Below are positions 1-64,000 of a stretch of DNA of 64,000 bases, in pieces. Made by a program: the position numbers and the translations under genes. The notes beneath the pieces were generated by a model, which ran no database searches, had not been told where the DNA came from, and saw nothing but the letters and a program-made list of their open reading frames with translations. This DNA comes from Obrimoposthia wandeli (taxonomy: Eukaryota). Location of the stretch: assembly GCA_977020255.1 (NCBI GenBank), contig CDROCS010001209.1, positions 124,001 to 188,000 of the forward strand. Direction: 5' to 3'. Within the stretch, counting starts at the first letter, position 1, and every line of letters starts with the position of its first letter.

Positions 1-187
1 ATTCACAGAACCATTAAATGAGTGATATTTCCGGCAAGTTTCGTGTTCTACCTAAAAAGGTCTTTTTATCTAAGGGTGAATTCGCATAATTTCATAAGAC
101 AGTGTCATTGTTCACTATTTTACCCACTATCGTGCTTGAGTTTATAGCCACTCAAAAGTACCATGAAGTCTTAACTAAAAAGGGGAG

Positions 188-1075
188 ATGGACATGTTTT
201 CAGGAAGCATGGTAGCGCTAATAACACCATTAGGTGAGGCTGGAGAAGTAGATTACGTAAGTCTCGCTAATTTGGTTGAATATCATATTGCAGCAGGGAC
301 TGATGCAATTGTTGCTGTAGGCACTTCTGGCGAGTCAGCTACTCTGACCGTTGATGAGCATGTGAAGGTTGTTTTAAAGACGTTAGAATATGCTAAAGGC
401 CGAGTTCAAGTACTTGCAGGTACAGGAGCGAATGCAACGCATGAAGCCATCATTTTTAGTAAACTATTTTCCGGTACTGGTGTTGCAGGTTGTTTAACCG
501 TCACACCGTATTACAATAAACCGACGCAAGAAGGTTTATACCAGCATTATAAAGCCATCGCAGAAGCCACCGATTTACCGCAACTTCTCTATAATGTACC
601 TGGTCGCACAGCCGTGGACCTATTACCTGAAACAGTTGCTCGTCTTGCTAAATTCGAAAATATTGTTGGTATTAAAGATGCGACAGGTGATCTATCTCGA
701 GTTAAAAAAACAAGGGAACTTTGTGGTGAAGACTTCATCCAACTAAGCGGTGATGATGCTACAGGTCTCGATTTTGTTGCTCAGGGTGGTCATGGTGTTA
801 TTTCTGTAACTGCTAATATTGCAGCAGCAGATATGGCAACAATGTTTAAATTGGCATTAAGTGGCCAATTTGAAGCAGCGCAAGAGATTAATGCGCGCTT
901 GATGCCGTTGCATAAAGACCTTTTTGTTGAATCGAATCCAATTCCGGTTAAATGGGCAGCTCATCAATTAGGTTTGATTGAGCATGGCTATTTGCGTTTA
1001 CCGTTAACTGAGTTAAGTGAATCAGCACGTCCAGTTGTTCTTCAGGCTTTGAAAGATGCCAATGTATTACTGTGA
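188..1075 (+). CDS. dapA: 4-hydroxy-tetrahydrodipicolinate synthase
   Basis: 295 aa; GTSGE, PYYNKP, YNVPGRT and GIKDATG motifs of the DapA family. Confidence 0.97.
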
Positions 1076-1106
1076 TTTGCAAAAAGCGTAGGAGCTTAAG
1101 AGCTAG

Positions 1107-2135
1107 ATGAATTGTAATTACAGGCTTGTATTAACTACTGTTATGGTTGCCAGTTTGGCTGCTTGTTCAGGGGGGGCTGATCGCCGTCGCCAAGCGAATC
1201 AAGATTTTACTTATCTTGAGAGTAAGCCACTAGAAAGCTGGACGTTACCTGCAGGAGCCGAACCGTTTAGCACCGATGATTACGCAATTCAGAACAAAGC
1301 GTACCAGGGTGAGATTGGTTCAGGGGTTGATATTCGTCCTCCACAGCAGGTATTAGAGTTAATTCCTGGTGCACGTTCAGTGAAAGATGCGGAAGGTGTA
1401 ACATTGTTGCTCCCGAAAGCAGAAGATCTGCCTAAAGTTTGGTTATTTATTCAAGACATTATTGCAGAGCAAAATGTGGGAATTCGTAATCAAGCTGCAA
1501 ACTCAATTGAAACTGATTGGGTTACGTGGACTAATGAAGATGAAGATACTGAAATTGGTAGCCGTTATTTGATTGAGAAATCATCTGAGTCTAACCGTTA
1601 TCGCTTTAAAATCTCTTTGATTGATTGGCGCGAAGACGGGGTTGAAAAGCCAGTCTCTGTCGTTAATAAAGAGCGTTATAGTATTGCGATGTTGAATTTG
1701 GTGACTGCAAAGTACGATCAGAAAGTGCGTGAAGAAGCACGTTTACGCGCACAAGAGTTGGTTAAACAAATTCCAATATCAATGGGTAAAGACCGAAGTG
1801 GATTACCTGTAATTATTGCGCGTGCACCTTATGATGTATTCTGGGAGCGTCTACCATTGTTGGTGGGAAATCTTGGGTTTACTGTTGAAGGTCGTAACCG
1901 CTCTCAAGGTGTAGTTGAAGTTAAATTCCGCTCGCCTGATGATGCATTCTGGACTGAGCTTGGTACTAAACCCATTATGTTGGATGATAGTACTTATAAA
2001 TTGCAGCTTGGTGATTTAGGTAACCGTACGTCAATTAACGTGACAGATTCAAATGGTAAGCCAATTACAGAAGAAGCATTAAATACGATTGCTCCAGTAT
2101 TTGCTTTAGCTATTGAGCGTGCAAATAACCAGTAG
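1107..2135 (+). CDS. bamC: Outer membrane protein assembly lipoprotein BamC (NlpB)
   Basis: Lipobox LAAC; directly downstream of dapA; 342 aa. Confidence 0.9.
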   Translation: MNCNYRLVLTTVMVASLAACSGGADRRRQANQDFTYLESKPLESWTLPAGAEPFSTDDYAIQNKAYQGEIGSGVDIRPPQQVLELIPGARSVKDAEGVTLLLPKAEDLPKVWLFIQDIIAEQNVGIRNQAANSIETDWVTWTNEDEDTEIGSRYLIEKSSESNRYRFKISLIDWREDGVEKPVSVVNKERYSIAMLNLVTAKYDQKVREEARLRAQELVKQIPISMGKDRSGLPVIIARAPYDVFWERLPLLVGNLGFTVEGRNRSQGVVEVKFRSPDDAFWTELGTKPIMLDDSTYKLQLGDLGNRTSINVTDSNGKPITEEALNTIAPVFALAIERANNQ

Positions 2136-2154
2136 AACAAACGTAGTGAGATAT

Positions 2155-2194
2155 AAAAAAACCGCTTTAGCATGTGCTTAAGCGGTTTTTTTTT
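2155..2194. terminator. Bidirectional intrinsic terminator between convergent bamC and lipA
   Basis: A-tract, accgct..agcggt hairpin, T-tract. Confidence 0.85.
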
Positions 2195-2227
2195 AGGCGC
2201 TAGACATAATGTCGTTCTTGAAGTGTG

Positions 2228-3196
2228 TTACTTAATTTCAAGACCCTGAGCCTGAAGATCAGCATGATAAGATGAGCGAACAAAAGGGCCACATGCAGCA
2301 TGTGTGAAACCTAATTCAAGCGCAATTTCTTTTAGCTCATCAAATTCTGCTGGTGGTACATAACGTTCAACAGGTAAGTGGTGACGACTAGGTGCTAAGT
2401 ACTGACCGAGTGTTAGCATTGTTACACCATGTGCGCGAAGATCTTTCAGTACTTGAATGATTTCTTCTTTTGTTTCACCAAGTCCCATCATAACACCAGA
2501 CTTAGTCGGCACTTCAGGATGGATCTCTTTGAATCTTTTCAGCAAATCAAGTGACCACTGGTAGTTCGCGCCAGGGCGAGCTTTACGGTACAAGCGAGGT
2601 GCTGTTTCAAGGTTGTGATTGAACACATTCGGTGGCGTACCTTGAAGAATATCCAGCGCGCGATCCATTCGACCACGAAAATCGGGTACGAGTGTTTCGA
2701 TATGAATTTCTGGGCTTTTCTCGCGAATTTCACGGATACAATCAACAAAGTGTTGAGCGCCACCATCACGTAGGTCATCACGGTCAACCGAGGTGATAAC
2801 AACGTATTTCAGTTTCATGTCTGCGATTGTTTGAGCTAAATGGCTTGGCTCTTCAGCATTTGGTGGTAGGGGACGACCATGAGCAACATCACAGAATGGG
2901 CAACGACGAGTACAAATCGCACCCAAAATCATGAAGGTAGCAGTACCGTGGTTAAAGCACTCAGCAAGGTTAGGGCAAGATGCTTCTTCACAAACCGAGT
3001 GAAGCTTATTCTTACGCAGTGCTGATTTGATTTCTTGAATACGTTTGCTGTCAGACGGAAGTTTAATTTTCATCCAAGCTGGCTTTCGTAAGACTTCTTT
3101 AGGTGCTTCTTCTGCAACATTACGCACAGGAATTAACGCCATTTTGTCGGCATCACGGTATTTGATACCTTGTTCGATCTTAATTGGTTTGCTCAT
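2228..3196 (-). CDS. lipA: Lipoyl synthase (start reassigned to MSKPIK)
   Basis: [12 protein letters not shown], radical-SAM CTRRCPFC and C-terminal RSSY motifs. Confidence 0.97.
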
Positions 3197-3198
3197 TA

Positions 3199-3843
3199 TT
3201 AATTGCTTTCCGTTATCCACTCAATGCTCTGGTAAGCGAGCAGCTTTGTTAACTCTTCCACAAGTACAGGCTGAACTTTATGTAGTTCTGATGGACCACT
3301 CAATAAGGCTAGTTGAGTCATTTCCATTCCTGCATAACCGCATGGGTTAATGCGTAAAAATGGTGTTAGGTCCATATTTATATTGAGTGCCAAACCGTGA
3401 AAAGAGCAACCACGCCTAATACGTAATCCCAGTGAACATATCTTTTTATTATCGACATAAACACCAGGTGCATCTGGGCGGGCATTGGACTCAATCCCAA
3501 ACTGGGACAGAGTATTAATAACTGTATTTTCGATATGCGTAACCAAATTACGCACACCTAATTTATTGCGTCTTAGATCAATCAGTACGTAAGCAACAAG
3601 CTGACCTGGGCCGTGAAAAGTAACTTGTCCACCACGGTCGCTTTGAATAACGGGAATATCACCGGTATTTAATAAATGCTCGGTTTTACCTGCTTGTCCT
3701 TGTGTAAAGACGGGGTTGTGTTCAACCAACCACACTTCATCCGTTGTTTCTGGCGTACGTTGATCTGTAAATTCATGCATGGCTTGCAAGGTTGGCTCAT
3801 AATCTCGGCGGCCAAGGTTGCGAATGATGAGACTATTTTGCAA
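3199..3843 (-). CDS. lipB: Octanoyltransferase (probable TTG start)
   Basis: [28 protein letters not shown] and NPCG motifs. Confidence 0.96.
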
Positions 3844-3929
3844 TTTATCACCCTTATGATAGCCAGGCAAAGCCTGATGAATTCAACATAACACACCATG
3901 TTGGGTGAGCTTTGAGCATATTATAAAGC

Positions 3930-3955
3930 TTGGCAGCTGAATTATCAGCTGCCAA
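3930..3955. terminator. 11-bp hairpin between ybeD and lipB (terminator or processing stem)
   Basis: ttggcagctga-atta-tcagctgccaa; no clear U-tract. Confidence 0.5.
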
Positions 3956-3997
3956 TTTGTAGGGGTATTAGCTTAATCGTTCATAAATCGTGACGAA

Positions 3998-4273
3998 TTA
4001 AAGAACGAGACGAACAATCTCAATGTCACCTAGCTCTTTATAAAGCGTTTCTACCTGTTCGATAGAAGTGGCAGTGATCGTAACCGATACCGCACTATAG
4101 GTACCTTTACCACTTGGTTTAACGGTTGGCGTGTAATCACCAGGTGCGTGACGTTGAATAACTTCTACAACCAGATCTGGCAGCTCAGGTTTATTGTAAC
4201 CCATCACCTTGTATGCAAATGTACAAGGGAACTCTAACAAATCTTTCAATTTAGGTTGTTCTTGTTGCGACAT
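3998..4273 (-). CDS. ybeD: DUF493 family protein YbeD
   Basis: [14 protein letters not shown] and [10 protein letters not shown]; lies between dacA and lipB. Confidence 0.93.
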
Positions 4274-4411
4274 GCTTGAACTCCAGCGTTCTTGTTTAAC
4301 TGCAATACCCATATTAGTCAGCATGATCTAATTGGTATAAGGCTGCATATTAATGTGTCAGTAGCTGGAAAACAAGCGCAGTGAAAAGGTGTGTTTAGGT
4401 TAGCTGTAAAG

Positions 4412-4440
4412 AAAAAGGCGACCTTCATGGTCGCCTTTTT
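4412..4440. terminator. Intrinsic terminator after dacA
   Basis: aaaaaggcgacc-ttcat-ggtcgccttttt. Confidence 0.85.
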
Positions 4441-4461
4441 AGATATCTATCGGTTTTATAA

Positions 4462-5637
4462 TCAGTTTAGCCAGCTTTGGAACAACATCATGATGTAATC
4501 AATCAAGCGGCTAAACATTCCGCCTTCATTTACATCATTCAGTGCAACAAGTGGATATTCAGCAATATCTTGATCGCCAACACGGTAAAATAGTTTACCG
4601 ACAACATCGCCTTTAGCGATAGGGGCTTTTAGTTCTTTTTCGAGAACAAAACTCGCTTTTAAATCTTTAGTTTGGCCACGAGGCAGCGTAACAAAAGTAT
4701 CTTCAGTAACACCAAGATTCACTTGATCGATGTCACCCATCCATACTTTTTCAGTTACAAATGTTTCATTCGCCTTGTGTGGCGTCACTGTTTCAAAGAA
4801 GCGGAAACCATAGTTAAGTAACTTTTTACTTTCTGCTTTACGTGCGTTCGCGCTCTTTGTGCCCATAACAACACTGATCAGACGCATTTTTCCTTCATAG
4901 GCAGAAGCAACTAAGCTGTAACCTGCTTGATCAGTATGGCCTGTTTTCATGCCATCGACATTCAGGCTTTTATCCCACAATAGACCATTACGGTTATATT
5001 GAGTGATGCCGTTATACGTAAATGACTTTTCTTTATAGATAGCATATTCGTCAGGCACATCGCGAATAACAGCTTGTGCAAGCGTTGCCATGTCATGTGC
5101 AGTAGAGAAATGATCATCATTATCTAAACCGTGTACATTAACAAAGTGACTGTTTTCCAAGCCGATACGTTTTGCCCAAGCATTCATTAGCTCAACAAAA
5201 GAATCGGTTGACCCCGCAATATGCTCAGCCATCGCGGTACAAGCATCATTACCCGATTGGATGATAATGCCTTTATTCAGTTCTTGAACAGTAACTAACT
5301 TACCTGGTTCTAAAAACATTTTAGATGAGCCAGGGAAATTTTTAGCCCACGCATTGTTGCTAACGGATACTTTGTCATCAAGAGAGATATTGCCACTCTT
5401 GATTTCTTGACCGATAACATAGCTGGTCAGCATCTTGGTTAAACTAGCAGGGTGTAATTTTTCATCTGAATTATTTTCAGCAATGATTTTGCCAGAATTA
5501 TAATCCATTAAAATATAGGCTTTAGCTGCAATTTGAGGTGCCTCAGGGACAACTGTAGGTATAGCAGCGGCAGAAGTGGAAGCTAATATCAGCGCTGAAG
5601 CGATGATAGTTTGAAAAGTTGCAGCAGATTTCTTCAT
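4462..5637 (-). CDS. dacA: D-alanyl-D-alanine carboxypeptidase (PBP5/6)
   Basis: SLTK, SGN and KTG penicillin-binding motifs; signal peptide. Confidence 0.93.
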   Translation of the reverse strand: MKKSAATFQTIIASALILASTSAAAIPTVVPEAPQIAAKAYILMDYNSGKIIAENNSDEKLHPASLTKMLTSYVIGQEIKSGNISLDDKVSVSNNAWAKNFPGSSKMFLEPGKLVTVQELNKGIIIQSGNDACTAMAEHIAGSTDSFVELMNAWAKRIGLENSHFVNVHGLDNDDHFSTAHDMATLAQAVIRDVPDEYAIYKEKSFTYNGITQYNRNGLLWDKSLNVDGMKTGHTDQAGYSLVASAYEGKMRLISVVMGTKSANARKAESKKLLNYGFRFFETVTPHKANETFVTEKVWMGDIDQVNLGVTEDTFVTLPRGQTKDLKASFVLEKELKAPIAKGDVVGKLFYRVGDQDIAEYPLVALNDVNEGGMFSRLIDYIMMLFQSWLN

Positions 5638-5798
5638 GATTATTGTAACTTTATATGACAATGCTAAAAACTTTCCACACTATATCAGATTGAAATTTAT
5701 GAATCAGTGCTAAAAGCTAATATTCCATAATCTTGACATAGTGGCCCATCAACAGTTGATGGGCTTGGAGAGGGTGAATGTTATTTGATTGCTGAAAG

Positions 5799-6704
5799 CT
5801 ACTTTTGTTCCAATTCTCTTTGCGTTGTAATGATAAAAGCTTGTGGATATTGGCCTGCTCTCGCTTTTTCTCTTAGCTTTAATGCTTCATCTCGATCAAT
5901 ATAAGGACCTAAGCGAATACGGTAGACTTGTGCCGATTCTGCTTTTTTAAGATCTACATTAGTTGAAAATTTCTTTTCTAACTCAGTGGCGACGGCTTTA
6001 GCTTTTTCTTCATTGGTTACAGCCGCTAATTGAACAAAGTAGTAATTCGGGTTAGCAGATTGCCATTCATCAACAGAATCAGGTTTAGTGACATTTATTA
6101 GTTCGATTTTTACTGGTGCAGTCCCTGTTTTGATCACGTCTAGTTTAGAGGCTGCTGCCATACTTAGGTCAATGATTCGTCCGTCATGAAATGGACCGCG
6201 ATCATTAACACGGACAATCGTTGATTTACCATTATTCGTATTGGTTACTTTTACGTAGCTTGGCAGTGGTAAGGTTTTGTGGGCCGCTGTCATTGAATAC
6301 ATGTCATAAATTTCACCGTTGGATGTTTTATGGCCATGAAACTTTTCACCGTACCAAGAGGCGTTACCTTGCTCGGTAAAGCCATTTTCAATATGTTCAA
6401 TTTGGTAGCGTTTACCGCGTAAGGTGTAATCTTTATTACCGGCTAAGCTTTTTGATTCATAACGAGGTTGAGCTGCCTCAATATGATCTAGAATCAATGC
6501 TTGATCGGGTGCCTTATCATTTTCTAAGCGGTAACGACCTGCATTCGGATCATTGTTTTCGGGTGTTGCGACTATTGCTGTTGGTGTATTGTTTTTATCT
6601 TGCTCCGTCTTTTGTTCTGGTTCCGTAGTGTTTTGTTCTTTTGTATCTGGCGTCGAGCTACATCCGGCAAGGATTAGGAGAAATGTGAATAATAATGAAC
6701 GCAT
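5799..6704 (-). CDS. rlpA: Septal ring lytic transglycosylase RlpA lipoprotein with SPOR domain
   Basis: Lipobox LAGC; ASWYG, TAAHKTLP and RVNDRGPF motifs. Confidence 0.95.
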   Translation of the reverse strand: MRSLLFTFLLILAGCSSTPDTKEQNTTEPEQKTEQDKNNTPTAIVATPENNDPNAGRYRLENDKAPDQALILDHIEAAQPRYESKSLAGNKDYTLRGKRYQIEHIENGFTEQGNASWYGEKFHGHKTSNGEIYDMYSMTAAHKTLPLPSYVKVTNTNNGKSTIVRVNDRGPFHDGRIIDLSMAAASKLDVIKTGTAPVKIELINVTKPDSVDEWQSANPNYYFVQLAAVTNEEKAKAVATELEKKFSTNVDLKKAESAQVYRIRLGPYIDRDEALKLREKARAGQYPQAFIITTQRELEQK

Positions 6705-7826
6705 TTAGGTCGCCTTTGACAACATTTTTCTATGAGTATGAATAGACATAAGAATGCCAAAACCAGCCATCAGAGTGACCATTGAGGTACCACCATAGCT
6801 GATCAGTGGAAGTGGAACGCCTACAACGGGTAAAATACCGCTTACCATGCCAATGTTTACAAAGACATAAACAAAGAAGCTTAAGACAATACTACCTGCC
6901 ATCATGCGTCCAAAGGCTGTTTGAGCTCGGCTTGCAAGCATGAGGCCTCGGGCAATAATGAATAAGTATATCGATAGTAGACAAGCTACCCCGATTAACC
7001 CCCACTCTTCAGCGATAACGGCAAAAATAAAATCGGTGTGACGCTCTGGTAAAAACTCTAGCTGTGACTGCGTACCTTGCAGCCATCCTTTTCCCATTAA
7101 GCCACCGGAACCAATCGCAATTTTTGATTGGATGATGTGGTAGCCAGCTCCTAGGGGATCTGATTCTGGATTAAAGAGGGTTAATACACGCGTCCGTTGG
7201 TAATCGCGCATTAAAAAGAACCATAAAACAGGTATGAACGCCCCGAGTAGTGTGCCAGCCGCAAAAATAATACGCCAACTCATACCGGATAAAAACAGCA
7301 CGAATACCCCAGACGCGGCGATTAAAATAGAAGTGCCAAGGTCGGGTTGTTTGGCAATTAAAATGGTTGGAACAAAAATTAATACCAAAGCAATAACGAT
7401 ATTAGTAAAAGACGGTGGTAATGGTTTGCTACTAATGAAGCGTGCGACCATTAAAGGCACGGCTAGTTTTATTAATTCAGAGGGTTGGAAGCGAACAAAG
7501 CCTAGATTTAGCCAGCGCTGAGCCCCTTTGGATGCCTCACCAAAGAACAGCACTCCTAGTAGGAGTACTAGACCAACCCCAAATAAATACGGAGCCCAGG
7601 TTTCATAATGACGAGGAGCAATTTGAGCAAGTATAAACATTACACCCAGCGATAAACACATACGAGCGGCTTGACGCTCCATCATGGGTAAGCTTTGACC
7701 ACTGGCACTGTACATCACTAATAGGCCAAAACTCATTAAGGCTAAAATGCCTAACAGTAATGGGAGGTCAAGATGTAAGCGGTCACTTAGTGTGCGTTTA
7801 TTACCGGTTGTAGCCATAATACTCAT
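6705..7826 (-). CDS. mrdB: Rod shape-determining protein RodA
   Basis: SEDS motifs [21 protein letters not shown]. Confidence 0.97.
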
Positions 7827-9778
7827 TGCGCCACCTCGGCTTGCTGATTGGTGTTATCTTTGCTGTTAGGTGTTGGTGGTTTGAGTAAAATATGGTCAAA
7901 TATCTTACGTGCAATAGGCCCACCATTTGATGAGCCACCACCGGCATTTTCTAATACCATTGCAACAACAACCTCGGGTTTGTCATACGGTGCGAACGCT
8001 GTAAATAGGGCGTGATCGCGAAGATGCTCTTCGAGTTCTGATGCATTGTATTTTTGGTCTTTTGCTAAACCAAATACCTGAGCTGAACCCGATTTCCCGC
8101 CCGCTTTATATTTAGCACCATAGAAGGCACGTCTTGCTGTGCCTCGCACACCGTATAAAACACGATACATACCATCTTTAGCTATCTCCCAGTTTTGATC
8201 TGTTACGCCTGTTATTGGGGCGTATTCATCAAAGGCCGCGAGTGTCTCTGTATTATCATCGATGATACTTTTCAATAAATGCGGCGGGCGTACGACACCT
8301 TGATTGACTAAAACTGTCGTTGCTTTGGCTATTTGTAACGGTGTAGCTGTCCAATAACCTTGACCTATACCCACAGGGATCGTATCACCTTGATACCAAG
8401 GTTGGCGGAAACGCGCTTGTTTCCACTCTCTAGTTGGCATGTTGGCTTTACTTTCTTCATGTATATCAATGCCAGTGTATTCACCGTAACCAAACTTAGT
8501 CATCCAGCTAGACAAACGATCGATACCTAAGTCATAAGCGATTTGATAGAAGAAGGTATCAACAGACTCTTCAATGGCTTTATGAATGTTGACCTTGCCA
8601 TGCCCCCAGCGTAACCAATCACGAAATGGTCGGCTGTTTGAATTGGGTATTTTCCACCATCCGGGATCATTTCGAGTTGTACGTGTGGTAACGACGCCTT
8701 CCGTTAATGCCGCAACGGCAATGAAAGGCTTAACTGTCGATGCTGGTGGGTAAATACCAAGAGTGACGCGGTTTACTAACGGACGATCTTTATTGTTGAG
8801 TAGTGCTTTGTAATTTTTAGTCGAAATACCATGAACAAATAAATTAGGATCGTAACTTGGGCTCGATACCATGGCGATGACCGCTGAGTCGCGCGGATCC
8901 ATGACGACAATAGAACCCCGTTTGAACGTGATGATCTCTTCGCCCGTCTCGGGATCTTGTGTACGAACTGTTAGTTGCTCTTTGACGAAAAGTTGTAGTT
9001 CGATATCAATATTCAATTTGATATCTTGCCCTGGAATGGGGGGGACGTATTTCAAGGTGCGAATGATACGCCCGCGACTGTTTACTTCTACTTCTTGATA
9101 GCCAGATGTGCCGTGAAGTAAATCTTCGTAGTAACGCTCAATGCCTAATTTACCCATATCTCGCGTGGCTTTGTAATTACTGATTTTTTCATCACGTTCA
9201 AGTTTTTGGATATCGCGGTCATTTATTTTTGCAACATAACCTAAGACATGCGTTAACGCATCACCGTAAGGGTAATGACGTTTCAGGTAGGCTTTTACCT
9301 CAACACCGGGGAATTTGTGTTGATTAACCGAGAATAGGGCAACTTGATGTTCAGTTAATTGTTCAAGAATAGGGACTGATTTAAAGCGACGCGTGCGACG
9401 ACGCTCTTTTTTGAAGCGCTCAATATCTTCGCTGGTTACGCTCATTAGGGTCTTGAGGCGTGCAAAGGTATCGTTGAGATCTTCAACTTTATCGGTTGAG
9501 ATCTCAAGCGCATAGACAGGTTGGTTTTCCGCAAGTAATACACCGTTACGATCGTAAATAAGACCACGATTAGGTGCGACAGGTACAATTTTTATGCGGT
9601 TATCATTGGAACGTGTTTGATAGTCATCATGCCCACTGATCTGAATATAGTACAGATTAGTGAGCAATACGCCTATCAGTACGATGATGCCAGCGAATGA
9701 GACAAGAGCACGGCGAAAAAAGAGTGCCGACTCAGCCCGGTGATCGCGGATCTGGGTTCGCTTTTGTCTCATTGACAC
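7823..9778 (-). CDS. mrdA: Penicillin-binding protein 2
   Basis: PASTVK active site, SVD, KSG; N-terminal TM; 4-bp overlap with rodA. Confidence 0.97.
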
Positions 9779-10249
9779 TTATTCCCTGTGGTATGGATGA
9801 TTTGCGGTGACACTCCACGCGCGGTATAAACTTTCAGCCATCACAACACGAACTAAAGGGTGGGGAAGTGTCAGTGGAGATAATGACCAGCTTTGTTCAG
9901 CAGCAGCTTTACATGCTGGAGAAAGCCCTTCTGGGCCGCCAATCAAAATCGATACATCACGACCATCAAGTTTCCAGCTATCCAGCTGTTGAGCTAGTTG
10001 TCCTGTATCCCAGCGTTTCCCTGGAATATCAAGCGTCACAATACGGTTACCTTTAGCAACCGTAGCTAACATTGCTTCACCTTCTTTTTGTAAGATGCGT
10101 GCGATGTCAGCATTTTTTCCACGTTTACCAGCAGGAATTTCAATTAGCTCTAACGGCATATCTTTTGGGAAGCGGCGGCTATATTCTTTATAGCCTTCTT
10201 CAACCCATTTAGGCATTTTAGTGCCTACAGCAATCAATTGAAGCTTCAT
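9779..10249 (-). CDS. rlmH: 23S rRNA m3Psi1915 methyltransferase
   Basis: [23 protein letters not shown]. Confidence 0.97.
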
Positions 10250-10255
10250 TATCTG

Positions 10256-10573
10256 TTAGCCCCAAAGCTTCTCCAGCTGATATACGCCACGAGCTTCTTC
10301 TTGCATGATATGAAGCATAACGTTACCCATATCAACGATAACCCAACGGCCTTCTTCTGCACCACTAATACCAAATGGAGGGTAGTCGATCAGTTTGGTT
10401 TCTTTGTCTACGTGATCGGCAATAGATGCAACGTGACGGTTAGATGTACCAGTACATACAACCATGAAATCAGTGATGCTTGATTTACCACGTACATCGA
10501 TAGTTACGATGTCTTGTGCTTTAAGATCGTCAACTTTGTCAACGATAAGATCGTGTAATTCTTGAGTTTGCAA
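10256..10573 (-). CDS. rsfS: Ribosome silencing factor
   Basis: TGTSNRHV, WVIVDMG, YQLEKLW. Confidence 0.95.
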   Translation of the reverse strand: MQTQELHDLIVDKVDDLKAQDIVTIDVRGKSSITDFMVVCTGTSNRHVASIADHVDKETKLIDYPPFGISGAEEGRWVIVDMGNVMLHIMQEEARGVYQLEKLWG

Positions 10574-10794
10574 GTGAGTCGCCTCGGTAGTGTAAATTTG
10601 AAATTATTGGAGCCAGAGTCGATCTGAATCACAATTTAGCGGCGCAGTATACCATGCTCTGCGCGCCTAGCTACAAGCTCATCAAACGCTTTATTGGCTT
10701 TTTCGACTTATTTGTTTTAATGACAATTAAATCAAATGGTTATATTGCTGCTTGATTGAGCTTCAACCGAACAGCTATATTTTATACGGTTATT

Positions 10795-11826
10795 TTAAAA
10801 CTCAGCGTGCATTGTATGGGTATGAATTCCACACATTTCAGCACATAAAGCACTCAGTGCTGGCCAAGGGTTACTGTCGTAATCTGTCTTGACTTGAATT
10901 TCTAATAAGCTTAAGCGTTGCAGTAATTGAATCAGCGTCGTTAAAGGTAAACGGTGTAAAGCACCGATATACACTTCGCGTCGACTTTGCCAGATACGGT
11001 ATTGTTCGAAGATAATATTGAGAGATGTCCCCTTCATCCCCAACTCTTGCATTTTGTAGAGTTGGGTTAGCTCTCGTTGCAATGTTCGAAGTAGAATTGT
11101 CGCTTCAATGCCCTCACCTTGCAATTGTCTTAGTACACGTTGGCTACGTTTTGCTTGGCCAGCTAATACTGCATCAAGTAATTGAAACGGTGTGTAATGG
11201 TTATGACGGCTTAATGATTCTTGTAAGCGAGGAACCGTTAGCTCTCCATCGGGATAGAGAAGAGTGAGCTTCTGCAAACTTTGCGCTAACGCGAGTAGGT
11301 TACCTTCATGCCATTGAGCCAGTAGTACGACAGATTCATGATCAGGCTTCAGCTTAAGCTGTTGGCATCGAGCTTGAATAAACCGAGGTAAGTGGCGAGT
11401 ATCAGGTGTATTACATGGAATATATAAGCTGATATTGTCAAAGGCTTTAAACCATTTGGTACTTTCTTGTTTTTTATTTAAGCGCGGGCCCTGTAGCAGC
11501 AATAAAATATCATCATTAAGGTTGTTTGTTACTTCTAATAAAGCTTTGGCCTGATTTGCATTTAGGCCGGACTCTGGTATTTCTAGCTCAATGATTTGTC
11601 GTGCTGAGAATAAACTCATTGCTTGGCAGCAATTTAATACTTCATTCCAATCTAGTTGATTATCAATCGTAAAAGTATGGCGCTCATGAAAACCCGCTTG
11701 TTGAGCGCACTGTTTTATTTGGTCGGCACATTCTTGCTTAATTAATGGCTCATTACCAAAAAGAAGGAAAGCCTGACGCAGCCCTTTATTTAATTGCTGC
11801 GTCAGTTGTTCTGGGTAAATTCTCAT
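10795..11826 (-). CDS. holA: DNA polymerase III delta subunit
   Basis: 343 aa; LLFGNEPL, HEGNLLAL; follows lptE. Confidence 0.95.
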   Translation of the reverse strand: MRIYPEQLTQQLNKGLRQAFLLFGNEPLIKQECADQIKQCAQQAGFHERHTFTIDNQLDWNEVLNCCQAMSLFSARQIIELEIPESGLNANQAKALLEVTNNLNDDILLLLQGPRLNKKQESTKWFKAFDNISLYIPCNTPDTRHLPRFIQARCQQLKLKPDHESVVLLAQWHEGNLLALAQSLQKLTLLYPDGELTVPRLQESLSRHNHYTPFQLLDAVLAGQAKRSQRVLRQLQGEGIEATILLRTLQRELTQLYKMQELGMKGTSLNIIFEQYRIWQSRREVYIGALHRLPLTTLIQLLQRLSLLEIQVKTDYDSNPWPALSALCAEMCGIHTHTMHAEF

Positions 11827-12536
11827 TCCGCGTTAGTATTCATATCGGTATTAATAGGCGCCGTATTATATGATGAATTTTGATTGAATAGCACATTAGC
11901 GGCATTAGTATCGTCTACTTTTTCTGTCGTCACCATGCTCTGGCTTTGCTCTGTCGTACTTGTTTCAGCATCACCATTCATCATTTCGTCTAACTCAAGT
12001 TCAAGCTCTTGCTCCTCAATTTTATTGAAGATAGCGGTTAAGCGAGCAAGTTGACGCATGATTTGCTGTGCGGCTTGTTTACGCATGACATCTTCAAGTT
12101 CATCTCGCTCGACAGATTTTGCCAATGCTGTTAGCGGGTTATCCAAGAAGTTGCGTGTGACTTTTGTGGTGTATGTTTCAGTGCTTTTATTCGGTACTAC
12201 AATGCGATATTGAACAATATAGGTCAGTTCGTATTCGGCTTTACGGCTATTTTGGTACAACGATAAAGTGCGATCACTGGTTGATTCACCAATTAAGTGC
12301 AGATTAGGTACTGTTGCTGCTGGGGGAACAGCTTCAATGCCATGCAGCTTAAATTGGGATTCAACTAAGCGGGTTAATTTACTGTATTGGTCAAAACTGG
12401 TTAACGATAGTTTGGCGATATCATCAGGTAACATATAGTTACCACGAAGATGAAAACCACAAGAAGCAGTGGCTAGGGCAAGCACTGCAACAAACAAAGT
12501 ACGAAGGGTACTTTTGATAGAAAATAAAGCTTTCAC
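11823..12536 (-). CDS. lptE: LPS assembly lipoprotein LptE
   Basis: Lipobox TASC followed by GFHLRG; lies between leuS and holA. Confidence 0.93.
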   Translation of the reverse strand: MKALFSIKSTLRTLFVAVLALATASCGFHLRGNYMLPDDIAKLSLTSFDQYSKLTRLVESQFKLHGIEAVPPAATVPNLHLIGESTSDRTLSLYQNSRKAEYELTYIVQYRIVVPNKSTETYTTKVTRNFLDNPLTALAKSVERDELEDVMRKQAAQQIMRQLARLTAIFNKIEEQELELELDEMMNGDAETSTTEQSQSMVTTEKVDDTNAANVLFNQNSSYNTAPINTDMNTNAE

Positions 12537-12718
12537 CCAGTCAGCTCCTTGAAAAATTAGTGAAAACTAATCGATTAAGTGAAACGGTCTTGAATAAGAC
12601 AAAGATCGTTATTTTTGGTTCAATCGATAAATTATAAGATACGATTTCCGTTAAGCGGGAAATAGTATCTTATGTTTTTAGTTATTACTGTTAGCTGTAA
12701 TAACGGTTAGCAGTAAAA

Positions 12719-15304
12719 CTAGTTAGCAACGATGTTTAGTAGCTTACCTGGTACGTAAATAACTTTACGGATTGTTAGGCCATCTAGAAACTTAATTGCG
12801 TTTTCGTCTTTTAGGCCAAGTTCTTTCACTTGCTCTTCTGTTGCATCAGCAGCTACGATCAGTTTTGCACGCAACTTACCGTTGATCATTACAACAATCG
12901 TTTTTTCTTCTTCAACGAGTGCTTTCTCATCGAAAGTTGGCCATATTGCTGAATCTACGTCTGATTCACCTAGTGCTTCCCACATTTTAAAACTTGCGTG
13001 TGGTGTCATTGGGTAAAGCATAACAACAACCGCTTTCAATGCTTCATCAAGAAGGGCACGGTCTTGTGCTGATTCTTGAGGCGCTTTGTTTAGCTTGTTC
13101 ATTAGTTCCATGATTGCTGCAATTGCGGTGTTGAATGTTTGGCGACGGCCAATATCATCACTTACTTTTGCAATGGTTTTATGAACGTCACGACGAAGCG
13201 CTTTTTGATTGCCAGAAAGAGCGGCTACATCTAGTGCTTCAACGGTACCTTTGTTTGTGTGTTCATGAACTAATTTCCACACACGTTTTAGGAAGCGACT
13301 TGCGCCTTCAACGCCTGATTCTTGCCATTCAAGCGTCATGTCAGCAGGCGCTGCAAACATCATGAATAGACGAACAGTATCAGCGCCAAACTTATCAACC
13401 ATCTCTTGAGGGTCAATACCGTTGTTTTTAGACTTAGACATTTTGATCATGCCTGAGTGTTGAACTTCACGACCTTGATCATCAATTGCTTTTTCGATAC
13501 GGCCTTTTGCATCACGCTCAATAGTGACATCAGTAGGTGCGATCCATTCCTTTGTGCCTTTCTCGTTAGTGTGGTGGAATGCATCAGCAAGTACCATACC
13601 TTGACATAAAAGCTGCTTGAATGGTTCGTTTGACGTTACATAACCCGCATCACGCAATAGTTTGTGGAAGAAACGAGAGTACAGTAAGTGCATACATGCG
13701 TGCTCGATACCACCAACGTATTGGTCTACCGGTAGCCAGTAGTTCGCTTTTTCAGGATCTAGAATGTCATCAGCTTGTGGTGAACAGTAACGAGCGTAAT
13801 ACCAAGATGATTCCATAAAGGTATCAAAGGTATCTGTTTCACGCAGTGCTGGTTCGCCATTGAAGGTCGTTTTCGCCCATTCTTTATCTGCTTTGATTGG
13901 GCTAGTTACACCATCCATCACTACATCTTCAGGAAGAATAACGGGTAATTGGTCAGCAGGTACTGGGTGAACTTCACCATCTTCAGTCGTTACCATTGGG
14001 ATTGGAGCCCCCCAGTAGCGTTGACGAGATACACCCCAGTCACGTAGACGGAAGTTGATAGTTTTCTTGCCTTTACCTTCAACTTCTAATTTCGCAGCGA
14101 TAGCATCGAATGCTGCTTGGAAATCAAGACCGTCGAATTCACCTGAATCAAACAATACGCCTTTTTCAGTGTAAGCAGCGTCAGATACGTCTACATCAGA
14201 ACCGTCTTCAGGTTTGATTACAGGTATGATGTCGATGCCGTATTTAGTCGCAAATTCATAATCACGTTGATCGTGAGCAGGAACCGCCATTACCGCACCT
14301 GTGCCGTAATCCATTAACACGAAGTTTGCTACATAAATTGGCACTTCACGACCGTTAAGAGGATGTACAGCACGTAGGCCTGTATCCATCCCTTTCTTTT
14401 CCATCGTTGCTAGTTCAGCTTCAGCAACTTTGGTATTACGGCACTCTTCTGTGAACGCAAATAGCTCAGGATTTGTTGCTGCGGCTTGCTCTGCTAGAGG
14501 ATGACCAGCAGCGATACCAACGTAAGTAACACCCATTAGCGTATCTGGACGTGTGGTATACACTTCTAAAGGAGCTTCTTCGCCGTTAACAGCAAAAGAT
14601 AATTCAACACCTTCTGAGCGGCCAATCCAGTTACGTTGCATGGTTTTAACCATGTCAGGCCAAGCATCTAGAGTATCTAGATCATCAAGAAGTTCTTGTG
14701 CGTATTCAGTGATTTTAATGAACCACTGTGGAATTTTCTTTTGTTCTACAGGGGTATCACAACGCCAACAACAACCGTCTTCAACTTGTTCATTTGCAAG
14801 AACAGTTTGGTCGTTTGGACACCAGTTTACAGAAGAGGTTTTCTTATAAACTAGGCCTTTATTATACAGTTTTGTAAAGAACTCTTGTTCCCAACGGTAG
14901 TACTCAGGAGTACACGTTGCGAACTCACGGCTCCAATCATAACCAAAGCCTAATAGTTTAAGCTGGTTTTTCATGTATTCGATGTTTTCGTATGTCCAAG
15001 GCGCTGGCGCTGTTTTATTTTTAACAGCTGCATTTTCTGCAGGCAGACCAAATGCGTCCCAACCGATAGGTTGCATCACATTTTTGCCTTGTAGACGTTG
15101 GTAACGAGAAACAACATCACCGATGGTGTAGTTACGAACGTGTCCCATGTGTAGACGACCACTTGGGTACGGGAACATGGAGAGACAGTAGAATTTCTCT
15201 TTATTAGGATCTTCACTTACAACAAATGTTTTGTTGTTGTCCCAATGTTCTTGAACTTTTTGTTCAATGTCCTGCGGGCGATATTGTTCTTGCATCGATG
15301 GCAT
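12719..15304 (-). CDS. leuS: Leucine--tRNA ligase
   Basis: [13 protein letters not shown] (HIGH) and KMSKS motifs; 861 aa. Confidence 0.99.
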
Positions 15305-15482
15305 CCAGGAATTTGTGAGTTGAGTACAAACACAGTCTATATAATCGACATAGAATAACTAAAGGTAAAGGTGTCAACAATAGCTGAGACCAATTCGGGG
15401 GATTTATTGTTGCTTTGAACAGGCAATTTACACGTTTTTAGACCAATAATTACTATTATAGCGATTGGGAAGGAGATGAGTT

Positions 15483-15965
15483 ATGGCTAAACAAAAAGCG
15501 GAATATGAGGCCTTACTTGAAAAGGTCACGGAAACCTTGAGGCACAGCCCTGAAGAACTGAAAGATTGGGTGGAGACAACCGAGAAGTATCGTCAAGCTG
15601 CGAGTGACATGACAAAGGATGAATGGGCGTTAATTTCGGCTTATTTAAAACGAGATTTAAAAGAGTTCGGAAAAAACGTGGAAGAGAGCCCTGAACCTTT
15701 CGCAGAAAGCCCATTTTATAAACTCGTTTCTGAATCAATTTGGAGCGGTTTAGCTGAAATTACGGATAAAACGCAGATTGAATGGCATGAGCTGATGGAT
15801 GATCTTCAGCATCAAGGTATTTACCAAACTGGTGAAATTGTGGGGTTGGGAAAACTAGTGTGTGAAAAGTGCGGCCATCATGAAATATACAGCCATGCTA
15901 AACGCATTGAACTGTGCTCCCAGTGCGGGCACGATCAATTTACTCGGCAGTCACTGACGCCGTGA
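15483..15965 (+). CDS. Zinc-ribbon-containing protein (DUF1451-like)
   Basis: C-terminal CEKC..CSQC; divergent from leuS. Confidence 0.8.
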   Translation: MAKQKAEYEALLEKVTETLRHSPEELKDWVETTEKYRQAASDMTKDEWALISAYLKRDLKEFGKNVEESPEPFAESPFYKLVSESIWSGLAEITDKTQIEWHELMDDLQHQGIYQTGEIVGLGKLVCEKCGHHEIYSHAKRIELCSQCGHDQFTRQSLTP

Positions 15966-16068
15966 ATCATGTGATAAACCTGATGTTACAAACCGAAAAG
16001 CCAACGAACAAGGCGGGTAATGCTTGGCGCTTCCCCGTCTTGTTCTCTACATACTGTCGATTGAGTAA

Positions 16069-16746
16069 CTAGGGCTTTTCGATCGTGTCGCCCATAATAA
16101 CAGTCGAGCTATCATCAAGTTGTTCTGTTGGTTTACCTGTCTCTAAATCCGTCACACCTTGCTGTTCAGTTAACGGTGTCAGTGCTTCATAACTGAACTT
16201 CTGACCTGCGATAGAGGCTTCAATCATCATGCCACCTTTGGCACTCGTGAAGACAGCTACGCCATTAATATAGCTAGAATCGACATAATTACCCCCAGCG
16301 CCAGCGCCAACACCACCGGTGCCCGCTTTTGCCTGCGCGCCTTCTGTTAGCGCAACCGCAGATGCCTGTGCATCTAATTCAAAACTCCCCCCAATAAAGC
16401 GTTCATAAGCACGTTTATCTTGGAAGAAGATTATTTCACTGTACGACTGCCCACCAAACTGTAATCCAAAAGAGACTTGGTATAATTTGGCGAAGCCTGT
16501 TATCTCATTGGCTTGGTACACACTACCTGTACCATAAGCCCCTCCGACCCAAAAACCGCCTTTACCAACCGATGGAAAAACCGCGTAGCCGTAAGATGAG
16601 TAGAAAAATGGTTGTGTTTGTTTCGCTTGTTGGAACTGCTTTAAGACGGCTTGTGTTTCATAATCTTCTTTAGCAACGGAACTGGTAGCAAAACATAGCA
16701 AGGTTAGTGTACTTAATACGGCAAAGATACGCTGTATGGCTTTCAT
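16069..16746 (-). CDS. Secreted YSC84/SYLF-domain lipid-binding protein
   Basis: Signal peptide; VFPSVGKGGFWVGG, FGLQFGGQ, GGMMIEASIAGQKF. Confidence 0.8.
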   Translation of the reverse strand: MKAIQRIFAVLSTLTLLCFATSSVAKEDYETQAVLKQFQQAKQTQPFFYSSYGYAVFPSVGKGGFWVGGAYGTGSVYQANEITGFAKLYQVSFGLQFGGQSYSEIIFFQDKRAYERFIGGSFELDAQASAVALTEGAQAKAGTGGVGAGAGGNYVDSSYINGVAVFTSAKGGMMIEASIAGQKFSYEALTPLTEQQGVTDLETGKPTEQLDDSSTVIMGDTIEKP

Positions 16747-16792
16747 TAAGGCTATCCTTTAACAAGTGGCTTGGGTATATAGTAACAATATG

Positions 16793-16826
16793 AAAAAAAA
16801 GGCGAAGAGTTAATCTTCGCCTTTTT
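16793..16826. terminator. Intrinsic terminator after lnt
   Basis: A-tract-ggcgaaga..tcttcgcc-T-tract. Confidence 0.85.
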
Positions 16827-16842
16827 GATTCATTTTCAGCCT

Positions 16843-18396
16843 CTATTCAGTTTCTACCGGCCTTGTATCTCTAAAACGGCCGGAACGGCGTCGAATTAAT
16901 ATCATAGACAATGTTAATGACCATAATGAGTAGAAGTACAATGGCCAGCTACCCAGAGTTGTATAGGGCGTTAAGCCTTCTGTGGGTGTAATCGTTGCCC
17001 GAAGCACTGCCGTTTCAAATTGTGGAATTTGCTTGATGATTTGACCAGTATGGTCAACAACAGCAGTGATCCCCGTATTGGTTGAGCGGATTAACGGTTT
17101 ACCGAGTTCAAGTGCCCGCATCTGGGCTATTTCCATATGCTGAAATGGTCCAATGGATGTGCCAAACCATGCATCGTTCGATAAGGTCAGTAGCAGCTCG
17201 GTATCGATATTCACATTTTTTCGAACTTGTTCACTGAATGCGATTTCGTAACACAGTGCAGGTGCGATTGAGTAGCCGTTGGCTTCCAAATTCGGTTGAA
17301 CTAAATCACCACGACTGAACGAAGACATCGGTAAGTTGAACAAAGGTGCGATAGGGCGTAATAAGTCGCCAAATGGCACAAATTCACCAAATGGTAATAA
17401 GTGATGCTTGCTATAACGAGTTGCCTTATCGTATTGATAAGGTCCATATGCATTTTTACCCAGTGTGAGAATATTATTGAAATATTGCCCATCTTCTTTT
17501 TGATCTAACACTCCCGTAATAACCGTACTGTTGTTATTGCGGGCAGCACTGTCGAGGTTTTGTAAAAACGTTGGAAGATGTGCTTCTAAAGCTGGAATTG
17601 CTGCTTCAGGCCACACTATGATATCAGCATCCCAATTTTCACGGGTGAGATCCGTGTACTTCATTAATGTCGGCCAACGTTCACTAGGCAGCCACTTGAG
17701 CTCTTGTGGAACGTTACCTTGAATCAAGGCGACATCGAGATTTTTCGTTGGATCGGGAACCACCCAACTCACCGTACTTGCAGCCCACGTCAATGCCATG
17801 ATGAGCACAGGTACCATCAGTGGCTTCCAGTTACGGTAAGCCAGCGAGGCGACAAGTGCGCCTGACATTAATACTAAGGCGAGGGTTATTCCTTCAACGC
17901 CTAATATAGGCGCTAATGAGGCGAGTGGGCTATCTATTTGACCGTAACCCATCCATAGCCAAGGGAAGCCCGTTAATGCCCAGCCTCTCACCCAATCAAG
18001 CAGCAACCAAATAACAGGGCCACTGAGCATTAATTGATGAAACGGTCGGCCACGGTTAAAACGGTTGAAGAGCGCGCCAAAAGCGGCGGGGTATAAAGCG
18101 AGGTAGCTGATCAGTGACGACATTAAGAAGACACTGGCAATCTTGGGCATACCCCCGAAAGTATCAATACTAACGTGTACCCAGCTAATGCCTGTGCCAA
18201 AGAGCCCTAAGCCCCACAAAAAGCCAATTAACCCAGAACGCTTTACTGTTTGCTCTTGTAACAGCCATAACAGTAATGCAATTGAAACTGGTGCTAACAG
18301 CCAATAATTATAGGGAGCGAAGGAGAGGGTCGCAATTGCGCCCGCTGGAACGGCTAATAATAGCCGTCCTAATGATAAAAATGATTTTTTGGTCAT
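16843..18396 (-). CDS. lnt: Apolipoprotein N-acyltransferase
   Basis: WPEAA, KHHLLPFGE, LCYEIAF (E-K-C triad), SNDAWFG. Confidence 0.97.
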   Translation of the reverse strand: MTKKSFLSLGRLLLAVPAGAIATLSFAPYNYWLLAPVSIALLLWLLQEQTVKRSGLIGFLWGLGLFGTGISWVHVSIDTFGGMPKIASVFLMSSLISYLALYPAAFGALFNRFNRGRPFHQLMLSGPVIWLLLDWVRGWALTGFPWLWMGYGQIDSPLASLAPILGVEGITLALVLMSGALVASLAYRNWKPLMVPVLIMALTWAASTVSWVVPDPTKNLDVALIQGNVPQELKWLPSERWPTLMKYTDLTRENWDADIIVWPEAAIPALEAHLPTFLQNLDSAARNNNSTVITGVLDQKEDGQYFNNILTLGKNAYGPYQYDKATRYSKHHLLPFGEFVPFGDLLRPIAPLFNLPMSSFSRGDLVQPNLEANGYSIAPALCYEIAFSEQVRKNVNIDTELLLTLSNDAWFGTSIGPFQHMEIAQMRALELGKPLIRSTNTGITAVVDHTGQIIKQIPQFETAVLRATITPTEGLTPYTTLGSWPLYFYSLWSLTLSMILIRRRSGRFRDTRPVETE

Positions 18397-18398
18397 TG

Positions 18399-19271
18399 TT
18401 AAGAAGTGATTGTCGGTTGATAGGCCTTGTTAGGTACAGTTACTTGTAACTGTATAACTCGGCGATTATCGGCAGAAGTCACTTTAAATGAGTAACCACT
18501 GAGTTCAACGACTTCTCCTCGAGAGGGAAGGTGACCAAAGCTGGTCATAACCAGACCACCTACAGTATCGACTTCTTCATCGCTGTATGTAGTTTGGAAC
18601 ATATCGTTGAAATCATCGATAGTAGTCAGTGCTTTTACCGCGTATGTATGTTTACTTAACTGACGAATTTCTTGTTCTTCTTCGTCGTCGAATTCATCTT
18701 CGATTTCGCCAACGATTTGTTCCAAGATATCTTCGATGGTGATAACACCAGAGACGCCGCCAAATTCATCGACAACAATCGCCATGTGATAGCGTTCTTC
18801 ACGGAACTCTTTCAATAGACGATCGACACGCTTGCTTTCCGGTACAACAACGGCCGGACGCAGAACTTTATCCATGTCGAAAGGCTCACTCTCAGGCAGT
18901 AGGTAACGTAGCAAATCTTTTGCCAGTAAAATACCTTCTACATGATCCTTGTCATCACTGATGACAGGGTAGCGAGAGTGCTGTGCATCTACGATCAAAT
19001 TAATAAGATCTTCTAACTTCTGAGAACGTTCAATGGTGATGATCTGAGAGCGTGGGATCATAATGTCACGCACTCGCATTTCTGCTATTTCCATCACACC
19101 TTCGAGCATGTCGCGGGTGTCGTGGTCAATCAGATCGTTTTCTTCCGAATCACGGAAAACTTCAACCAGTTCTTCTCGGTTCTGTGGTTCGCCTTGGAAC
19201 AATTGACCGATACGTTCAAAGAAGGACTTTCTACTCGGACCTTCAGAATTTTGGGGGTTATCTTCGTTCAT
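18399..19271 (-). CDS. corC: CBS/CorC magnesium and cobalt transport protein (YbeX)
   Basis: Tandem CBS domains; [16 protein letters not shown]. Confidence 0.95.
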
Positions 19272-19372
19272 TATTTACTTTCAGCAAATAGCTAGTATGT
19301 CAGCTAAGTGGACATGTCCACGGAGATGTTATTCGCTTATAGTAACAAGCAAATAACGGTTTTCTGTGTTAA

Positions 19373-19837
19373 CTATTCTTTTTCAGCAGCAAATGGATCA
19401 GCAAAGCCCATTTTTTCGATGATTTCAGTCTCTAAAGACTCCATCTCTTCTGCTTCTTCATCTTCGATATGATCATAACCTAGCAGATGAAGTGTGCCAT
19501 GTACAACCATATGTGCCCAATGAGCATTGAGTGGTTTATCTTGCTCTTTTGCCTCAATTTCAACAACCTGACGACAAATAATGAGATCACCAAGAAGATC
19601 GAGTTCTATGCCTGGTGGTGCTTCAAAGGGGAAAGACAACACGTTAGTGGGCTTGTCTTTACCTCGATATTCAAGGTTTAACGCCTGGCTTTCTTTTACA
19701 TCAACAATACGAATGGTGATTTCTGCATCGGATTGAAAAAGCGTAACAGCCGCTTCAAACCATTGTTGAAACTCATCTTCAGAAGGAAGACCGTCTTGGT
19801 TTTCTGTTGCGTACTGTAAATCTAAGTATGTTGCCAT
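19373..19837 (-). CDS. ybeY: rRNA maturation endoribonuclease YbeY
   Basis: [11 protein letters not shown] zinc motif. Confidence 0.97.
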
Positions 19838-19843
19838 GAGGTA

Positions 19844-20905
19844 TTATTTCTCTACTTCTGTTACTTGGCTTGCCGCAAACTCTTCACGGCGACGTTGTTC
19901 TGTTTGCTTCTTTTGTTTCTGATCTTCTGATTCCCACGCTTCATAAGCGAGCACGATACGTGCAACCACAGGGTGTCGAACGACATCAGCCGCTTGGAAG
20001 AAGTTAAAGCTAATCTCGTCTACTTCTGAGAGTACTTCAATTGCATGGCGCAAACCAGAACGAGCACCACGAGGTAAATCAATTTGAGTGACATCACCGG
20101 TGATCACTGCACGAGAGTTAAAGCCAATACGGGTTAAGAACATTTTCATTTGTTCTACCGTGGTATTTTGGCTCTCGTCTAAAATAATGAACGCATCATT
20201 TAAAGTACGTCCACGCATATATGCTAATGGGGCAACTTCAATAACATTTCGTTCAATTAATTTCTCTACGCGTTCAAAACCGAGCATTTCAAATAAGGCA
20301 TCGTAAAGAGGACGTAGATAAGGATCCACCTTCTGGCTTAGGTCGCCAGGCAAGAAGCCGAGTTTTTCTCCTGCTTCAACCGCTGGGCGGGTAAGCAGAA
20401 TACGGCGAACCTCTTGACGCTCTAATGCGTCAACCGCAGCAGCGACCGCAAGGTAAGTTTTACCCGTACCAGCAGGGCCGACACCAAACGTAATATCATG
20501 ACTAATCATGTTTGTGATGTATTGTGTTTGATTCGGTGTGCGAGGCTTGATCACGCCTTTTTTGGTCTTAATGTGGATCTCTTTGCCAAAGGGAATGCTT
20601 GATTTTGTTGTTTGCTCTAAAACTCCAGATTCTTTAATGGCTAAGTGAATGCGATCGGGTTCGATATCTGGGATTTTGTTATGAACAGGCGCAGTATCAA
20701 CGTATAAATCTTTGATGATTTCGGCTGTCGCCTCAGCAGTGTGGGCTTGTCCAACAACACTGAAGCTGTTGCTACGGTGGTTTATCTCAACCCCCATGCG
20801 ACGTTCTAGTTGTTTGATATTATCGTCGAAAGGGCCGCAAATACTGGCAAGTCTTTGGTTATTTGCGGGTTCTAAATTAAATTCTACAGTAATGATTTTG
20901 CTCAA
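19844..20905 (-). CDS. ybeZ: PhoH-like ATPase YbeZ (probable TTG start at 20905)
   Basis: GPAGTGKT Walker A, RPAVEAGE, LDESQN. Confidence 0.95.
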   Translation of the reverse strand: MSKIITVEFNLEPANNQRLASICGPFDDNIKQLERRMGVEINHRSNSFSVVGQAHTAEATAEIIKDLYVDTAPVHNKIPDIEPDRIHLAIKESGVLEQTTKSSIPFGKEIHIKTKKGVIKPRTPNQTQYITNMISHDITFGVGPAGTGKTYLAVAAAVDALERQEVRRILLTRPAVEAGEKLGFLPGDLSQKVDPYLRPLYDALFEMLGFERVEKLIERNVIEVAPLAYMRGRTLNDAFIILDESQNTTVEQMKMFLTRIGFNSRAVITGDVTQIDLPRGARSGLRHAIEVLSEVDEISFNFFQAADVVRHPVVARIVLAYEAWESEDQKQKKQTEQRRREEFAASQVTEVEK

Positions 20906-21019
20906 GGTTTGCCTCTCATTGAGGTCGTCTGCCACAGCAGACGACCATATTTTTCAGGGCATGTGTCCTACTTTCATTTCAGACAGACGTTATATTCTCG
21001 TCTTTAGACACAGGTCTTA

Positions 21020-22444
21020 TTACGGAGTATATACGCCTACACCCAATTCATCTTCTTTGCGTGCTTTTTCCATGACTTCTAACGGTGTCATGGCAACACG
21101 TAGTTCCATTTCTGCTTCAGTACGTACCAATTCGCCACGTAGTGAGTTAGTGAATACGTCAGTGATATTTACATCAACAAATTGACCAATTAACTCAGCA
21201 GAGCCTTCAAAGTTTACAATGCGGTTGTTCTCGGTACGACCGCGTAATTCCATAATGTTTTTACGAGAAGGTCCTTCAACAAGAATACGCTGCTCGGTGT
21301 TTAACATTTGGCGTGCATGACGCATAGCTTGAGTATTGATCTGTTGTTGCAGTTCATACAAGCGTTCTTTTTTAACTTTTTCAGGGATATCACATGGATA
21401 ATCAGCTGCAGGCGTACCTGGACGTGGAGAGAAGACAAAACTGTAGCTAATATCAAAATCAATATCACGGATCAGTTTCATCGTATCTTGGAAGTCTTGG
21501 TCGCTTTCACCAGGGAACGCAACGATAAAGTCTGAACTCATCGTGATATCTGGGCGCACTTTACGCAGCTTGCGAATTTTAGATTTGTACTCAAGAACAG
21601 TGTGAGGGCGCTTCATCATCGTTAGAATACGATCTGAACCACTTTGTACTGGTAGGTGCAAATAGTTTACAAGCTCTGGCGTATCGGTATAAACATCAAT
21701 GATATCGTCAGTAAATTCGATTGGGTGGCTGGTGGTGTAACGAATACGGTCGATACCATCAATCGCGGCAACTAAACGCAGTAATTCTGCGAATGACGCC
21801 ATTTCGCCATCGTGAGTTGGGCCACGGAAAGCATTTACGTTTTGACCTAATAGGTTAACTTCACGAACGCCTTGCTCTGCAAGTTGAGCTATTTCATAAA
21901 GAACGTCATCTATCGGGCGGCTCACTTCTTCACCACGTGTATAAGGCACTACGCAGTATGTACAGTACTTAGAACAACCTTCCATGATTGAAACGAAGGC
22001 TGTTGCCCCGTCAGCACGTGGTTCTGGTAAGTTGTCGAACTTCTCAACCTCTGGAAAAGAAATATCCATCACTGGTCCGTGATTAGATTGAGAATTTTTG
22101 ATCATCTGTGGTAAACGGTGCAGGGTTTGTGGACCAAAAATGACATCCACGTACGGTGCACGCTTGCGAATCGAATCGCCTTCTTGCGTCGCAACACAAC
22201 CACCAACACCAATGATAAGATCAGGCTTTTTCTCTTTTAAGCGCTTCCAGCGACCGAGCTGGTGGAACACTTTTTCTTGTGCCTTTTCACGGATAGAACA
22301 GGTGTTAAGCAGCAGCACATCTGCTTCTTCTGGGACTTCTGTTAGCTCGAAGCCGTTGGCAGCATTGAGAAGATCTGCCATTTTAGATGAATCGTATTCG
22401 TTCATCTGGCAGCCCCAGGTTTTAATCAGCAGTTTCTTAGGCAT
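21020..22444 (-). CDS. miaB: tRNA-2-methylthio-N6-dimethylallyladenosine synthase
   Basis: [20 protein letters not shown]-terminal TRAM domain. Confidence 0.98.
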
Positions 22445-22699
22445 GTCTAACTCTTCACTCGTAGTGTTTATTCATTGCATTCAACATCGCAGGGTACGTT
22501 GCTCTTACAGGTTTATCGCTGACAATAACAGCTACCCGTTAGCAAGCCGCGTATTGTACTGCTTTACGCTCGGTCTGACTAGATCATCACCACCCCGAAT
22601 AAATTGTGGTTTTAAAAGGGGGCAGATAAAAGAATCGTCGGTTACTTGTTAGTGTTTAACTTTTGCTTTGTAGTTAATAACCTAGATGAAACGAGAGCG

Positions 22700-23383
22700 T
22701 TAAAGTTGATTTAAGGTTCCCATCCCAAGTTGTCGCATTTGTTTCGTAATCCAATGGCTACGCTTGTATACATACTGGCTCATTGGGTTAGCTTTGATCT
22801 TATAGGGGTTGGGTAACACTGCTGCTAACTGTGCCGCCTGTTGAGCTGATAACCGACTGGCTGGAATTGCAAAGTAGTTTTGACTTGCCGCTTCAATACC
22901 ATATAAGCCTGGACCAAACTCAATCACATTTAGATACACTTCTAATATACGGCTCTTGTCCCAGATCAGCTCCATTAGCACGGAAAAGTACAGCTCAATC
23001 CCTTTTCGAATAAAGGAACGGGCAGGAAAAAGGTAAACATTCTTGGCTGTTTGCTGCGTTATGGTACTTGCCCCTCTATTGGGCCCTTCAGCGCCACTTT
23101 GTTTTACCACCATTAGAATAGCGTTGAGATCGATACCAATATGCTGAGGGAAAGTTTGATCTTCAGAAGCGATAACAGCAAGTTGTGCATTTTTAGATAT
23201 CGCGCTTAACTCGACCCATTGATGTGTCGATTGGGAAGGATAACCGCTGGGTGGGAAAAGCGTACGATGAATTTTCCAACCCCAAATAGGTGGATCAACA
23301 AACTTACCTATAACCACTAAGACAATAGGAAAAAGTAAGATAAAAGCCAGTGCTTTATAGATAAAACGTTTTAGTTTAGACAA
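22700..23383 (-). CDS. mtgA: Monofunctional peptidoglycan transglycosylase
   Basis: SEDQTF, GASTITQQTAKN, YLNVIEFG. Confidence 0.93.
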   Translation of the reverse strand: MSKLKRFIYKALAFILLFPIVLVVIGKFVDPPIWGWKIHRTLFPPSGYPSQSTHQWVELSAISKNAQLAVIASEDQTFPQHIGIDLNAILMVVKQSGAEGPNRGASTITQQTAKNVYLFPARSFIRKGIELYFSVLMELIWDKSRILEVYLNVIEFGPGLYGIEAASQNYFAIPASRLSAQQAAQLAAVLPNPYKIKANPMSQYVYKRSHWITKQMRQLGMGTLNQL

Positions 23384-23573
23384 TGTATTTCAAATGATAA
23401 GTGGCTTCTAGCCCCATCGTAGTCAAATAAAATGGAGTATTCAAATTTTCACCTCATCAGTAATACCATGATTGGTCGCTAAGAAATGTAGACTTAGTGT
23501 ATTAATAATCAGCGCATCATCGTTAGAATTGGGTAAAATGAAAGTGTCATTAAGCATAGAGATGGAAGTGGAT

Positions 23574-24734
23574 ATGGAACAATATGATGTCATTGTAGCG
23601 GGTGGAGGAATGGTTGGTGCAGCAACTGCGCTAGGGCTAGCGCAGCAAGGGCTAAGCGTTGCCGTGATTGAAGGTAAAGCGCCTGAACCATTTGATCCCC
23701 AACAAGCGATGGATTTACGTGTTTCAGCTATTTCTCCCAACTCTATCGCATTACTTACACGGCTAGGTGCATGGGATGGCATTATGAAGATGCGCTTATG
23801 CCCTTTTAAGCGATTAGAAACATGGGAGCATCCAGAGTGTCGTACCCGTTTTAATGCTGATGAAATGAATCTTGATCGTCTTGGGTATATTGTTGAAAAT
23901 CGAATTATTCAACTAGGTTTATGGTATCAATTTGATGCATACCAAAATTTAACATTACTTTGCCCAGCACGTATGACACATTCACATTCAACTGAACATG
24001 GTTATTGTGTGGCGCTGGATGATGGCCGCCAGCTTCAGGCTAAATTGTTGATTGGTGCTGATGGGGCTAATTCACGGGTGCGTCAACAAGCTGGTATTGG
24101 TATAACCGCATGGGATTATCGTCAGCACTGCATGTTAATCAATGTTGAAACGGCTTTACCTCAACAAGATATCACGTGGCAAATGTTCACCTCGCGTGGC
24201 CCTCGCTCATTTTTACCGCTTACTGGTCATCAAGGCTCTTTAGTTTGGTATGACAGTCCAAAACGTATTAAGCAATTAAGCGCCATGAATGAAATACAAC
24301 TTCATGGTGAGGTTGAAGCTCACTTTCCGAAAGAGTTGGGTGAGTTCAAAGTATTAAACCACGGTAGCTTCCCGCTAACCCGTCGCCATGCACAGCATTA
24401 CTATAAATCGAATGTTGTGCTGCTTGGTGATGCTGCACATACGATTAACCCGTTAGCAGGGCAGGGGGTTAACCTCGGCTTTAAAGATGTTGATACTCTA
24501 TTGCACGAAATTGAGAAGGCGGGTAAAAAGTGGGCCAATATATCGGTATTAAAAGCTTACGAGCGTCGCCGTCGTCCTGATAATTTATTAATGCAAACGG
24601 GGATGGATATCTTCTATACCGCCTTCAGTAATTCATTATTTCCATTGAAGCTGGCTCGGAATATGGGGCTTAAATTAGCAGAGCATACTGGCCCACTAAA
24701 GAAGCAAGTGTTGAAATATGCGATGGGAATATGA
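23574..24734 (+). CDS. ubiF: FAD-dependent ubiquinone hydroxylase UbiF (start reassigned to MEQYDV)
   Basis: GGGMVG, GADG, GDAAHTINPLAGQGVNLG; same miaB/tRNA neighbourhood as E. coli ubiF. Confidence 0.88.
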   Translation: MEQYDVIVAGGGMVGAATALGLAQQGLSVAVIEGKAPEPFDPQQAMDLRVSAISPNSIALLTRLGAWDGIMKMRLCPFKRLETWEHPECRTRFNADEMNLDRLGYIVENRIIQLGLWYQFDAYQNLTLLCPARMTHSHSTEHGYCVALDDGRQLQAKLLIGADGANSRVRQQAGIGITAWDYRQHCMLINVETALPQQDITWQMFTSRGPRSFLPLTGHQGSLVWYDSPKRIKQLSAMNEIQLHGEVEAHFPKELGEFKVLNHGSFPLTRRHAQHYYKSNVVLLGDAAHTINPLAGQGVNLGFKDVDTLLHEIEKAGKKWANISVLKAYERRRRPDNLLMQTGMDIFYTAFSNSLFPLKLARNMGLKLAEHTGPLKKQVLKYAMGI

Positions 24735-24780
24735 TGGTGTTTGTTGATATTGGCGAGCCGTAGTTATCAGTAAATAAAGA

Positions 24781-24813
24781 AAAAAAGCCGAATGATATTA
24801 AATCATTCGGCTT
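24781..24813 (-). terminator. Intrinsic terminator, probably ending the tRNA operon (may also serve ubiF)
   Basis: aagccgaatgat..atcattcggctt with a U-tract on the minus strand; second weaker hairpin at about 24889-24916. Confidence 0.75.
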
Positions 24814-24940
24814 AACAACCAGAGAGATACGATCATTTTGTAGGTTGTAAAATCTCTATTGCTACAGTATTTATTATACTGCAGACATAAGAAAACCCAC
24901 CAAAAGATGGGTTTCTCATTTCTTTCAGCAGAAAGAATAA

Positions 24941-25025
24941 TGGTGCGGAAGGAGAGACTTGAACTCTCACACCTTGCGGCGCCAGAACCTAAATCTGGTG
25001 CGTCTACCAATTCCGCCACTTCCGC
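24941..25025 (-). tRNA. tRNA-Leu(TAG), type A
   Basis: GCGGAAG..CCAGA-TTTAGGT-TCTGG..CTTCCGC-ACCA, 85 nt. Confidence 0.97.
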
Positions 25026-25108
25026 ATATCTAATTTGCTCTTAACGAGCTTACATCGCTTAACTATAAGTCTTCTTGGTAAGAAGTAATCAAGCCACATA
25101 ATTAAATG

Positions 25109-25183
25109 TGGCAGGGCTACCTGGATTCGAACCAGGGGATGGCGGCATCAAAAGCCGCTGCCTTACCGCTTGGCGATAGCCCT
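25109..25183 (-). tRNA. tRNA-Gln(TTG)
   Basis: AGGGCTA..GCGGC-TTTTGAT-GCCGC..TAGCCCT-GCCA, 75 nt. Confidence 0.97.
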
Positions 25184-25241
25184 ACAGTTGTTCACTTAAG
25201 AACAGTTCTCTATTTAAAGAGAATAATAAGTCTTTAGAGAA

Positions 25242-25326
25242 TGGTGCGGAAAGAGAGACTTGAACTCTCACACCTTGCGGCGCCAGAACCTAAATCTGGT
25301 GCGTCTACCAATTCCGCCATTCCCGC
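25242..25326 (-). tRNA. tRNA-Leu(TAG), type B acceptor stem
   Basis: Acceptor GCGGGAA/TTTCCGC; otherwise as type A. Confidence 0.95.
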
Positions 25327-25442
25327 ATATATCTCATTCGAATAAATCCGATTGAGTGTTCTCTAGAGCTTATTGTACAGATTGAAGAACTGGTAAAGCT
25401 CAATCTGTATTACTGTGATAAATCACAGTCACAAAGTATAAA

Positions 25443-25527
25443 TGGTGCGGAAGGAGAGACTTGAACTCTCACACCTTGCGGCGCCAGAACCTAAATCTGG
25501 TGCGTCTACCAATTCCGCCACTTCCGC
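25443..25527 (-). tRNA. tRNA-Leu(TAG), type A
   Basis: Same sequence as 24941-25025. Confidence 0.97.
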
Positions 25528-25572
25528 GTATTTATACTTTTACCATAAATCGACTCAAAAAGAGAAGAAAAA

Positions 25573-25649
25573 TGGTGGCTACGACGGGATTCGAACCTGT
25601 GACCCCATCATTATGAGTGATGTGCTCTAACCAACTGAGCTACGTAGCC
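25573..25649 (-). tRNA. Elongator tRNA-Met(CAT)
   Basis: GGCTACG..CATCA-CTCATAA-TGATG..CGTAGCC-ACCA, 77 nt. Confidence 0.97.
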
Positions 25650-25715
25650 ATTTATTTATGCCGCTTAACTGTTTAGCTTCTTAAAAAGAAGTTAATCAAG
25701 CCACATAATTAAATG

Positions 25716-25790
25716 TGGCAGGGCTACCTGGATTCGAACCAGGGGATGGCGGCATCAAAAGCCGCTGCCTTACCGCTTGGCGATAGCCCT
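25716..25790 (-). tRNA. tRNA-Gln(TTG)
   Basis: Same sequence as 25109-25183. Confidence 0.97.
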
Positions 25791-25875
25791 ACAATGTTTC
25801 ATCAAAAATCGTTTGTTCAAATGCCATGTTTATTTAAAACAATCGACTTAAGAACAATTCTCTTCGCAAAGAGAA

Positions 25876-25960
25876 TGGTGCGGAAGGAGAGACTTGAACT
25901 CTCACACCTTGCGGCGCCAGAACCTAAATCTGGTGCGTCTACCAATTCCGCCACTTCCGC
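25876..25960 (-). tRNA. tRNA-Leu(TAG), type A
   Basis: Repeat copy. Confidence 0.97.
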
Positions 25961-26043
25961 ATATCTAATTTGCTCTTAACGAGCTTACATCGCTTAACTA
26001 TAAGTCTTCTTGGTAAGAAGTAATCAAGCCACATAATTAAATG

Positions 26044-26118
26044 TGGCAGGGCTACCTGGATTCGAACCAGGGGATGGCGGCATCAAAAGCCGCTGCCTTA
26101 CCGCTTGGCGATAGCCCT
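26044..26118 (-). tRNA. tRNA-Gln(TTG)
   Basis: Repeat copy. Confidence 0.97.
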
Positions 26119-26150
26119 ACAGGTGTATCTTTTAATAAGTCTTTAGAGAA

Positions 26151-26235
26151 TGGTGCGGAAAGAGAGACTTGAACTCTCACACCTTGCGGCGCCAGAACCT
26201 AAATCTGGTGCGTCTACCAATTCCGCCATTCCCGC
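26151..26235 (-). tRNA. tRNA-Leu(TAG), type B
   Basis: GCGGGAA/TTTCCGC acceptor. Confidence 0.95.
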
Positions 26236-26368
26236 ATATTGTCTCATTCGAATAAATCCGATTGAGTATATCTCTAAAGCTTATTGTACAGATCTAAGAA
26301 TTGGTAAAAACTCGAACTGTACATGTGTTAATCACCGAATGATTAACGATTCTTTATTCAAAGAATAA

Positions 26369-26453
26369 TGGTGCGGAAGGAGAGACTTGAACTCTCACAC
26401 CTTGCGGCGCCAGAACCTAAATCTGGTGCGTCTACCAATTCCGCCACTTCCGC
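26369..26453 (-). tRNA. tRNA-Leu(TAG), type A
   Basis: Repeat copy. Confidence 0.97.
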
Positions 26454-26536
26454 ATATCTAATTTGCTCTTAACGAGCTTACATCGCTTAACTATAAGTCT
26501 TCTTGGTAAGAAGTAATCAAGCCACATAATTAAATG

Positions 26537-26611
26537 TGGCAGGGCTACCTGGATTCGAACCAGGGGATGGCGGCATCAAAAGCCGCTGCCTTACCGCTTG
26601 GCGATAGCCCT
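26537..26611 (-). tRNA. tRNA-Gln(TTG)
   Basis: Repeat copy. Confidence 0.97.
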
Positions 26612-26670
26612 ACAGTTGTTCACTTAAGAACAGTTCTCTCGTGAAAGAGAATAATAAGTCTTTAGAGAAA

Positions 26671-26755
26671 TGGTGCGGAAAGAGAGACTTGAACTCTCAC
26701 ACCTTGCGGCGCCAGAACCTAAATCTGGTGCGTCTACCAATTCCGCCATTCCCGC
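26671..26755 (-). tRNA. tRNA-Leu(TAG), type B
   Basis: GCGGGAA/TTTCCGC acceptor. Confidence 0.95.
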
Positions 26756-26871
26756 ATATATCTCATTCGAATAAATCCGATTGAGTGTTCTCTAGAGCTT
26801 ATTGTACAGATTGAAGAACTGGTAAAGCTCAATCTGTATTACTGTGATAAATCACAGTCACAAAGTATAAA

Positions 26872-26956
26872 TGGTGCGGAAGGAGAGACTTGAACTCTCA
26901 CACCTTGCGGCGCCAGAACCTAAATCTGGTGCGTCTACCAATTCCGCCACTTCCGC
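26872..26956 (-). tRNA. tRNA-Leu(TAG), type A
   Basis: Repeat copy. Confidence 0.97.
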
Positions 26957-27001
26957 GTATTTATACTTTTACCATAAATCGACTCAAAAAGAGAAGAGAA
27001 A

Positions 27002-27078
27002 TGGTGGCTACGACGGGATTCGAACCTGTGACCCCATCATTATGAGTGATGTGCTCTAACCAACTGAGCTACGTAGCC
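27002..27078 (-). tRNA. Elongator tRNA-Met(CAT)
   Basis: Repeat copy. Confidence 0.97.
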
Positions 27079-27144
27079 ATTTATTTATGCCGCTTAACTG
27101 TTTAGCTTCTTAAAAAGAAGTTAATCAAGCCACATACTTAAATG

Positions 27145-27219
27145 TGGCAGGGCTACCTGGATTCGAACCAGGGGATGGCGGCATCAAAAGCCGCTGCCTT
27201 ACCGCTTGGCGATAGCCCT
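27145..27219 (-). tRNA. tRNA-Gln(TTG)
   Basis: Repeat copy. Confidence 0.97.
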
Positions 27220-27304
27220 ACAATGTTTCATCAAAAATCGTTTGTTCAAATGCCATGTTTATTTAAAACAATCGACTTAAGAACAGTTCTCTTCGCAAAG
27301 AGAA

Positions 27305-27389
27305 TGGTGCGGAAGGAGAGACTTGAACTCTCACACCTTGCGGCGCCAGAACCTAAATCTGGTGCGTCTACCAATTCCGCCACTTCCGC
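27305..27389 (-). tRNA. tRNA-Leu(TAG), type A
   Basis: Repeat copy. Confidence 0.97.
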
Positions 27390-27437
27390 ATCTGGTAATT
27401 TTACATCTTGCGATGCTTCATCTCAAAAGAGTGAAGA

Positions 27438-27514
27438 TGGTGGCTACGACGGGATTCGAACCTGTGACCCCATCATTATGAGTGATGTGCTCTAACCAAC
27501 TGAGCTACGTAGCC
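27438..27514 (-). tRNA. Elongator tRNA-Met(CAT)
   Basis: Repeat copy. Confidence 0.97.
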
Positions 27515-27581
27515 ATTTTATTTATGCCGCTTAACTATTTGCTACTTAAAAAAGAAAGCAATTAAGCCACATAATTAAATG

Positions 27582-27656
27582 TGGCAGAGCTACCTGGATT
27601 CGAACCAGGGGATGGCGGCATCAAAAGCCGCTGCCTTACCGCTTGGCGATAGCCCT
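27582..27656 (-). tRNA. tRNA-Gln(TTG) variant with C70U (G3:U70 pair)
   Basis: Plus strand reads tggcagAgcta instead of tggcagGgcta at 27588; the spurious ORF translation changes from MWQG to MWQS accordingly. Confidence 0.9.
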
Positions 27657-27741
27657 ACAATGTTTCATCAAAAATCGTTTGTTCAAATGCCATGTTTATT
27701 TAAAACAATCGACTTAAGAACAGTTCTCTTCGCAAAGAGAA

Positions 27742-27826
27742 TGGTGCGGAAGGAGAGACTTGAACTCTCACACCTTGCGGCGCCAGAACCTAAATCTGGT
27801 GCGTCTACCAATTCCGCCACTTCCGC
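27742..27826 (-). tRNA. tRNA-Leu(TAG), type A
   Basis: Repeat copy. Confidence 0.97.
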
Positions 27827-27873
27827 ATCTGGTAATTTTACATCTTGCGATGCTTCATCTCAAAGAGTGAAGA

Positions 27874-27950
27874 TGGTGGCTACGACGGGATTCGAACCTG
27901 TGACCCCATCATTATGAGTGATGTGCTCTAACCAACTGAGCTACGTAGCC
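27874..27950 (-). tRNA. Elongator tRNA-Met(CAT)
   Basis: Repeat copy. Confidence 0.97.
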
Positions 27951-28017
27951 ATTTTATTTATGTCGCTTAACTATTTGCTACTTAAAAAAGAAAGCAATTA
28001 AGCCACATAATTAAATG

Positions 28018-28092
28018 TGGCAGGGCTACCTGGATTCGAACCAGGGGATGGCGGCATCAAAAGCCGCTGCCTTACCGCTTGGCGATAGCCCT
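28018..28092 (-). tRNA. tRNA-Gln(TTG)
   Basis: Repeat copy. Confidence 0.97.
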
Positions 28093-28176
28093 ACAGTGTT
28101 TCATCAAAAACCGTTTGTTCAAAGCCCTGTTTATTTAAAACAAGTCATTTAAGAACAGTTCTCTTCGCAAAGAGAA

Positions 28177-28261
28177 TGGTGCGGAAGGAGAGACTTGAAC
28201 TCTCACACCTTGCGGCGCCAGAACCTAAATCTGGTGCGTCTACCAATTCCGCCACTTCCGC
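28177..28261 (-). tRNA. tRNA-Leu(TAG), type A
   Basis: Repeat copy. Confidence 0.97.
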
Positions 28262-28309
28262 ATCTGGTAATTTTACATCTTGCGATGCTTCATCTCAAAA
28301 GAGTGAAGA

Positions 28310-28386
28310 TGGTGGCTACGACGGGATTCGAACCTGTGACCCCATCATTATGAGTGATGTGCTCTAACCAACTGAGCTACGTAGCC
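28310..28386 (-). tRNA. Elongator tRNA-Met(CAT), first gene of the operon
   Basis: Repeat copy; directly downstream of the promoter. Confidence 0.97.
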
Positions 28387-28437
28387 ATGTTTCTTGTTCT
28401 TTTTGATCATGCTCACGAGTGAACACTGTCTTGGGAA

Positions 28438-28474
28438 CGGGGCGCATTATGCTCATACCAGCAAAAACCGTCAA
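28438..28474 (-). promoter_or_regulatory. Sigma70 stable-RNA promoter of the Met/Leu/Gln tRNA operon
   Basis: Minus strand: TTGACG (28474-28469), 17-bp spacer, CATAAT (28451-28446), GC-rich discriminator GCGCCCC. Confidence 0.85.
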
Positions 28475-28620
28475 CAGTTTTTTTTAATATCTACCTAAAA
28501 TTCGTTTGTTCGATTGTTATTTGGGCGAAATGGGCGAATGGCAAACTGAAAACCAATTTTTCATCCAAGATCGTTCAAACGCGAGGGACTACTGATTATC
28601 ATATTATTTATCGAGCGATA

Positions 28621-28650
28621 AAAAATAAGCTAGCATTTCTGCTAGCTTAT
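28621..28650 (-). terminator. Intrinsic terminator after ychF
   Basis: ataagctagca..tgctagcttat followed by a U-tract on the minus strand. Confidence 0.8.
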
Positions 28651-28691
28651 AGTGTTAGAGCGATAAAAGCTGATATTTGTCAGTAATTATC

Positions 28692-29783
28692 TTAAACGTT
28701 GAAGCGGAAGTGAACGACATCGCCATCTTTAACAATGTAATCTTTACCTTCTAGACGCCATTTACCTGCATCTTTAGCGCCGCTTTCGCCTTTGAATTCG
28801 ATGAACGAATCGTATCCAATAACTTCAGCACGAATGAAGCCTTTCTCAAAATCAGTGTGGATCTTACCTGCTGCTTGTGGTGCTGTTGCACCAACAGGGA
28901 TTGTCCATGCGCGAACTTCTTTTACGCCTGCAGTGAAATATGTTTGCAGAGTGAGTAGCTCATAACCAGAACGAATTACGCGGTTTAGGCCCGGTTCTTC
29001 GATACCCATGTCAGCTAGGAATTCTTCGCGATCAGCATCTTCTAGTTCAGCGATTTCAGATTCAATAGCTGCACAGATAGGAACGACAATCGCATTTTCT
29101 TTCGCAGCATATTCAACAACTATGTCTAGGAATGGGTTATTTTCAAAACCATCTTCGCTTACGTTTGCGATATACATTGTTGGTTTTACAGTTAAGAAGT
29201 GTAGGTATTCAATTGCTGCGAGTTCTTCTTTTGATAACTCGATAGAGCGAACCATACCGCCTTCAGTCAATGTTGGCAGCATTTTTTCAAGAACAGCAAT
29301 TTCGTACTTAGCTTCGCTATCGCCGCCTTTCGCTCTTTTAGCTTGACGGAAAATAGCACGCTCACAAGTATCAAGATCAGCCAGCGCTAGCTCAAGGTTG
29401 ATAACTTCGATATCTTCAAGAGGGTTAATCTTTCCTGCTACGTGAACAATGTTGTCATCTTCAAAACAACGCACAACGTGACCAATCGCATCAGTTTCAC
29501 GAATGTTAGCAAGGAACTTGTTACCAAGACCTTCGCCTTTCGATGCGCCAGCAACTAGACCTGCAATATCAACAAATTCCATTGTTGTTGGCAGAATACG
29601 CTCTGGATTAACAATTTCTGCTAATGCAGCCAAACGCAGATCTGGCACAGGTACAACGCCGGTGTTTGGCTCGATCGTACAGAACGGGAAGTTTGCTGCT
29701 TCGATACCAGCTTTAGTTAAGGCGTTGAATAGTGTGGACTTACCAACGTTTGGTAGACCAACGATACCGCATTTAAAACCCAT
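28692..29783 (-). CDS. ychF: Ribosome-binding ATPase YchF
   Basis: [33 protein letters not shown]; 363 aa. Confidence 0.98.
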
Positions 29784-29886
29784 GGCTTGAAACCCTTTTG
29801 GTGATTATCTTCGTAACGATTTATCTCGTTGTATTCTATTGAAGTAACAGCAAGTGAATCGTTATTTAAAAAAGTAGAGATTACAT

Positions 29887-30477
29887 TTATTCAGCTTTGA
29901 ATGAATGTAGTCTGTTTTGTGCTTTACTCAGTCCATCTTTTAACAAGATATCCATGCAGCGTACTGCTTCATCAACAGCGGCATCAATACATTCTTGTTC
30001 TTTGACTGGTGCTTTGCCTAATACAAAGTTAGCAACTTTGTTTTTATCGCCTGGATGCCCAATACCAACACGCAAGCGATAGAATTCTTTGTTGTTACCC
30101 ATCTTGCTAATGGTGTCACGCAAACCGTTATGCCCCCCATGCCCGCCGCCTTTTTTAAACTTAGCAACGCCTGGTGGCAAATCGAGTTCATCGTGAGCAA
30201 TAAGGATTTCTTCCGGTTTGATTTGGAAAAAATTCGCTAAAGCTGCGACCGATTTACCGGATAGGTTCATGTATGTTGTTGGGATCAACAAGCGAAGATC
30301 CTGTCCATTTGTTGTGATTCTGCCAGTTACACCGAAGTACTTTGATTCTTCTCGTAGACTAACATTGTGTACTCGAGCCAGTTCTTGTACTACCCATGCT
30401 CCCGCGTTATGGCGGGTTTTAGCATACTCGGCACCGGGATTTGCCAGGCCAACTAATAGACGAATATTATTACTCAC
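29887..30477 (-). CDS. pth: Peptidyl-tRNA hydrolase
   Basis: GLANPG, TRHNAG, HDELD, GGHNG. Confidence 0.98.
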
Positions 30478-30610
30478 GCTTGTCTCTCAAGTCTTAGGGG
30501 CTTAAAACGCGCGTATGTTATACCAAACAGACCAAGATTGATATGTCAGGACGAAAAACGCCCCGCATGATGCGAGGCACTTTTATAACGCAAGGTAAAT
30601 TGTTTTGTAA

Positions 30611-32623
30611 TTACTCTATGCGGTTCAGCGTTACTGTTTCGTAGCTGATTGGTGTTAAAGTCTGCTGTTTAGCTGCAATATAGTCGATCACTGCTTGAGC
30701 ATCGGTATTACATACGATGTCTTTAGTCTCGTCTTTACAGTCTAGAACTTCACCTTCGTACTTGACTATCGTCTTGTTATTTGAATCTTTTTCTAAATGG
30801 CTAACAGGGAATGCTGTGAGTTTTCCGTCGACAAAGGCAAGATCAACTCGGCCAGAATCGCTTGTTTGTGCGTCATATAGCGCTGTCCAACCGTCATTGC
30901 CTGATGCGTTATAGCTGTTCATTGACACGTTATAAGTCGTTGAGTCATCTAACGCCACCCATACTGGCACTTCAAGTGTGCCAGTATTGATATCTACAGA
31001 ATCTAATGTGCCGGCTGTGCCAGCTACGGTTTCGGTGAAGGTGTAGCGTAGATTACCACCGTATGGGAATTTACCAGCGTGAGCGCCTTCTGGCAGTGTT
31101 GCTTCAATCGTGCTAGCAATAAGATCTTTAATCACAGAGCCTTCAACTGGTAGCACTGAGATGAAGTTCGAGAAAGGCAGAAGTTCGAGAGATACATTAC
31201 CTTCGCGATATTCACCGGCAGGAATATTGGTACGAATACCACCAGCACCCACTAACGAGAAATCAGCCTTGAGACCAGATACCGCTTCAACTTCAGAGGT
31301 CGCTGCCCAGTAGTATTGGCCTGCTGCTATAATTGGTGCCACGTCTGAACCATGTGCGTCAGTACTGTTATCCCCTGGGCGACGTTCATGATTGATTTCG
31401 TTTGGAACTGCAGAGATAACCTTACCGTAGGCAGCGTCAACTGCTGGTTTGTATTTGGTATCAATGTGAGCGCGTAATTTAGCTTCTTCTTCTGTAACGA
31501 CGATATTATCCTGGCCCTCAATGAAGCTAACAACGCTTGCCGTTTCTTGGTCTGTAAATTTGCTTCCTGCACTTCGAGCGGCATCATCATAGAATTCATC
31601 GTTAGTCAGTAAGGTGTTGTTGCCGCCACAGCGCGTGATATCACCTTCAGCATCAAATGATACTTCAGTTTTACCAATCGCTTGTGCGTACTCACCAGCC
31701 TGAACAACACATGTTAGACCTTTGCCGTCAGGGTTGGTTACCATTTTAGCGTAGGTCCCGTTGTTAGATAGACCTAGGTTAGTGAAGTCACCTAATAAGG
31801 TGTGCGAGTGACCGCCTACTATCAAATCGATACCGTTTACTTTAGACGCCACGTCTAAATCAACGGCATTACCGATGTGCGTAACAGCAATAACTTTGTT
31901 AATTCCCTTAGCTTTTAACATATCAACGGTTGATTGAGCTGATTCAACCATATCTTTAAATTCAACATCACCTGTATTGGGTGCAATATTTGGCATGTCG
32001 TCCAATACTAAACCGAAGATGGCCGCTATTTGCTTGCCTTCTGGTAGGTTGTCTAGATCGGCAACTAATTCTTTCTCATTGCCATTAAATGCATAAACAA
32101 CGTATGGCTTTAAATTGGTTTGATCTTTCAGATCTGCATCTTTGCTTGTGTCGATGTTTGCCGCAAGAACAGGGAAATTAATTGAGCCAATAAAACTGTT
32201 TAGTTTTTCATTATCAAGATCAAATTCATGGTTACCTAAAGCCATGGCATCTAGACCCATTTGGCTTAGAATATCGGCATTCATTTTGCCATCATTAAGC
32301 TTGAAATATGCGCTGCCTTGCCATGCATCACCACCATGAAGGAACAGAATGCTGTCGTCGTTAGTTTTGGCTTCTTCTTTGTAGGCGTTGGCTTTAGTCA
32401 GTAAACGAGGGTGGCCACCAAATTCGTTGTACACGGTAGTTTTTGCAACTTTAAAACTGGATTTGACTGCGTCAAAGCTAGAGTGAGTATCGTTAACATG
32501 TGCAATTGTTAAATCGAATGGTGTTGCTGGCTGTGTTTTATCGGTGGTTGAGTTACTGTCTGAGTTACAGCCAGCAAGCGCTAAGCCGATTGATAAAACA
32601 ATTAATGGTTTCGAAAAGTTCAT
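30611..32623 (-). CDS. Lipoprotein 5'-nucleotidase/metallophosphoesterase
   Basis: Lipobox LAGC; HVNDTHS, GDAWQG, GNHEFD, VTHIG, GGHSH; C-terminal 5'-NT domain. Confidence 0.88.
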   Translation of the reverse strand: MNFSKPLIVLSIGLALAGCNSDSNSTTDKTQPATPFDLTIAHVNDTHSSFDAVKSSFKVAKTTVYNEFGGHPRLLTKANAYKEEAKTNDDSILFLHGGDAWQGSAYFKLNDGKMNADILSQMGLDAMALGNHEFDLDNEKLNSFIGSINFPVLAANIDTSKDADLKDQTNLKPYVVYAFNGNEKELVADLDNLPEGKQIAAIFGLVLDDMPNIAPNTGDVEFKDMVESAQSTVDMLKAKGINKVIAVTHIGNAVDLDVASKVNGIDLIVGGHSHTLLGDFTNLGLSNNGTYAKMVTNPDGKGLTCVVQAGEYAQAIGKTEVSFDAEGDITRCGGNNTLLTNDEFYDDAARSAGSKFTDQETASVVSFIEGQDNIVVTEEEAKLRAHIDTKYKPAVDAAYGKVISAVPNEINHERRPGDNSTDAHGSDVAPIIAAGQYYWAATSEVEAVSGLKADFSLVGAGGIRTNIPAGEYREGNVSLELLPFSNFISVLPVEGSVIKDLIASTIEATLPEGAHAGKFPYGGNLRYTFTETVAGTAGTLDSVDINTGTLEVPVWVALDDSTTYNVSMNSYNASGNDGWTALYDAQTSDSGRVDLAFVDGKLTAFPVSHLEKDSNNKTIVKYEGEVLDCKDETKDIVCNTDAQAVIDYIAAKQQTLTPISYETVTLNRIE

Positions 32624-32813
32624 CCTTTGCCCCTTATTATTAGATGTATGTCACGCAGGATGTGCAATATATATAAGGAGCTACCTTGTTAATGTGATCG
32701 ATGTTGGAGCTATAGCTCTAATGTTTTAAGCTAAGTGTATTTTTGAGGGCTTAGTAGGAAAATAAACATATTTCGTATTAACTTGGTTTGATTGGTTTTT
32801 TTTAAAGGTAAAT

Positions 32814-32846
32814 AAAAAAAACGCCCCCGTATGACGGAGGCGTTTT
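32814..32846 (-). terminator. Intrinsic terminator after prs
   Basis: aaaacgcc(c)ccgt..acggaggcgtttt with a U-tract on the minus strand. Confidence 0.8.
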
Positions 32847-32881
32847 CATTCAAAGACTTTATCTGTTGAGTAAGCTAGTGA

Positions 32882-33829
32882 TTAGTGCTCAAACATCGCA
32901 GAAATAGACTCTTCATTGCTGATACGACGAATCGCTTCTGCAAGCATGCCTGAAAGCGTTAATACAGATACACGACCTGTAGCAATGATTTCTTTTGACA
33001 GCGGGATAGAGTCAGTCACGATAACTTCATCAATAACTGATTCGCTGATGTTTTTAACGGCACTACCAGAGAACACTGGGTGAGTTGCATAAGCGAATAC
33101 ACGCTTAGCGCCACGCTCTTTAAGTGCTTCAGCTGCTTTACATAATGTACCGCCAGTATCGATCATATCATCTACAATGATACAGTCACGACCTTCAACG
33201 TCACCGATAAGGTGCATTACCTGAGAAACGTTCGCACGTGGACGACGTTTATCGATAATTGCAATATCAGTATCATCAAGTAGCTTAGCGATTGCACGAG
33301 CACGTACAACGCCACCGATGTCTGGAGAAACAACAACGGGATCTTCCAGATTTCTCGCTAGTATGTCTTCAAGAAGAACGGGGCTACCGAATACGTTGTC
33401 TACAGGTACATCGAAGAAGCCTTGAATTTGCTCTGCGTGTAAGTCAACAGTTAGAACGCGGTCAACACCTACGTTAGAAAGGAAATCGGCAACTACTTTA
33501 GCTGTGATTGGAACACGAGCAGAACGTACGCGACGATCTTGGCGAGCATAACCGAAGTAAGGAATTACAGCAGTAATACGGCCAGCAGAAGCGCGGCGTA
33601 GTGCATCGATCATCACAACCAATTCCATTAGGTTGTCATTGGTTGGCGCACAAGTTGATTGAATAATGAATACGTCACTACCACGAACGTTTTCATTAAT
33701 CTGAACGCATACTTCACCATCGGAAAAACGATTTACTGTCGCATCTCCTAGTGAAATGTAAAGACGGTCAGCAATGCGTTGGGCTAGTTCTGGTGTAGCG
33801 TTACCAGCAAACAGCTTCATATCAGGCAC
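32882..33829 (-). CDS. prs: Ribose-phosphate pyrophosphokinase (GTG start, 315 aa)
   Basis: [31 protein letters not shown]. Confidence 0.98.
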
Positions 33830-33861
33830 GGTGGAAACCTCAGGTTGCGTCCAAGTTGTAG

Positions 33862-34764
33862 TTACTGACAATCCGTAGAATGTACGTTCAGGGTTGCCAT
33901 CAGGGGAGATGTATTAACACCTTTTGCGACAAATCCGTGGAGCCAGTTAGGTAATGTCTTTAATATGGCATCAGCTTCTTGTTTTGAGCTAAATTCAGCA
34001 AACACACAAGCGCCAGTGCCAGTCAATCTTGACGGCGCGTATTCTAACAGCCACGAAACCGCCTTATCAACCTCGGGATGCAGTCTTCTGACAATTTTTT
34101 CGCAATCGTTTTCGTAAACGCCTGCTAAAAGGGCTTCCAGACTACGTTTTTCAGTATTTCTAATTAAATCGGGATGGGTGAAAATATCAACAGTTGCAAT
34201 GCTTACATTCGGTTTTGTGACTAAGAACCACTTTTCTTGAGGGGTTGCTGGCTGTAATTTTTCACCAACGCCTTCGGCAAATGCACTAAAACCTTTCACA
34301 AAAACGGGTACATCAGCCCCTAGTGCAAGACCAATATCAGCTAATTCATCTAAATCTAGCTGGGTTTGCCACAAGTAATTGAGCGCAACAAGTGTGGTCG
34401 CTGCGTTTGATGAACCACCACCGAGTCCTCCTCCCATCGGTAATATCTTATCTATTTCGATATGAGCGCCAAATGTCGTCCCTGTAGCCTGACGTAATGC
34501 ATCGGCAGCACGATAGATAAGGTTATCTTCGGTGTTCACGCCTTCAATGGCAGGATTGATTGTGATAGCCGATGTATTGGTTGCTGTAATTGCTAATGTA
34601 TCGCCATAATCCAAAAATTGAAACAGCGTTTGGAGCTCATGATAACCGTTCGGTCGTTGCCCTGTAATGTATAAAAAAAGGTTTAATTTTGCAGGGGAAG
34701 GCCAACGTGTTTGATGATTAAAAATAGGGGCGCAATTTGATTGATTATTCACAGTCGTTATCAT
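33862..34764 (-). CDS. ispE: 4-diphosphocytidyl-2-C-methyl-D-erythritol kinase
   Basis: [34 protein letters not shown]. Confidence 0.97.
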
Positions 34765-35432
34765 TTCTTATGTATATCCCACTCATTAATTATAAGCGTG
34801 ATTTGTTGTTTGTCTTGTGTGAGCACCATGCGCTTTGGTAGCGAGGGATAAATGGAATAATCGTATTCTTGATAATCCATTTCCCATGTTTGTCCATCTA
34901 CCTGTTTTGCTAAGTATGCCACACGATTTTGAGGGTTAAGTTGATAAGTATCAGCAGCGGTAGGTAAACCAATCAGCCAGTCACGCATTTGTTCTATGGG
35001 CAGGTTTATTCCGGTTAATTCACGAACTAATCCTGAGGCATTAGCGCCTGAGTGTTGCTTACCATCATAATCAACTAAGGTTGTCATTTTGGGTGTAGCG
35101 TCTAACTTAAGTAATGTTTTACCTAGAAAATTGGTTAACAACAATTTGTCACTATTGGGTGTTGTTTGCCAAATCATGTTGCCACCAAAGCGTAACTTCG
35201 GTGCTTTATAGCCCAATTTTCCTTTGGCATCATATCGAGATAGGTTTTCTAGGGCCTTCTCGTGAGTTACCCAATCGGTTGTCGTTGCTATTGGTGCTTG
35301 TTGCGCACAGCCTGCAAGAAGGGATAAAAAAAGTGGAAAAACGATAAAGTACCATGAACGTTTAGCTGGAATTAGAGTGGAAAATATTGCAGACATAATA
35401 AAGTGACTCGATGAGTGCTTTTGCGCAAACAA
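34761..35432 (-). CDS. lolB: Outer membrane lipoprotein receptor LolB (start may be downstream, near 35396)
   Basis: Lipobox LAGC; [14 protein letters not shown]; ATGA overlap with ispE. Confidence 0.93.
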
Positions 35433-35782
35433 TAGCGTTAATTATTCGATAAGCCAAATAAAAATGTAATTTCATTGGTGTGTTTATCATAAAATTTTTT
35501 TTTGTTTAACGCGATGGATTTTTGATTTATTTATGACATGCGGTTTTGTCTTTAATTGATATTTTATTATTATTATTCATGTTATTACAATTTTTAATTG
35601 CTGTTCTTTAATACTAGGCTGAAGTGGCGTTATATGGGGGAAGGCATAAGAAAAATGTATTTAATACTCTACAAATACGGGGTTATCTCGGAACGATTAC
35701 ATCTGTTGCCTTTTATTACGGTGGGGCATCAAGTAAAATCCCCCCTTAGATCTTTCACTGGCGAAGTTGGTAACCTGTCTCC

Positions 35783-37045
35783 ATGACCCTGCTTGCATTA
35801 GGTATAAACCACAACACAGCTTCTGTCGATTTGCGTGAAAAAGTTGCTTTCTCACCAGATAAACTGAAAGAAGCGCTACAGCAGTTAGAGTCACACCCTG
35901 AGGTGACAAGTAGCATTATTGTATCTACTTGCAACCGAACGGAAGTTTACTGTGATGTAACGCATTCAGGCCCGGGTGTCATGATTGACTGGTTAGCGAA
36001 ATTTCATCAGCTATCAGCAGAAGAGATTTTGCCAAGTTTGTATTTTCATGAAGAGCAAGCTGCTGCACGCCATTTAATGCGCGTTGCTTGTGGGCTTGAT
36101 TCGTTAATACTTGGTGAACCTCAGATTTTAGGTCAAGTAAAGCAGTCATATTCTTCCTCGCAAGAGTATGATGCAATTCATGGCACCTTAGAAAAGCTGT
36201 TCCATAAAACATTCACTGTTGCGAAACGTGTTCGTACTGAAACGGATATTGGCGGAAATGCGGTATCGGTTGCTTACGCTGCTTGTACATTAGCCAAACA
36301 AATTTTTGAGTCTCTTTCTGATGCTACTGTGCTGTTGGTAGGGGCTGGTGAAACTATCGAACTTGTTTCTCGTCATTTAGTCGAGCAAGGCTGTAATAAG
36401 TTAATTGTTGCGAATCGAACGAAAGAGCGAGCTGCCAATTTAGCGGAAGAGTTTGGCGCAGAAGTGATTGGCTTACCAGAGATACCAGAGCACTTACACC
36501 GTGCCGATATCGTGATTAGTTCAACGGCTAGCCCTTTGCCGATTGTGGGTAAAGGTATGGTAGAAAAAGCCATTAAAGCACGTCGACATCAGCCTATGCT
36601 GTTCGTTGATATTGCGGTGCCCCGTGATGTTGAAGCGGAAGTGGGAGATTTAAACGATGTGTATTTATATACAGTTGATGACTTACACAGCATCATTGAA
36701 AAAAACCGAGAACAACGTAAGGTAGCCGCCATTCAAGCGGAAGCAATTATCAGTGAAGAAAGTGCAGCTTTCATGAGTTGGTTACGTTCACTGGAAGCTG
36801 TCGATAGTATTCGCCAGTATCGTTGTTTTGCCGATGATATCAAAAATGACATGCTAAGCCGAAGCCTACAAGCTATTGCTAATGGCGTGGCTCCTGAGAA
36901 AGTATTGGCTGAACTAAGTAATAAATTGACCAATAAACTCATTCATGCGCCAACCCGCGCGATGCAGCAGGCGGCTCACAATGGTGAACCAGAAAAACTG
37001 TCTGTTATTCGTGAAACGCTGGGTTTGGACTCGATTAAAGATTAA
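35783..37045 (+). CDS. hemA: Glutamyl-tRNA reductase
   Basis: [28 protein letters not shown]. Confidence 0.98.
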
Positions 37046-37057
37046 TTTAAAGATCCT

Positions 37058-38146
37058 ATGAAATCATCAATTTTAGTTAAATTAGAAACCCTGGTTGAGC
37101 GTTACGAAGAAATTCAACATTTGCTTGGCGACCCTGGCATTATCGGTGATCAAAACAAGTTCCGAGCGTTGTCTAAAGAGTACTCTCAGTTAGAAGGCAT
37201 TACGCAATGCTTCCAGGCTTACTTGGGTGCAAAAGGTGATCTTGAAGCCGCAGAAGAAATGGCGCAAGAAGATGATCCTGAAATGCGTGAAATGGCGCAA
37301 GAAGAAGTTAAAGAATCTAAAGCCAATATTCTTCGCCTAGAAGATGAACTTCAGGTGCTATTGATTCCTAAAGATCCTAACGATGATCGTAACTGTTTTG
37401 TTGAAATTCGCGCCGGTGCGGGTGGTGATGAAGCTGGCATCTTCGCGGGTGATTTATTCCGTATGTACAGCCGATATGCAGAACGTCGTGGCTGGCGTAT
37501 TGAAGTAATCAATGAAAACCGTTCTGAGCAGGGCGGTTACAAAGAAATGATTGCGAAGGTAAGTGGCGATGGCGCTTACGGCGTATTGAAATTTGAGTCT
37601 GGTGGTCACCGTGTGCAGCGCGTGCCTGCAACAGAATCACAAGGTCGTGTTCACACATCAGCATGTACTGTTGCGGTAATGCCTGAAGTTCCTGAAGCGG
37701 AAGTTCCTGAAATTAATACTGGCGATCTAAAAATAGATACGTTCCGTTCATCAGGCGCGGGTGGTCAGCACGTAAACACGACTGACTCTGCTATTCGTAT
37801 TACTCACTTACCTACGGGTATTGTGGTTGAGTGTCAGGATGAACGTTCACAGCATAAAAACAAAGCGAAAGCGATGTCTGTTCTTGCTGCGCGTATCACT
37901 AAAGCTGAAGAAGAAAAACGACATGCAGAAGAAGCAAGCACGCGTCGTAATCTACTAGGTTCTGGTGATCGTTCAGACCGTATTCGCACGTATAACTATC
38001 CTCAGGGTCGTGTATCAGACCACCGTATCACGTTGACACTTTACCGCTTGAATGAAGTGATGGAAGGGGATATGGATAGCTTGATTCAACCTGTTATTCA
38101 AGAACACCAAGCAGACGAACTCGCTGCGATGGCAGATCAAAACTAA
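37058..38146 (+). CDS. prfA: Peptide chain release factor 1
   Basis: PAT anticodon-mimic motif, [14 protein letters not shown]. Confidence 0.98.
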
Positions 38147-38994
38147 TGCCATTATGCATCGATGCACTATTAAAACAGGCAACGTTGCAGTTAACCAAGG
38201 CGGGCTCTGATAGCCCGCAATTGGATGCCGCAGTATTGCTTTGCCATGTGTTAGATAAACCCCGCAGTTACTTGCTAACTTGGCCTGAAAAAGAGCCAAG
38301 CGATGAGCAATTCACGGCATTTGAAGCGCTTCTTACTCGACGTATTACGGGGGAGCCCGTGGCTTACATTTTAGGCGAGCGAGAGTTTTGGTCACTGCCT
38401 CTGAAGGTGTCACCTTTTACGCTAATACCTCGTCCAGATACCGAACGTTTGGTTGAGTTGGCATTAGAGAAAATACCGAATGAACCTTGCTCAGTGCTTG
38501 ATTTAGGTACGGGTACAGGCGCTATTGCTTTAGCTATTGCGTCTGAGCGTAATGATGCTCAGGTAACGGGAATTGACTTACGGCCTGAAGCCGCTGAACT
38601 TGCGTCTGAAAATGGTCAACGTCTTAATATACAGAATGCGCGTTTTTTGGCAGGTAGTTGGTATACCCCGCTTGCTAGTGATGAGCTGTTTTCAGTGATT
38701 GTGAGTAACCCCCCTTATATTGATGCTGCGGATCCACATTTGGTGCTGGGTGATGTACGCTTTGAACCGAAAACTGCATTGGTTGCTGATGATAATGGAT
38801 TAGCTGATATTAAAATTATCAGTGAACAAGGTCGACAACATTTGCAAACAGGTGGCTGGTTGCTAATGGAACACGGTTTCGAACAAGGTGAAACTGTACG
38901 ACATATTTTACAGGAACTGGGTTATCACCTGGTCTCAACCGCGCAAGACTATGCGGGGCTTGATCGAGTCACCCTAGGTTGCTGGCAAGGATAG
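38146..38994 (+). CDS. prmC: Release factor glutamine methyltransferase (HemK)
   Basis: LIPRPDTE, DLGTGTG, SNPPY. Confidence 0.97.
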   Translation: MPLCIDALLKQATLQLTKAGSDSPQLDAAVLLCHVLDKPRSYLLTWPEKEPSDEQFTAFEALLTRRITGEPVAYILGEREFWSLPLKVSPFTLIPRPDTERLVELALEKIPNEPCSVLDLGTGTGAIALAIASERNDAQVTGIDLRPEAAELASENGQRLNIQNARFLAGSWYTPLASDELFSVIVSNPPYIDAADPHLVLGDVRFEPKTALVADDNGLADIKIISEQGRQHLQTGGWLLMEHGFEQGETVRHILQELGYHLVSTAQDYAGLDRVTLGCWQG

Positions 38995-39006
38995 AGAGAA
39001 AATATT

Positions 39007-39387
39007 ATGTATGAATCAGTAAAAAACCTTCATTTCGTCGCGATTGCACTGAGTGTGTCTTTGTTTATTATTCGTTATTGTTTGATGATGGCGGACTCTT
39101 CTTTACTGGAAAAGAAATTCCTGAAAATCACCCCACACGCAGTGGATACTGTGTTGTTGCTAACGGGGGTAGGGCTTATATTTATTACTGGTTTTATGCC
39201 CTTTACTGCTGAAGGTGGTTGGTTAACTGAAAAAATCACGTGTGTCTTTGCTTATATCGCATTGGGTGTTTTTACATTACACGTGGGTAAAAATAAAGTG
39301 TTTAAAACATTCGCATTTTTTGGCGCATTAGGCTGGATAGTACTAGCCGCTAAGCTTGCGATAATGAAAACGCCACTTCTGGGATAA
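39007..39387 (+). CDS. ychQ: SirB2/YchQ family membrane protein
   Basis: PHAVDTVLL, WLTEK, YIALG; position in hemA operon. Confidence 0.88.
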   Translation: MYESVKNLHFVAIALSVSLFIIRYCLMMADSSLLEKKFLKITPHAVDTVLLLTGVGLIFITGFMPFTAEGGWLTEKITCVFAYIALGVFTLHVGKNKVFKTFAFFGALGWIVLAAKLAIMKTPLLG

Positions 39388-39389
39388 TC

Positions 39390-40199
39390 ATGTTGCAGTT
39401 TAATGATGACGAATTGGATCAAATGGCGTTGGTGGAAGGGGCTTTAGAGATCACCTCTGTGATTGATCCAAGCTTTCCAGCTGCCAGAATCCGCCTACAA
39501 TTGAAGCAGCTGGCAAAAGAAGCTGAACATGCCTTAATGGATGAGCCTAATCTTCATCTACGCTTGGAAGGTTTAATTCGACTCTTTTATAGAGAGTGGG
39601 GATTCCAAGGGGATCAGCAACAGTATTTCTCTTCTGAAAATGCGTTACTGGATAAAGTTCTTGAGCGCAAAAAAGGGATCCCTGTCAGCCTTGGTGCTAT
39701 TTTCTTATATTTGGCGCGTCATCTTGAACTACCGGTGAGCAGTGTTGGTTTTCCTACTCAATATATTTTGAAAGTTGATTGGTATGATGGTGAACAGCAG
39801 TTCATTAATCCTTTTGATGGCGAATATATTAGCTTGCGTACATTACGCGGTTGGCTAATTGGTTATAAAGGACCATTTTGTGAGTTGAAAGATGAGCATT
39901 TAGCGATCGCAGATAATAAAGATATTCTCGCGCGTTGGTTAACGGTATTGAAAAGTGCCCTTTTGCGAGAAGAACATTATACCGATGCTTTGCGTTGTAG
40001 TGATCTTGCATTGTCTTTACGCCCAGATGATCCCCATGAAATTAGAGATCGTGGTTATATCTATCAGCAATTAGATTGTAGCCATGCAGCAGCAACAGAT
40101 TACGCTTATTTTATTGAGCAATGCCCTGAAGACCCAGCGGCTGAATTGCTTAAGTTACAGGTTCAAGCGCTTAATGAAGAGCCTTTAACCCTGCATTAA
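39390..40199 (+). CDS. ychA: SirB1/YchA transglutaminase-like TPR protein
   Basis: KKGIPVSLG, DPHEIRDRG; position in hemA operon. Confidence 0.9.
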   Translation: MLQFNDDELDQMALVEGALEITSVIDPSFPAARIRLQLKQLAKEAEHALMDEPNLHLRLEGLIRLFYREWGFQGDQQQYFSSENALLDKVLERKKGIPVSLGAIFLYLARHLELPVSSVGFPTQYILKVDWYDGEQQFINPFDGEYISLRTLRGWLIGYKGPFCELKDEHLAIADNKDILARWLTVLKSALLREEHYTDALRCSDLALSLRPDDPHEIRDRGYIYQQLDCSHAAATDYAYFIEQCPEDPAAELLKLQVQALNEEPLTLH

Positions 40200-40203
40200 T
40201 TAA

Positions 40204-41073
<870 letters not shown>

Positions 41074-41105
41074 GTTACCTACTACTACGTAGAAAATTGA
41101 TTAAT

Positions 41106-41145
41106 AAAAAAGGCTAAGTAGAGTATTCTGCTTAGCCTTTTTTTT
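41106..41145. terminator. Intrinsic terminator after kdsA
   Basis: aaaaaaggctaag..cttagcctttttt. Confidence 0.85.
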
Positions 41146-41390
41146 GGTTGTTTCTATTTTAAACAGTTTCGTCTGTTTATATAAAATATTACCTGTTCAT
41201 TTAAATTGGTTGATTTAACTGCTTGTGGCTTTATTTGTGGGTGTATAAGTTATTCATGTGAGAAATATTAGGAGATGAAGCTATATATTAACCAGTAATA
41301 GAGTGATATCTGTCACGTCATCTTTTTGTATATTAAATACTGCTACTTCATACTAATTCGAAAGTAAATTTCGAATTAGTAGGATATAGC

Positions 41391-42647
41391 GTGTCATTAT
41401 CTCAAGGTATACCATTAAGCGATACATCGACTGGGCAGAGTCGTTGGAACCGTCATGATACAAGCTGGATGCTGAGTTTATTTGGAACAGCTGTTGGTGC
41501 CGGCATTCTGTTTTTACCTATAAATATTGGTGCTGGTGGTTTTTGGTCCTTGGTTATTATGGCGTTACTGGCAGGTCCAATGACGTTTTTTTCTCACCGT
41601 GGTTTAGCGCGGTTTGTACTATCCTCTTCTCAAGCGAATGCAGATTTTACCTATGTTGTTGAAGAGCACTTTGGTGTATCAACTGGTCGTATTATTTCTG
41701 TTCTGTATTTCTTATCTATTTTCCCTATCTTATTGATCTATGGTGTTGGGCTAACTAATACCGTTGATAGCTTTATTGTTAACCAGCTTGGCATGTCTTC
41801 TCCTTCACGCATTGTATTATCAGGTATCTTGGTATTCGGTATGATTTCGGTGATGCTGGCTGGTGAAAAGATCATGCTAAAAGTATTTGAAGTTATTGTG
41901 TATCCATTAGCATTTATTTTAGCGGGCTTATCATTATATTTGGTGCCTAGCTGGCACTTGCCTGAAATGTCGAACACATTCGATATTGGGCAATTATTAA
42001 CAACATTATGGTTAGCTATTCCTGTTACTGTTTTTGCTTTTAGTCATGCCGCTGCCATTTCTAGTTTTTCTGGTGCACAGCGTCGTCATTATGGTGATAA
42101 AGCCTTACCTAAAACGGAGCAAATATTAAAGCGTACGTCAGTTATGTTGATTTCTTTTGTGCTGTTTTTTGTTTTTTCATGTGTATTGAGTTTGAGCTCT
42201 GAACAATTACTTGAAGCTAAAATACAGAATGTTTCAGTATTATCGTATTTAGCCAATGTGCATGACAGCCAGTTCATTGTCGCTCTTGGACCATTAATTG
42301 CGTTTATTGCCATTTCATCTTCATTTTTAGGGCATTTCCTTGGTGCTCGCGAAAGTTTAAATGGCTTATTGCAAAAGCAAACTCGATTCAGTAATAAAAA
42401 TATGGATCGCTTGGGAATTATTTTTATGTTCTTTTGTATTTGGGGCGCAGCAGTATTAAACCCAAGTATTCTAGGCATGATGGAGGCATTCTCTGGGCCG
42501 ATTATTGCTATGATTTTGTTTGTTATGCCAATGGTTGCCGTTTATAAAATAGAGGCATTAAAGCGGTATCGTCGTCATTTTAGTACGTACTTTATTTTAG
42601 GAATGGGGTTATTGGCAGTGTCAGCAATAATCTTTAATTTGGTTTAA
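41391..42647 (+). CDS. HAAAP family amino acid permease (SdaC/TdcC-like)
   Basis: WMLSLFGTAVGAGILFLPI, FSHAAAISSF, SSFLGHFLGARE; about 11 hydrophobic segments. Confidence 0.88.
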   Translation: MSLSQGIPLSDTSTGQSRWNRHDTSWMLSLFGTAVGAGILFLPINIGAGGFWSLVIMALLAGPMTFFSHRGLARFVLSSSQANADFTYVVEEHFGVSTGRIISVLYFLSIFPILLIYGVGLTNTVDSFIVNQLGMSSPSRIVLSGILVFGMISVMLAGEKIMLKVFEVIVYPLAFILAGLSLYLVPSWHLPEMSNTFDIGQLLTTLWLAIPVTVFAFSHAAAISSFSGAQRRHYGDKALPKTEQILKRTSVMLISFVLFFVFSCVLSLSSEQLLEAKIQNVSVLSYLANVHDSQFIVALGPLIAFIAISSSFLGHFLGARESLNGLLQKQTRFSNKNMDRLGIIFMFFCIWGAAVLNPSILGMMEAFSGPIIAMILFVMPMVAVYKIEALKRYRRHFSTYFILGMGLLAVSAIIFNLV

Positions 42648-42672
42648 TTTCACTTGTTATGTTGTTTGATCT

Positions 42673-42705
42673 AAAAAAGGCTTACCAAATCGGTAAGCCT
42701 TTTTT
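42673..42705. terminator. Bidirectional terminator between the permease and the MCP
   Basis: aaaaaggcttacc..ggtaagcctttt. Confidence 0.85.
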
Positions 42706-42732
42706 GTGCTGATCTTATCTTTAAATATGTTT

Positions 42733-44616
42733 CTACAGTTTAAAGCGATTAATTTCTTGCTGTAGTTCATGAGATAAGTTTGAAAGCTCTGCAGCTTGTT
42801 GTGCTGCTTGGTCTGCTTCTACTGCTAGTTCGTTAGATACGTCGCGGATCCCTTCCGTATTACGTGTGATTTCGGCAGTTACAGATGACTGTTCTTCAGC
42901 AGCAGATGCAATCTGGGTTGCCATATCACTGATATTTGTTACTGCAGTATTAATTTGCGATAGGCTTGCTGATGCAGAATTTGCATCATCAACACTTGTT
43001 TCGGCAAGGTGACGGCTATCTTCCATAATACCAACAGCACGGCCAGTTGTTTGCTGTAAGGTTTCAATCATTTGTTGAATTTCTTGAGTCGAAGCATGAG
43101 TACGTTGGCTTAATACACGTACCTCATCAGCTACAACAGCAAAACCACGACCTTGCTCACCAGCGCGTGCTGCTTCAATAGCTGCATTGAGTGCTAATAA
43201 GTTTGTCTGTTCTGCAATTCCTTGAATCGTTGAAAGAATCGTATTGATGCTTTGTGCATGTGTATTCAATTCACCAATAACTTGTGTGGCTGTTTCAACT
43301 TCACCCGCAAGGCTACTGATTGATTGCTGACTTTGTTTTACTTGCGTTGCACCATGTTCAGAGACTTCAACCGTTTCACCTGAGGTTTTCGCGGTGTTAT
43401 CAGCATTGCCTGCTATTTCTTGGGTTGCCGCCGCCATTTCATTTATTGCAGTTGCGACCATGTTGATTTCGTCTTGCTGGTGCTGAATGCGAGTACTACG
43501 TTCTTCCGCTTGGGAAGCCGTAATGTGTGATTGTTGGTTCAGAGAAGCTGACACTTCACTTAAACGGCTCACCATACCGTGCATATTGCCGACAAAGCGA
43601 TTGAAGTTATGTGCGAGCTGACCGACTTCATCATCACTACGTGGTTCAAGGCGTTGAGTTAGATCGCCTTCACCTGTCGCAATCTTTGCTAATGCATCTG
43701 AAACGCGGCTTAAATCACGGAACAAGAAGCCGACAAGTGAGGCAACAGCACCCACCACAACGAGCGTGATAATAATAGATGTAATGATTAGCTGACGAAG
43801 TAGTGATGCATGGCTCGCTTCTTCTGTCGCTTGGTCCATTTCAAGGCCCATGATCCAGTTAGTGCCGGGTACATTCTTGAAATACAACAGTTTGGCTTTA
43901 CCTTGAATCGTCGCTGGTTCAATAAGATTGTCTTGAATAGCAGATTCAATTACTGGCATGCTCATTTCTTTGCTGTAACTGTTAATTGGCTTTAACAGTA
44001 GCGATTTATTAGGGTGCGCTAGAAAGGTGCCATCTTGTTTATTGATTAGCATTGCGTAAGCGTTGTCACCAACATTAAGATTAATGACGTCATTGATCAG
44101 TTGATCAATTAGCACATCTGCACCCACAACCCCGATAAACTTACCATTTTTATTTATGGGCTCGGCAATCGTAATTAACAGAGAATTAGTGATGGCATCT
44201 TGGTATGCCGTTGTAATTATTTGTTTGCCTGCATTTTGTGCATCACGATACCAAGGACGAGTGCGTGGGTCATAACCTGCACGGTTACGTTCAGGGTGTG
44301 AACGGAGCATATCGCCAGCAGGAGTACCTAAGAATATGTCGTCAAATCCACCGGCTTTACGGGCTTGTTGTAAAAAAGGGATGACATTTTCTTCAGTGCT
44401 GTAGTCATTAAATGCACTAGCGATATCTGTTCGAATAGATACCCAATCAGAGATCCCTTCAGTTGCAGCAGCTGACAAGCTTTCTGCTCGTGCATAAACA
44501 CCACTACGCGTTTGATCGAATAATTGATTTGCAGCTAACCAAGTTAACGCGGTTGCCATAACAACAACGGCCGATAAGCTGGCACCAATGAGTTTTTGTT
44601 TTAATGATAAATTCAT
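42733..44616 (-). CDS. Methyl-accepting chemotaxis protein (dCache sensor, HAMP, signalling domain); start reassigned to MNLSLK
   Basis: Two TMs; YDPRTRPWY dCache motif; [34 protein letters not shown]. Confidence 0.95.
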
Positions 44617-44869
44617 TTTTGGTCTCAGAAGAAAAATGGAGTAATTCGATATAAGGTGGCGAAGCTTATAGCTATTATTTGTGTTTTGCACGATAAAGTG
44701 GAAAGCATTTTAAATTTATAAAAGCAAGATGTTGTTCTGTGTTTTATTTGACGTGTTTCGCATGTTGGTCAAATAAATGGCGGGATTTGAGCATAAAAAG
44801 CCGATGCATATAAAGATCGACTTTTTAGGATTATTTATATTATTTAAATTATAGATTTAGTTGTTGTTT

Positions 44870-45790
44870 TAATTGTTTAATTTCCTGCTCGTCTTACTTT
44901 AATTACCGCATTAAATGTGAGTGAATTTCCATAATACCAACAGTCTGTTCAGCTCAAAGATACCTTAAGCTTGAAACAGCAAAAAACCACGACCTAGTCG
45001 ATAAAATCGTATTGATACTTTGTGTGTGAGTTTTTTTGTTTTTAATTCTTTAATTTTCGCGGTAACCTTACCATGGTGCAGTTTTAACGTCTGTTGATTT
45101 CTGTCTGCTGGTGCTGAATGCGAGTTGGCTTCTGCTTGGGAATTGACGGCTGGCTTTGCATATTTCCGACAAAGCGATGAGCAAGCTGACCGATCTCATC
45201 ATCACTACGTGCAAGGCGCTGCGGTGATATGTGACTTCTGTGTGATAATAATAGATGTAATGATTAGCTGAGGTAGTGAGGAATGACCTGCTTCTTCTGT
45301 CGCTTGGTCCATCATCGTATTGAAATACAGTTTTCTAAACGCTGAGTTAAATCGCCTTTTCCATTCGCTTCCGTCTTGCTTATTTATTAGTGATTGCAGC
45401 TTGTCGCCAAAAAGCTAAAGAGAAACGAACTAAATCTTCCGATCTTTTTAGGCTTGAAATCAACAGTGAATTAGTAACATTGGTTGTAATAGAGATATAC
45501 CAAGGACGAGTCAGTAATGTTGGTGACGTTCGCCTGCAGGAGTATAACCTATTTTCTTTTACCTTATAAAAAAGGAACGCATTATCTTGCTGTGCATGTG
45601 AGTGAGATATCACTTGCCAGCAGCCGATTTATATACCACTGTATGTTAATACCGCGATGAAATATGACACAACATGATCTCAGATATAATTTAATATAAG
45701 GTGGTGAAGTTTATAGCTATTGTTTATCTTTTGCACGATAAACTAGACAGCATTTAAATTTTATAAAATCAACATGTTTGCATTTAATTT
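44870..45790 (-). pseudogene. Deletion-condensed tandem relic of the adjacent MCP gene and its upstream region
   Basis: Colinear blocks matching the MCP locus, e.g. 44927-44943 = 43021-43037 (17/17), 45242-45271 = 43766-43795 (30/30), 45290-45312 = 43817-43839 (23/23); no long ORF; boundaries approximate. Confidence 0.85.
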
Positions 45791-45874
45791 GATGTTTAAC
45801 AAATGTCGAATTTGCATAAAAAAAAGTCTAGAAGTTATTCATTTTTTCATTCTGTCGCTTACGGTTTCGTTGCT

Positions 45875-45890
45875 TCACGTATAGATGCCT
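45875..45890. promoter_or_regulatory. Candidate tandem MetJ boxes upstream of the NhaC-family transporter
   Basis: TCACGTAT-AGATGCCT (5/8 and 6/8 to AGACGTCT); a second pair AAAAGTCT-AGAAGTTA at 45822-45837. Confidence 0.4.
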
Positions 45891-45977
45891 ATTAGAAGAC
45901 TTTTAGTTTGATGTTTTATTCTATAGATGGAAGTTTTAGTCTATAGCAAATTCTAAAATAGATGTCCTGTAGTCATC

Positions 45978-47333
45978 ATGTCGAACACAACACAACAATC
46001 TACCATTAAGCCATCAGCACTTGCATTGCTGCCTTTAGGTGTATTTCTAGCCCTCTTTATTGGTGTTGGAACTTACTTAACCATGCAAGGTGTCGATTTT
46101 GCCTTTTACCAGTTACCTGCACCTGTTGCAGCATTACCTGCGATCGTTATTGCGTTGCTATTGAGCAAAGAAAAATTAAATAAAGCCATCGAGCAGTTTT
46201 TACGTGGTGTCGGTCATAGCGATATCATTGCGATGTGCATGATTTATCTACTCGCGGGTGCATTTGCCGCTGTTGCTAAGGCTACAGGGGGCGTCGATGC
46301 GACCGTTAATCTTGGTCTTTCAATGATTCCTGCCAGTATGATTTTACCCGGTATCTTTGTGATATCCGCTTTCATCGCAACAGCAATGGGTACTTCAATG
46401 GGTACGATTGCGGCAGTTGCGCCTGTGGCATTGGGGTTAGCTCAAGCAGCAGGAATGGATGTCGCGCTAACGGCTGGTGTGGTACTGAGTGGTGCGATGT
46501 TTGGTGATAACTTATCGATTATTTCTGATACAACTATTGCTTCTACCCGTTCGCAGGGTTGTCAGATGAAAGACAAGTTCCGCGAAAATATTCGTATTGC
46601 TTTACCTGCTGCAATTGTCGCTATGTTGGTGTTCGCATTTAGTAGCACTGTTACTGAAGTACCCGCAGCGAATGATATTGAATGGCTAAAAGTATTGCCT
46701 TACATCACGATTTTGGTTTTGGCGGTATCGGGTCTAAATGTGTTCGTGGTGCTGGGTATCGGTATCTTGTTAGCGGGTGGAATTGGTCTTGTGTCGGTTG
46801 ATGACTATAGCTTATCGACGTACGCAAAAGACATTTATGCTGGCTTCGGCAATATGCAAGAAATCTTCTTACTGTCCATGCTTATTGGTGGTATCAGTGA
46901 GCTAATGCGCCAACAAGGTGGTTTAGCGTATTTAACGCAAATGATTAGCCGCATTATTCGAGTATTCAGTAAAGATCACTCTAAAGGACAAAACCTACGA
47001 GCAAGTGAATTTGGTATTGCGAGTTTGGTTGGTCTAACAAACGTTTGTACTGCTAATAACACGGTCGCGATTATTGTTTCAGGCGGAGTTGCACGTGAAC
47101 TAGCTGAAGAGAATGGTGTAACGCCTCGTCGTAGCGCAAGTTTGCTCGATATCTTCTCTTGTGTAGTTCAGGGTGTTCTACCTTACGGTGCCCAAGCGTT
47201 ATTATTGGGGTCGGTATTTGGTTTATCACCGCTTGAAGTGGTTAGCCACTCATATTATTGCTTCTTCTTAGCGATTGCTGCCGTTATTGCTGTTTTTTTG
47301 AAGCACCCTAACCGTCAATTAGCGAATGCTTAA
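45978..47333 (+). CDS. NhaC-family transporter (putative methionine transporter, MetT-like)
   Basis: AMGTSMGT, GAMFGDNLSIISDTTI, LPYGAQ; polytopic membrane protein. Confidence 0.8.
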   Translation: MSNTTQQSTIKPSALALLPLGVFLALFIGVGTYLTMQGVDFAFYQLPAPVAALPAIVIALLLSKEKLNKAIEQFLRGVGHSDIIAMCMIYLLAGAFAAVAKATGGVDATVNLGLSMIPASMILPGIFVISAFIATAMGTSMGTIAAVAPVALGLAQAAGMDVALTAGVVLSGAMFGDNLSIISDTTIASTRSQGCQMKDKFRENIRIALPAAIVAMLVFAFSSTVTEVPAANDIEWLKVLPYITILVLAVSGLNVFVVLGIGILLAGGIGLVSVDDYSLSTYAKDIYAGFGNMQEIFLLSMLIGGISELMRQQGGLAYLTQMISRIIRVFSKDHSKGQNLRASEFGIASLVGLTNVCTANNTVAIIVSGGVARELAEENGVTPRRSASLLDIFSCVVQGVLPYGAQALLLGSVFGLSPLEVVSHSYYCFFLAIAAVIAVFLKHPNRQLANA

Positions 47334-47386
47334 CGGTTAATGGTATTGCACCGTTTTCGTTAATTAACAGTATTTATATAAATATC

Positions 47387-47414
47387 AAAAGCTCTGCATT
47401 TGCGGAGCTTTTTT
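47387..47414 (+). terminator. Intrinsic terminator after the NhaC-family gene
   Basis: aaaagctctgc-attt-gcggagctttttt. Confidence 0.8.
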
Positions 47415-47611
47415 ATGCGTGTTGCGTATACTGCGTAAATTCTGCATTTATGTAAAGTGATCCACCCAACATATTGATGAAATGAATCCGCAACTGCTGA
47501 TGAATTAACTTAGACTGACGCAAGTTAAATTCTGCATGCCTTGTTAAAAATCAATAACAAGGGAGTGCAGGCAGTGGAATAAAATCAATAAAAACGATTA
47601 AGGTGGAAACC

Positions 47612-49285
47612 ATGAAGCAACGCCTATTTGCCAAAACAGCATTGAGCGCAGCTTTGCTTGCAGTACTTTCTGGTTGTGCAAGCCAAGCTGATATCACCTC
47701 ACCAGCATGGGATGCTGATAAAACATATAAAATCACTATTCTTCATACCAACGATCATCATGGTCGTTTCTGGCAAAATAAAAACGGTGAGTATGGAATG
47801 GCAGCGCGTAAAACGCTGTTAGATGAATTGCGCACGGAAGTGCAGGCTGAAGGCGGTACAGCATTGCTTCTATCTGGTGGTGATATAAACACCGGTGTAC
47901 CAGAATCTGATCTACAAGACGCAGAACCTGATTTTAAAGGCATGAATATGCTGGGTTATGATGCAATGGCATTAGGTAACCATGAATTTGATAACCCGCT
48001 TGAAGTATTGCGTAAGCAAGAAGCGTGGGCTGAATTCCCAATGCTATCTGCGAATATTTATGACAAAGAAACAGGTAAGCGTTTATTCCAGCCTTATCAA
48101 ATTTTTGAGCAGCAAGGGATTAAAATTGCAGTCATTGGTTTAACGACCGAAGATACGGCGAAAATTGGTAATCCAGAATATATTAGCGGCATTGATTTTC
48201 GTGATCCTAAAGCGGAAGCTAAAAAGATAATTGCTGAGCTAAAAGAAACAGAAAATCCAGATGTAATTATTGCTGCAACGCATATGGGCCATTATGAAAA
48301 TGGCAACCGTGGTGTGAATGCGCCTGGTGATGTAGCGTTAGCGCGCTATGTTGATGAAGGTGATTTGGACATGATTGTAGGCGGCCACTCGCAAGAGCCC
48401 GTTTGTATGGAAGGTCCAAATATGTACAACAAAAACTTCAAACCAGGTGAGGCTTGTCAGCCAGACCAACAAAATGGTACGTGGATTGTTCAAGCACACG
48501 AATGGGGTAAGTATGTTGGCCGTGCGGATTTTGAATTCCAGAACGGCGAACTGGAAATGGTTAGCTATAACCTGATCCCTGTTAACTTGAAGAAAAAAGT
48601 TAAGATGCCTGATGGCTCTAAAAAGCGTGTGTTTATTCAAGACGAAATCACTGAAGATCAAGCTGTACTGTCTTTCTTAACACCGTATCAAGAAAAAGGT
48701 CAGGATCAACTTAACATTAAAATTGCTAAGTCTAACGGCAAGTTAGAAGGCGATCGCAATGTTGTCCGCTTCAAGCAGACAAACCTTGGTCGTTTGATTG
48801 CAGCTTCTCACATGCAGCGCGCAAAAGCAGACTTTGCTGTCATGAACTCTGGCGGTGTGCGTGATTCTATAGAAGCTGGTGATATTACTTATAAAGATGT
48901 ACTAACGGTTCAACCATTTGGCAATATCGTGACATACACCGATATGACAGGTGCAGAAATTCTAGACTACTTAAATGTTGTGGCAACGAAGCCGATTGAT
49001 TCTGGTGCTTACGCGCAGTTTTACGGCATTTCTATGGTGGTAGAGCAGGGTAAAGTGCATGACGTTAAGATTGGTGCTAAAGCATTAGATCTTAACGCGA
49101 CATATCGTTTTACTATCCCTAGCTTTAATGCTGCTGGTGGTGATGGTTACCCGAAAATTGCTGACCATACTGGTTACGTGAATACTGGCTTTGTAGATGC
49201 AGAAGTCTTGAAAGAGTTCCTGCAAGCTAATAGCCCGATTGATGTAAACGCTTATGCACCAAAAGGTGAAATCGTTTATAAATAA
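47612..49285 (+). CDS. ushA: UDP-sugar hydrolase/5'-nucleotidase (lipoprotein)
   Basis: Lipobox LSGC; HTNDHHG, GDINTGVPESD, GNHEFD, GGHSQ. Confidence 0.95.
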   Translation: MKQRLFAKTALSAALLAVLSGCASQADITSPAWDADKTYKITILHTNDHHGRFWQNKNGEYGMAARKTLLDELRTEVQAEGGTALLLSGGDINTGVPESDLQDAEPDFKGMNMLGYDAMALGNHEFDNPLEVLRKQEAWAEFPMLSANIYDKETGKRLFQPYQIFEQQGIKIAVIGLTTEDTAKIGNPEYISGIDFRDPKAEAKKIIAELKETENPDVIIAATHMGHYENGNRGVNAPGDVALARYVDEGDLDMIVGGHSQEPVCMEGPNMYNKNFKPGEACQPDQQNGTWIVQAHEWGKYVGRADFEFQNGELEMVSYNLIPVNLKKKVKMPDGSKKRVFIQDEITEDQAVLSFLTPYQEKGQDQLNIKIAKSNGKLEGDRNVVRFKQTNLGRLIAASHMQRAKADFAVMNSGGVRDSIEAGDITYKDVLTVQPFGNIVTYTDMTGAEILDYLNVVATKPIDSGAYAQFYGISMVVEQGKVHDVKIGAKALDLNATYRFTIPSFNAAGGDGYPKIADHTGYVNTGFVDAEVLKEFLQANSPIDVNAYAPKGEIVYK

Positions 49286-49493
49286 ACGCTATACATATTA
49301 ATGAGAGCGGTATCCTATTGGCTTTTTACTACTATAAGTATTAAGCCGTAGGGTGCCGTTTTTTATATCTTACTGTCGTAATTGTTTGCCGTTGTGCTCA
49401 GAAAGAGCCGTTCTCTTTACTGGTGTTGGTTGGTGGTAAGGCATATAGTAAATGGCTTAAGCATCGTCATTCACCATGAGGGAGTCAGCGATA

Positions 49494-49994
49494 ATGACAC
49501 CAGCAATAAAGCTAGCCAAAAAGAGAGGGATTCACTTTAATGTTCATCAATATGAGCATGATCCTGCCAATACTAACTTTGGTCTAGAAGCTGCTGAAGT
49601 GTTAGGTCAAAACCCGAATCTTGTCTTCAAAACATTACTCTTTTCGCTTAATGGCGATCCAAAAAAATTGGCGGTAGCCATTGTTCCTGTGTCTGGCATG
49701 TTGGATTTAAAAGCAGCAGCAAAAGCGGCTGGTGGAAAGAAAGCTGAAATGGCTGATCCGCAGATTGCAGAGAAAACAACGGGCTATATCGTGGGTGGAA
49801 TTAGTCCATTAGGGCAAAAGAAGCGATTACCTACTTTTTTGGATTCATCAGCTCAGCTGTTAGAAACAATTTGTGTGAGCGCGGGGCGTCGCGGTTTAGA
49901 AATTGAACTCGCACCTAACGATTTATTGTCGTTAACGTCGGGTCAGTTTGCTTTGATTGCAAAGAGTAGCGAAAGAATCAATGAAGAGTCATAA
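49494..49994 (+). CDS. ybaK: Cys-tRNA(Pro) deacylase
   Basis: [31 protein letters not shown]. Confidence 0.95.
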
Positions 49995-50925
49995 CCTCAA
50001 TTTATTGCGTACCTTACAAGTGTTGCTTGAAGAGTGTCATGTCAGTCGTACAGCAGAGCGTTTACATATTACCCAATCAGCAGTGAGTCGACAGTTAACC
50101 CAATTACGTGAAGTATTTAACGATACTTTGTTAATACGTGAGGGGAATCGTTTATTGCTGACACCACGTGCAGAAGCGTTAAAACTGAAGTTAGATCCCC
50201 TTTTGGCTGAGTGTAATAGGTTGTTTGAACCTGCCAGCTTTAAGCCCGAACACTGGCAGGGTAAAGTGGTGTTATCATCTTCTGATTATGTCGCGCAATA
50301 TATTCTTCCTGAAGTGGTTGAGCATTTACGCGAGCACGCTCCACTCGTTAGTGTCGCTTATCAATTGTGGTCACCCAAACAGTTTGAACAATTAGCCGAT
50401 CTCGATATTCAATTTGTCTCTACCATGCTATCCGCTATTCCTGATGGTTTATGCGGCGAACCGATTGGGGCTGATTATCCTGTGTGTGTGATGCGCTCTG
50501 ATCATCCTTTGGCCACTACGGATACACTGCAGTTAAATGATTTTTTGTATTACGATCATGCATCAGTAACGGGTGGGGGAGATAAAGACAGCTCTGTTGA
50601 TCAGTGCTTAGCGGAAAAAGGATTAAGTCGACGAGTTAAGTTTTCGGTGCCTTTTTTTACCTCAGCACTTAATACGATTTGTCGCTCTGATATGTTGTTG
50701 GTGATCCCTGAACATATAGCGGTGAACATGAAGCAACTCTTTCCTATCACCTATTTACCGCTTCCTATATCTGTGCCCGAGCATAAATATTGGTTACTTT
50801 GGCATCCTAAATATAATAATGAACCGTCTCATCAGTGGATGCGAACATTACTCTTAACCATTATGCGAAGCTCTATGTATTCAATGCCTATGATGAATAA
50901 TCATGAGGCTGATGAATTGTTTTGA
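49981..50925 (+). CDS. LysR family transcriptional regulator (start MKSHNL)
   Basis: N-terminal HTH ([19 protein letters not shown]); overlaps the ybaK 3' end by 14 bp. Confidence 0.92.
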
Positions 50926-50980
50926 TTTCTAATTATGACCATTGCTTGCTATTTTATCGCCATGCACAAGGAGCAAAAGC

Positions 50981-51595
50981 ATGACACTCAGTATTTGGTT
51001 TTCACTATTAATGATTTGTATGTTGGGGGCGATGTCGCCGGGACCAAGTTTAGCGGTAGTGGCTAAACATAGCCTTGCGAGCGGAAGGCTACATGGAATT
51101 GTTACAGCGTGGGCGCATGCAATCGGTGTTGGTGTGTATGCATTATTCACTTTATTGGGTTTAGCGGTGGTATTAAAGCAATCACCCACTGTGTTTACAT
51201 TTATTTCTTATGCAGGGGCGGCTTATTTAGCTTATCTTGGGGTAAATGCCCTGCGCTCGAAAGGTGGTGTTGCGGCGAAACTCGCAGCGGGTAAAAAAGC
51301 ACGCTTACGTGAAGCGGCCCGTGATGGTTTGATGATTTCATTATTAAACCCCAAGCTGGCTTTATTCTTTTTAGCGCTATTTAGTCAGTTTGTTGCTGTT
51401 GGAACTGAAATAACCAGTCGCTCCATCATTGTAGCCACACCATTACTGGTTGATGGTTTATGGTATACCTTTATTGCTTTTGTATTATCGAACCCGAAAG
51501 TATTGGATAAGCTGCGTACTAAAGCACAATTGATCGATCAATTGTCAGGGGTTGTTCTTATTCTGTTAGCTATTCGAGTAGTTATTCAAGCGTAG
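50981..51595 (+). CDS. LysE/RhtB family exporter
   Basis: AMSPGPS, GAAYLAYLG, NPK; AAGGAG RBS. Confidence 0.92.
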   Translation: MTLSIWFSLLMICMLGAMSPGPSLAVVAKHSLASGRLHGIVTAWAHAIGVGVYALFTLLGLAVVLKQSPTVFTFISYAGAAYLAYLGVNALRSKGGVAAKLAAGKKARLREAARDGLMISLLNPKLALFFLALFSQFVAVGTEITSRSIIVATPLLVDGLWYTFIAFVLSNPKVLDKLRTKAQLIDQLSGVVLILLAIRVVIQA

Positions 51596-51635
51596 AGAGT
51601 AGCGAAAGGCAATTGAAGATATAAGCTTATACAGT

Positions 51636-51675
51636 AAAAAAGGCTTTCTGAAATATTACTCAGAAAGCCTTTTTT
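51636..51675. terminator. Bidirectional terminator between the LysE gene and smrA
   Basis: aaaaaggctttctga..tcagaaagcctttttt. Confidence 0.85.
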
Positions 51676-51699
51676 ATTGAATTCAGCCCTAACTTAAAC

Positions 51700-52281
51700 C
51701 TAACGTTGGCGTTTTTGATGCTTTTCGCGATTGTCGAGTTTTTTGGCTGGGCTTTTCTTTAGCATTACATACGTTGCCCCGTTACCGCCATGCTGCCGAA
51801 TTGCCGAGTGAAAACACATGATGTCAGATATTTGCTCTAACCATGTTGCGACATGACTCTTCATCATTGCTGGTGGTTCAGAACGCTCGCCCTTGCCATG
51901 AATGATAATGACAGTACGAATATCCATGCGTTGGCATTGTTTTAGAAATTGTAGAATTTCATCTCGTGCCTGTTTTAAGGTTTTACGATGAAGATCTAAG
52001 CGAGCTTGTATTTCGTATTTTCCAAGCCGTAGTTTTCTAAATACACCTTCCTGAACGCCATCACGTTTGAACTCAATAATATCTTCAGGCTTTCGCATTA
52101 TTACGTTATCAAGTGATAAATATTCAGGATCACTTTCAGTAAGGGTTTGAGCTGCTGTCTGACGTGCTAAATGTGTTTCTGTTATTTGGTATTTTTGAGT
52201 GATTTCAACTTGATCTTGTTCGAGTGGTGAAACATCGGCCATCATCTCTCGAAAGAGATCTAATTCATTGTTATCTGACAT
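51700..52281 (-). CDS. smrA: Smr-domain endonuclease SmrA
   Basis: LDLHRKT, IIHGKG, HGGNGA; RDGVQEGVFRKLRLGKY. Confidence 0.92.
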   Translation of the reverse strand: MSDNNELDLFREMMADVSPLEQDQVEITQKYQITETHLARQTAAQTLTESDPEYLSLDNVIMRKPEDIIEFKRDGVQEGVFRKLRLGKYEIQARLDLHRKTLKQARDEILQFLKQCQRMDIRTVIIIHGKGERSEPPAMMKSHVATWLEQISDIMCFHSAIRQHGGNGATYVMLKKSPAKKLDNREKHQKRQR

Positions 52282-52313
52282 GATGCTTTGGCGTTAAGGG
52301 GTGATGAAATGAT

Positions 52314-52579
52314 TATACCCAAGTCACCTCAAGATGCTCGTTTCAGCGAGAATTTATTGGGCTCTAAGCAAGGCGCTAATTTATAGACCTAGTGGTTCTA
52401 CGTTGAAAATTAGCAACGCCGTATAGAGTCCAATAAAATTCGCCCTTCGGGAGTGACTCAACGTGTCTACTTCTGTGTCAAATATGTTTGAAAGGGAGTG
52501 CCATTTCTACACATATTTTCCTTGAATTAAACACGTTGAGGCCACTCTGAATCCTGCATTTTGAGGTGACTTGGGTATA
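52314..52579. mobile_element. 266-bp ERIC-like miniature inverted-repeat element (MITE)
   Basis: 24-bp TIRs, 23/24 match (tatacccaagtcacctcaagatgc / gcattttgaggtgacttgggtata); TA ends; two long internal hairpin arms; no ORF. Confidence 0.85.
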
Positions 52580-52674
52580 TACGAGGCAATCTGGGAAGTA
52601 TAAAGATAAAATAAACCCAGGATCAATACCGACAAGTTGATCCTGGCGCAAGTAAAATATTTTGCGAAATGGCT

Positions 52675-52815
52675 CTAGTGAGGAGAGGGTGCTGACAACA
52701 CTTTGTAAACAAAGTAGCCGCCAAAAAATAGCATTAAACCCAACGTAATAAAGATAACGATCATTGAAGAGAGCCCTATAGCGTTACCAAATAGAAGATC
52801 CAGCCAAAAATCCAT
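52675..52815 (-). CDS. 46-aa single-pass membrane protein (DUF3149-like), not in ORF track
   Basis: MDFWLDLLFGNAIGLSSMIVIFITLGLMLFFGGYFVYKVLSAPSPH; AAGGA RBS; downstream hairpin ccaggatcaa..ttgatcctgg at 52617-52646. Confidence 0.85.
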   Translation of the reverse strand: MDFWLDLLFGNAIGLSSMIVIFITLGLMLFFGGYFVYKVLSAPSPH

Positions 52816-53017
52816 GTGCTTTCCTTAAAGTCGTGGGTTAGTGGCTACAAGATAATCAATGAATGAAAACGTTATGATGATTTGGATCAATGGTTGGTAA
52901 GATGTTTAATTTGTGTTTTTAATGATGTGTTTTAGATCACTTAAGTAACGCTGTTTCCTCTAGTTGTGTGATTGATGAGCAACTGAATCTAGAATTTAAA
53001 AAAATGGCTTGTAAAAC

Positions 53018-53053
53018 TTGCTTAATATTCAGTGCTGAGTATTATAGGCGACC
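53018..53053 (+). promoter_or_regulatory. Probable sigma70 promoter of the tRNA-Pro array
   Basis: TTGCTT (53018-53023), 16-bp spacer, TATTAT (53040-53045), then aggcgacc; AT-rich upstream. Confidence 0.6.
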
Positions 53054-53078
53054 TCAACAGCACTCCTGTTGATTATGT

Positions 53079-53177
53079 CGGTGAATAGTAGAGCTTGGTA
53101 GCGCATCCTGATTTTAGGTATAGCGGACCAGAGGGACGGGGGTAAACCTTTACCTTGTTTAGCCTCTTCACTGATAA
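53079..53177 (+). ncRNA. tRNA-Pro-derived 99-nt element (type B), ends ATAA instead of ACCA
   Basis: Pro acceptor and D-loop sequence retained; anticodon region cctgattttaggtatagcgg; T loop aaacctttaccttgtttag. Confidence 0.75.
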
Positions 53178-53241
53178 CTATTATTTCTATTGGATGTAAG
53201 TCGGATAGAATCAATCTGGTAAGATTTAAAATATACAATGT

Positions 53242-53258
53242 CGGTGAATAGCGCAGCT

Positions 53259-53291
<33 letters not shown>

Positions 53292-53318
53292 GGGGTTCGA
53301 ATCCCTCTTCACCGACCA
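53242..53318 (+). tRNA. tRNA-Pro(TGG), canonical
   Basis: CGGTGAA..TCTGG-TTTGGGA-CCAGA..GGGGG-TTCGAAT-CCCTC-TTCACCG-ACCA, 77 nt. Confidence 0.97.
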
Positions 53319-53382
53319 CTATTATTTCTATTGGATGTAAGTCGAATAGAATCAATCTGGTAAGATTTAAAATATACAATGT

Positions 53383-53481
53383 CGGTGAATAGTAGAGCTT
53401 GGTAGCGCATCCTGACTTTAGGTATAGCGGACCAGAGGGTCGGGGGTAAACCTTTACCTTGTTTAGCCTCTTCACTGATAA
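53383..53481 (+). ncRNA. tRNA-Pro-derived 99-nt element (type B)
   Basis: As 53079-53177 but with cctgactttagg. Confidence 0.75.
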
Positions 53482-53545
53482 TTATTATTTCTATTGGATG
53501 TAAGTCGAATAGAATCAATCTGGTAAGATTTAAAATATACGATGT

Positions 53546-53644
53546 CGGTGAATAGTAGAGCTTGGTAGCGCATCCTGACTTTAGGTATAGCGGACCAGAG
53601 GGTCGGGGGTAAACCTTTACCTTGTTTAGCCTCTTCACTGATAA
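53546..53644 (+). ncRNA. tRNA-Pro-derived 99-nt element (type B)
   Basis: Same body as 53383-53481. Confidence 0.75.
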
Positions 53645-53708
53645 TTATTATTTCTATTGGATGTAAGTCGGATAGAATCAATCTGGTAAGATTTAAAATA
53701 TACAATGT

Positions 53709-53725
53709 CGGTGAATAGCGCAGCT

Positions 53726-53758
<33 letters not shown>

Positions 53759-53785
53759 GGGGTTCGAATCCCTCTTCACCGACCA
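53709..53785 (+). tRNA. tRNA-Pro(TGG), canonical
   Basis: Same sequence as 53242-53318. Confidence 0.97.
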
Positions 53786-53849
53786 CTATTATTTCTATTG
53801 GACGCAAGTTGGATAGAATGAATCTGGTAAGATTTAAAATATACAATGT

Positions 53850-53866
53850 CGGTGAATAGCGCAGCT

Positions 53867-53899
<33 letters not shown>

Positions 53900-53926
53900 G
53901 GGGTTCGAATCCCTCTTCACCGACCA
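53850..53926 (+). tRNA. tRNA-Pro(TGG), canonical
   Basis: Same sequence as 53242-53318. Confidence 0.97.
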
Positions 53927-53990
53927 CTATTATTTCTATTAGATGTAAGTCGAATAGAATCAATCTGGTAAGATTCAAAATATACAATAT

Positions 53991-54089
53991 TGGTGAATAG
54001 TAGAGCTTGGTAGCGCATCCTGATTTTAGGTATAGCGGACCAGAGGGTCGGGGGTAAACCTTTACCTTATTTAGCCTCTTCACCGACCA
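53991..54089 (+). ncRNA. tRNA-Pro-derived 99-nt element (type B body) with intact CACCG-ACCA 3' end
   Basis: Type B inserts, U1 instead of C1, canonical 3' acceptor strand and CCA. Confidence 0.75.
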
Positions 54090-54153
54090 CTATTATTTTT
54101 ATTGGACGCAAGTCGAATAGAATCAATCTGGTAAGATTCAAAATATACAATGT

Positions 54154-54232
54154 CGGTGAATAGCGCAGCTTGGTAGCGTTATCTTGCTAAAATCAGAGAG
54201 GGTCGGGGGTTCGAATCCCTCTTCACCGACCA
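54154..54232 (+). ncRNA. tRNA-Pro-derived 79-nt element (type C) with replaced anticodon arm
   Basis: Near-canonical D arm, canonical T arm, acceptor and CCA; anticodon region ttatcttgctaaaatcagaga. Confidence 0.75.
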
Positions 54233-54238
54233 CTTTCG

Positions 54239-54267
54239 AAAGCCTCGTCTTAGGACGAGGCTTTTTT
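54239..54267 (+). terminator. Intrinsic terminator of the tRNA-Pro array
   Basis: aaagcctcgtc-ttag-gacgaggctttttt. Confidence 0.9.
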
Positions 54268-54329
54268 CGTTTCTAGCATATATTTTTATTTATGCTTAAG
54301 CGCTTCTGTTGTTCTTCATGCTTTTAAAA

Positions 54330-55190
54330 TTAGCACTTAACCTTTTTGCTTTTTGTCAGTTGAGTAACCGTGAACCCATTCTGCTTTAACAAATTAGGTA
54401 ATCCTTTATCACCAAATAAATGGAATGCGCCTACTACAATCATAAATTTACCTTGTTGGTAAGGTGAGCCATTGGTTAATTGGTTAGCCCAGTCTTCATT
54501 ACGATCAAAAATAAGTACATTATCGATAGCTTCACTGTGTTGGCTTTCTTCAAATAGCGTGGTTAATTTTTGGCTGTCGCCTGATTTCCAAGCATTAATC
54601 AGACATGTGAATTCGCTACTCATTTTCTCCCAGTCATCAATCGATGTTGTGAGCATTTCTTTACCGTGATCGGGCATACTTTTGAGCATTGATAGTTGTT
54701 GTTCAACGCTTTCTAATTCGAGAATAGGTAGATCTTCACTCATTGCCCTTCTTAGTAAAATAGTGTCAATACCTTGCTCTGCACTCAAGCCCAATTGGGT
54801 GGCAAGTGACATTTGAATACTGATCACAGTTAACCAAGGTGGGTTTTTACTGAGGGGGGAATAAGGCAGTTTTAAGTCATTGGCAATTGAGGCGAGTTTT
54901 TCAAGCTGCTGATGATTCAGCATTGATGATGTAGTTGGCCCAGATATATCTAAAGTCGCTTGAGAGGGGCGTAGAATATTGGCTTCAACAACAAGGCTGT
55001 CAGCCGTTTTCCAATGCTCTAGAAAGGCACTGGGTAAAGGATACATATCACGAGTGCCTGCATGTACAGAGCCTAAAATAATAAATTCGCGGTTAGCGTC
55101 TTTTACTTGCCAAACAATAGGCTCGGCAAAAACGGATGTTGTGATAAATGGCAGTACCATAAGTGCTTTTGAAAACAAATTTTTGAACAT
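54330..55190 (-). CDS. ybaP: TraB/GumN family protein (YbaP-like)
   Basis: Signal peptide; GSVHAG, ELESVEQQL, RNEDW, VVGAFHL; neighbourhood as in E. coli ybaK-ybaP-copA. Confidence 0.8.
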   Translation of the reverse strand: MFKNLFSKALMVLPFITTSVFAEPIVWQVKDANREFIILGSVHAGTRDMYPLPSAFLEHWKTADSLVVEANILRPSQATLDISGPTTSSMLNHQQLEKLASIANDLKLPYSPLSKNPPWLTVISIQMSLATQLGLSAEQGIDTILLRRAMSEDLPILELESVEQQLSMLKSMPDHGKEMLTTSIDDWEKMSSEFTCLINAWKSGDSQKLTTLFEESQHSEAIDNVLIFDRNEDWANQLTNGSPYQQGKFMIVVGAFHLFGDKGLPNLLKQNGFTVTQLTKSKKVKC

Positions 55191-55277
55191 TATTGAACCA
55201 GAATTGCTTCAAGATAATTTGTTATATCAACTATATCGATAATTTACCATTGTCTGCGGGTTTTAATTGAGAGAGAG

Positions 55278-55302
55278 AAACGACCGATGAGTCGGCCGTT
55301 TT
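55278..55302 (-). terminator. Hairpin after copA and its small ORF
   Basis: aaacgaccga-tgag-tcggccgtttt. Confidence 0.65.
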
Positions 55303-55346
55303 GATTGTAATTAAATCGTGTCAGTCAATAGAGATGATTAACGGTA

Positions 55347-55427
55347 TTATTTTGCTTTCGTCGCAGGGTGTAACCAAAACCACCAGATGATAAAACCAAT
55401 AGCGAACAATCCGATAAGACAGACCAT
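55347..55427 (-). CDS. 26-aa membrane peptide directly downstream of copA, not in ORF track
   Basis: MVCLIGLFAIGFIIWWFWLHPATKAK; AGGAG RBS inside the copA 3' end; ATG 1 nt after the copA stop. Confidence 0.6.
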   Translation of the reverse strand: MVCLIGLFAIGFIIWWFWLHPATKAK

Positions 55428-55428
55428 G

Positions 55429-58326
55429 TTATTTCTCCTGCTGATTAGGTTTGAATAAACGCAAGCGGTTTGCATTACTTACCACAGTGATAGACGATAG
55501 AGCCATGGCAGCCCCTGCAATAACAGGGCTTAACAAGGTACCCGTTAATGGAAATAAAACGCCTGCTGCAATGGGAATTCCTAGTGAGTTATATATGAAG
55601 GCACCAAATAAATTTTGCTTCATATTTTCCAATGTTGCTTTTGAGAGTTGAATCGCATCAATAACACCGTGTAAAGAATGACGCATTAACGCAAATTGGG
55701 CACTTTCTATTGCAATATCACTACCGCTTCCCATTGCGATGCCTACCTCAGCCAGTGCGAGCGCTGGGGCATCGTTAATACCATCACCAACCATCGCGAC
55801 TTTGTGTCCTTGTTGTTGAAGCTCTGCTATTTTCGCTGCTTTACCATCAGGTAATACCCCTGCAATGACGGTATCAATACCAGCTTCATGGGCGATGGCA
55901 TTGGCTGTAACCAGCGTGTCACCTGTTAGCATCACCACATTAAGGTTCATTGCTTTCATACGTTTTACTGCTGAAATAGAATCTTGACGTAAGGGATCAC
56001 TCACCCCAAAAACACCAGCTAATTGGTTATCAATCGCCATATAGATAGGGGTTGCACCTTTACTGGCAATATTATGAACATCTTCTTCTGCCGCATGAAT
56101 GTCGATCTGATGTTGTTGAAGCAAACGTGCATTGCCTAATAGAAGTTGGTGTTCACTTACTTTACCGATAACACCAAAGCCAGGTTTGGCTTCGAATGAT
56201 TGCTGTTTAAGTAGTACAAGTGCTTCGGTATTGGCTGCTGCAATAATTGCACGCGCCAGAGGGTGCTCTGAACCTTGTTCAAGGCAGGCTGCTAAATTAA
56301 GTAAGTGGTCACTTTGGATATTATTGTAGGTATGAATATTAACGACTTGAGGTTTGCCTTCTGTTAGCGTTCCCGTTTTATCAAGTACAACGGTGTCGAT
56401 ATCAGCGGCAAGCTGCATCGCTTCTGCATCTCGAATTAAGATACCATATTCTGCTGCCCGCCCCACGCCGACAGTAACCGACATCGGGGTTGCTAAGCCA
56501 AGTGCACAAGGGCAAGCGATGATTAATATTGTCGTTGCTGTGATCAGCATGTAGATCGACGAGGGTTCAGGGCCAAAGTAGTACCATACCATCGCAGTTA
56601 GAATGGCAATAATCATAACGCTGGGTACGAAAATCGCTGAAATAGTATCCGCTAACCGTGCCAGTGCGGGCTTGCTGCTTTGGGCTTGGCGAACGAGTTG
56701 GATAATACGCGCCAACATGGTATTGCTACCAATCTGTTCTGCTTTAAAAATTAAGCTGCCATTTTGGTTCATTGTGCCAGCATGCAGTTTATCACCGACT
56801 TGTTTGTTGGCTGGAATGGGTTCACCGGTCAACATTGATTCATCAATATAGCTTTGGCCTTCTTCAACAACACCATCAACCGGAATTTTTGACCCTGGGT
56901 GAAGGCGTATCAGCATGCCTGCTTGTACGTCGGCGAGTGGTACTTCTTGCTCGTTTCCATTAATAATAACAATGGCTGTTTGAGGTTGTAGATCGATTAA
57001 ACGCTCTAACGCTTTTGATGTACGGCTACGGGCTTTCGCTTCAAGTGCATGCCCCACGGTAATTAGGCCTAAAATCATTGCACTTGCTTCAAAGTACACA
57101 TGACGAGCGGGCTCTGGGAAAATATCGGGTGCAATAACCACTAACATGGAAAATAGCCAAGCGGATCCTGTACCAAGGGCAACTAAGGTGTCCATGGTTG
57201 CACGGTGGTGCATGAATGCTTTCCAAGCATTAATATAGAAATGACGGCCTGCGGTGATTAATAAAATAAAGGTGATAATGCCTATTAGCCCCCAAGCCAT
57301 TTGACTGCTAGGGGAATTAATCATCATATTCCCGCCAAATAATCCCCAAGCCATCATCGGAATACCGAGACCGAGAGAAATAGAGGCATTTCGCATATGA
57401 AGGCGATATGTTGTGTCATTTTGTTTTTGTTGGCGTGCGCGGCGTGTTTGCTCATCGGCACTTAATTCAGCCCCGTAACCCGCATTGATGATGGCAGTAA
57501 TAATCTCTTGTTCAGAGGCTGTACCGGTAACTAAGGCTGTACGTTCTGCTAAATTAATATTGGCTTGCTTCACGCCTGGCACAGTTAAGATTGCTTTTTC
57601 AACGGAGGATACGCAACTTGCACAGGTCATCCCAGAAAGTAGAAATTGCAAGGTACTCGAAGAGGCATCTTCTTGTATTGGAGTGATGATCGGTGTGTCT
57701 GGTGTCTGGCTGACTTCTGTATCGTCTTGATTGACTACAGCTCCTGTGTCATCAACTCTTTTCGCCATAAATCCGAGTGATTCAATCAAAGAAATAAGCG
57801 TATCGGCTTCGGCTTGAGCCGTGATATCAGCGTGCGTTTTACTGATAGTAAAAGCACTGATAGTAGATTGTTCTGTGAGTTCATTTTCGATTTTTTTGAC
57901 GCATTTACCGCAATTTAGCCCCGATAAAGCAAAATGGAAAGTGTGTTCAGTCGGCACGGAGTAACCTAACGTTTCAATCAAGGTGATTAAGTTGGTCTCT
58001 GTGATGGCCCCTGTTACTGACACTTCCGTTTTGGTAACTGAAAAATCAGTGATTTGGTCATTATCAGCCAACGCTGCTTCTACTTTTGCGACACATTTAC
58101 CACATGATAAACCCTGAAGTGGCAATACATGCTGATAGCCTGCCTCGTAACCTAATGCTGTAATGGTTGATATGATAAGTGCGAGCTCGACGTTTCCTTT
58201 TATGATAGCGCGCTGAGTATCTACCTCAACATGCTCTATACCTAGTAAAGACGTTAAAGCAGTGTGGATTTTGTTCGCACAATTCATACAACGAACTTTT
58301 CCGAGTGGAAGGATAAATTCGGCCAT
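55429..58326 (-). CDS. copA: Cu(I)-translocating P1B-type ATPase with four N-terminal metal-binding domains
   Basis: CMNC, CGKC, CGKC, CASC; TGEP, CPC, DKTGT, HP, GDGINDAP, YN and MALSS. Confidence 0.97.
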   Translation of the reverse strand: MAEFILPLGKVRCMNCANKIHTALTSLLGIEHVEVDTQRAIIKGNVELALIISTITALGYEAGYQHVLPLQGLSCGKCVAKVEAALADNDQITDFSVTKTEVSVTGAITETNLITLIETLGYSVPTEHTFHFALSGLNCGKCVKKIENELTEQSTISAFTISKTHADITAQAEADTLISLIESLGFMAKRVDDTGAVVNQDDTEVSQTPDTPIITPIQEDASSSTLQFLLSGMTCASCVSSVEKAILTVPGVKQANINLAERTALVTGTASEQEIITAIINAGYGAELSADEQTRRARQQKQNDTTYRLHMRNASISLGLGIPMMAWGLFGGNMMINSPSSQMAWGLIGIITFILLITAGRHFYINAWKAFMHHRATMDTLVALGTGSAWLFSMLVVIAPDIFPEPARHVYFEASAMILGLITVGHALEAKARSRTSKALERLIDLQPQTAIVIINGNEQEVPLADVQAGMLIRLHPGSKIPVDGVVEEGQSYIDESMLTGEPIPANKQVGDKLHAGTMNQNGSLIFKAEQIGSNTMLARIIQLVRQAQSSKPALARLADTISAIFVPSVMIIAILTAMVWYYFGPEPSSIYMLITATTILIIACPCALGLATPMSVTVGVGRAAEYGILIRDAEAMQLAADIDTVVLDKTGTLTEGKPQVVNIHTYNNIQSDHLLNLAACLEQGSEHPLARAIIAAANTEALVLLKQQSFEAKPGFGVIGKVSEHQLLLGNARLLQQHQIDIHAAEEDVHNIASKGATPIYMAIDNQLAGVFGVSDPLRQDSISAVKRMKAMNLNVVMLTGDTLVTANAIAHEAGIDTVIAGVLPDGKAAKIAELQQQGHKVAMVGDGINDAPALALAEVGIAMGSGSDIAIESAQFALMRHSLHGVIDAIQLSKATLENMKQNLFGAFIYNSLGIPIAAGVLFPLTGTLLSPVIAGAAMALSSITVVSNANRLRLFKPNQQEK

Positions 58327-58389
58327 GTTTGTCACCTTAGCTACGAGAAGCGATAAGTGGAATTATAAAAATACCTTAATTTGATAGTA

Positions 58390-58420
58390 ACAATAAACCT
58401 TCTAGCCAGTGGAAGGTCAA
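58390..58420 (-). promoter_or_regulatory. CueR-type copA promoter with dyad operator
   Basis: Minus strand TTGACC-TTCCACTGGCTAGAAGGTT (19 bp)-TATTGT; dyad ACCTTC..GAAGGT as in MerR-family CueR promoters. Confidence 0.9.
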
Positions 58421-58553
58421 GCGCGTTATATCAAATAATTTGATGGGCGGTTTAGATGGAGGATAGTATAAGAAAAAACTTGTCAAAAAGGGGATCTTCG
58501 CGGAATAATAGCATTCCCAACCTTCCATAAGCTGTAATGTTTAAGAGGCCGAT

Positions 58554-58943
58554 ATGAATATTAGCAACGTCGCAACAAAAACAGGATTAACCACAAAAAC
58601 GATCCGGTTTTATGAAGGGAAAAGGATTATTACGGTGCCAGAGCGTAGCAGTAATGGTTACCGCCTATACGGTGAAAAGCATGTTGCAGAGTTAAATCTT
58701 ATTCGTCGCTCGCGCTTAGTGGGGTTCTCTTTAGAAGAGTGTGGTGAATTATTGGCATTATCACGCGATCCTAAACGTAAGAGTGCAGATGTAAAACAGA
58801 AAGCCCAAGAAAAGTTAATTGAAATTGATCATAAAATAGATGAATTACTGAAGATGAAAAAAACCCTGGAAACATTAACAAAACAATGCCCAGGGAATGA
58901 AGGTGCAGCATGCCCAATTATCGAGGGTTTAAGCCAGGATTAG
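58554..58943 (+). CDS. cueR: Cu(I)-responsive MerR family regulator
   Basis: TIRFYE, NGYRLY, C-terminal CPGNEGAACPII. Confidence 0.96.
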   Translation: MNISNVATKTGLTTKTIRFYEGKRIITVPERSSNGYRLYGEKHVAELNLIRRSRLVGFSLEECGELLALSRDPKRKSADVKQKAQEKLIEIDHKIDELLKMKKTLETLTKQCPGNEGAACPIIEGLSQD

Positions 58944-58950
58944 ACGTTCT

Positions 58951-59814
58951 TTAATATAAAAGAGAGTACAGCTTACGGCGATATTGCCCCGCAATTGGGT
59001 TACCTTGGCCTAATGCGGCAAGAATATCCATCATCGTTTTCTTTGCGCTACCATCTGCAAAGTTTAAGTCTTTCTGTAAAATCGTAATCAATAATTCTAA
59101 TGCTTCTTCTGTACGATTTACTTGATTGTACTGAATAGCCAGATCGAAAGAGATGGCTGAATCTGCTGGGGTCGCGGCAAGTTTCTCTTCTAATGAACGG
59201 ATTTCTGGTGAATCGCTTGCTTGCTTGTGTAATTCAAGTTTAGCCATTAAGCCTTTGTATTTTGCATCTTGATCTTGCATTAGAACCGTTGCCAGTACCG
59301 TTTCAGCTTCATCAAATTGAGCAGTTTCTACTAAACATTCAGCGATGGCAAGAGTAACAATACCTGCTTGGGGAAATGCAGTCGCGAGTTGGCGAAGTGC
59401 AGGCAGGGCTTGGGCATATTCTTTATGATCAACTTGCGTTAATGCAGCCTTTAGCTGTAATTCTTCTTGGCTTGGTAGGTGTTTATTCAGCATCTCACGC
59501 AGGCTAGCTTCTGTTTGAGGGCCAGAACTGCCATCTGCGGGCTGACCATTTTTAAACAATGCAACAGTAGGTAGGCCTTGAACGCCAAACTGTGAGGCAA
59601 CCATTTGTTGAGTTTCACAGTTAAGGGTCGCAAGAACAAGTTGCCCTTGATATTCACGAGTAATTTTCTCAAGTATTGCATTTACTTCAAGGGTCTCAGG
59701 CATCGATGGTGCCCAAAAGCTGATTGCAACCGGTGTTTGCTTTGATTGCTCAATCACTTGTTGGAGATTTTGTTCTGTCAGTTCAATCGCTAATTGTTCG
59801 TACATGCTACTCAT
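58951..59814 (-). CDS. cnoX: Thioredoxin-like/TPR chaperedoxin CnoX (YbbN)
   Basis: FWAPS, FGVQGLPTV, YRRKLYSLLY. Confidence 0.92.
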   Translation of the reverse strand: MSSMYEQLAIELTEQNLQQVIEQSKQTPVAISFWAPSMPETLEVNAILEKITREYQGQLVLATLNCETQQMVASQFGVQGLPTVALFKNGQPADGSSGPQTEASLREMLNKHLPSQEELQLKAALTQVDHKEYAQALPALRQLATAFPQAGIVTLAIAECLVETAQFDEAETVLATVLMQDQDAKYKGLMAKLELHKQASDSPEIRSLEEKLAATPADSAISFDLAIQYNQVNRTEEALELLITILQKDLNFADGSAKKTMMDILAALGQGNPIAGQYRRKLYSLLY

Positions 59815-59940
59815 CCGTAAACTGTTTAAATTTCAAATTTGTCTAAAGTTAGCGCAAAAAAGTGGGGCATTTATTTAAATAATATGGGGGGTAATTTATG
59901 TTTATCAAGAAATAGAAGGGGGGAATGTGAAGCAAAGATG

Positions 59941-59968
59941 AAAAAAGGAGAGTCATCCTCTCCTTTTT
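59941..59968 (-). terminator. Intrinsic terminator after the 23-aa ORF
   Basis: aaaaggagag..ctctcctttt followed by a U-tract on the minus strand. Confidence 0.8.
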
Positions 59969-60038
59969 AGCCTTGAAATGTTAACAGTAAAGCGAGTGTC
60001 ACACAGACACAGAGCATATTTATTTGGCGTAATGTCAT
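59967..60038 (-). CDS. 23-aa hydrophobic small protein, not in ORF track
   Basis: MTLRQINMLCVCVTLALLLTFQG; GAGG 7 nt upstream of ATG; stop abuts a terminator. Confidence 0.6.
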   Translation of the reverse strand: MTLRQINMLCVCVTLALLLTFQG

Positions 60039-60205
60039 ACCACACCCTCAGTATTTTTAGTTATTAGTCGTAGGGAGATATCGAGAAATCAGGCACAGAA
60101 GGCTCCTCTTCAATCTATACAATTAAGATAACCTGAATGTGTGACAGTAATATTACGTTATTGTTTTTTTTGTCATTACTAACGCGATAACCGTGCTTAA
60201 TGGCG

Positions 60206-60235
60206 AAGCAACCTTGTTAGACATCAAGGTTGCTT
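60206..60235 (-). terminator. Hairpin after ybbO
   Basis: aagcaaccttg..caaggttgctt. Confidence 0.65.
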
Positions 60236-60257
60236 ATAAGATCACGAATTATAAGAA

Positions 60258-61085
60258 TTAGTTACTTTTCACTAGAAGCTTATCTAACCATTGACTCGGC
60301 AATACACGACGTAGAAAGCCAAAGATATACGTGGGCTGAGTGACGTAATAACGCGGTGCGGGTTTGTTAGTGTTGATTATATCCAACAACGGCTTAAGCA
60401 CCGCTTCAGGTGTTAAGGTAAATTTATTGGTTGGTGACGATGTACCCAATCGCTCCAGTGTTTTTTTATAGCTGGCTTGGTGGCGAGAATCATCAATATT
60501 GATGTGTTTCTCAAATTGCCTTTTCGCATTATCTCTAAACTGGCTTTCAATGGGACCGGGCTCTATTAAGCTGACGTTGATCGGGGTATCCATTAATTCA
60601 AGGCGCAGTGTATCAGTGTAGCCTTCTAGCGCGAACTTACTGGCGTTGTATGCCCCTCGGTATTTCATGGCAACAAGCCCTAATACCGAACTGTTTTGAA
60701 CAATTTTACCGTGGCCTTGTTTAAGCATGAGAGGAATCACTAAGGTCGTGAGCTCATGCCAGCCAAAAATATTGGTTTCAAATTGTTCACGTAGCGCATG
60801 CGTGGGTAAATCTTCTAATGCCCCAGGCTGACCGTAGGCTGCATTATTAAATAATACATCTAATGTTCCGCCGGTAATGTCTAACGTTTCTTTTAATCCC
60901 TGTTGAATTGACTCGCTAGAGGTGAGGTCAAGCTGTACGCAATGTAGCCCTTGCGCTTGTAAGGCGGCAACATCTTTTGGGTGGCGACAGCTGGCAATAA
61001 CTTGATAACCCGCTTGATGAAGTGTGATTGCACAGTAGTAGCCAATGCCAGTGCTACAGCCTGTAATTAAAATGGAAGTGCTCAT
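60258..61085 (-). CDS. ybbO: Short-chain dehydrogenase/reductase (YbbO-like)
   Basis: TGCSTGIG, NNAAYG, YNASK catalytic motif, EPGPI. Confidence 0.88.
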   Translation of the reverse strand: MSTSILITGCSTGIGYYCAITLHQAGYQVIASCRHPKDVAALQAQGLHCVQLDLTSSESIQQGLKETLDITGGTLDVLFNNAAYGQPGALEDLPTHALREQFETNIFGWHELTTLVIPLMLKQGHGKIVQNSSVLGLVAMKYRGAYNASKFALEGYTDTLRLELMDTPINVSLIEPGPIESQFRDNAKRQFEKHINIDDSRHQASYKKTLERLGTSSPTNKFTLTPEAVLKPLLDIINTNKPAPRYYVTQPTYIFGFLRRVLPSQWLDKLLVKSN

Positions 61086-61121
61086 TGTTATCTCTCTTAA
61101 AGGTTCGCTGTAGCTGGGGAG

Positions 61122-61721
61122 TTATAAATAAGGCGCAATATTCTCAGCCATATATTCGGCAATCCATGGCTGAGCATCAGATTTAGGGTGCAAGCCGTCA
61201 TTCATCATCCATTCTTGTTTTAAAATGATCGGCTCTAAAAAGAAAGGTAACAGTGGTGTGGCTAGCTCTTTACTGAGTTGAGGGTAAATAGAACTGAACA
61301 TATCACTGTAGCGTTTACCGTAATTGGGCGGCACTTTTATCTGTACTAGCATTGGCTTGGCATCAGCATTTTGAATTTCAGTGATCATTTGGCTGAGGTT
61401 GTTACGTATAGTACCTTGAGGGAAACCACGTAAGCCATCATTCGCCCCGAGTTCAATTATGACGTAAGCTGGTTTATGTTGTTGTAATAATGTAGGCAAT
61501 CGAGCCAAGCCGTTTCCTGTTGTATCGCCTGAAATACTGGCATTTACAACCGTAATTTCATGACCTTGTTGCTTTAATGCAGGTTGCAGTAACACTGGCC
61601 AGCTTTGCTCTGCCCGCATTTGATAGCCCGCGCTCAAGCTATCACCGACAACCAGTAACGTGTTGCCCCACGCATTTAGCGAGCATAAATAGATCAATAA
61701 AACTGAAAGGATTCGCATCAT
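61122..61721 (-). CDS. tesA: Acyl-CoA thioesterase I/arylesterase, SGNH family (start reassigned to MMRILS)
   Basis: GDSLS, SGDTT, LGANDG, DGLHP; signal peptide. Confidence 0.95.
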   Translation of the reverse strand: MMRILSVLLIYLCSLNAWGNTLLVVGDSLSAGYQMRAEQSWPVLLQPALKQQGHEITVVNASISGDTTGNGLARLPTLLQQHKPAYVIIELGANDGLRGFPQGTIRNNLSQMITEIQNADAKPMLVQIKVPPNYGKRYSDMFSSIYPQLSKELATPLLPFFLEPIILKQEWMMNDGLHPKSDAQPWIAEYMAENIAPYL

Positions 61722-62394
61722 GTCAACATCCGTGATTAAGGCTGTATCTGTGTCTAAAAAAGTGATGACGGCATCGTCTTCACTTACCATCTTGCAGGAT
61801 GTTTCCCTCGAGGTCGAGCAAGGAGAAACAATTGCACTTGTTGGCGTCTCTGGCGCAGGCAAGTCCACCTTAATGACATTGTTAGCAGGGTTGGATATTC
61901 CTAGTACAGGGGAAATTGAATTATTGGGGCAGTCTTTGTCACAATTAGACGATGAAGCGCGTGCTGCTTTACGCAGTGAGGCTATAGGGTTTGTCTTTCA
62001 AAGTTTCTTATTAATCCCCTCTTTAAATGCGGTTGAAAATGTCATGTTACCCGCCATTATTAAAGGCGATGTAGGTGATGAGGCTCGAGCATCAGACTTA
62101 TTAAAATTGGTCGGTTTAGCGGGTAGAGAAACCCATTTACCTTCACAGTTATCGGGTGGTGAGCAACAACGCGTAGCCCTTGCGCGTGCATTCATGACAC
62201 GCCCTCAGGTACTGTTTGCTGATGAACCAACCGGTAACCTTGATGAGCAGACAGCGGCGAATATCATTGATTTACTTTTTGCATTAAACCGAGATCACGG
62301 CACAACCTTGGTGTTAGTGACCCACGATGCGGTACTTGCAGAGCGTTGCGATCGTACTTTACGAGTGCAAGGTGGAAAGGTGGAGGCGGCATGA
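61720..62394 (+). CDS. ybbA: ABC transporter ATP-binding protein
   Basis: GVSGAGKST, LSGGEQQRV, FADEPTGNLD. Confidence 0.93.
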   Translation: MSTSVIKAVSVSKKVMTASSSLTILQDVSLEVEQGETIALVGVSGAGKSTLMTLLAGLDIPSTGEIELLGQSLSQLDDEARAALRSEAIGFVFQSFLLIPSLNAVENVMLPAIIKGDVGDEARASDLLKLVGLAGRETHLPSQLSGGEQQRVALARAFMTRPQVLFADEPTGNLDEQTAANIIDLLFALNRDHGTTLVLVTHDAVLAERCDRTLRVQGGKVEAA

Positions 62395-64000
62395 CAGACA
62401 TGACTGACTCACAAAAAGAACAAAAACGGCAGCAGCCCAAACTGTTGTTGAAATGGAGCTGGCGAGAATTGTGGCAAGGTCAGCTTTGGCCGGTGGCTGT
62501 TGCACTCACTTTGATTATTGCTTGTGTGTTTGCATTGGCAGCATTAGTTAGTCGGGTTGAGAAGATCATGACAGATCAGGGGCGATCAGTGCTCGCCGCT
62601 GATTTAGTGCTGGTTTCTAATAACCCGATAGAGCCGACATTGCTAAGCAAAGCCGAAGCGCTTGGTTTGACGTTTTCAGAGCAAACACGTTTTGGCACGA
62701 TGGCATTTAGCGAACAACAAATGCAGCTGATCAGTGTTAAAGCAGTAGAAAGTGACTTCCCATTACGCGGGCAATTGGCGTTACAAAATCTGCAACGTTC
62801 ACAAAGCAAAGTTAATCCGGGGGAGCTGTGGTTATCGGAACGTTTATTTTCACTTCTGGATGTTAAACAAGGGGATACTGTTGCGATTGGTGATGCTGAA
62901 TTAAGGGTGTCAGGTAAAATAACACAAGAGCCTGAACTGTCGTTTAACCCTTTTAGTCAGATGCCCGCGGTGCTCATTCATGAAAATGATGTTACAGCGA
63001 CAGGGGCGGTCCAACCTGGTGGACGTGTACAGTATCGCCTGTACCTTATGGGCAGTGACGATAAGCTTGCTGCTATTCAAGATTTTGCACCGTTAGAACC
63101 TGGTCAGCGTTGGTTGAGTGAAACGTCACAAGGTCGTACCGGAGAATTTATTGATCGCGCTAGACAATATCTGTCTTTGACGTTAATTCTGGTCATTTTA
63201 ATGGCGACAGCGACTTTGGTACTGACGTGCCAGCATTACACCTCAACCCGCGTTGAAACCGTTGCCATGATGAAAAGCTTGGGGGCGAGTAAGCGATGGT
63301 TATGGCGTTGGTTATCTGGTCAGCTTGCGATGTTATTTGGGCTTTCAGCCATTGCTGGGCTATCGATTGGCTGGGGGCTTGAAGTCTTACTGCGTTTACC
63401 CTTGGCAGATATTTTACCAGATCCATTACCTGAGATGGGAATGTCTCCATTATTAATCAGTATGTTTGTTGCCTTGCTGGTGGCGATCCCTGGGATTGGT
63501 ATTCCTTTAATTCGCTTGCTTGATGCGCCAGCTATTTCAGTGATTCAGCAACAAGCTGATAGGCCGAAAAATAATAAAGCCTACGCCTTATTGTTATTAC
63601 CTGTTGCCGCTGCATTAATTTGGTTTGGCGATAATAAATTAATGTGGATGACCTTAGCGGGTATCGTGGTCGTATTGGTGCTACTCGCCTTCTTTGGCTT
63701 AGTGATTTTATCATTATTACGCAAAAGAACGTGGGGACCAGCCATAACGTTAGCGTTGAGCCGCATAAGTCGCAGCCCATTAACAACAGGGGCTCAATTA
63801 GCGGCACTCACGAGCTCATTAATGCTATTGGCCGTTATTTGGTTATTACGATCCGATTTATTAGCCGATTGGCAGCAAACATTGCCCATTGATGCACCTA
63901 ACGTATTTGCGATTAATATCAGTGCCGAACAGCAGCAAGACTATTTAGCGAAACTCGATCAAGAAAATATTCCTCATTCTGAAGCTTATCCGGTTATTCG
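62391..64000 (+). CDS. ybbP: ABC transporter permease, FtsX-like (partial, runs off the window)
   Basis: Open frame from ATG 62391 (MTDMTDSQ..WRELWQGQLW..AADLVL); ATGA overlap with ybbA; absent from the ORF track because no stop is in the window. Confidence 0.9.
   Translation, partial: MTDMTDSQKEQKRQQPKLLLKWSWRELWQGQLWPVAVALTLIIACVFALAALVSRVEKIMTDQGRSVLAADLVLVSNNPIEPTLLSKAEALGLTFSEQTRFGTMAFSEQQMQLISVKAVESDFPLRGQLALQNLQRSQSKVNPGELWLSERLFSLLDVKQGDTVAIGDAELRVSGKITQEPELSFNPFSQMPAVLIHENDVTATGAVQPGGRVQYRLYLMGSDDKLAAIQDFAPLEPGQRWLSETSQGRTGEFIDRARQYLSLTLILVILMATATLVLTCQHYTSTRVETVAMMKSLGASKRWLWRWLSGQLAMLFGLSAIAGLSIGWGLEVLLRLPLADILPDPLPEMGMSPLLISMFVALLVAIPGIGIPLIRLLDAPAISVIQQQADRPKNNKAYALLLLPVAAALIWFGDNKLMWMTLAGIVVVLVLLAFFGLVILSLLRKRTWGPAITLALSRISRSPLTTGAQLAALTSSLMLLAVIWLLRSDLLADWQQTLPIDAPNVFAINISAEQQQDYLAKLDQENIPHSEAYPVI

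Follow-up and report, generated by a model that had tools for sequence, protein, structure and literature searches.

The array at positions 53079-54232 of the window (by which we mean the whole 64,000-nt stretch analysed) raises the question of why five non-decoding derivatives of tRNA-Pro, four of B type and one called C, lie among three genuine tRNA-Pro genes. It may be that they are dead copies, that they mimic tRNAs, or that they preserve an element of some other kind. The contig belongs to a Photobacterium of the profundum clade, within a 1.35-Gb assembly, and the protein of a gene neighbouring the array is 94-96% identical to P. profundum, P. indicum and P. frigidiphilum. Eight tandem units follow one another in the order B-Pro-B-B-Pro-Pro-B'-C (Table 1), with successive periods of 163, 141, 163, 163, 141, 141 and 163 bp; TRF finds array periods of 163 and 304. 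Direct reading of the letters, TRF and a terminator search bear out the initial annotation, which had described eight units in this order, the 163- and 141-bp periods, one promoter and one terminator. A B unit does lie directly after the promoter, as it had also stated. The only ARAGORN calls of tRNA-Pro(tgg) in the array are the three Pro units. Minus-strand open reading frames over the array (53029-54083) are mechanical products of the repeats.

Table 1. Features of the tRNA-Pro array, in window coordinates
Feature	Position	Strand	Basis and remarks
Stable-RNA-type promoter	53018..53053	+	-35 TTGCTT, -10 TATTAT, GC-rich discriminator AGGCGACC; direct reading of letters
B unit 1, 99-nt pseudo-tRNA-Pro	53079..53177	+	First after promoter; no tRNA call (ARAGORN, Rfam)
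Conserved pseudo-Pro core, B unit 1	53106..53135	+	Hairpin CCUGAUUUUAGG, then (U)AUAGCG/GACCAGAGGG; pattern searches and alignment A1
Genuine tRNA-Pro(UGG), copy 1	53242..53318	+	ARAGORN; Rfam tRNA, 66.9 bits
B unit 2 (array unit 3)	53383..53481	+	Loop variant GACTTT; metatranscriptome contig X2 record 10 over 53349-53540
B unit 3 (array unit 4)	53546..53644	+	Metatranscriptome contig X1 record 6 over 53566-53694
Genuine tRNA-Pro(UGG), copy 2	53709..53785	+	ARAGORN; Rfam tRNA, 66.9 bits
Genuine tRNA-Pro(UGG), copy 3	53850..53926	+	ARAGORN; Rfam tRNA, 66.9 bits
B' unit (array unit 7)	53991..54089	+	B cassettes with genuine 3' end CACCGACCA
C unit	54154..54232	+	Genuine acceptor, D and T arms; anticodon arm TTATCTTGCTAAAATCAGAGA
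Intrinsic terminator	54238..54265	+	12-bp stem, then T run; sole terminator of the array

The promoter has a 16-nt spacer between its -35 (53018-53023) and -10 (53040-53045) elements, with an A-tract upstream at 53000-53005. A simple promoter scan did not list it, because only three of the six positions of the -35 element match. Its layout is also kept in P. indicum and in genomes G039 and G003, and a diverged form is found in G004, G017, G033 and G040; the terminator is kept in relatives at the loci compared. We infer that the pseudo-units are transcribed together with genuine tRNA-Pro from this one stable-RNA promoter. The initial annotation had spoken of a co-transcribed family, and the single promoter-terminator unit is consistent with that, as are Logan contigs from three metatranscriptome studies that span B units and spacers, contigs that register presence only, without ends, levels or strand, and with DNA carry-over possible.

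About 60 of the 99 nt of the B unit are identical to the adjoining tRNA-Pro. In its lesion the anticodon arm has given way to a short hairpin and a duplicate of tRNA positions 6-12. The copy abuts the 3' strand of the anticodon stem, which creates the junction AUAGCG/GACCAGAGGG (DNA ATAGCG/GACCAGAGGG; the slash marks the join), so that the arm reads CCUGAYUUUAGG followed by UAUAGCG. The T loop of B is UAAACCUUUACCUUGUUUAGC. Both of these replacement cassettes, which the initial annotation had noted as shared, occur with few SNPs in all four B units, and the core listed in Table 1 recurs at 53410-53439, 53573-53602 and 54018-54047. Differences between the units are slight: B unit 1 has GGGACGG in place of the GGGTCGG of other units, and B' has T as its first base and a G-to-A change in its T cassette. 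The CCA-bearing form of B seen in B' is also present in G039 and G003.

The C unit is of a different kind. It lacks the junction, its T loop is intact, and ARAGORN labels it a 79-nt 'tRNA-Phe(aaa)'. It scores 39.5 bits against the Rfam tRNA model (RF00005), above the gathering threshold of 29 bits that served as our test of a canonical tRNA, with the anticodon arm skipped and left unaligned. That arm includes CTAAAATCAG, the reverse complement of the B loop CTGATTTTAG, and C may derive from a B-like unit. C is private to this genome: a search of 67 Photobacterium genomes that allowed up to 3 mismatches gave no hit.

Sequence exchange between the copies is evident at two levels. Within the window, the spacers are mosaic in the way first described, with GGACGCAAG in spacers 5 and 7 and GATTCAAAA in spacers 6 and 7. 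In the complete relative G039, the syntenic array has 14 units, among them B5'/Pro3' and Pro5'/B3' chimeras and CCA-ended B units. Such chimeras are the mark of unequal crossing-over and of gene conversion acting in patches from unit to unit, and they support the earlier suggestion of exchange; the number and order of units would shift by the same processes.

The B units belong to a family that extends well beyond this genome. It is defined here by a tRNA-Pro 5' half, a short hairpin and the junction (A/U)AUAGCG/GACCAGAGGG, within a tRNA-Pro operon, and all four B units have these features. The exact junction 16-mer, ATAGCGGACCAGAGGG, is present in 85 of 401 sampled Vibrionaceae genomes (43 of 67 Photobacterium and 42 of 334 others); its reversed control occurs in none of the 401. 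The distribution is patchy, with the exact motif missing from 316 of the 401, and in an order-wide sample of 301 genomes the motif occurs only among Vibrionaceae. Among about 31 Photobacterium genomes with the syntenic locus compared, at least 24 carry the B-type lesion. Every locus inspected has the element within a tRNA-Pro or Pro-His operon, mostly just upstream of a genuine tRNA-Pro. Outside the profundum clade only G017, a distant species, has the B form itself, with both cassettes and the full 64-nt spacer. The family-wide 'h' form has neither a T arm nor a 3' acceptor strand, and in most lineages the core is followed by a GAGGG-N3-CCCUC hairpin directly before genuine tRNA-Pro. The two closest relatives (P. 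indicum and P. profundum ATCC BAA-1252; genomes G001 and G002) have zero copies, and the elements are therefore dispensable there. No Rfam family matches the B or 'h' elements. Sub-threshold Rfam hits to YrlA merely span pairs of real tRNAs. A full-text literature search found the core motif in none of the papers it covered, and nothing relevant on Photobacterium tRNA pseudogenes; conservation of the core across the family is, as far as we found, undescribed. A boxA-like GCUCUU is present in the hairpin loop of many relatives and missing from the B units of the window.

These results separate the two kinds of variant. The initial annotation had held that five of the eight units are conserved variants and not random decay: this is supported for the four B-type units, which belong to an old family with a 5' core that reappears across Vibrionaceae, and is not supported for C. 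It had also named confinement to one strain and unconstrained substitution in relatives as marks of hitchhiking pseudogenes. The first applies to C and not to the B-type core. As for the second, the core is kept across genera, while the T cassette and 3' end drift, and within the window's clade the core has 1 segregating site in 20 positions against 12 in 64 for the spacers, a difference in the expected direction that is not significant.

The reading we prefer is that B and C are non-decoding derivatives of tRNA-Pro(UGG), or 'pseudo-tRNA-Pro', and that the core would be constrained as an RNA element of the operon; we put its chances at about even. The retention of a 5' core of some 60 nt over long evolutionary distances suggests such a constrained element, acting in the tRNA-Pro operon, and hints at a function for the B-type units. 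Constraint on the core by itself, whatever its role, is plausible, with chances about even. The core would most likely serve in processing or expressing the neighbouring tRNA-Pro, or be a small RNA formed as a by-product. The more specific proposal is that the core (tRNA-Pro 5' half, hairpin and AAUAGCGGACCAGAGGG) is a selected Vibrionaceae element, either a cis leader or processing module or an sRNA released by RNase P, and this falls a little short of an even chance. The window's B units would be one lineage's version of that putative element, with the conserved AAUAGCGGACC as a candidate seed.

Drift in the remainder of the unit bears on this directly. Within-clade diversity (pi) is 0.089 in the T cassette and 0.107 at the 3' acceptor end, at least that of the spacers (0.058), which argues that tRNA shape is not under selection. 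The same figures suit a neutral history, in which the units would be tRNA-Pro pseudogenes that hitchhike in the array, kept by unequal crossing-over and conversion and transcribed as passengers before being degraded. D stems are broken differently among lineages, there are at least three unrelated T-region lesions, and copies beyond the terminator have decayed acceptor strands. Loss of the elements from P. indicum and P. profundum ATCC BAA-1252, the privacy of C, and the chimeras, which prove rapid turnover of the array, also fit. However, passive upkeep is harder to reconcile with an exact junction that is kept across genera while the adjacent linkers have diverged beyond alignment (alignment A2), and with one copy (L103) that keeps the core despite a decayed tRNA-like 5' end. 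Homology to tRNA extends for at most 10 nt on each side of the junction, and over so short a length real tRNA genes could probably not maintain the core by conversion. The pseudo-units are also specific to Pro operons; the 23-gene Met/Gln/Leu tRNA array in the same window has zero. On balance a neutral history is somewhat less likely than not.

The hairpin of the core also speaks for constraint. In alignment A1, 75% of cells pair and three of the five pairs have changed on both sides; double-change cells number 27, compared with 13.6+-3.0 in shuffles (0 of 500 shuffles reach 27), in a test that kinship inflates. Most hairpin variants fold at the core hairpin with z<-2. Template-switch mutation at a quasi-palindrome is another possible source of the double-sided changes, and C shows such a loop inversion. 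Two further structures were considered and rejected. The T cassette as a structured arm (the UAAAC/GUUUA stem of the window) fails among 47 variants, whose folds differ, with z about -1. In 'h' relatives, a long-range stem pairing the 3' strand of the hairpin with the linker holds up in one lineage outside Photobacterium (8 bp, P<=0.02) and is borderline in a single Photobacterium lineage; it is not general (mean 6.4, compared with 5.3 in shuffles) and is absent from B.

That the variants are true tRNA mimics, tRNA-shaped and charged by ProRS, or decoys for ProRS, modification enzymes or anticodon nucleases, was the interpretation first offered, and we now consider it very unlikely. With a T arm and a 3' end that drift freely and are the most variable parts, B-type units would be unable to act as tRNAs or faithful mimics. 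The acceptor stem of B is pairable (CGGUGAA/UUCACUG, with one G-U pair), B' and C keep ACCA, and C passes the Rfam threshold, but B has no match to the Rfam tRNA model even at E<=10 and no ARAGORN call. Its T loop (UUCGAAU) is destroyed, its D stem is broken, and there is no 7-nt anticodon loop on a 5-bp stem. Minimum free energy folds are not cloverleaves (z -0.9 to -1.2). For Escherichia coli ProRS, identity rests mainly on the anticodon bases G35 and G36; here they are absent, and the hairpin loop is 3-7 nt long with no conserved anticodon. The 'h' form, the copy-free relatives and the privacy of C speak against mimicry as well. A precedent for a regulatory pseudo-tRNA does exist in tRNAOther of Bacillus cereus, which has a non-translational role and a deletion phenotype (PMC3399842). 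It too is tRNA-derived and retained, but it stands alone next to a genomic island, whereas the window's elements are multi-copy within a tRNA operon, lack a tRNA-like T arm and are known from sequence.

We discount almost entirely the idea that the variant units are an artefact of assembly or collapse of a simple tRNA-Pro array: short-read assemblies of relatives do break at the array (contig ends in L008, L010 and L037), but three species have B units in assemblies made independently, one of them a closed 4.09-Mb chromosome, the family motif occurs in 85 genomes, and contigs of the independent run X25 match the B-specific interval 53379-53512 exactly at a depth of 32.9 versus 14-15 on unique flanks, about twice, which fits two identical B copies.

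Units of this kind have been met before. Giroux, Beaudet and Cedergren reportedly described tRNA(Pro)-like pseudogenes in a tRNA(Pro)-tRNA(His) cluster of P. phosphoreum (J Bacteriol, 1988), and the B units, which are tRNA-Pro-derived and lie in a tandem Photobacterium tRNA-Pro cluster, are further examples of that pseudogene kind. Both are non-cloverleaf units within a highly repetitive tandem tRNA-Pro operon, and recombination between repeats is invoked in both; the difference is that tRNA-His is present in the P. phosphoreum cluster and missing from the window's operon. Photobacterium genome G020 has Arg-His-pseudo-Pro-His-Pro and Pro-His-pseudo-Pro clusters with the same core, which fits that description, and the initial annotation's caveat about these pseudogenes was right as far as it could be checked. 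To judge by this likeness in arrangement, the window's elements may be the same as the P. phosphoreum units. A companion paper, Giroux and Cedergren 1989, is listed as reference 35 of PMC4041420.

If the core is active as RNA, the nearest models may lie in tRNA primary transcripts, of which it too would form a non-tRNA segment. The E. coli 3'ETS-leuZ sponge, rtT and the tRNA-linked repeats of tyrT are spacer or trailer RNAs of tRNA operons, released by tRNA processing; some contain partial tRNA sequence and some act as sRNAs. The E. coli repeats, however, contain tRNA 3'-end sequence and are found downstream of the tRNA, whereas the window's elements copy the 5' half and lie upstream of or between tRNAs.

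At face value, the locus is a further example of the tRNA-Pro pseudogenes known from Photobacterium arrays for decades, and it illustrates how tandem tRNA genes undergo unequal crossing-over and gene conversion. What is added is that roughly one in five of the Vibrionaceae sampled has retained one identical junction sequence, always beside tRNA-Pro, while its surroundings drift. Without selection on the junction, the locus would be a measure of how long a dead tRNA can survive through array dynamics. If there is selection, Vibrionaceae have, in a highly expressed operon, a tRNA-derived RNA element that has gone unrecognised, and P. profundum or Vibrio species would be tractable strains in which to test this putative element.

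The stretch is a bacterial contig (C1209) that belongs to a 1.35-Gb assembly of 6912 contigs, an apparently eukaryote assembly, and thus comes from a bacterium that was associated with, or contaminated, a genome project presumably aimed at a eukaryote. Its organism is a Photobacterium of the profundum clade, since the protein encoded next to the tRNA-Pro array is 94-96% identical to homologues in P. profundum ATCC BAA-1252, P. indicum, P. frigidiphilum and G039, a relative with a closed chromosome of 4,085,304 bp.

The eight-unit array with 163-bp (B) and 141-bp (Pro) periods described in the initial annotation is confirmed by the unit starts; the spacer SNP mosaics are present, and promoter and terminator are each single. 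ARAGORN calls three tRNA-Pro(UGG) genes and an odd 79-nt 'tRNA-Phe(aaa)', the C unit, and nothing else. Against the Rfam tRNA model, each Pro unit scores 66.9 bits and C scores 39.5 bits with its anticodon arm unaligned, while the B units have no match even at E<=10. Four patches set B apart from Pro: the D-stem 5' strand (GCGC to GUAG), the anticodon arm (UGGUUUGGGA to CUGAYUUUAGGUAUAGCGGA), the T loop (UUCGAAUCC to UAAACCUUUACCUUGUUUAGC) and the 3' end (CCGACCA to CUGAUAA, except in unit 7, B', which retains CCGACCA). Three antisense ORFs that run through the array are mechanical products of the repeats. Among assembled contigs of public sequencing runs, those from three metatranscriptome runs in three studies span B units and spacers, which fits co-transcription; the contigs show neither ends nor levels, and they could also stem from DNA carry-over.

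Features of the window and metatranscriptome contigs that match it
Feature	Position	Strand	Details
tRNA-Met/tRNA-Gln/tRNA-Leu tandem array	24941-28386	minus	23 genes; units 55-71 bits each as tRNAs
Stable-RNA-type promoter	53018-53053		upstream of array; TTGCTT, 16 nt, TATTAT, GC-rich discriminator; read directly, conserved in relatives
tRNA-Pro array	53079-54232		eight head-to-tail units, B-Pro-B-B-Pro-Pro-B'-C; starts 53079, 53242, 53383, 53546, 53709, 53850, 53991, 54154
Intrinsic terminator	54238-54265		downstream of array
Three overlapping ORFs	53029-54083	minus	109-203 aa
Adjoining protein gene	54330-55190	minus	
Contig of run X39	53292-53437		
Contig of run X2	53349-53540		
Contig of run X1	53566-53694		

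The B lesion recurs outside this array. Pro-like units that carry it occur in at least 24 of the 30 Photobacterium species whose syntenic locus was fetched, with a shared layout of GCGCAUC, a short hairpin and (A)AUAGCG joined to GACCAGAGGG. Within it, AAUAGCG duplicates tRNA positions 6-12, and GAAUAGCG|GACCAGAGGG is what remains of tRNA-Pro once positions 13-38 are deleted; the lesion thus represents one old rearrangement. Of 401 sampled Vibrionaceae genomes, 10 match a 35-nt anticodon-cassette pattern (<=3 mismatches); all are Photobacterium, with every match in the syntenic operon. The exact 16-mer ATAGCGGACCAGAGGG is found in 85 of the 401 (43/67 in the genus, 42/334 elsewhere), with no matches for its reversed control; among 301 genomes sampled across the order it is confined to Vibrionaceae, and within this assembly to the four B units. 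Every locus inspected places the elements in a tRNA-Pro or Pro-His operon. In the commonest form ('h'), the 5' core is followed by a GAGGG-N3-CCCUC hairpin and then by a variable linker, 25-40 nt long, which abuts a genuine tRNA-Pro. The family also includes full-length units with differing T-region insertions, B among them, and more decayed copies past the operon terminator, each of which has a terminator copy to itself. Such post-terminator units, with decayed acceptor 5' strands, occur in many Photobacterium species (L039:2160-2460, L045:1700-2000, L047:1700-2000, L072, L075:524-980), and in several the terminator copies are split by an insertion of ~14-20 nt. At a second genomic locus, L106 (G037:C1:2719900-2721300), five pseudo-Pro units are each served by a separate terminator, and the region has no detectable tRNA gene.

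Close relatives differ at this locus. In P. indicum it consists of four genuine Pro genes alone; in P. profundum ATCC BAA-1252, at least four Pro genes precede the contig end. P. frigidiphilum has B units, one of them promoter-proximal as in the window. The G039 locus has 14 units, including full and CCA-ended B as well as chimeras that join a B 5' half to a Pro 3' half (151 bp) or the converse (152 and 160 bp), so the two B cassettes are separable by recombination; unequal crossing-over and patchy conversion reshuffle the array. Short-read assemblies of related species end contigs inside it (L008, L010, L037), and draft copy numbers and pseudo-unit counts are thus lower bounds. The C unit has genuine acceptor, D and T arms and a scrambled anticodon arm, which carries CTAAAATCAG, a 10-nt reverse complement of the B loop CTGATTTTAG. 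It is found in 0/67 Photobacterium genomes at <=3 mismatches and in all relatives compared a genuine Pro occupies the terminator-proximal position, so C is a recent derivative private to this genome, most likely formed from a B-like cassette via loop inversion and deletion.

Across 15 B units from three genomes, nucleotide diversity (pi) is 0.017 in the anticodon cassette, 0.022 in the tRNA-like 5' part, 0.028 in the middle part, 0.058 in the spacer, 0.089 in the T cassette and 0.107 at the 3' acceptor end; for genuine tRNA-Pro it is 0.003. The T arm and 3' end of B thus behave as neutral sequence, and constraint on B is far below that on a tRNA. Lower core diversity is non-significant alone (segregating sites 1/20 in the core vs 12/64 in the spacers, in these 15 units).

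The main alternative to a constrained core is that the units are neutral passengers, a serious possibility that we rate somewhat short of probable. Neither of the two closest relatives has the elements, nor do most members of the family; the T region shows no shared fold, and the long-range stem of some 'h' elements is confined to particular lineages. Against this, the junction is exact across genera, while the neighbouring linker is not even alignable (A2). The tRNA-identical stretches flanking the junction are <=10 nt on each side, a length that we judge insufficient for conversion from real tRNA genes to preserve it. In the L103 copy the core is intact although the tRNA-like 5' end has decayed. 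The hairpin stays paired while its sequence varies (UCCUG/UAGGA, UCUCAG/CUGAGA, UCCAA/UUGGA, CCAG/CUGG), and the UCCUG type occurs in five deep clades of the neighbouring-protein tree. In another alignment (A1), both sides change in 3/5 pairs, with 27 double-change cells against 13.6+-3.0 in shuffles and 0/500 shuffles as high, a test inflated by relatedness; template switching at quasi-palindromes can also alter both arms together, and the C unit shows that such events occur. Finally, pseudo-units are absent from the 23-gene Met/Gln/Leu array that shares the window, so those of the Pro array are not generic array decay.

Two further hairpin features were observed. In one non-Photobacterium lineage (L083:1459-1771, L087, L088, L089, L092), the hairpin 3' strand UCUUGAGA is perfectly complementary to UCUCAAGA, in the linker ~45 nt downstream (8 bp, P<=0.02 against shuffles); the local hairpin would face competition from this pairing. 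In many pseudo-Pro elements (L083, L086, L087-L089 and L092 from Vibrionaceae outside Photobacterium, as well as L039 type D and L040), the loop of the hairpin includes the boxA antitermination core GCUCUU(G/U), which could be chance or a clue; the B loops of the window have GAUUUU instead.

The interpretation in the initial annotation is supported in part: the variants do form a family that is old, co-located and engaged in sequence exchange, but they are not a set of tRNA mimics. A decoy or chargeable mimic is very unlikely here, and an assembly artefact is scarcely credible as the source of the variant units. B. cereus has a pseudo-tRNA with a known function (PMC3399842). Clusters in another Photobacterium, G020 (Arg-His-pseudo-Pro-His-Pro and Pro-His-pseudo-Pro-pseudo-pseudo-Pro), have the same core as B.

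In 1988, Giroux, Beaudet and Cedergren reportedly described in J Bacteriol a tRNA(Pro)-tRNA(His) cluster of P. phosphoreum that is highly repetitive and includes pseudogenes resembling tRNA(Pro); Giroux and Cedergren are said to have contrasted it with Vibrio harveyi in 1989. The 1989 paper is cited as reference 35 of PMC4041420. The G020 clusters match the reported P. phosphoreum description, so the units of the window are further cases of tRNA-Pro pseudogenes already known in Photobacterium. Rfam 15 has no model for any pseudo-Pro form, our literature search for the motif found no paper that prints it, and its family-wide core conservation appears to be previously undescribed. E. coli tRNA operons yield spacer-derived RNAs, a looser analogy. 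The reading that we favour, with evenly balanced confidence, is a constrained 5' core, probably cis-acting within the operon.

Follow-up and report, generated by a model that had tools for sequence, protein, structure and literature searches.

The tyrT distal repeats of E. coli (RNA product RtT, RF00391) are tandem units, each containing part of the tRNA gene that precedes them, having arisen through unequal recombination, and they are co-transcribed with the tRNA and released during its processing. Closer to the locus described here, Giroux, Beaudet and Cedergren (J Bacteriol 1988) reportedly found a highly repetitive P. phosphoreum tRNA-Pro/tRNA-His cluster containing tRNA-Pro pseudogenes, and Giroux and Cedergren (J Bacteriol 1989) are said to have compared the operon among related bacteria. 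The 1988 and 1989 P. phosphoreum papers are cited elsewhere for the occurrence of tRNA pseudogenes in clusters (bioRxiv 10.1101/370668; PMC4041420). Literature searches returned no modern descriptions of pseudo-tRNA-Pro elements.

The window, meaning the whole 64-kb stretch of DNA analysed, is bacterial and represents a Photobacterium contig lying within a eukaryote assembly of 1.35 Gb and 6912 contigs. P. indicum appears to be the closest organism, since a homologue search places the neighbouring TraB/GumN protein at 93% identity to its P. indicum counterpart. The contig carries a tRNA-Pro(UGG) operon of eight head-to-tail units, comprising three canonical genes, four pseudo-tRNA-Pro units (type B) and one last unit (type C), arranged as follows.

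53018..53045, plus strand: promoter-like TTGCTT, 16 nt, TATTAT, followed by a G+C-rich stretch, located by eye
53079..53177, plus strand: type B unit 1, a pseudo-tRNA-Pro standing first in the operon and ending in CACTGATAA (alignment)
53242..53318, plus strand: canonical tRNA-Pro(UGG), unit 2 (ARAGORN; Rfam tRNA 66.9 bits)
53383..53481, plus strand: type B unit 3 (alignment; RNA-library contigs)
53546..53644, plus strand: type B unit 4, identical to unit 3 (alignment; RNA-library contig)
53709..53785, plus strand: canonical tRNA-Pro(UGG), unit 5 (ARAGORN; Rfam tRNA 66.9 bits)
53850..53926, plus strand: canonical tRNA-Pro(UGG), unit 6 (ARAGORN; Rfam tRNA 66.9 bits)
53991..54089, plus strand: type B unit 7, with both cassettes, whose first pair is U1:G72 and whose CACCGACCA end is intact (alignment)
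54154..54232, plus strand: last unit, type C, a tRNA-Pro body with an overwritten anticodon arm (ARAGORN, Rfam)
54238..54265, plus strand: intrinsic terminator of the operon, a 12-pair stem followed by a T run (terminator scan)

The promoter-like site at 53018..53045 is probably the operon promoter; a consensus promoter scan omitted it, its −35 hexamer matching at only 3/6 positions. At the opposite end of the array, the type C unit is labelled 'Phe(aaa)' by ARAGORN and scores 39.5 bits with the Rfam tRNA model, its anticodon arm remaining unaligned. The last unit of the P. indicum array, unlike this one, is a normal tRNA-Pro, and a type B unit stands beside it at the corresponding place. The type B units of the window are mutually 97–100% identical (unit 7 versus unit 3, 97%), and no further type B unit occurs elsewhere in the whole assembly. 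The fourth of them, at 53991–54089 and with its CCA end intact, falls outside the range 53079–53644 covered by an earlier, sequence-only reading of the locus. Minus-strand ORFs of 109–203 aa running through the array (53029–54083) are rejected as repeat artefacts, which gene callers may annotate as hypothetical proteins. A separate dense array of 23 tRNA genes, in which Leu(UAG), Gln(UUG) and Met(CAU) units recur, occupies window positions 24941–28386 on the minus strand.

Alignment of the eight units agrees to the base with the substitutions that the sequence-only reading had listed for type B. Specifically, the 5′ half of the D stem changes from GCGC to GTAG, the anticodon-region segment ctggtttggg becomes cctga(t/c)tttaggtatagcgg (+10 nt), the T-loop segment tcgaatc becomes aaacctttaccttgtttag (+12 nt), and the 3′ end of units 1, 3 and 4 changes from CACCGACCA to CACTGATAA, converting CCA to TAA. 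The acceptor stem pairs as claimed, with 7/7 pairs including one G:U. Around these replacements, type B keeps the acceptor strands, D loop, variable loop and most of the T stem of tRNA-Pro, together with the 3′ half of the anticodon arm (GGACCAGA) and the discriminator A, while CCA remains in unit 7. In the anticodon arm, a 19-nt cassette takes the place of 9 nt (positions ~29–35), composed of a small hairpin whose loop is U-rich and, after it, a linker rich in purines that reads TATAGC in the window units and AATAGC in most relatives. Because the units are 97–100% identical and the same cassette recurs in other species, this pattern is not a product of chance.

The loss of translation use that had been claimed for type B is borne out by both tRNA detectors. 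A unit was counted as a tRNA if it reached the RF00005 gathering score (29 bits) or was called by ARAGORN. In the array of the window, ARAGORN calls the three normal tRNA-Pro genes and the aberrant last unit but nothing else, while type B has no match to the Rfam tRNA model (RF00005) even at E ≤ 1. Structurally, a D stem of 3–4 pairs is absent from type B, the 5′ GTAG being unable to pair with the 3′ GCGC, and the 5-bp anticodon stem with its 7-nt loop and U33 is likewise absent, the cassette having replaced the 5′ strand of the stem and loop positions 32–35. A TTCGAAT-type T-loop consensus is missing from all four type B units, each of which carries a 19-nt cassette there instead. The units are unusable as tRNAs and cannot decode. 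An intron reading is rejected as well, as excising any insert cannot bring back the lost 5′ strand of the anticodon stem.

Compared with the P. phosphoreum cluster as it was reportedly described, the window locus is alike in genus, in operon type (repeated tRNA-Pro, often with tRNA-His) and in the presence of tRNA-Pro-derived non-functional units, and the anticodon cassette of the phosphoreum-type elements retrieved is 85% identical to that of type B. Type B of the profundum clade differs in that its T loop is rewritten as well, its D stem no longer pairs and its CCA end is mutated, and by standing free within the operon rather than as a tRNA-abutting leader or a post-terminator copy. In the tyrT repeats, no more than the final ~19 nt of the tRNA are present, whereas type B carries nearly the whole tRNA body, and the RtT model (RF00391) finds no match in the window at E ≤ 1. 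YrlA and the tRNA-like domain of tmRNA share with type B a tRNA-derived architecture without decoding function, but they keep a T arm and acceptor mimic recognised by proteins, whereas type B has lost the T-loop consensus. The YrlA model (RF02553) gives only a sub-threshold match in one relative, at 28.7 bits against a cut-off of 69, overlapping ordinary tRNA-like sequence.

Within the genus, 232 units were classified from the loci returned by a search of 67 Photobacterium species genomes, yielding 97 canonical tRNA-Pro genes, 58 full-length B-like units defined by the anticodon cassette plus an enlarged T region, 56 leader elements and 21 truncated or other units. A leader element comprises the first ~57 nt of a B-like unit and a ~35-nt tail, which directly adjoins a canonical tRNA-Pro. 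The full-length copies are found 3′ of the operon terminator in most species, each with its own terminator copy; free-standing B-like units inside the operon are confined to the profundum/indicum clade, whose units additionally have a replaced T loop, a disrupted D stem and, often, a mutated CCA end. One more distant Photobacterium carries divergent versions of type B. Across these relatives, the acceptor 5′ strand drifts (TGG, CAG, TAG, CAT, GCGA) against a fixed 3′ strand, which indicates that pairing has been lost without compensation. The D stems are broken on either side depending on lineage, the T region varies in sequence and in length (+12 to +25), and the 3′ end reads GATAA, GATCA, GAGCA or GACCA. 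Genome G041 contains mosaic units of both kinds, joining a B 5′ part to a normal T arm and a normal 5′ part to a B T cassette, which shows exchange between B units and real genes.

Two further features of the genus concern single clades. In the P. phosphoreum-like clade (L027, L031, L034, L044), the T-region cassette CCCTGATATTAGAACCTAGC closely resembles the anticodon cassette CTCTGATGTTAGGAATAGC, as if both loops had received copies of a single short cassette. At the array ends of four species (L032, L039, L041 and L042), the final copy beyond the terminator breaks off inside the anticodon cassette and continues into a shared flank, an arrangement suggestive of an old deletion junction that a clade has inherited.

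Beyond the genus, the lineage was traced with the strict pattern GCATC-N12-28-GGACCAGAGGG, the reversed pattern serving as control. It occurs in 107/301 Vibrionaceae genomes, distributed as 51/67 Photobacterium species and 56/234 others, and the reversed control gives 0. All four type B units of the window fit this lineage, having the tRNA-Pro(UGG) 5′ half, a 15–25-nt cassette and GGACCAGAGGG, and in the window and its relatives alike the B units lie within or adjoining a tRNA-Pro(UGG) array. A slightly relaxed pattern recovers related elements in ~34 genomes of other families of the same order, where they always adjoin tRNA-Pro(UGG) (28 loci inspected, L086–L113). These loci contain 1–5 tandem leader elements directly upstream of tRNA-Pro(UGG), for example L089:532-1798 (minus strand) and L095:990-1260 (plus strand), in operons that read Arg-His-Leu-Pro or Arg-His-Pro where the upstream genes are annotated (L086–L093). 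Each leader begins with the 5′ half of tRNA-Pro and continues with a cassette hairpin, a linker rich in purines and a hairpin based on CCAGAGGG. The pseudo copy always has the acceptor 5′ strand of the resident tRNA-Pro, whether CGGCGTT, CGGTGAT or CGGTGAA, and this tracking argues for homogenisation. The hairpin 3′ of GGACCAGAGGG keeps its GACCC or CCCTCT partner even where the T stem of the resident tRNA differs.

The anticodon cassette is the distinguishing mark of an old and widespread pseudo-tRNA-Pro lineage, and type B represents a branch of it specific to one clade. Neither type B nor the leader elements of other families match any Rfam family. A search of plasmids and phages found no copy of the elements, and an origin as a mobile element is rejected for want of such a match; the exact T-cassette 20-mer, searched across genome contigs, gives only 3 chance matches, in Clostridia and Saprospiraceae. 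Several loci show other arrangements. In genome G369, L097:1015-1460 (minus strand) holds three tandem tRNA-Pro-like units with an anticodon cassette only, which contains a 5-bp TCTAC/GTAGA hairpin, the T arm and CCA end being normal; these units are thus intermediate between a real gene and type B. In L094:1740-2160 (minus strand) and L105:995-1200 (plus strand), the T regions of the pseudo-tRNA-Pro units are enlarged by long internal repeats of the type AAAGATCGTTCAGACACAAAGCTGTCGCTT.

Contigs from three marine-sediment metatranscriptome libraries span type B unit 3 or 4 together with adjoining spacer. Those of runs X15 and X17 span unit 3 together with spacers, and the contig of run X16 covers 53566–53694 (unit 4). 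The depth of the B units in these contigs is similar to that of the tRNA-Pro units and low overall. The contigs fit co-transcription of the B units, with DNA carry-over possible and processing outside their reach.

With a probability somewhat above an even chance, type B is explained as a set of co-transcribed, non-decoding pseudo-tRNA-Pro units maintained by concerted evolution. According to this explanation, the units would originate as non-decoding copies of the neighbouring tRNA-Pro(UGG) gene, and unequal crossing-over together with gene conversion involving the real genes would copy, shuffle and homogenise them. They would be transcribed from the operon promoter within a single precursor, would make poor substrates for RNase P and for CCA-end formation, and would be released as by-products, much like spacers, during excision of the real tRNAs. 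The observations that carry this explanation are that type B is unrecognisable as tRNA, that the lineage occurs widely and never apart from tRNA-Pro(UGG) genes, that its tRNA-like parts follow the resident tRNA-Pro, and that mosaic units exist. Decay is further indicated by the uncompensated acceptor changes, the variously broken D stems, the variable length of the T region, the missing consensus fold, the weak z-scores and, in most species, the location of the full-length copies beyond the operon terminator. The support for co-transcription is weakened by the low depth of the RNA contigs and the possible DNA carry-over. Against a purely neutral version stand the conservation of the cassette and the following hairpin where the tRNA-Pro spacers are randomised, a small covariation signal in the cassette hairpin, and the persistence of the lineage across several families despite direct repeats, where a neutral relic would be expected to vanish. 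These repeats, formed by a pseudo-unit's own 5′ half and that of the next tRNA, flank each pseudo-unit and should ease its precise loss, and long persistence would accordingly argue against pure neutrality.

These same observations lend some weight to a less probable, tentative alternative, in which selection maintains the 5′ module of type B and of the half-tRNA leaders as an undescribed RNA element in precursors of tRNA-Pro(UGG). This module extends from the 5′ half of tRNA-Pro through the hairpin of the cassette and the linker rich in purines to GGACCAGAGGG and the hairpin after it. A cis-acting role is conceivable, for instance in guiding folding, in RNase E/P processing or in setting the dosage of the tRNA-Pro downstream; alternatively, the module may partly mimic tRNA-Pro and so bind or titrate a factor specific to that tRNA. 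Persistence of the lineage in Vibrionaceae and other families favours such a role, as do the presence of B units in RNA libraries and the GGG-N2-6-GACCC signature, which is kept even where the T stem of the resident tRNA-Pro differs. Conservation points the same way: between genomes so diverged that their tRNA-Pro spacers are no more alike than random (0.40 versus a null of 0.39), identity amounts to 0.73–0.78 in the anticodon cassette (null 0.52–0.56), 0.67 in the following hairpin (null 0.52) and 0.59 in the rest of the tail (null 0.52). At short divergence, however, the cassette changes at the same rate as the spacers.

The pairing evidence for a selected module is likewise two-sided. The cassette tends to form a hairpin of 3–6 bp (mean z −0.66, t −2.6, n=19), and its own strands pair better than re-paired ones, giving 3.5 versus 3.14 bp, a value reached by 6/5000 re-pairings, and in a second comparison 3.65 versus 3.11 bp, reached by 14/3000. 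These effects are real but small, at ~0.5 bp, and in two large clades the most frequent cassettes have almost no folding energy (0 to −0.2 kcal/mol). Moreover, the copy number ranges from 0 to 13 per genome, the position is free (leader, in-operon or post-terminator), and the module has no known factor, processing site or phenotype and no Rfam family. GGA motifs occur in the cassette, one GGA belonging to the tRNA itself; CsrA-type binding at these motifs would be speculation. A selected role of the cassette module is possible, and it is not needed to explain the window.

An improbable alternative, advanced in the sequence-only reading, takes type B as a free-standing structured non-coding RNA of ~99 nt with an acceptor-like stem, a new anticodon hairpin and a two-state enlarged T arm. 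In its favour, 98.6% of the proposed pair cells can pair when 12 distinct copies, taken from the window and the relatives nearest to it, are compared, and both T-region hairpins can be drawn in the copies of the window. The T arm, claimed to reach about 10 bp, does extend, forming 9 pairs (one G:U) plus one G-G mismatch; the alternative GGTAAA/TTTACC segments are complementary, but full pairing would leave a 2-nt loop, and at most 5 bp can form. When the type B units are folded alone, their MFE z-scores of −0.87 to −1.50 are weak, and the ensemble is diffuse, the MFE structure accounting for only 1–2% of it. A canonical tRNA-Pro folded likewise scores no better (z −1.73), yet its MFE structure makes up 11% of the ensemble.

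Comparison among relatives weighs further against a free-standing structured RNA. The 12 close copies contain zero two-sided changes at any pair of the proposed fold, pair 69:81 of the enlarged T arm is broken in 3/12 copies, and the alternative GGTAA/TTACC hairpin loses its pair 67:74 in 8/12. The RNAalifold consensus of 48 full-length relatives reaches −5.15 kcal/mol with no compensatory pair, and the T cassette is lineage-specific in sequence and length. Two mutually exclusive helices that are both conserved among relatives are not found, neither helix carrying a compensatory change. Of the retained pairing that had been claimed, only the short anticodon-cassette hairpin shows a small covariation signal, an excess of complementarity across lineages, and the enlarged arms lack compensation. 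The case for a two-state structured RNA is weak.

Still less probable, and very unlikely, is a role at the DNA level, in which the rewritten T region and mutated 3′ end would act as internal promoters that raise the transcription of units further downstream, or the units would serve as recombination substrates that tune array size. The mosaics show recombination among units, and a consensus scan locates a promoter-like TTTACC-18-GATAAT in units 3 (53453–53482, plus strand) and 4 (53616–53645, plus strand). However, 4 such sites are found versus 4.1 expected from shuffles, the hexamer is missing from units 1 and 7, and the 3′ end is variable among relatives; with no excess over shuffled sequence, the internal promoter is rejected. 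Integrase scars are rejected by reasoning only: the inserts occupy the classical anticodon-loop and T-loop crossover sites, but integration leaves displaced 3′ fragments and not rewritten whole copies. Finally, the reading of type B as an unusual yet functional, chargeable tRNA, to which the kept acceptor stem and discriminator A and the CCA of unit 7 would lend themselves, is already effectively refuted by the ARAGORN, Rfam and alignment results, the units being without tRNA match or call, anticodon stem, 7-nt anticodon loop, D stem and T-loop consensus, and CCA being missing from 3/4 of them.

Half of the tRNA-Pro array therefore escapes tRNA finders because it consists of pseudo-tRNAs and not of a new decoding system. 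A tRNA-Pro-derived module with a conserved cassette, absent from Rfam, accompanies the essential tRNA-Pro(UGG) in many marine gammaproteobacteria. If this module is selected, elements that act on tRNA precursors would gain a new kind; an unselected module would instead provide a clear case of concerted evolution keeping dead array copies alive for a very long time. Either outcome is testable in culturable Vibrio or Photobacterium strains.

What the first reader, a model, noticed from the sequence alone, without database searches (positions are those of the whole stretch)
54020..54232. Terminal type C unit carries the reverse complement of the type B anticodon cassette
Seen: C keeps Pro-like D arm, T arm, acceptor and CCA, but its anticodon region contains CTAAAATCAG (54187-54196). 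This is the exact reverse complement of CTGATTTTAG in unit 1 (53108-53117) and unit 7 (54020-54029), with one mismatch to units 3 and 4. Inference: either a micro-inversion links B and C historically, or C and B are sense/antisense partners that can pair within the same precursor. C might also fold a weak arm with loop CU-AAA-AU on a Pro acceptor, which would be a candidate Phe-to-Pro misreader, but that stem is poor.
Basis: partly seen in the sequence, partly recalled or inferred. Interest (0 to 1): 0.7.

Follow-up and report, generated by a model that had tools for sequence, protein, structure and literature searches.

The report
Recently broken last tRNA-Pro copy
The last unit of a Photobacterium tRNA-Pro gene array is an ordinary tRNA-Pro gene whose anticodon arm was overwritten by a 21-base patch seen in this genome alone. 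So it is most likely a fresh pseudogene, not a conserved partner of the older "type B" units or a new decoding tRNA.

Summary
CTAAAATCAG (54187-54196) is the exact reverse complement of CTGATTTTAG in B units 1 and 7, with one mismatch to units 3 and 4.

The window is a Photobacterium contig (profundum/frigidiphilum/indicum clade) inside a 1.35 Gb eukaryote assembly. A conspecific metagenome contig is identical to the window across the whole terminal unit, terminator and downstream DNA. The one exception is a 21-nt patch (54179-54199) that replaces the normal 19-nt anticodon arm of tRNA-Pro(UGG).

Every other orthologous array I could read ends in an intact tRNA-Pro(UGG). The patch was not found in 401 Vibrionaceae genomes or in JGI metagenome contigs, and no donor sequence turned up.

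The B cassette is old.

The ARAGORN "tRNA-Phe(AAA)" anticodon stem is energetically unfavourable. The 10-mer is unlikely to be pure chance (P about 4e-4 within B cassettes, about 1e-2 anywhere in the array), so a short templated copy from a B unit is plausible but unproven. Folding of the unprocessed precursor does predict B7-C pairing.

Verdict: a strain-specific disabled tRNA copy, of low interest. The scan has not reported this on other DNA.

The parts
53018..53045 (+). Inferred operon promoter: TTGCTT, 16-nt spacer, TATTAT, followed by a GC-rich discriminator
   Evidence: Read from the sequence. The same arrangement sits upstream of the arrays of other Photobacterium species. The consensus scan did not flag it, so it is inferred.
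53079..53177 (+). Unit 1, type B tRNA-Pro-like unit. Its D stem is broken, it has 10 extra nt in the anticodon region and 12 extra in the T region, and it has no CCA. It carries CTGATTTTAG at 53108-53117.
   Evidence: Neither ARAGORN nor Rfam calls it a tRNA.
53242..53318 (+). Unit 2, intact tRNA-Pro(UGG), type A
   Evidence: 66.9 bits
53383..53481 (+). Unit 3, type B (cassette variant CTGACTTTAG)
53546..53644 (+). Unit 4, type B (cassette variant CTGACTTTAG)
53709..53785 (+). Unit 5, intact tRNA-Pro(UGG)
53850..53926 (+). Unit 6, intact tRNA-Pro(UGG)
53991..54089 (+). Unit 7, type B with an A-type 3' acceptor strand and CCA. It carries CTGATTTTAG at 54020-54029, at the apex of the predicted B hairpin.
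   Evidence: The same unit, also starting TGGTGAATAG, precedes the terminal unit in the conspecific contig L075.
54154..54232 (+). Unit 8, type C: a tRNA-Pro(UGG) body whose anticodon arm has been replaced. It is 79 nt and ends in CCA.
54179..54199 (+). The lesion: the 21-nt patch TTATCTTGCTAAAATCAGAGA in place of the ancestral 19-nt CATCTGGTTTGGGACCAGA. It is the only difference from the conspecific contig between 54151 and 54339.
   Evidence: alignment A2. Not found elsewhere.
54187..54196 (+). The 10-mer CTAAAATCAG, reverse complement of the B cassette apex
54238..54271 (+). Intrinsic terminator of the operon: 12-bp stem, 4-nt loop, T run
   Evidence: Conserved in all orthologous arrays.

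Best explanation
Unit C is the promoter-distal tRNA-Pro(UGG) gene of a tandem tRNA-Pro operon in a Photobacterium of the profundum/frigidiphilum/indicum clade. In this lineage alone, one recent complex mutation overwrote its 19-nt anticodon arm with an unrelated 21-nt patch.

The result is a tRNA-like pseudogene. Acceptor stem, D arm, T arm and CCA are intact, so it is probably still transcribed and end-processed (inferred). The anticodon arm is now an essentially unpaired stretch that lacks the G35/G36 proline anticodon. It should therefore neither decode nor be charged efficiently (inferred).

Losing this copy is tolerable, because at least five identical intact tRNA-Pro(UGG) genes remain.

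The 10 nt that mirror the B-unit hairpin apex are most simply a footprint of short templated synthesis during that mutation: a strand switch or snap-back onto the opposite strand of a neighbouring B unit. I put this at roughly 0.6 within this explanation, with coincidence as the alternative. They are not a conserved pairing site.

A side effect predicted only in silico is that the unprocessed B7-C precursor prefers a long-range B7-C helix over the two tRNA-like folds.
For: Shown:
- The conspecific JGI contig L075 encodes a flanking TraB/GumN protein 99% identical to the window's. It is base-for-base identical to the window at 54151-54178 and 54200-54339, and differs only in the patch. This points to a single event, not gradual decay.
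- The terminal unit is intact A-type in every other orthologous array read: P. frigidiphilum, P. profundum SS9 and 3TCK, P. indicum, and further NCBI and JGI contigs. The same holds in more distant Photobacterium species.
- The patch is absent from 401 Vibrionaceae species genomes at up to 3 mismatches and from JGI metagenome contigs. No donor was found in the own assembly or in the genus.
- The ARAGORN anticodon stem (U-G, C.A, U-G, U-A, G-C) costs energy. The cloverleaf scores -15.2 kcal/mol with it, -18.9 without it and -27.3 for unit A, and its pair probabilities are 0.07 or less. Rfam aligns C only by skipping the arm.
- Three intact copies lie in the array, and two more exact copies lie on contig C2834 of the same assembly.
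- The 10-mer is improbable by chance at that location.
- The window differs from conspecific contigs by scattered SNPs, with only 2 gaps in 4291 nt, so the assembly looks clean.
Against: - No read-level confirmation of the patch. Only Logan contigs could be laid, and none of those listed covers 54179-54196. In run X1 the depth arithmetic shows no coverage there, although its downstream flank is identical. Contigs of that kind drop low-coverage alternative paths, so this neither supports nor refutes the patch.
- A clean template-switch model fails. Only 10 of the 21 patch bases are explained, and neither junction shows the expected continuity with the reverse complement of B.
- Transcription, processing and non-charging of C are inferred, not measured.
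- The B cassette is conserved enough to be functional, so an effect of C on B RNA cannot be excluded.
Confidence: 0.7

Rival explanations
1. Assembly or consensus artefact. The true terminal unit is A-type, and the 21-nt patch was created while assembling or polishing a low-coverage bacterial contig through a tandem repeat inside a eukaryote assembly.
For: In run X1 the downstream flank is identical (54205-54700, 0 differences), yet no laid contig covers 54179-54194. All X1 contigs also read T at 54139, where the window has C. No public run held more than 0.67 of the sampled words. The patch occurs in no other data set.
Against: Logan contigs remove low-coverage parallel paths, which predicts exactly these two holes. 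Consensus errors are usually indels or single bases, not a coherent 21-nt replacement flanked by perfect sequence. The contig otherwise differs from conspecific contigs only by scattered SNPs.
Confidence: 0.12
2. C is a functional antisense partner, a built-in sponge or clamp for the conserved B hairpin loop. It pairs with B RNA in the same precursor and alters processing or B activity.
For: There are 10 nt of perfect complementarity to the apical loop and flanking pairs of the B hairpin. The isolated duplex is -9.7 kcal/mol. The helix is in the minimum-energy structure of the precursor and of the whole operon transcript, with pair probabilities of about 0.77, and it gains 8.8 kcal/mol over the tRNA-like folds. 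The B cassette is conserved across Vibrionaceae, so it may have a function to modulate.
Against: C occurs in one genome only. B occurs without C in 13 of 67 Photobacterium and 23 of 401 Vibrionaceae species genomes, and in a conspecific contig. The B loop varies (GATCTT, GTTTTT, GAGTTT) without any partner. The nested fold requires both acceptor stems to be sacrificed and ignores co-transcriptional folding and fast RNase P/E processing.
Confidence: 0.04
3. C is a working tRNA with anticodon AAA, charged with Phe or mischarged with Pro, that reads UUU or UUC.
For: ARAGORN calls it tRNA-Phe(AAA). In its register the 7-nt loop CUAAAAU has U33 and A37. Acceptor stem, D arm, T arm, A73 and CCA are intact. 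The Rfam score of 39.5 bits is above the gathering score of 29.
Against: The anticodon stem is unstable. The cloverleaf needs two non-standard extra nucleotides. A35/A36 replace G35/G36, which from my own knowledge of E. coli ProRS (not tested here) are major proline identity elements. Bacteria do not normally use unmodified A34 outside tRNA-Arg(ACG). The unit is not conserved in any relative.
Confidence: 0.02
4. The 10-mer match is pure coincidence. The patch arose by an untemplated or otherwise unrelated complex mutation.
For: Five other 10-nt matches to the patch exist elsewhere in the 64-kb window by chance. The patch flanks do not continue the match. A reader scanning a whole window has many chances to see such a match.
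Against: P = 3.7e-4 for a match inside the homologous B cassette, and 1.4e-2 for either orientation anywhere in the array.
Confidence: 0.3

Closest known systems
tRNA pseudogenes and degenerate tRNA-like units in tandem bacterial tRNA arrays. Photobacterium and Vibrio tRNA operons are known for heavy tandem amplification. I recall the tRNA-Pro/tRNA-His cluster of P. phosphoreum described by Giroux and Cedergren in the late 1980s. I confirmed only a citation to their 1989 paper and could not read either paper.
   Same: A tandem array under one promoter and one terminator. Unit number and order differ between strains. Intact and non-tRNA units are interspersed, and some units are mosaics of the two types.
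   Different: Here the disabling event can be dated as very recent and delimited to one 21-nt patch, by comparison with a conspecific contig.
Template-switch (quasi-palindrome, strand-switch) mutations, in which a cluster of changes is a reverse-complement copy of nearby sequence. This comes from my own knowledge of the literature, not checked here.
   Same: A cluster of changes confined to a hairpin-forming region. Ten consecutive bases are the reverse complement of a sequence 167 nt upstream, at the homologous position of the neighbouring repeat.
   Different: The copy explains under half of the patch, and the junctions are not clean. The putative template lies in another repeat unit, not in the same hairpin.
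Regulatory RNAs derived from tRNA precursors, such as the 3' external transcribed spacer of an E. coli tRNA operon that sponges small RNAs. From my own knowledge, not checked here.
   Same: It works through base pairing by a by-product of a tRNA operon transcript, which is what the B-C pairing idea proposes. The pairing is predicted in silico.
   Different: Those elements are conserved and experimentally supported. C is confined to one genome and has no expression data.
Canonical bacterial elongator tRNA (Rfam RF00005)
   Same: Acceptor stem, D arm, T arm, CCA, and a score above the gathering threshold.
   Different: No stable anticodon arm, no sensible anticodon, and no conservation.

Membership tests
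Functional elongator tRNA | Cloverleaf with a stable 5-bp anticodon stem and a 7-nt loop | tested here: not met
   The stem is U-G, C.A, U-G, U-A, G-C. Forming it costs +3.7 kcal/mol and its pair probabilities are 0.07 or less. Rfam skips the arm.
Functional elongator tRNA | Acceptor stem, D arm, T arm and 3' CCA, with a covariance-model score above the gathering threshold | tested here: met
   39.5 bits against a gathering score of 29; the A units score 66.9. See also the alignment.
Functional elongator tRNA | Conserved in related genomes | tested here: not met
   0 of 401 Vibrionaceae genomes. Every orthologous terminal unit read is A-type.
Functional elongator tRNA | Anticodon identity elements for its synthetase (G35/G36 for ProRS) | tested here: not met
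   The sequence shows A35/A36 in ARAGORN's register. That these are identity elements is my own knowledge, not tested here.
Functional elongator tRNA | Aminoacylated and used in translation | not testable with these tools
   Needs tRNA-seq, acid-gel northern blots or proteomics.
tRNA pseudogene (disabled copy in a tandem array) | Derived from an intact tRNA gene by a disabling change | tested here: met
   The conspecific contig has an intact tRNA-Pro(UGG) in an otherwise identical context.
tRNA pseudogene (disabled copy in a tandem array) | Redundant intact copies remain | tested here: met
   Three in the array plus two exact copies on contig C2834.
tRNA pseudogene (disabled copy in a tandem array) | No selective retention of the altered form | tested here: met
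   The patch is unique to the window.
Conserved sense/antisense RNA pair | Extended complementarity between the two RNAs | tested here: met
   10 of 10 nt, -9.7 kcal/mol. The helix is in the minimum-energy structure of the precursor.
Conserved sense/antisense RNA pair | The partners co-occur and co-vary across genomes | tested here: not met
   B occurs without C in 13 of 67 and 23 of 401 genomes and in a conspecific contig. The B loop varies with no partner.
Conserved sense/antisense RNA pair | A duplex forms in vivo or in vitro | not testable with these tools
   No raw RNA reads could be laid. One search used contigs only.
Template-switch mutation | The whole mutation cluster is explained by one reverse-complement copy of nearby sequence with clean junctions | tested here: inconclusive
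   10 of 21 nt are explained. The global alignment of the patch to the reverse complement of the B cassette beats shuffles only modestly (P = 0.02), and the junctions mismatch. The location statistic favours a templated origin.

The most novel reading that the evidence does not exclude
The patch is not just damage. By carrying the exact complement of the apical loop of the conserved B hairpin, unit C acts as a built-in antisense clamp. It captures B RNA in the same precursor and changes how the last units of the operon are processed, or what the B element does. That would be a strain-level regulatory innovation, caught just after it arose by copying a neighbouring unit's opposite strand.
Probability: 0.04. 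Interest if true: 0.55.

Novelty: new member of a known kind. Interest (0 to 1): 0.2.

Why it matters
On its own it matters little: it is one more disabled copy in a highly redundant, fast-changing tRNA array. It has two modest uses.

1. It is a cleanly delimited natural example of a one-step multi-base replacement in a hairpin-forming gene inside a tandem repeat, with a possible templated footprint. That bears on how loop-cassette variants such as type B first arise.
2. It is a caution for annotation. tRNA finders report it as tRNA-Phe(AAA), an anticodon bacteria do not normally use, and it should not be counted as a decoding tRNA.

The more interesting object is the partner, the type B cassette. 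It is conserved across Vibrionaceae and has no described family.

Tried and rejected
**Donor search for the patch.**
- The window at up to 3 mismatches gave only the patch itself.
- The own assembly at up to 2 mismatches gave only chance hits on eukaryotic host contigs. I looked at them once and did not pursue them.
- The genus gave 6 hits with 2 mismatches, about the number expected by chance. The three I fetched are not tRNA genes.
- The family search and the JGI metagenome contigs gave nothing.

**In-place inversion.** I compared the patch with the reverse complement of the A arm and of the B cassette. Both beat the direct alignments only weakly (P = 0.025 and 0.021), and neither explains the flanks.

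**Read support.** Only Logan contigs were available. No listed contig spans the patch, so the result is uninformative.

**Exact-protein look-ups.** The window's own flanking proteins gave nothing useful. Going through the 90% cluster of the TraB/GumN protein did work.

**Rfam.** No family other than tRNA fits B or C.

**Literature.** Full-text searches found nothing on these units. The 1989 Photobacterium tRNA operon paper is not held.

**Covariation in the short B form.** The sequences are too conserved to test the structure: 1 compensatory pair out of 22.

Full report
**What is at the site.** The window carries an eight-unit tandem array from 53079 to 54232. Upstream lies a conserved promoter-like element, which I infer at 53018-53045. 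A strong intrinsic terminator follows at 54238-54265.
- ARAGORN and Rfam recognise units 2, 5 and 6 as identical tRNA-Pro(UGG) genes, type A.
- Units 1, 3, 4 and 7 are 99-nt tRNA-Pro-like units, type B. They have a broken D stem, 10 extra bases in the anticodon region and 12 extra in the T region. No tRNA finder or Rfam family recognises them.
- Unit 8, type C, is the subject of this finding.
- The flanking genes are a SmrA endonuclease and a small DUF3149 protein upstream, and a TraB/GumN protein and the copper ATPase CopA downstream.

**Origin of the DNA.** The window lies on contig C1209 of a 1.35 Gb, 6912-contig assembly, so it is a bacterial contig inside a eukaryote assembly. A B-specific 23-mer hit only Photobacterium frigidiphilum among species-representative genomes. 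The flanks are 92-94% identical to that species. The flanking TraB/GumN protein is 93-96.5% identical to those of P. profundum, P. frigidiphilum and P. indicum, and 99% identical to one from metagenome and Logan contigs. The organism is therefore a member of that clade.

CTAAAATCAG at 54187-54196 is the exact reverse complement of CTGATTTTAG at 53108-53117 and 54020-54029 (3 matches against 0.21 expected). Units 3 and 4 differ at one base. Unit C keeps the acceptor stem, D arm, T arm, discriminator and CCA of type A.

**What C is.** The decisive comparison is with JGI metagenome contig L075, which carries the 99%-identical flanking gene. Aligned to window 53690-54340, it is identical from the 5' end of the terminal unit to 54178, and again from 54200 through the terminator and 70 nt beyond.
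- The only difference is that the window has the 21-nt patch TTATCTTGCTAAAATCAGAGA where L075 has CATCTGGTTTGGGACCAGA. That sequence is the last D-stem base, position 26 and the anticodon arm of tRNA-Pro(UGG).
- L075 also has the same unusual unit 7, which starts TGGTGAATAG, immediately upstream.
- About a dozen changes packed into 21 nt inside 190 nt of perfect identity cannot be gradual decay. They are one event.
- Every other orthologous array I could read ends in an intact A-type gene before the same terminator: P. frigidiphilum (two assemblies), P. profundum SS9 and 3TCK, further assemblies labelled P. profundum, P. indicum, and several metagenome contigs. More distant Photobacterium species do the same.
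- The patch is absent at up to 3 mismatches from 401 Vibrionaceae species genomes and from JGI metagenome contigs.

**Is C a tRNA?** ARAGORN's tRNA-Phe(AAA) call needs a U-G, C.A, U-G, U-A, G-C stem, two bases between the D and anticodon arms, and a 6-nt variable loop.
- That cloverleaf evaluates to -15.2 kcal/mol, against -18.9 with the arm left open and -27.3 for unit A. In the ensemble the stem pairs have probabilities of 0.07 or less.
- Rfam reaches 39.5 bits only by deleting the arm from the alignment.
- The proline anticodon bases G35 and G36 are gone. From my own knowledge, these are major ProRS identity elements.
- I conclude that C is a tRNA-like pseudogene. Because its ends and its D and T arms are intact, it is probably still transcribed and trimmed, but that is inference.
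- At least five identical intact tRNA-Pro(UGG) genes remain: three here and two on contig C2834.

**Is the 10-mer more than chance?** I tested 200,000 random or shuffled 21-nt patches.
- A reverse-complement match of 10 nt or more fell in the B cassettes with P = 3.7e-4, anywhere in the array with P = 6.7e-3, and in either orientation with P = 1.4e-2.
- Ten-base matches to the patch elsewhere in the 64-kb window are common: there are five, all unrelated. Only the location is remarkable.
- The match does not extend. The bases on both sides differ from the reverse complement of B. Global alignments of the patch to the reverse complement of the B cassette or of the A arm beat shuffles only modestly, at P about 0.02.
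- No donor for the whole patch was found.
- My reading is that a short stretch was probably copied from the opposite strand of a neighbouring B unit during a complex replication or repair event. That accounts for under half of the patch, and it cannot be proven from one sequence.

**The pairing hypothesis.**
- In every B fold the B 10-mer sits at the apex of a predicted local hairpin. The isolated 10-bp duplex is worth -9.7 kcal/mol.
- In a nested fold of the unprocessed B7-spacer-C-terminator RNA, and of the whole operon transcript, the B7-C helix is part of the minimum-energy structure, with pair probabilities of about 0.77.
- That structure is 8.8 kcal/mol better than the best one in which both units keep their own acceptor stems. 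The same comparison gives 1.5 kcal/mol for the ancestral sequence. The pairing is therefore thermodynamically credible.
- It is not a conserved system. The B cassette CATCCTGATTTTAGG(A/T)ATAGCGGACC occurs in 13 of 67 Photobacterium species genomes and in 23 of 401 Vibrionaceae genomes. Loop variants such as GGATCTT, GTTTTT and GAGTTT occur among them. None has a C-type complement, and the conspecific contig has B without C.

**Is the patch real?** I could lay only Logan contigs. In run X1 the downstream flank (54205-54700) is identical to the window. The depth in the bin covering the patch is exactly what the contigs ending at 54178 contribute, so no laid contig covers the patch. Position 54139 also reads T in all X1 contigs. 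Both are what bubble removal in such contigs would produce for a low-coverage path parallel to the abundant A-type path, so the result is uninformative. Against conspecific contigs the window shows scattered SNPs and only 2 gaps in 4291 nt, so the consensus looks sound. I give an artefact about 0.12.

**Context on type B.** B is old and conserved, yet it has no Rfam family.
- In many species it is a roughly 94-nt short form: the 5' half of tRNA-Pro, then the cassette, then two small hairpins, abutting the 5' end of a genuine tRNA-Pro.
- Its D stem is disrupted in every form. The disruption is on the 5' strand in the window's clade and on the 3' strand elsewhere.
- Arrays differ widely between strains in the number and order of A and B units. 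Some are all-A, and SS9 has A/B mosaic units. This indicates unequal crossing-over and gene conversion.
- Covariation could not test the structure, because the sequences are too similar.

**Verdict.** The functional interpretations are not supported by comparative data. A historical link between B and C through a short templated copy is plausible but unproven. The feature is a private, recently disabled tRNA-Pro copy, of low interest, though it is a neat example and a warning that automated "tRNA-Phe(AAA)" calls can be spurious. Three chance pattern hits lay on host (eukaryotic) contigs. I viewed them once for context and did not analyse them further.

Noticed in passing
window 53079-53177, 53383-53481, 53546-53644, 53991-54089; loci L059, L060, L062-L072: The type B anticodon cassette CATCCTGATTTTAGG(A/T)ATAGCGGACC is conserved in 13 of 67 Photobacterium and 23 of 401 Vibrionaceae species genomes, although the spacers around it diverge completely. 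Many species carry a roughly 94-nt short form that serves as the 5' leader of a genuine tRNA-Pro. The D stem is disrupted in every form. No Rfam family matches. This looks like an undescribed conserved element derived from tRNA-Pro.
   Followed up: partly
L049 (P. profundum SS9 chromosome 1, 14-unit array): Some units are mosaics: B-type D arm and cassette with an A-type T arm, or an A-type 5' half with a B-type T region. This shows recombination or gene conversion between A and B units.
   Followed up: partly
L077, L078, L088-L090 versus L079, L082, L075, window: Array composition differs sharply between close strains. 3TCK-type arrays are A-A-A(-A), L079 is A-B-A-B-A, the window is B-A-B-B-A-A-B-C, and SS9 has 14 units. 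B is often but not always the first unit after the promoter.
   Followed up: partly
L059 about 2150-2350, L060 about 1700-1900, L064 about 1690-1900, L066 about 1690-1900, L068 about 1470-1700: In several other Photobacterium species the terminal tRNA-Pro and terminator are followed by one or two degenerate duplicates. Each is a variant tRNA-like unit with different anticodon and T-loop cassettes, plus a terminator copy carrying an insertion.
   Followed up: no
run X5, loose end behind window 54178: Another Photobacterium population carries a further B-like cassette variant that starts CATCTCTGATGTTAGGAA after the D arm.
   Followed up: no
window 57300-57830 and 58363-58459 (copA): Relative to a conspecific Logan contig, the differences are strongly clustered in two tracts of copA while the rest is nearly identical. 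This looks like recombination tracts.
   Followed up: no
window 24941-28386, minus strand: A second large tandem array holds 23 tRNA genes (Leu-UAG, Gln-UUG, Met-CAU) with no gap large enough to hide a degenerate unit.
   Followed up: no
G000 contigs C253, C506, C5398, C2253: The assembly holds contigs of other bacteria whose tRNA-Pro genes are only 76-80% identical to the query, so there is more than one bacterial contaminant or symbiont.
   Followed up: no
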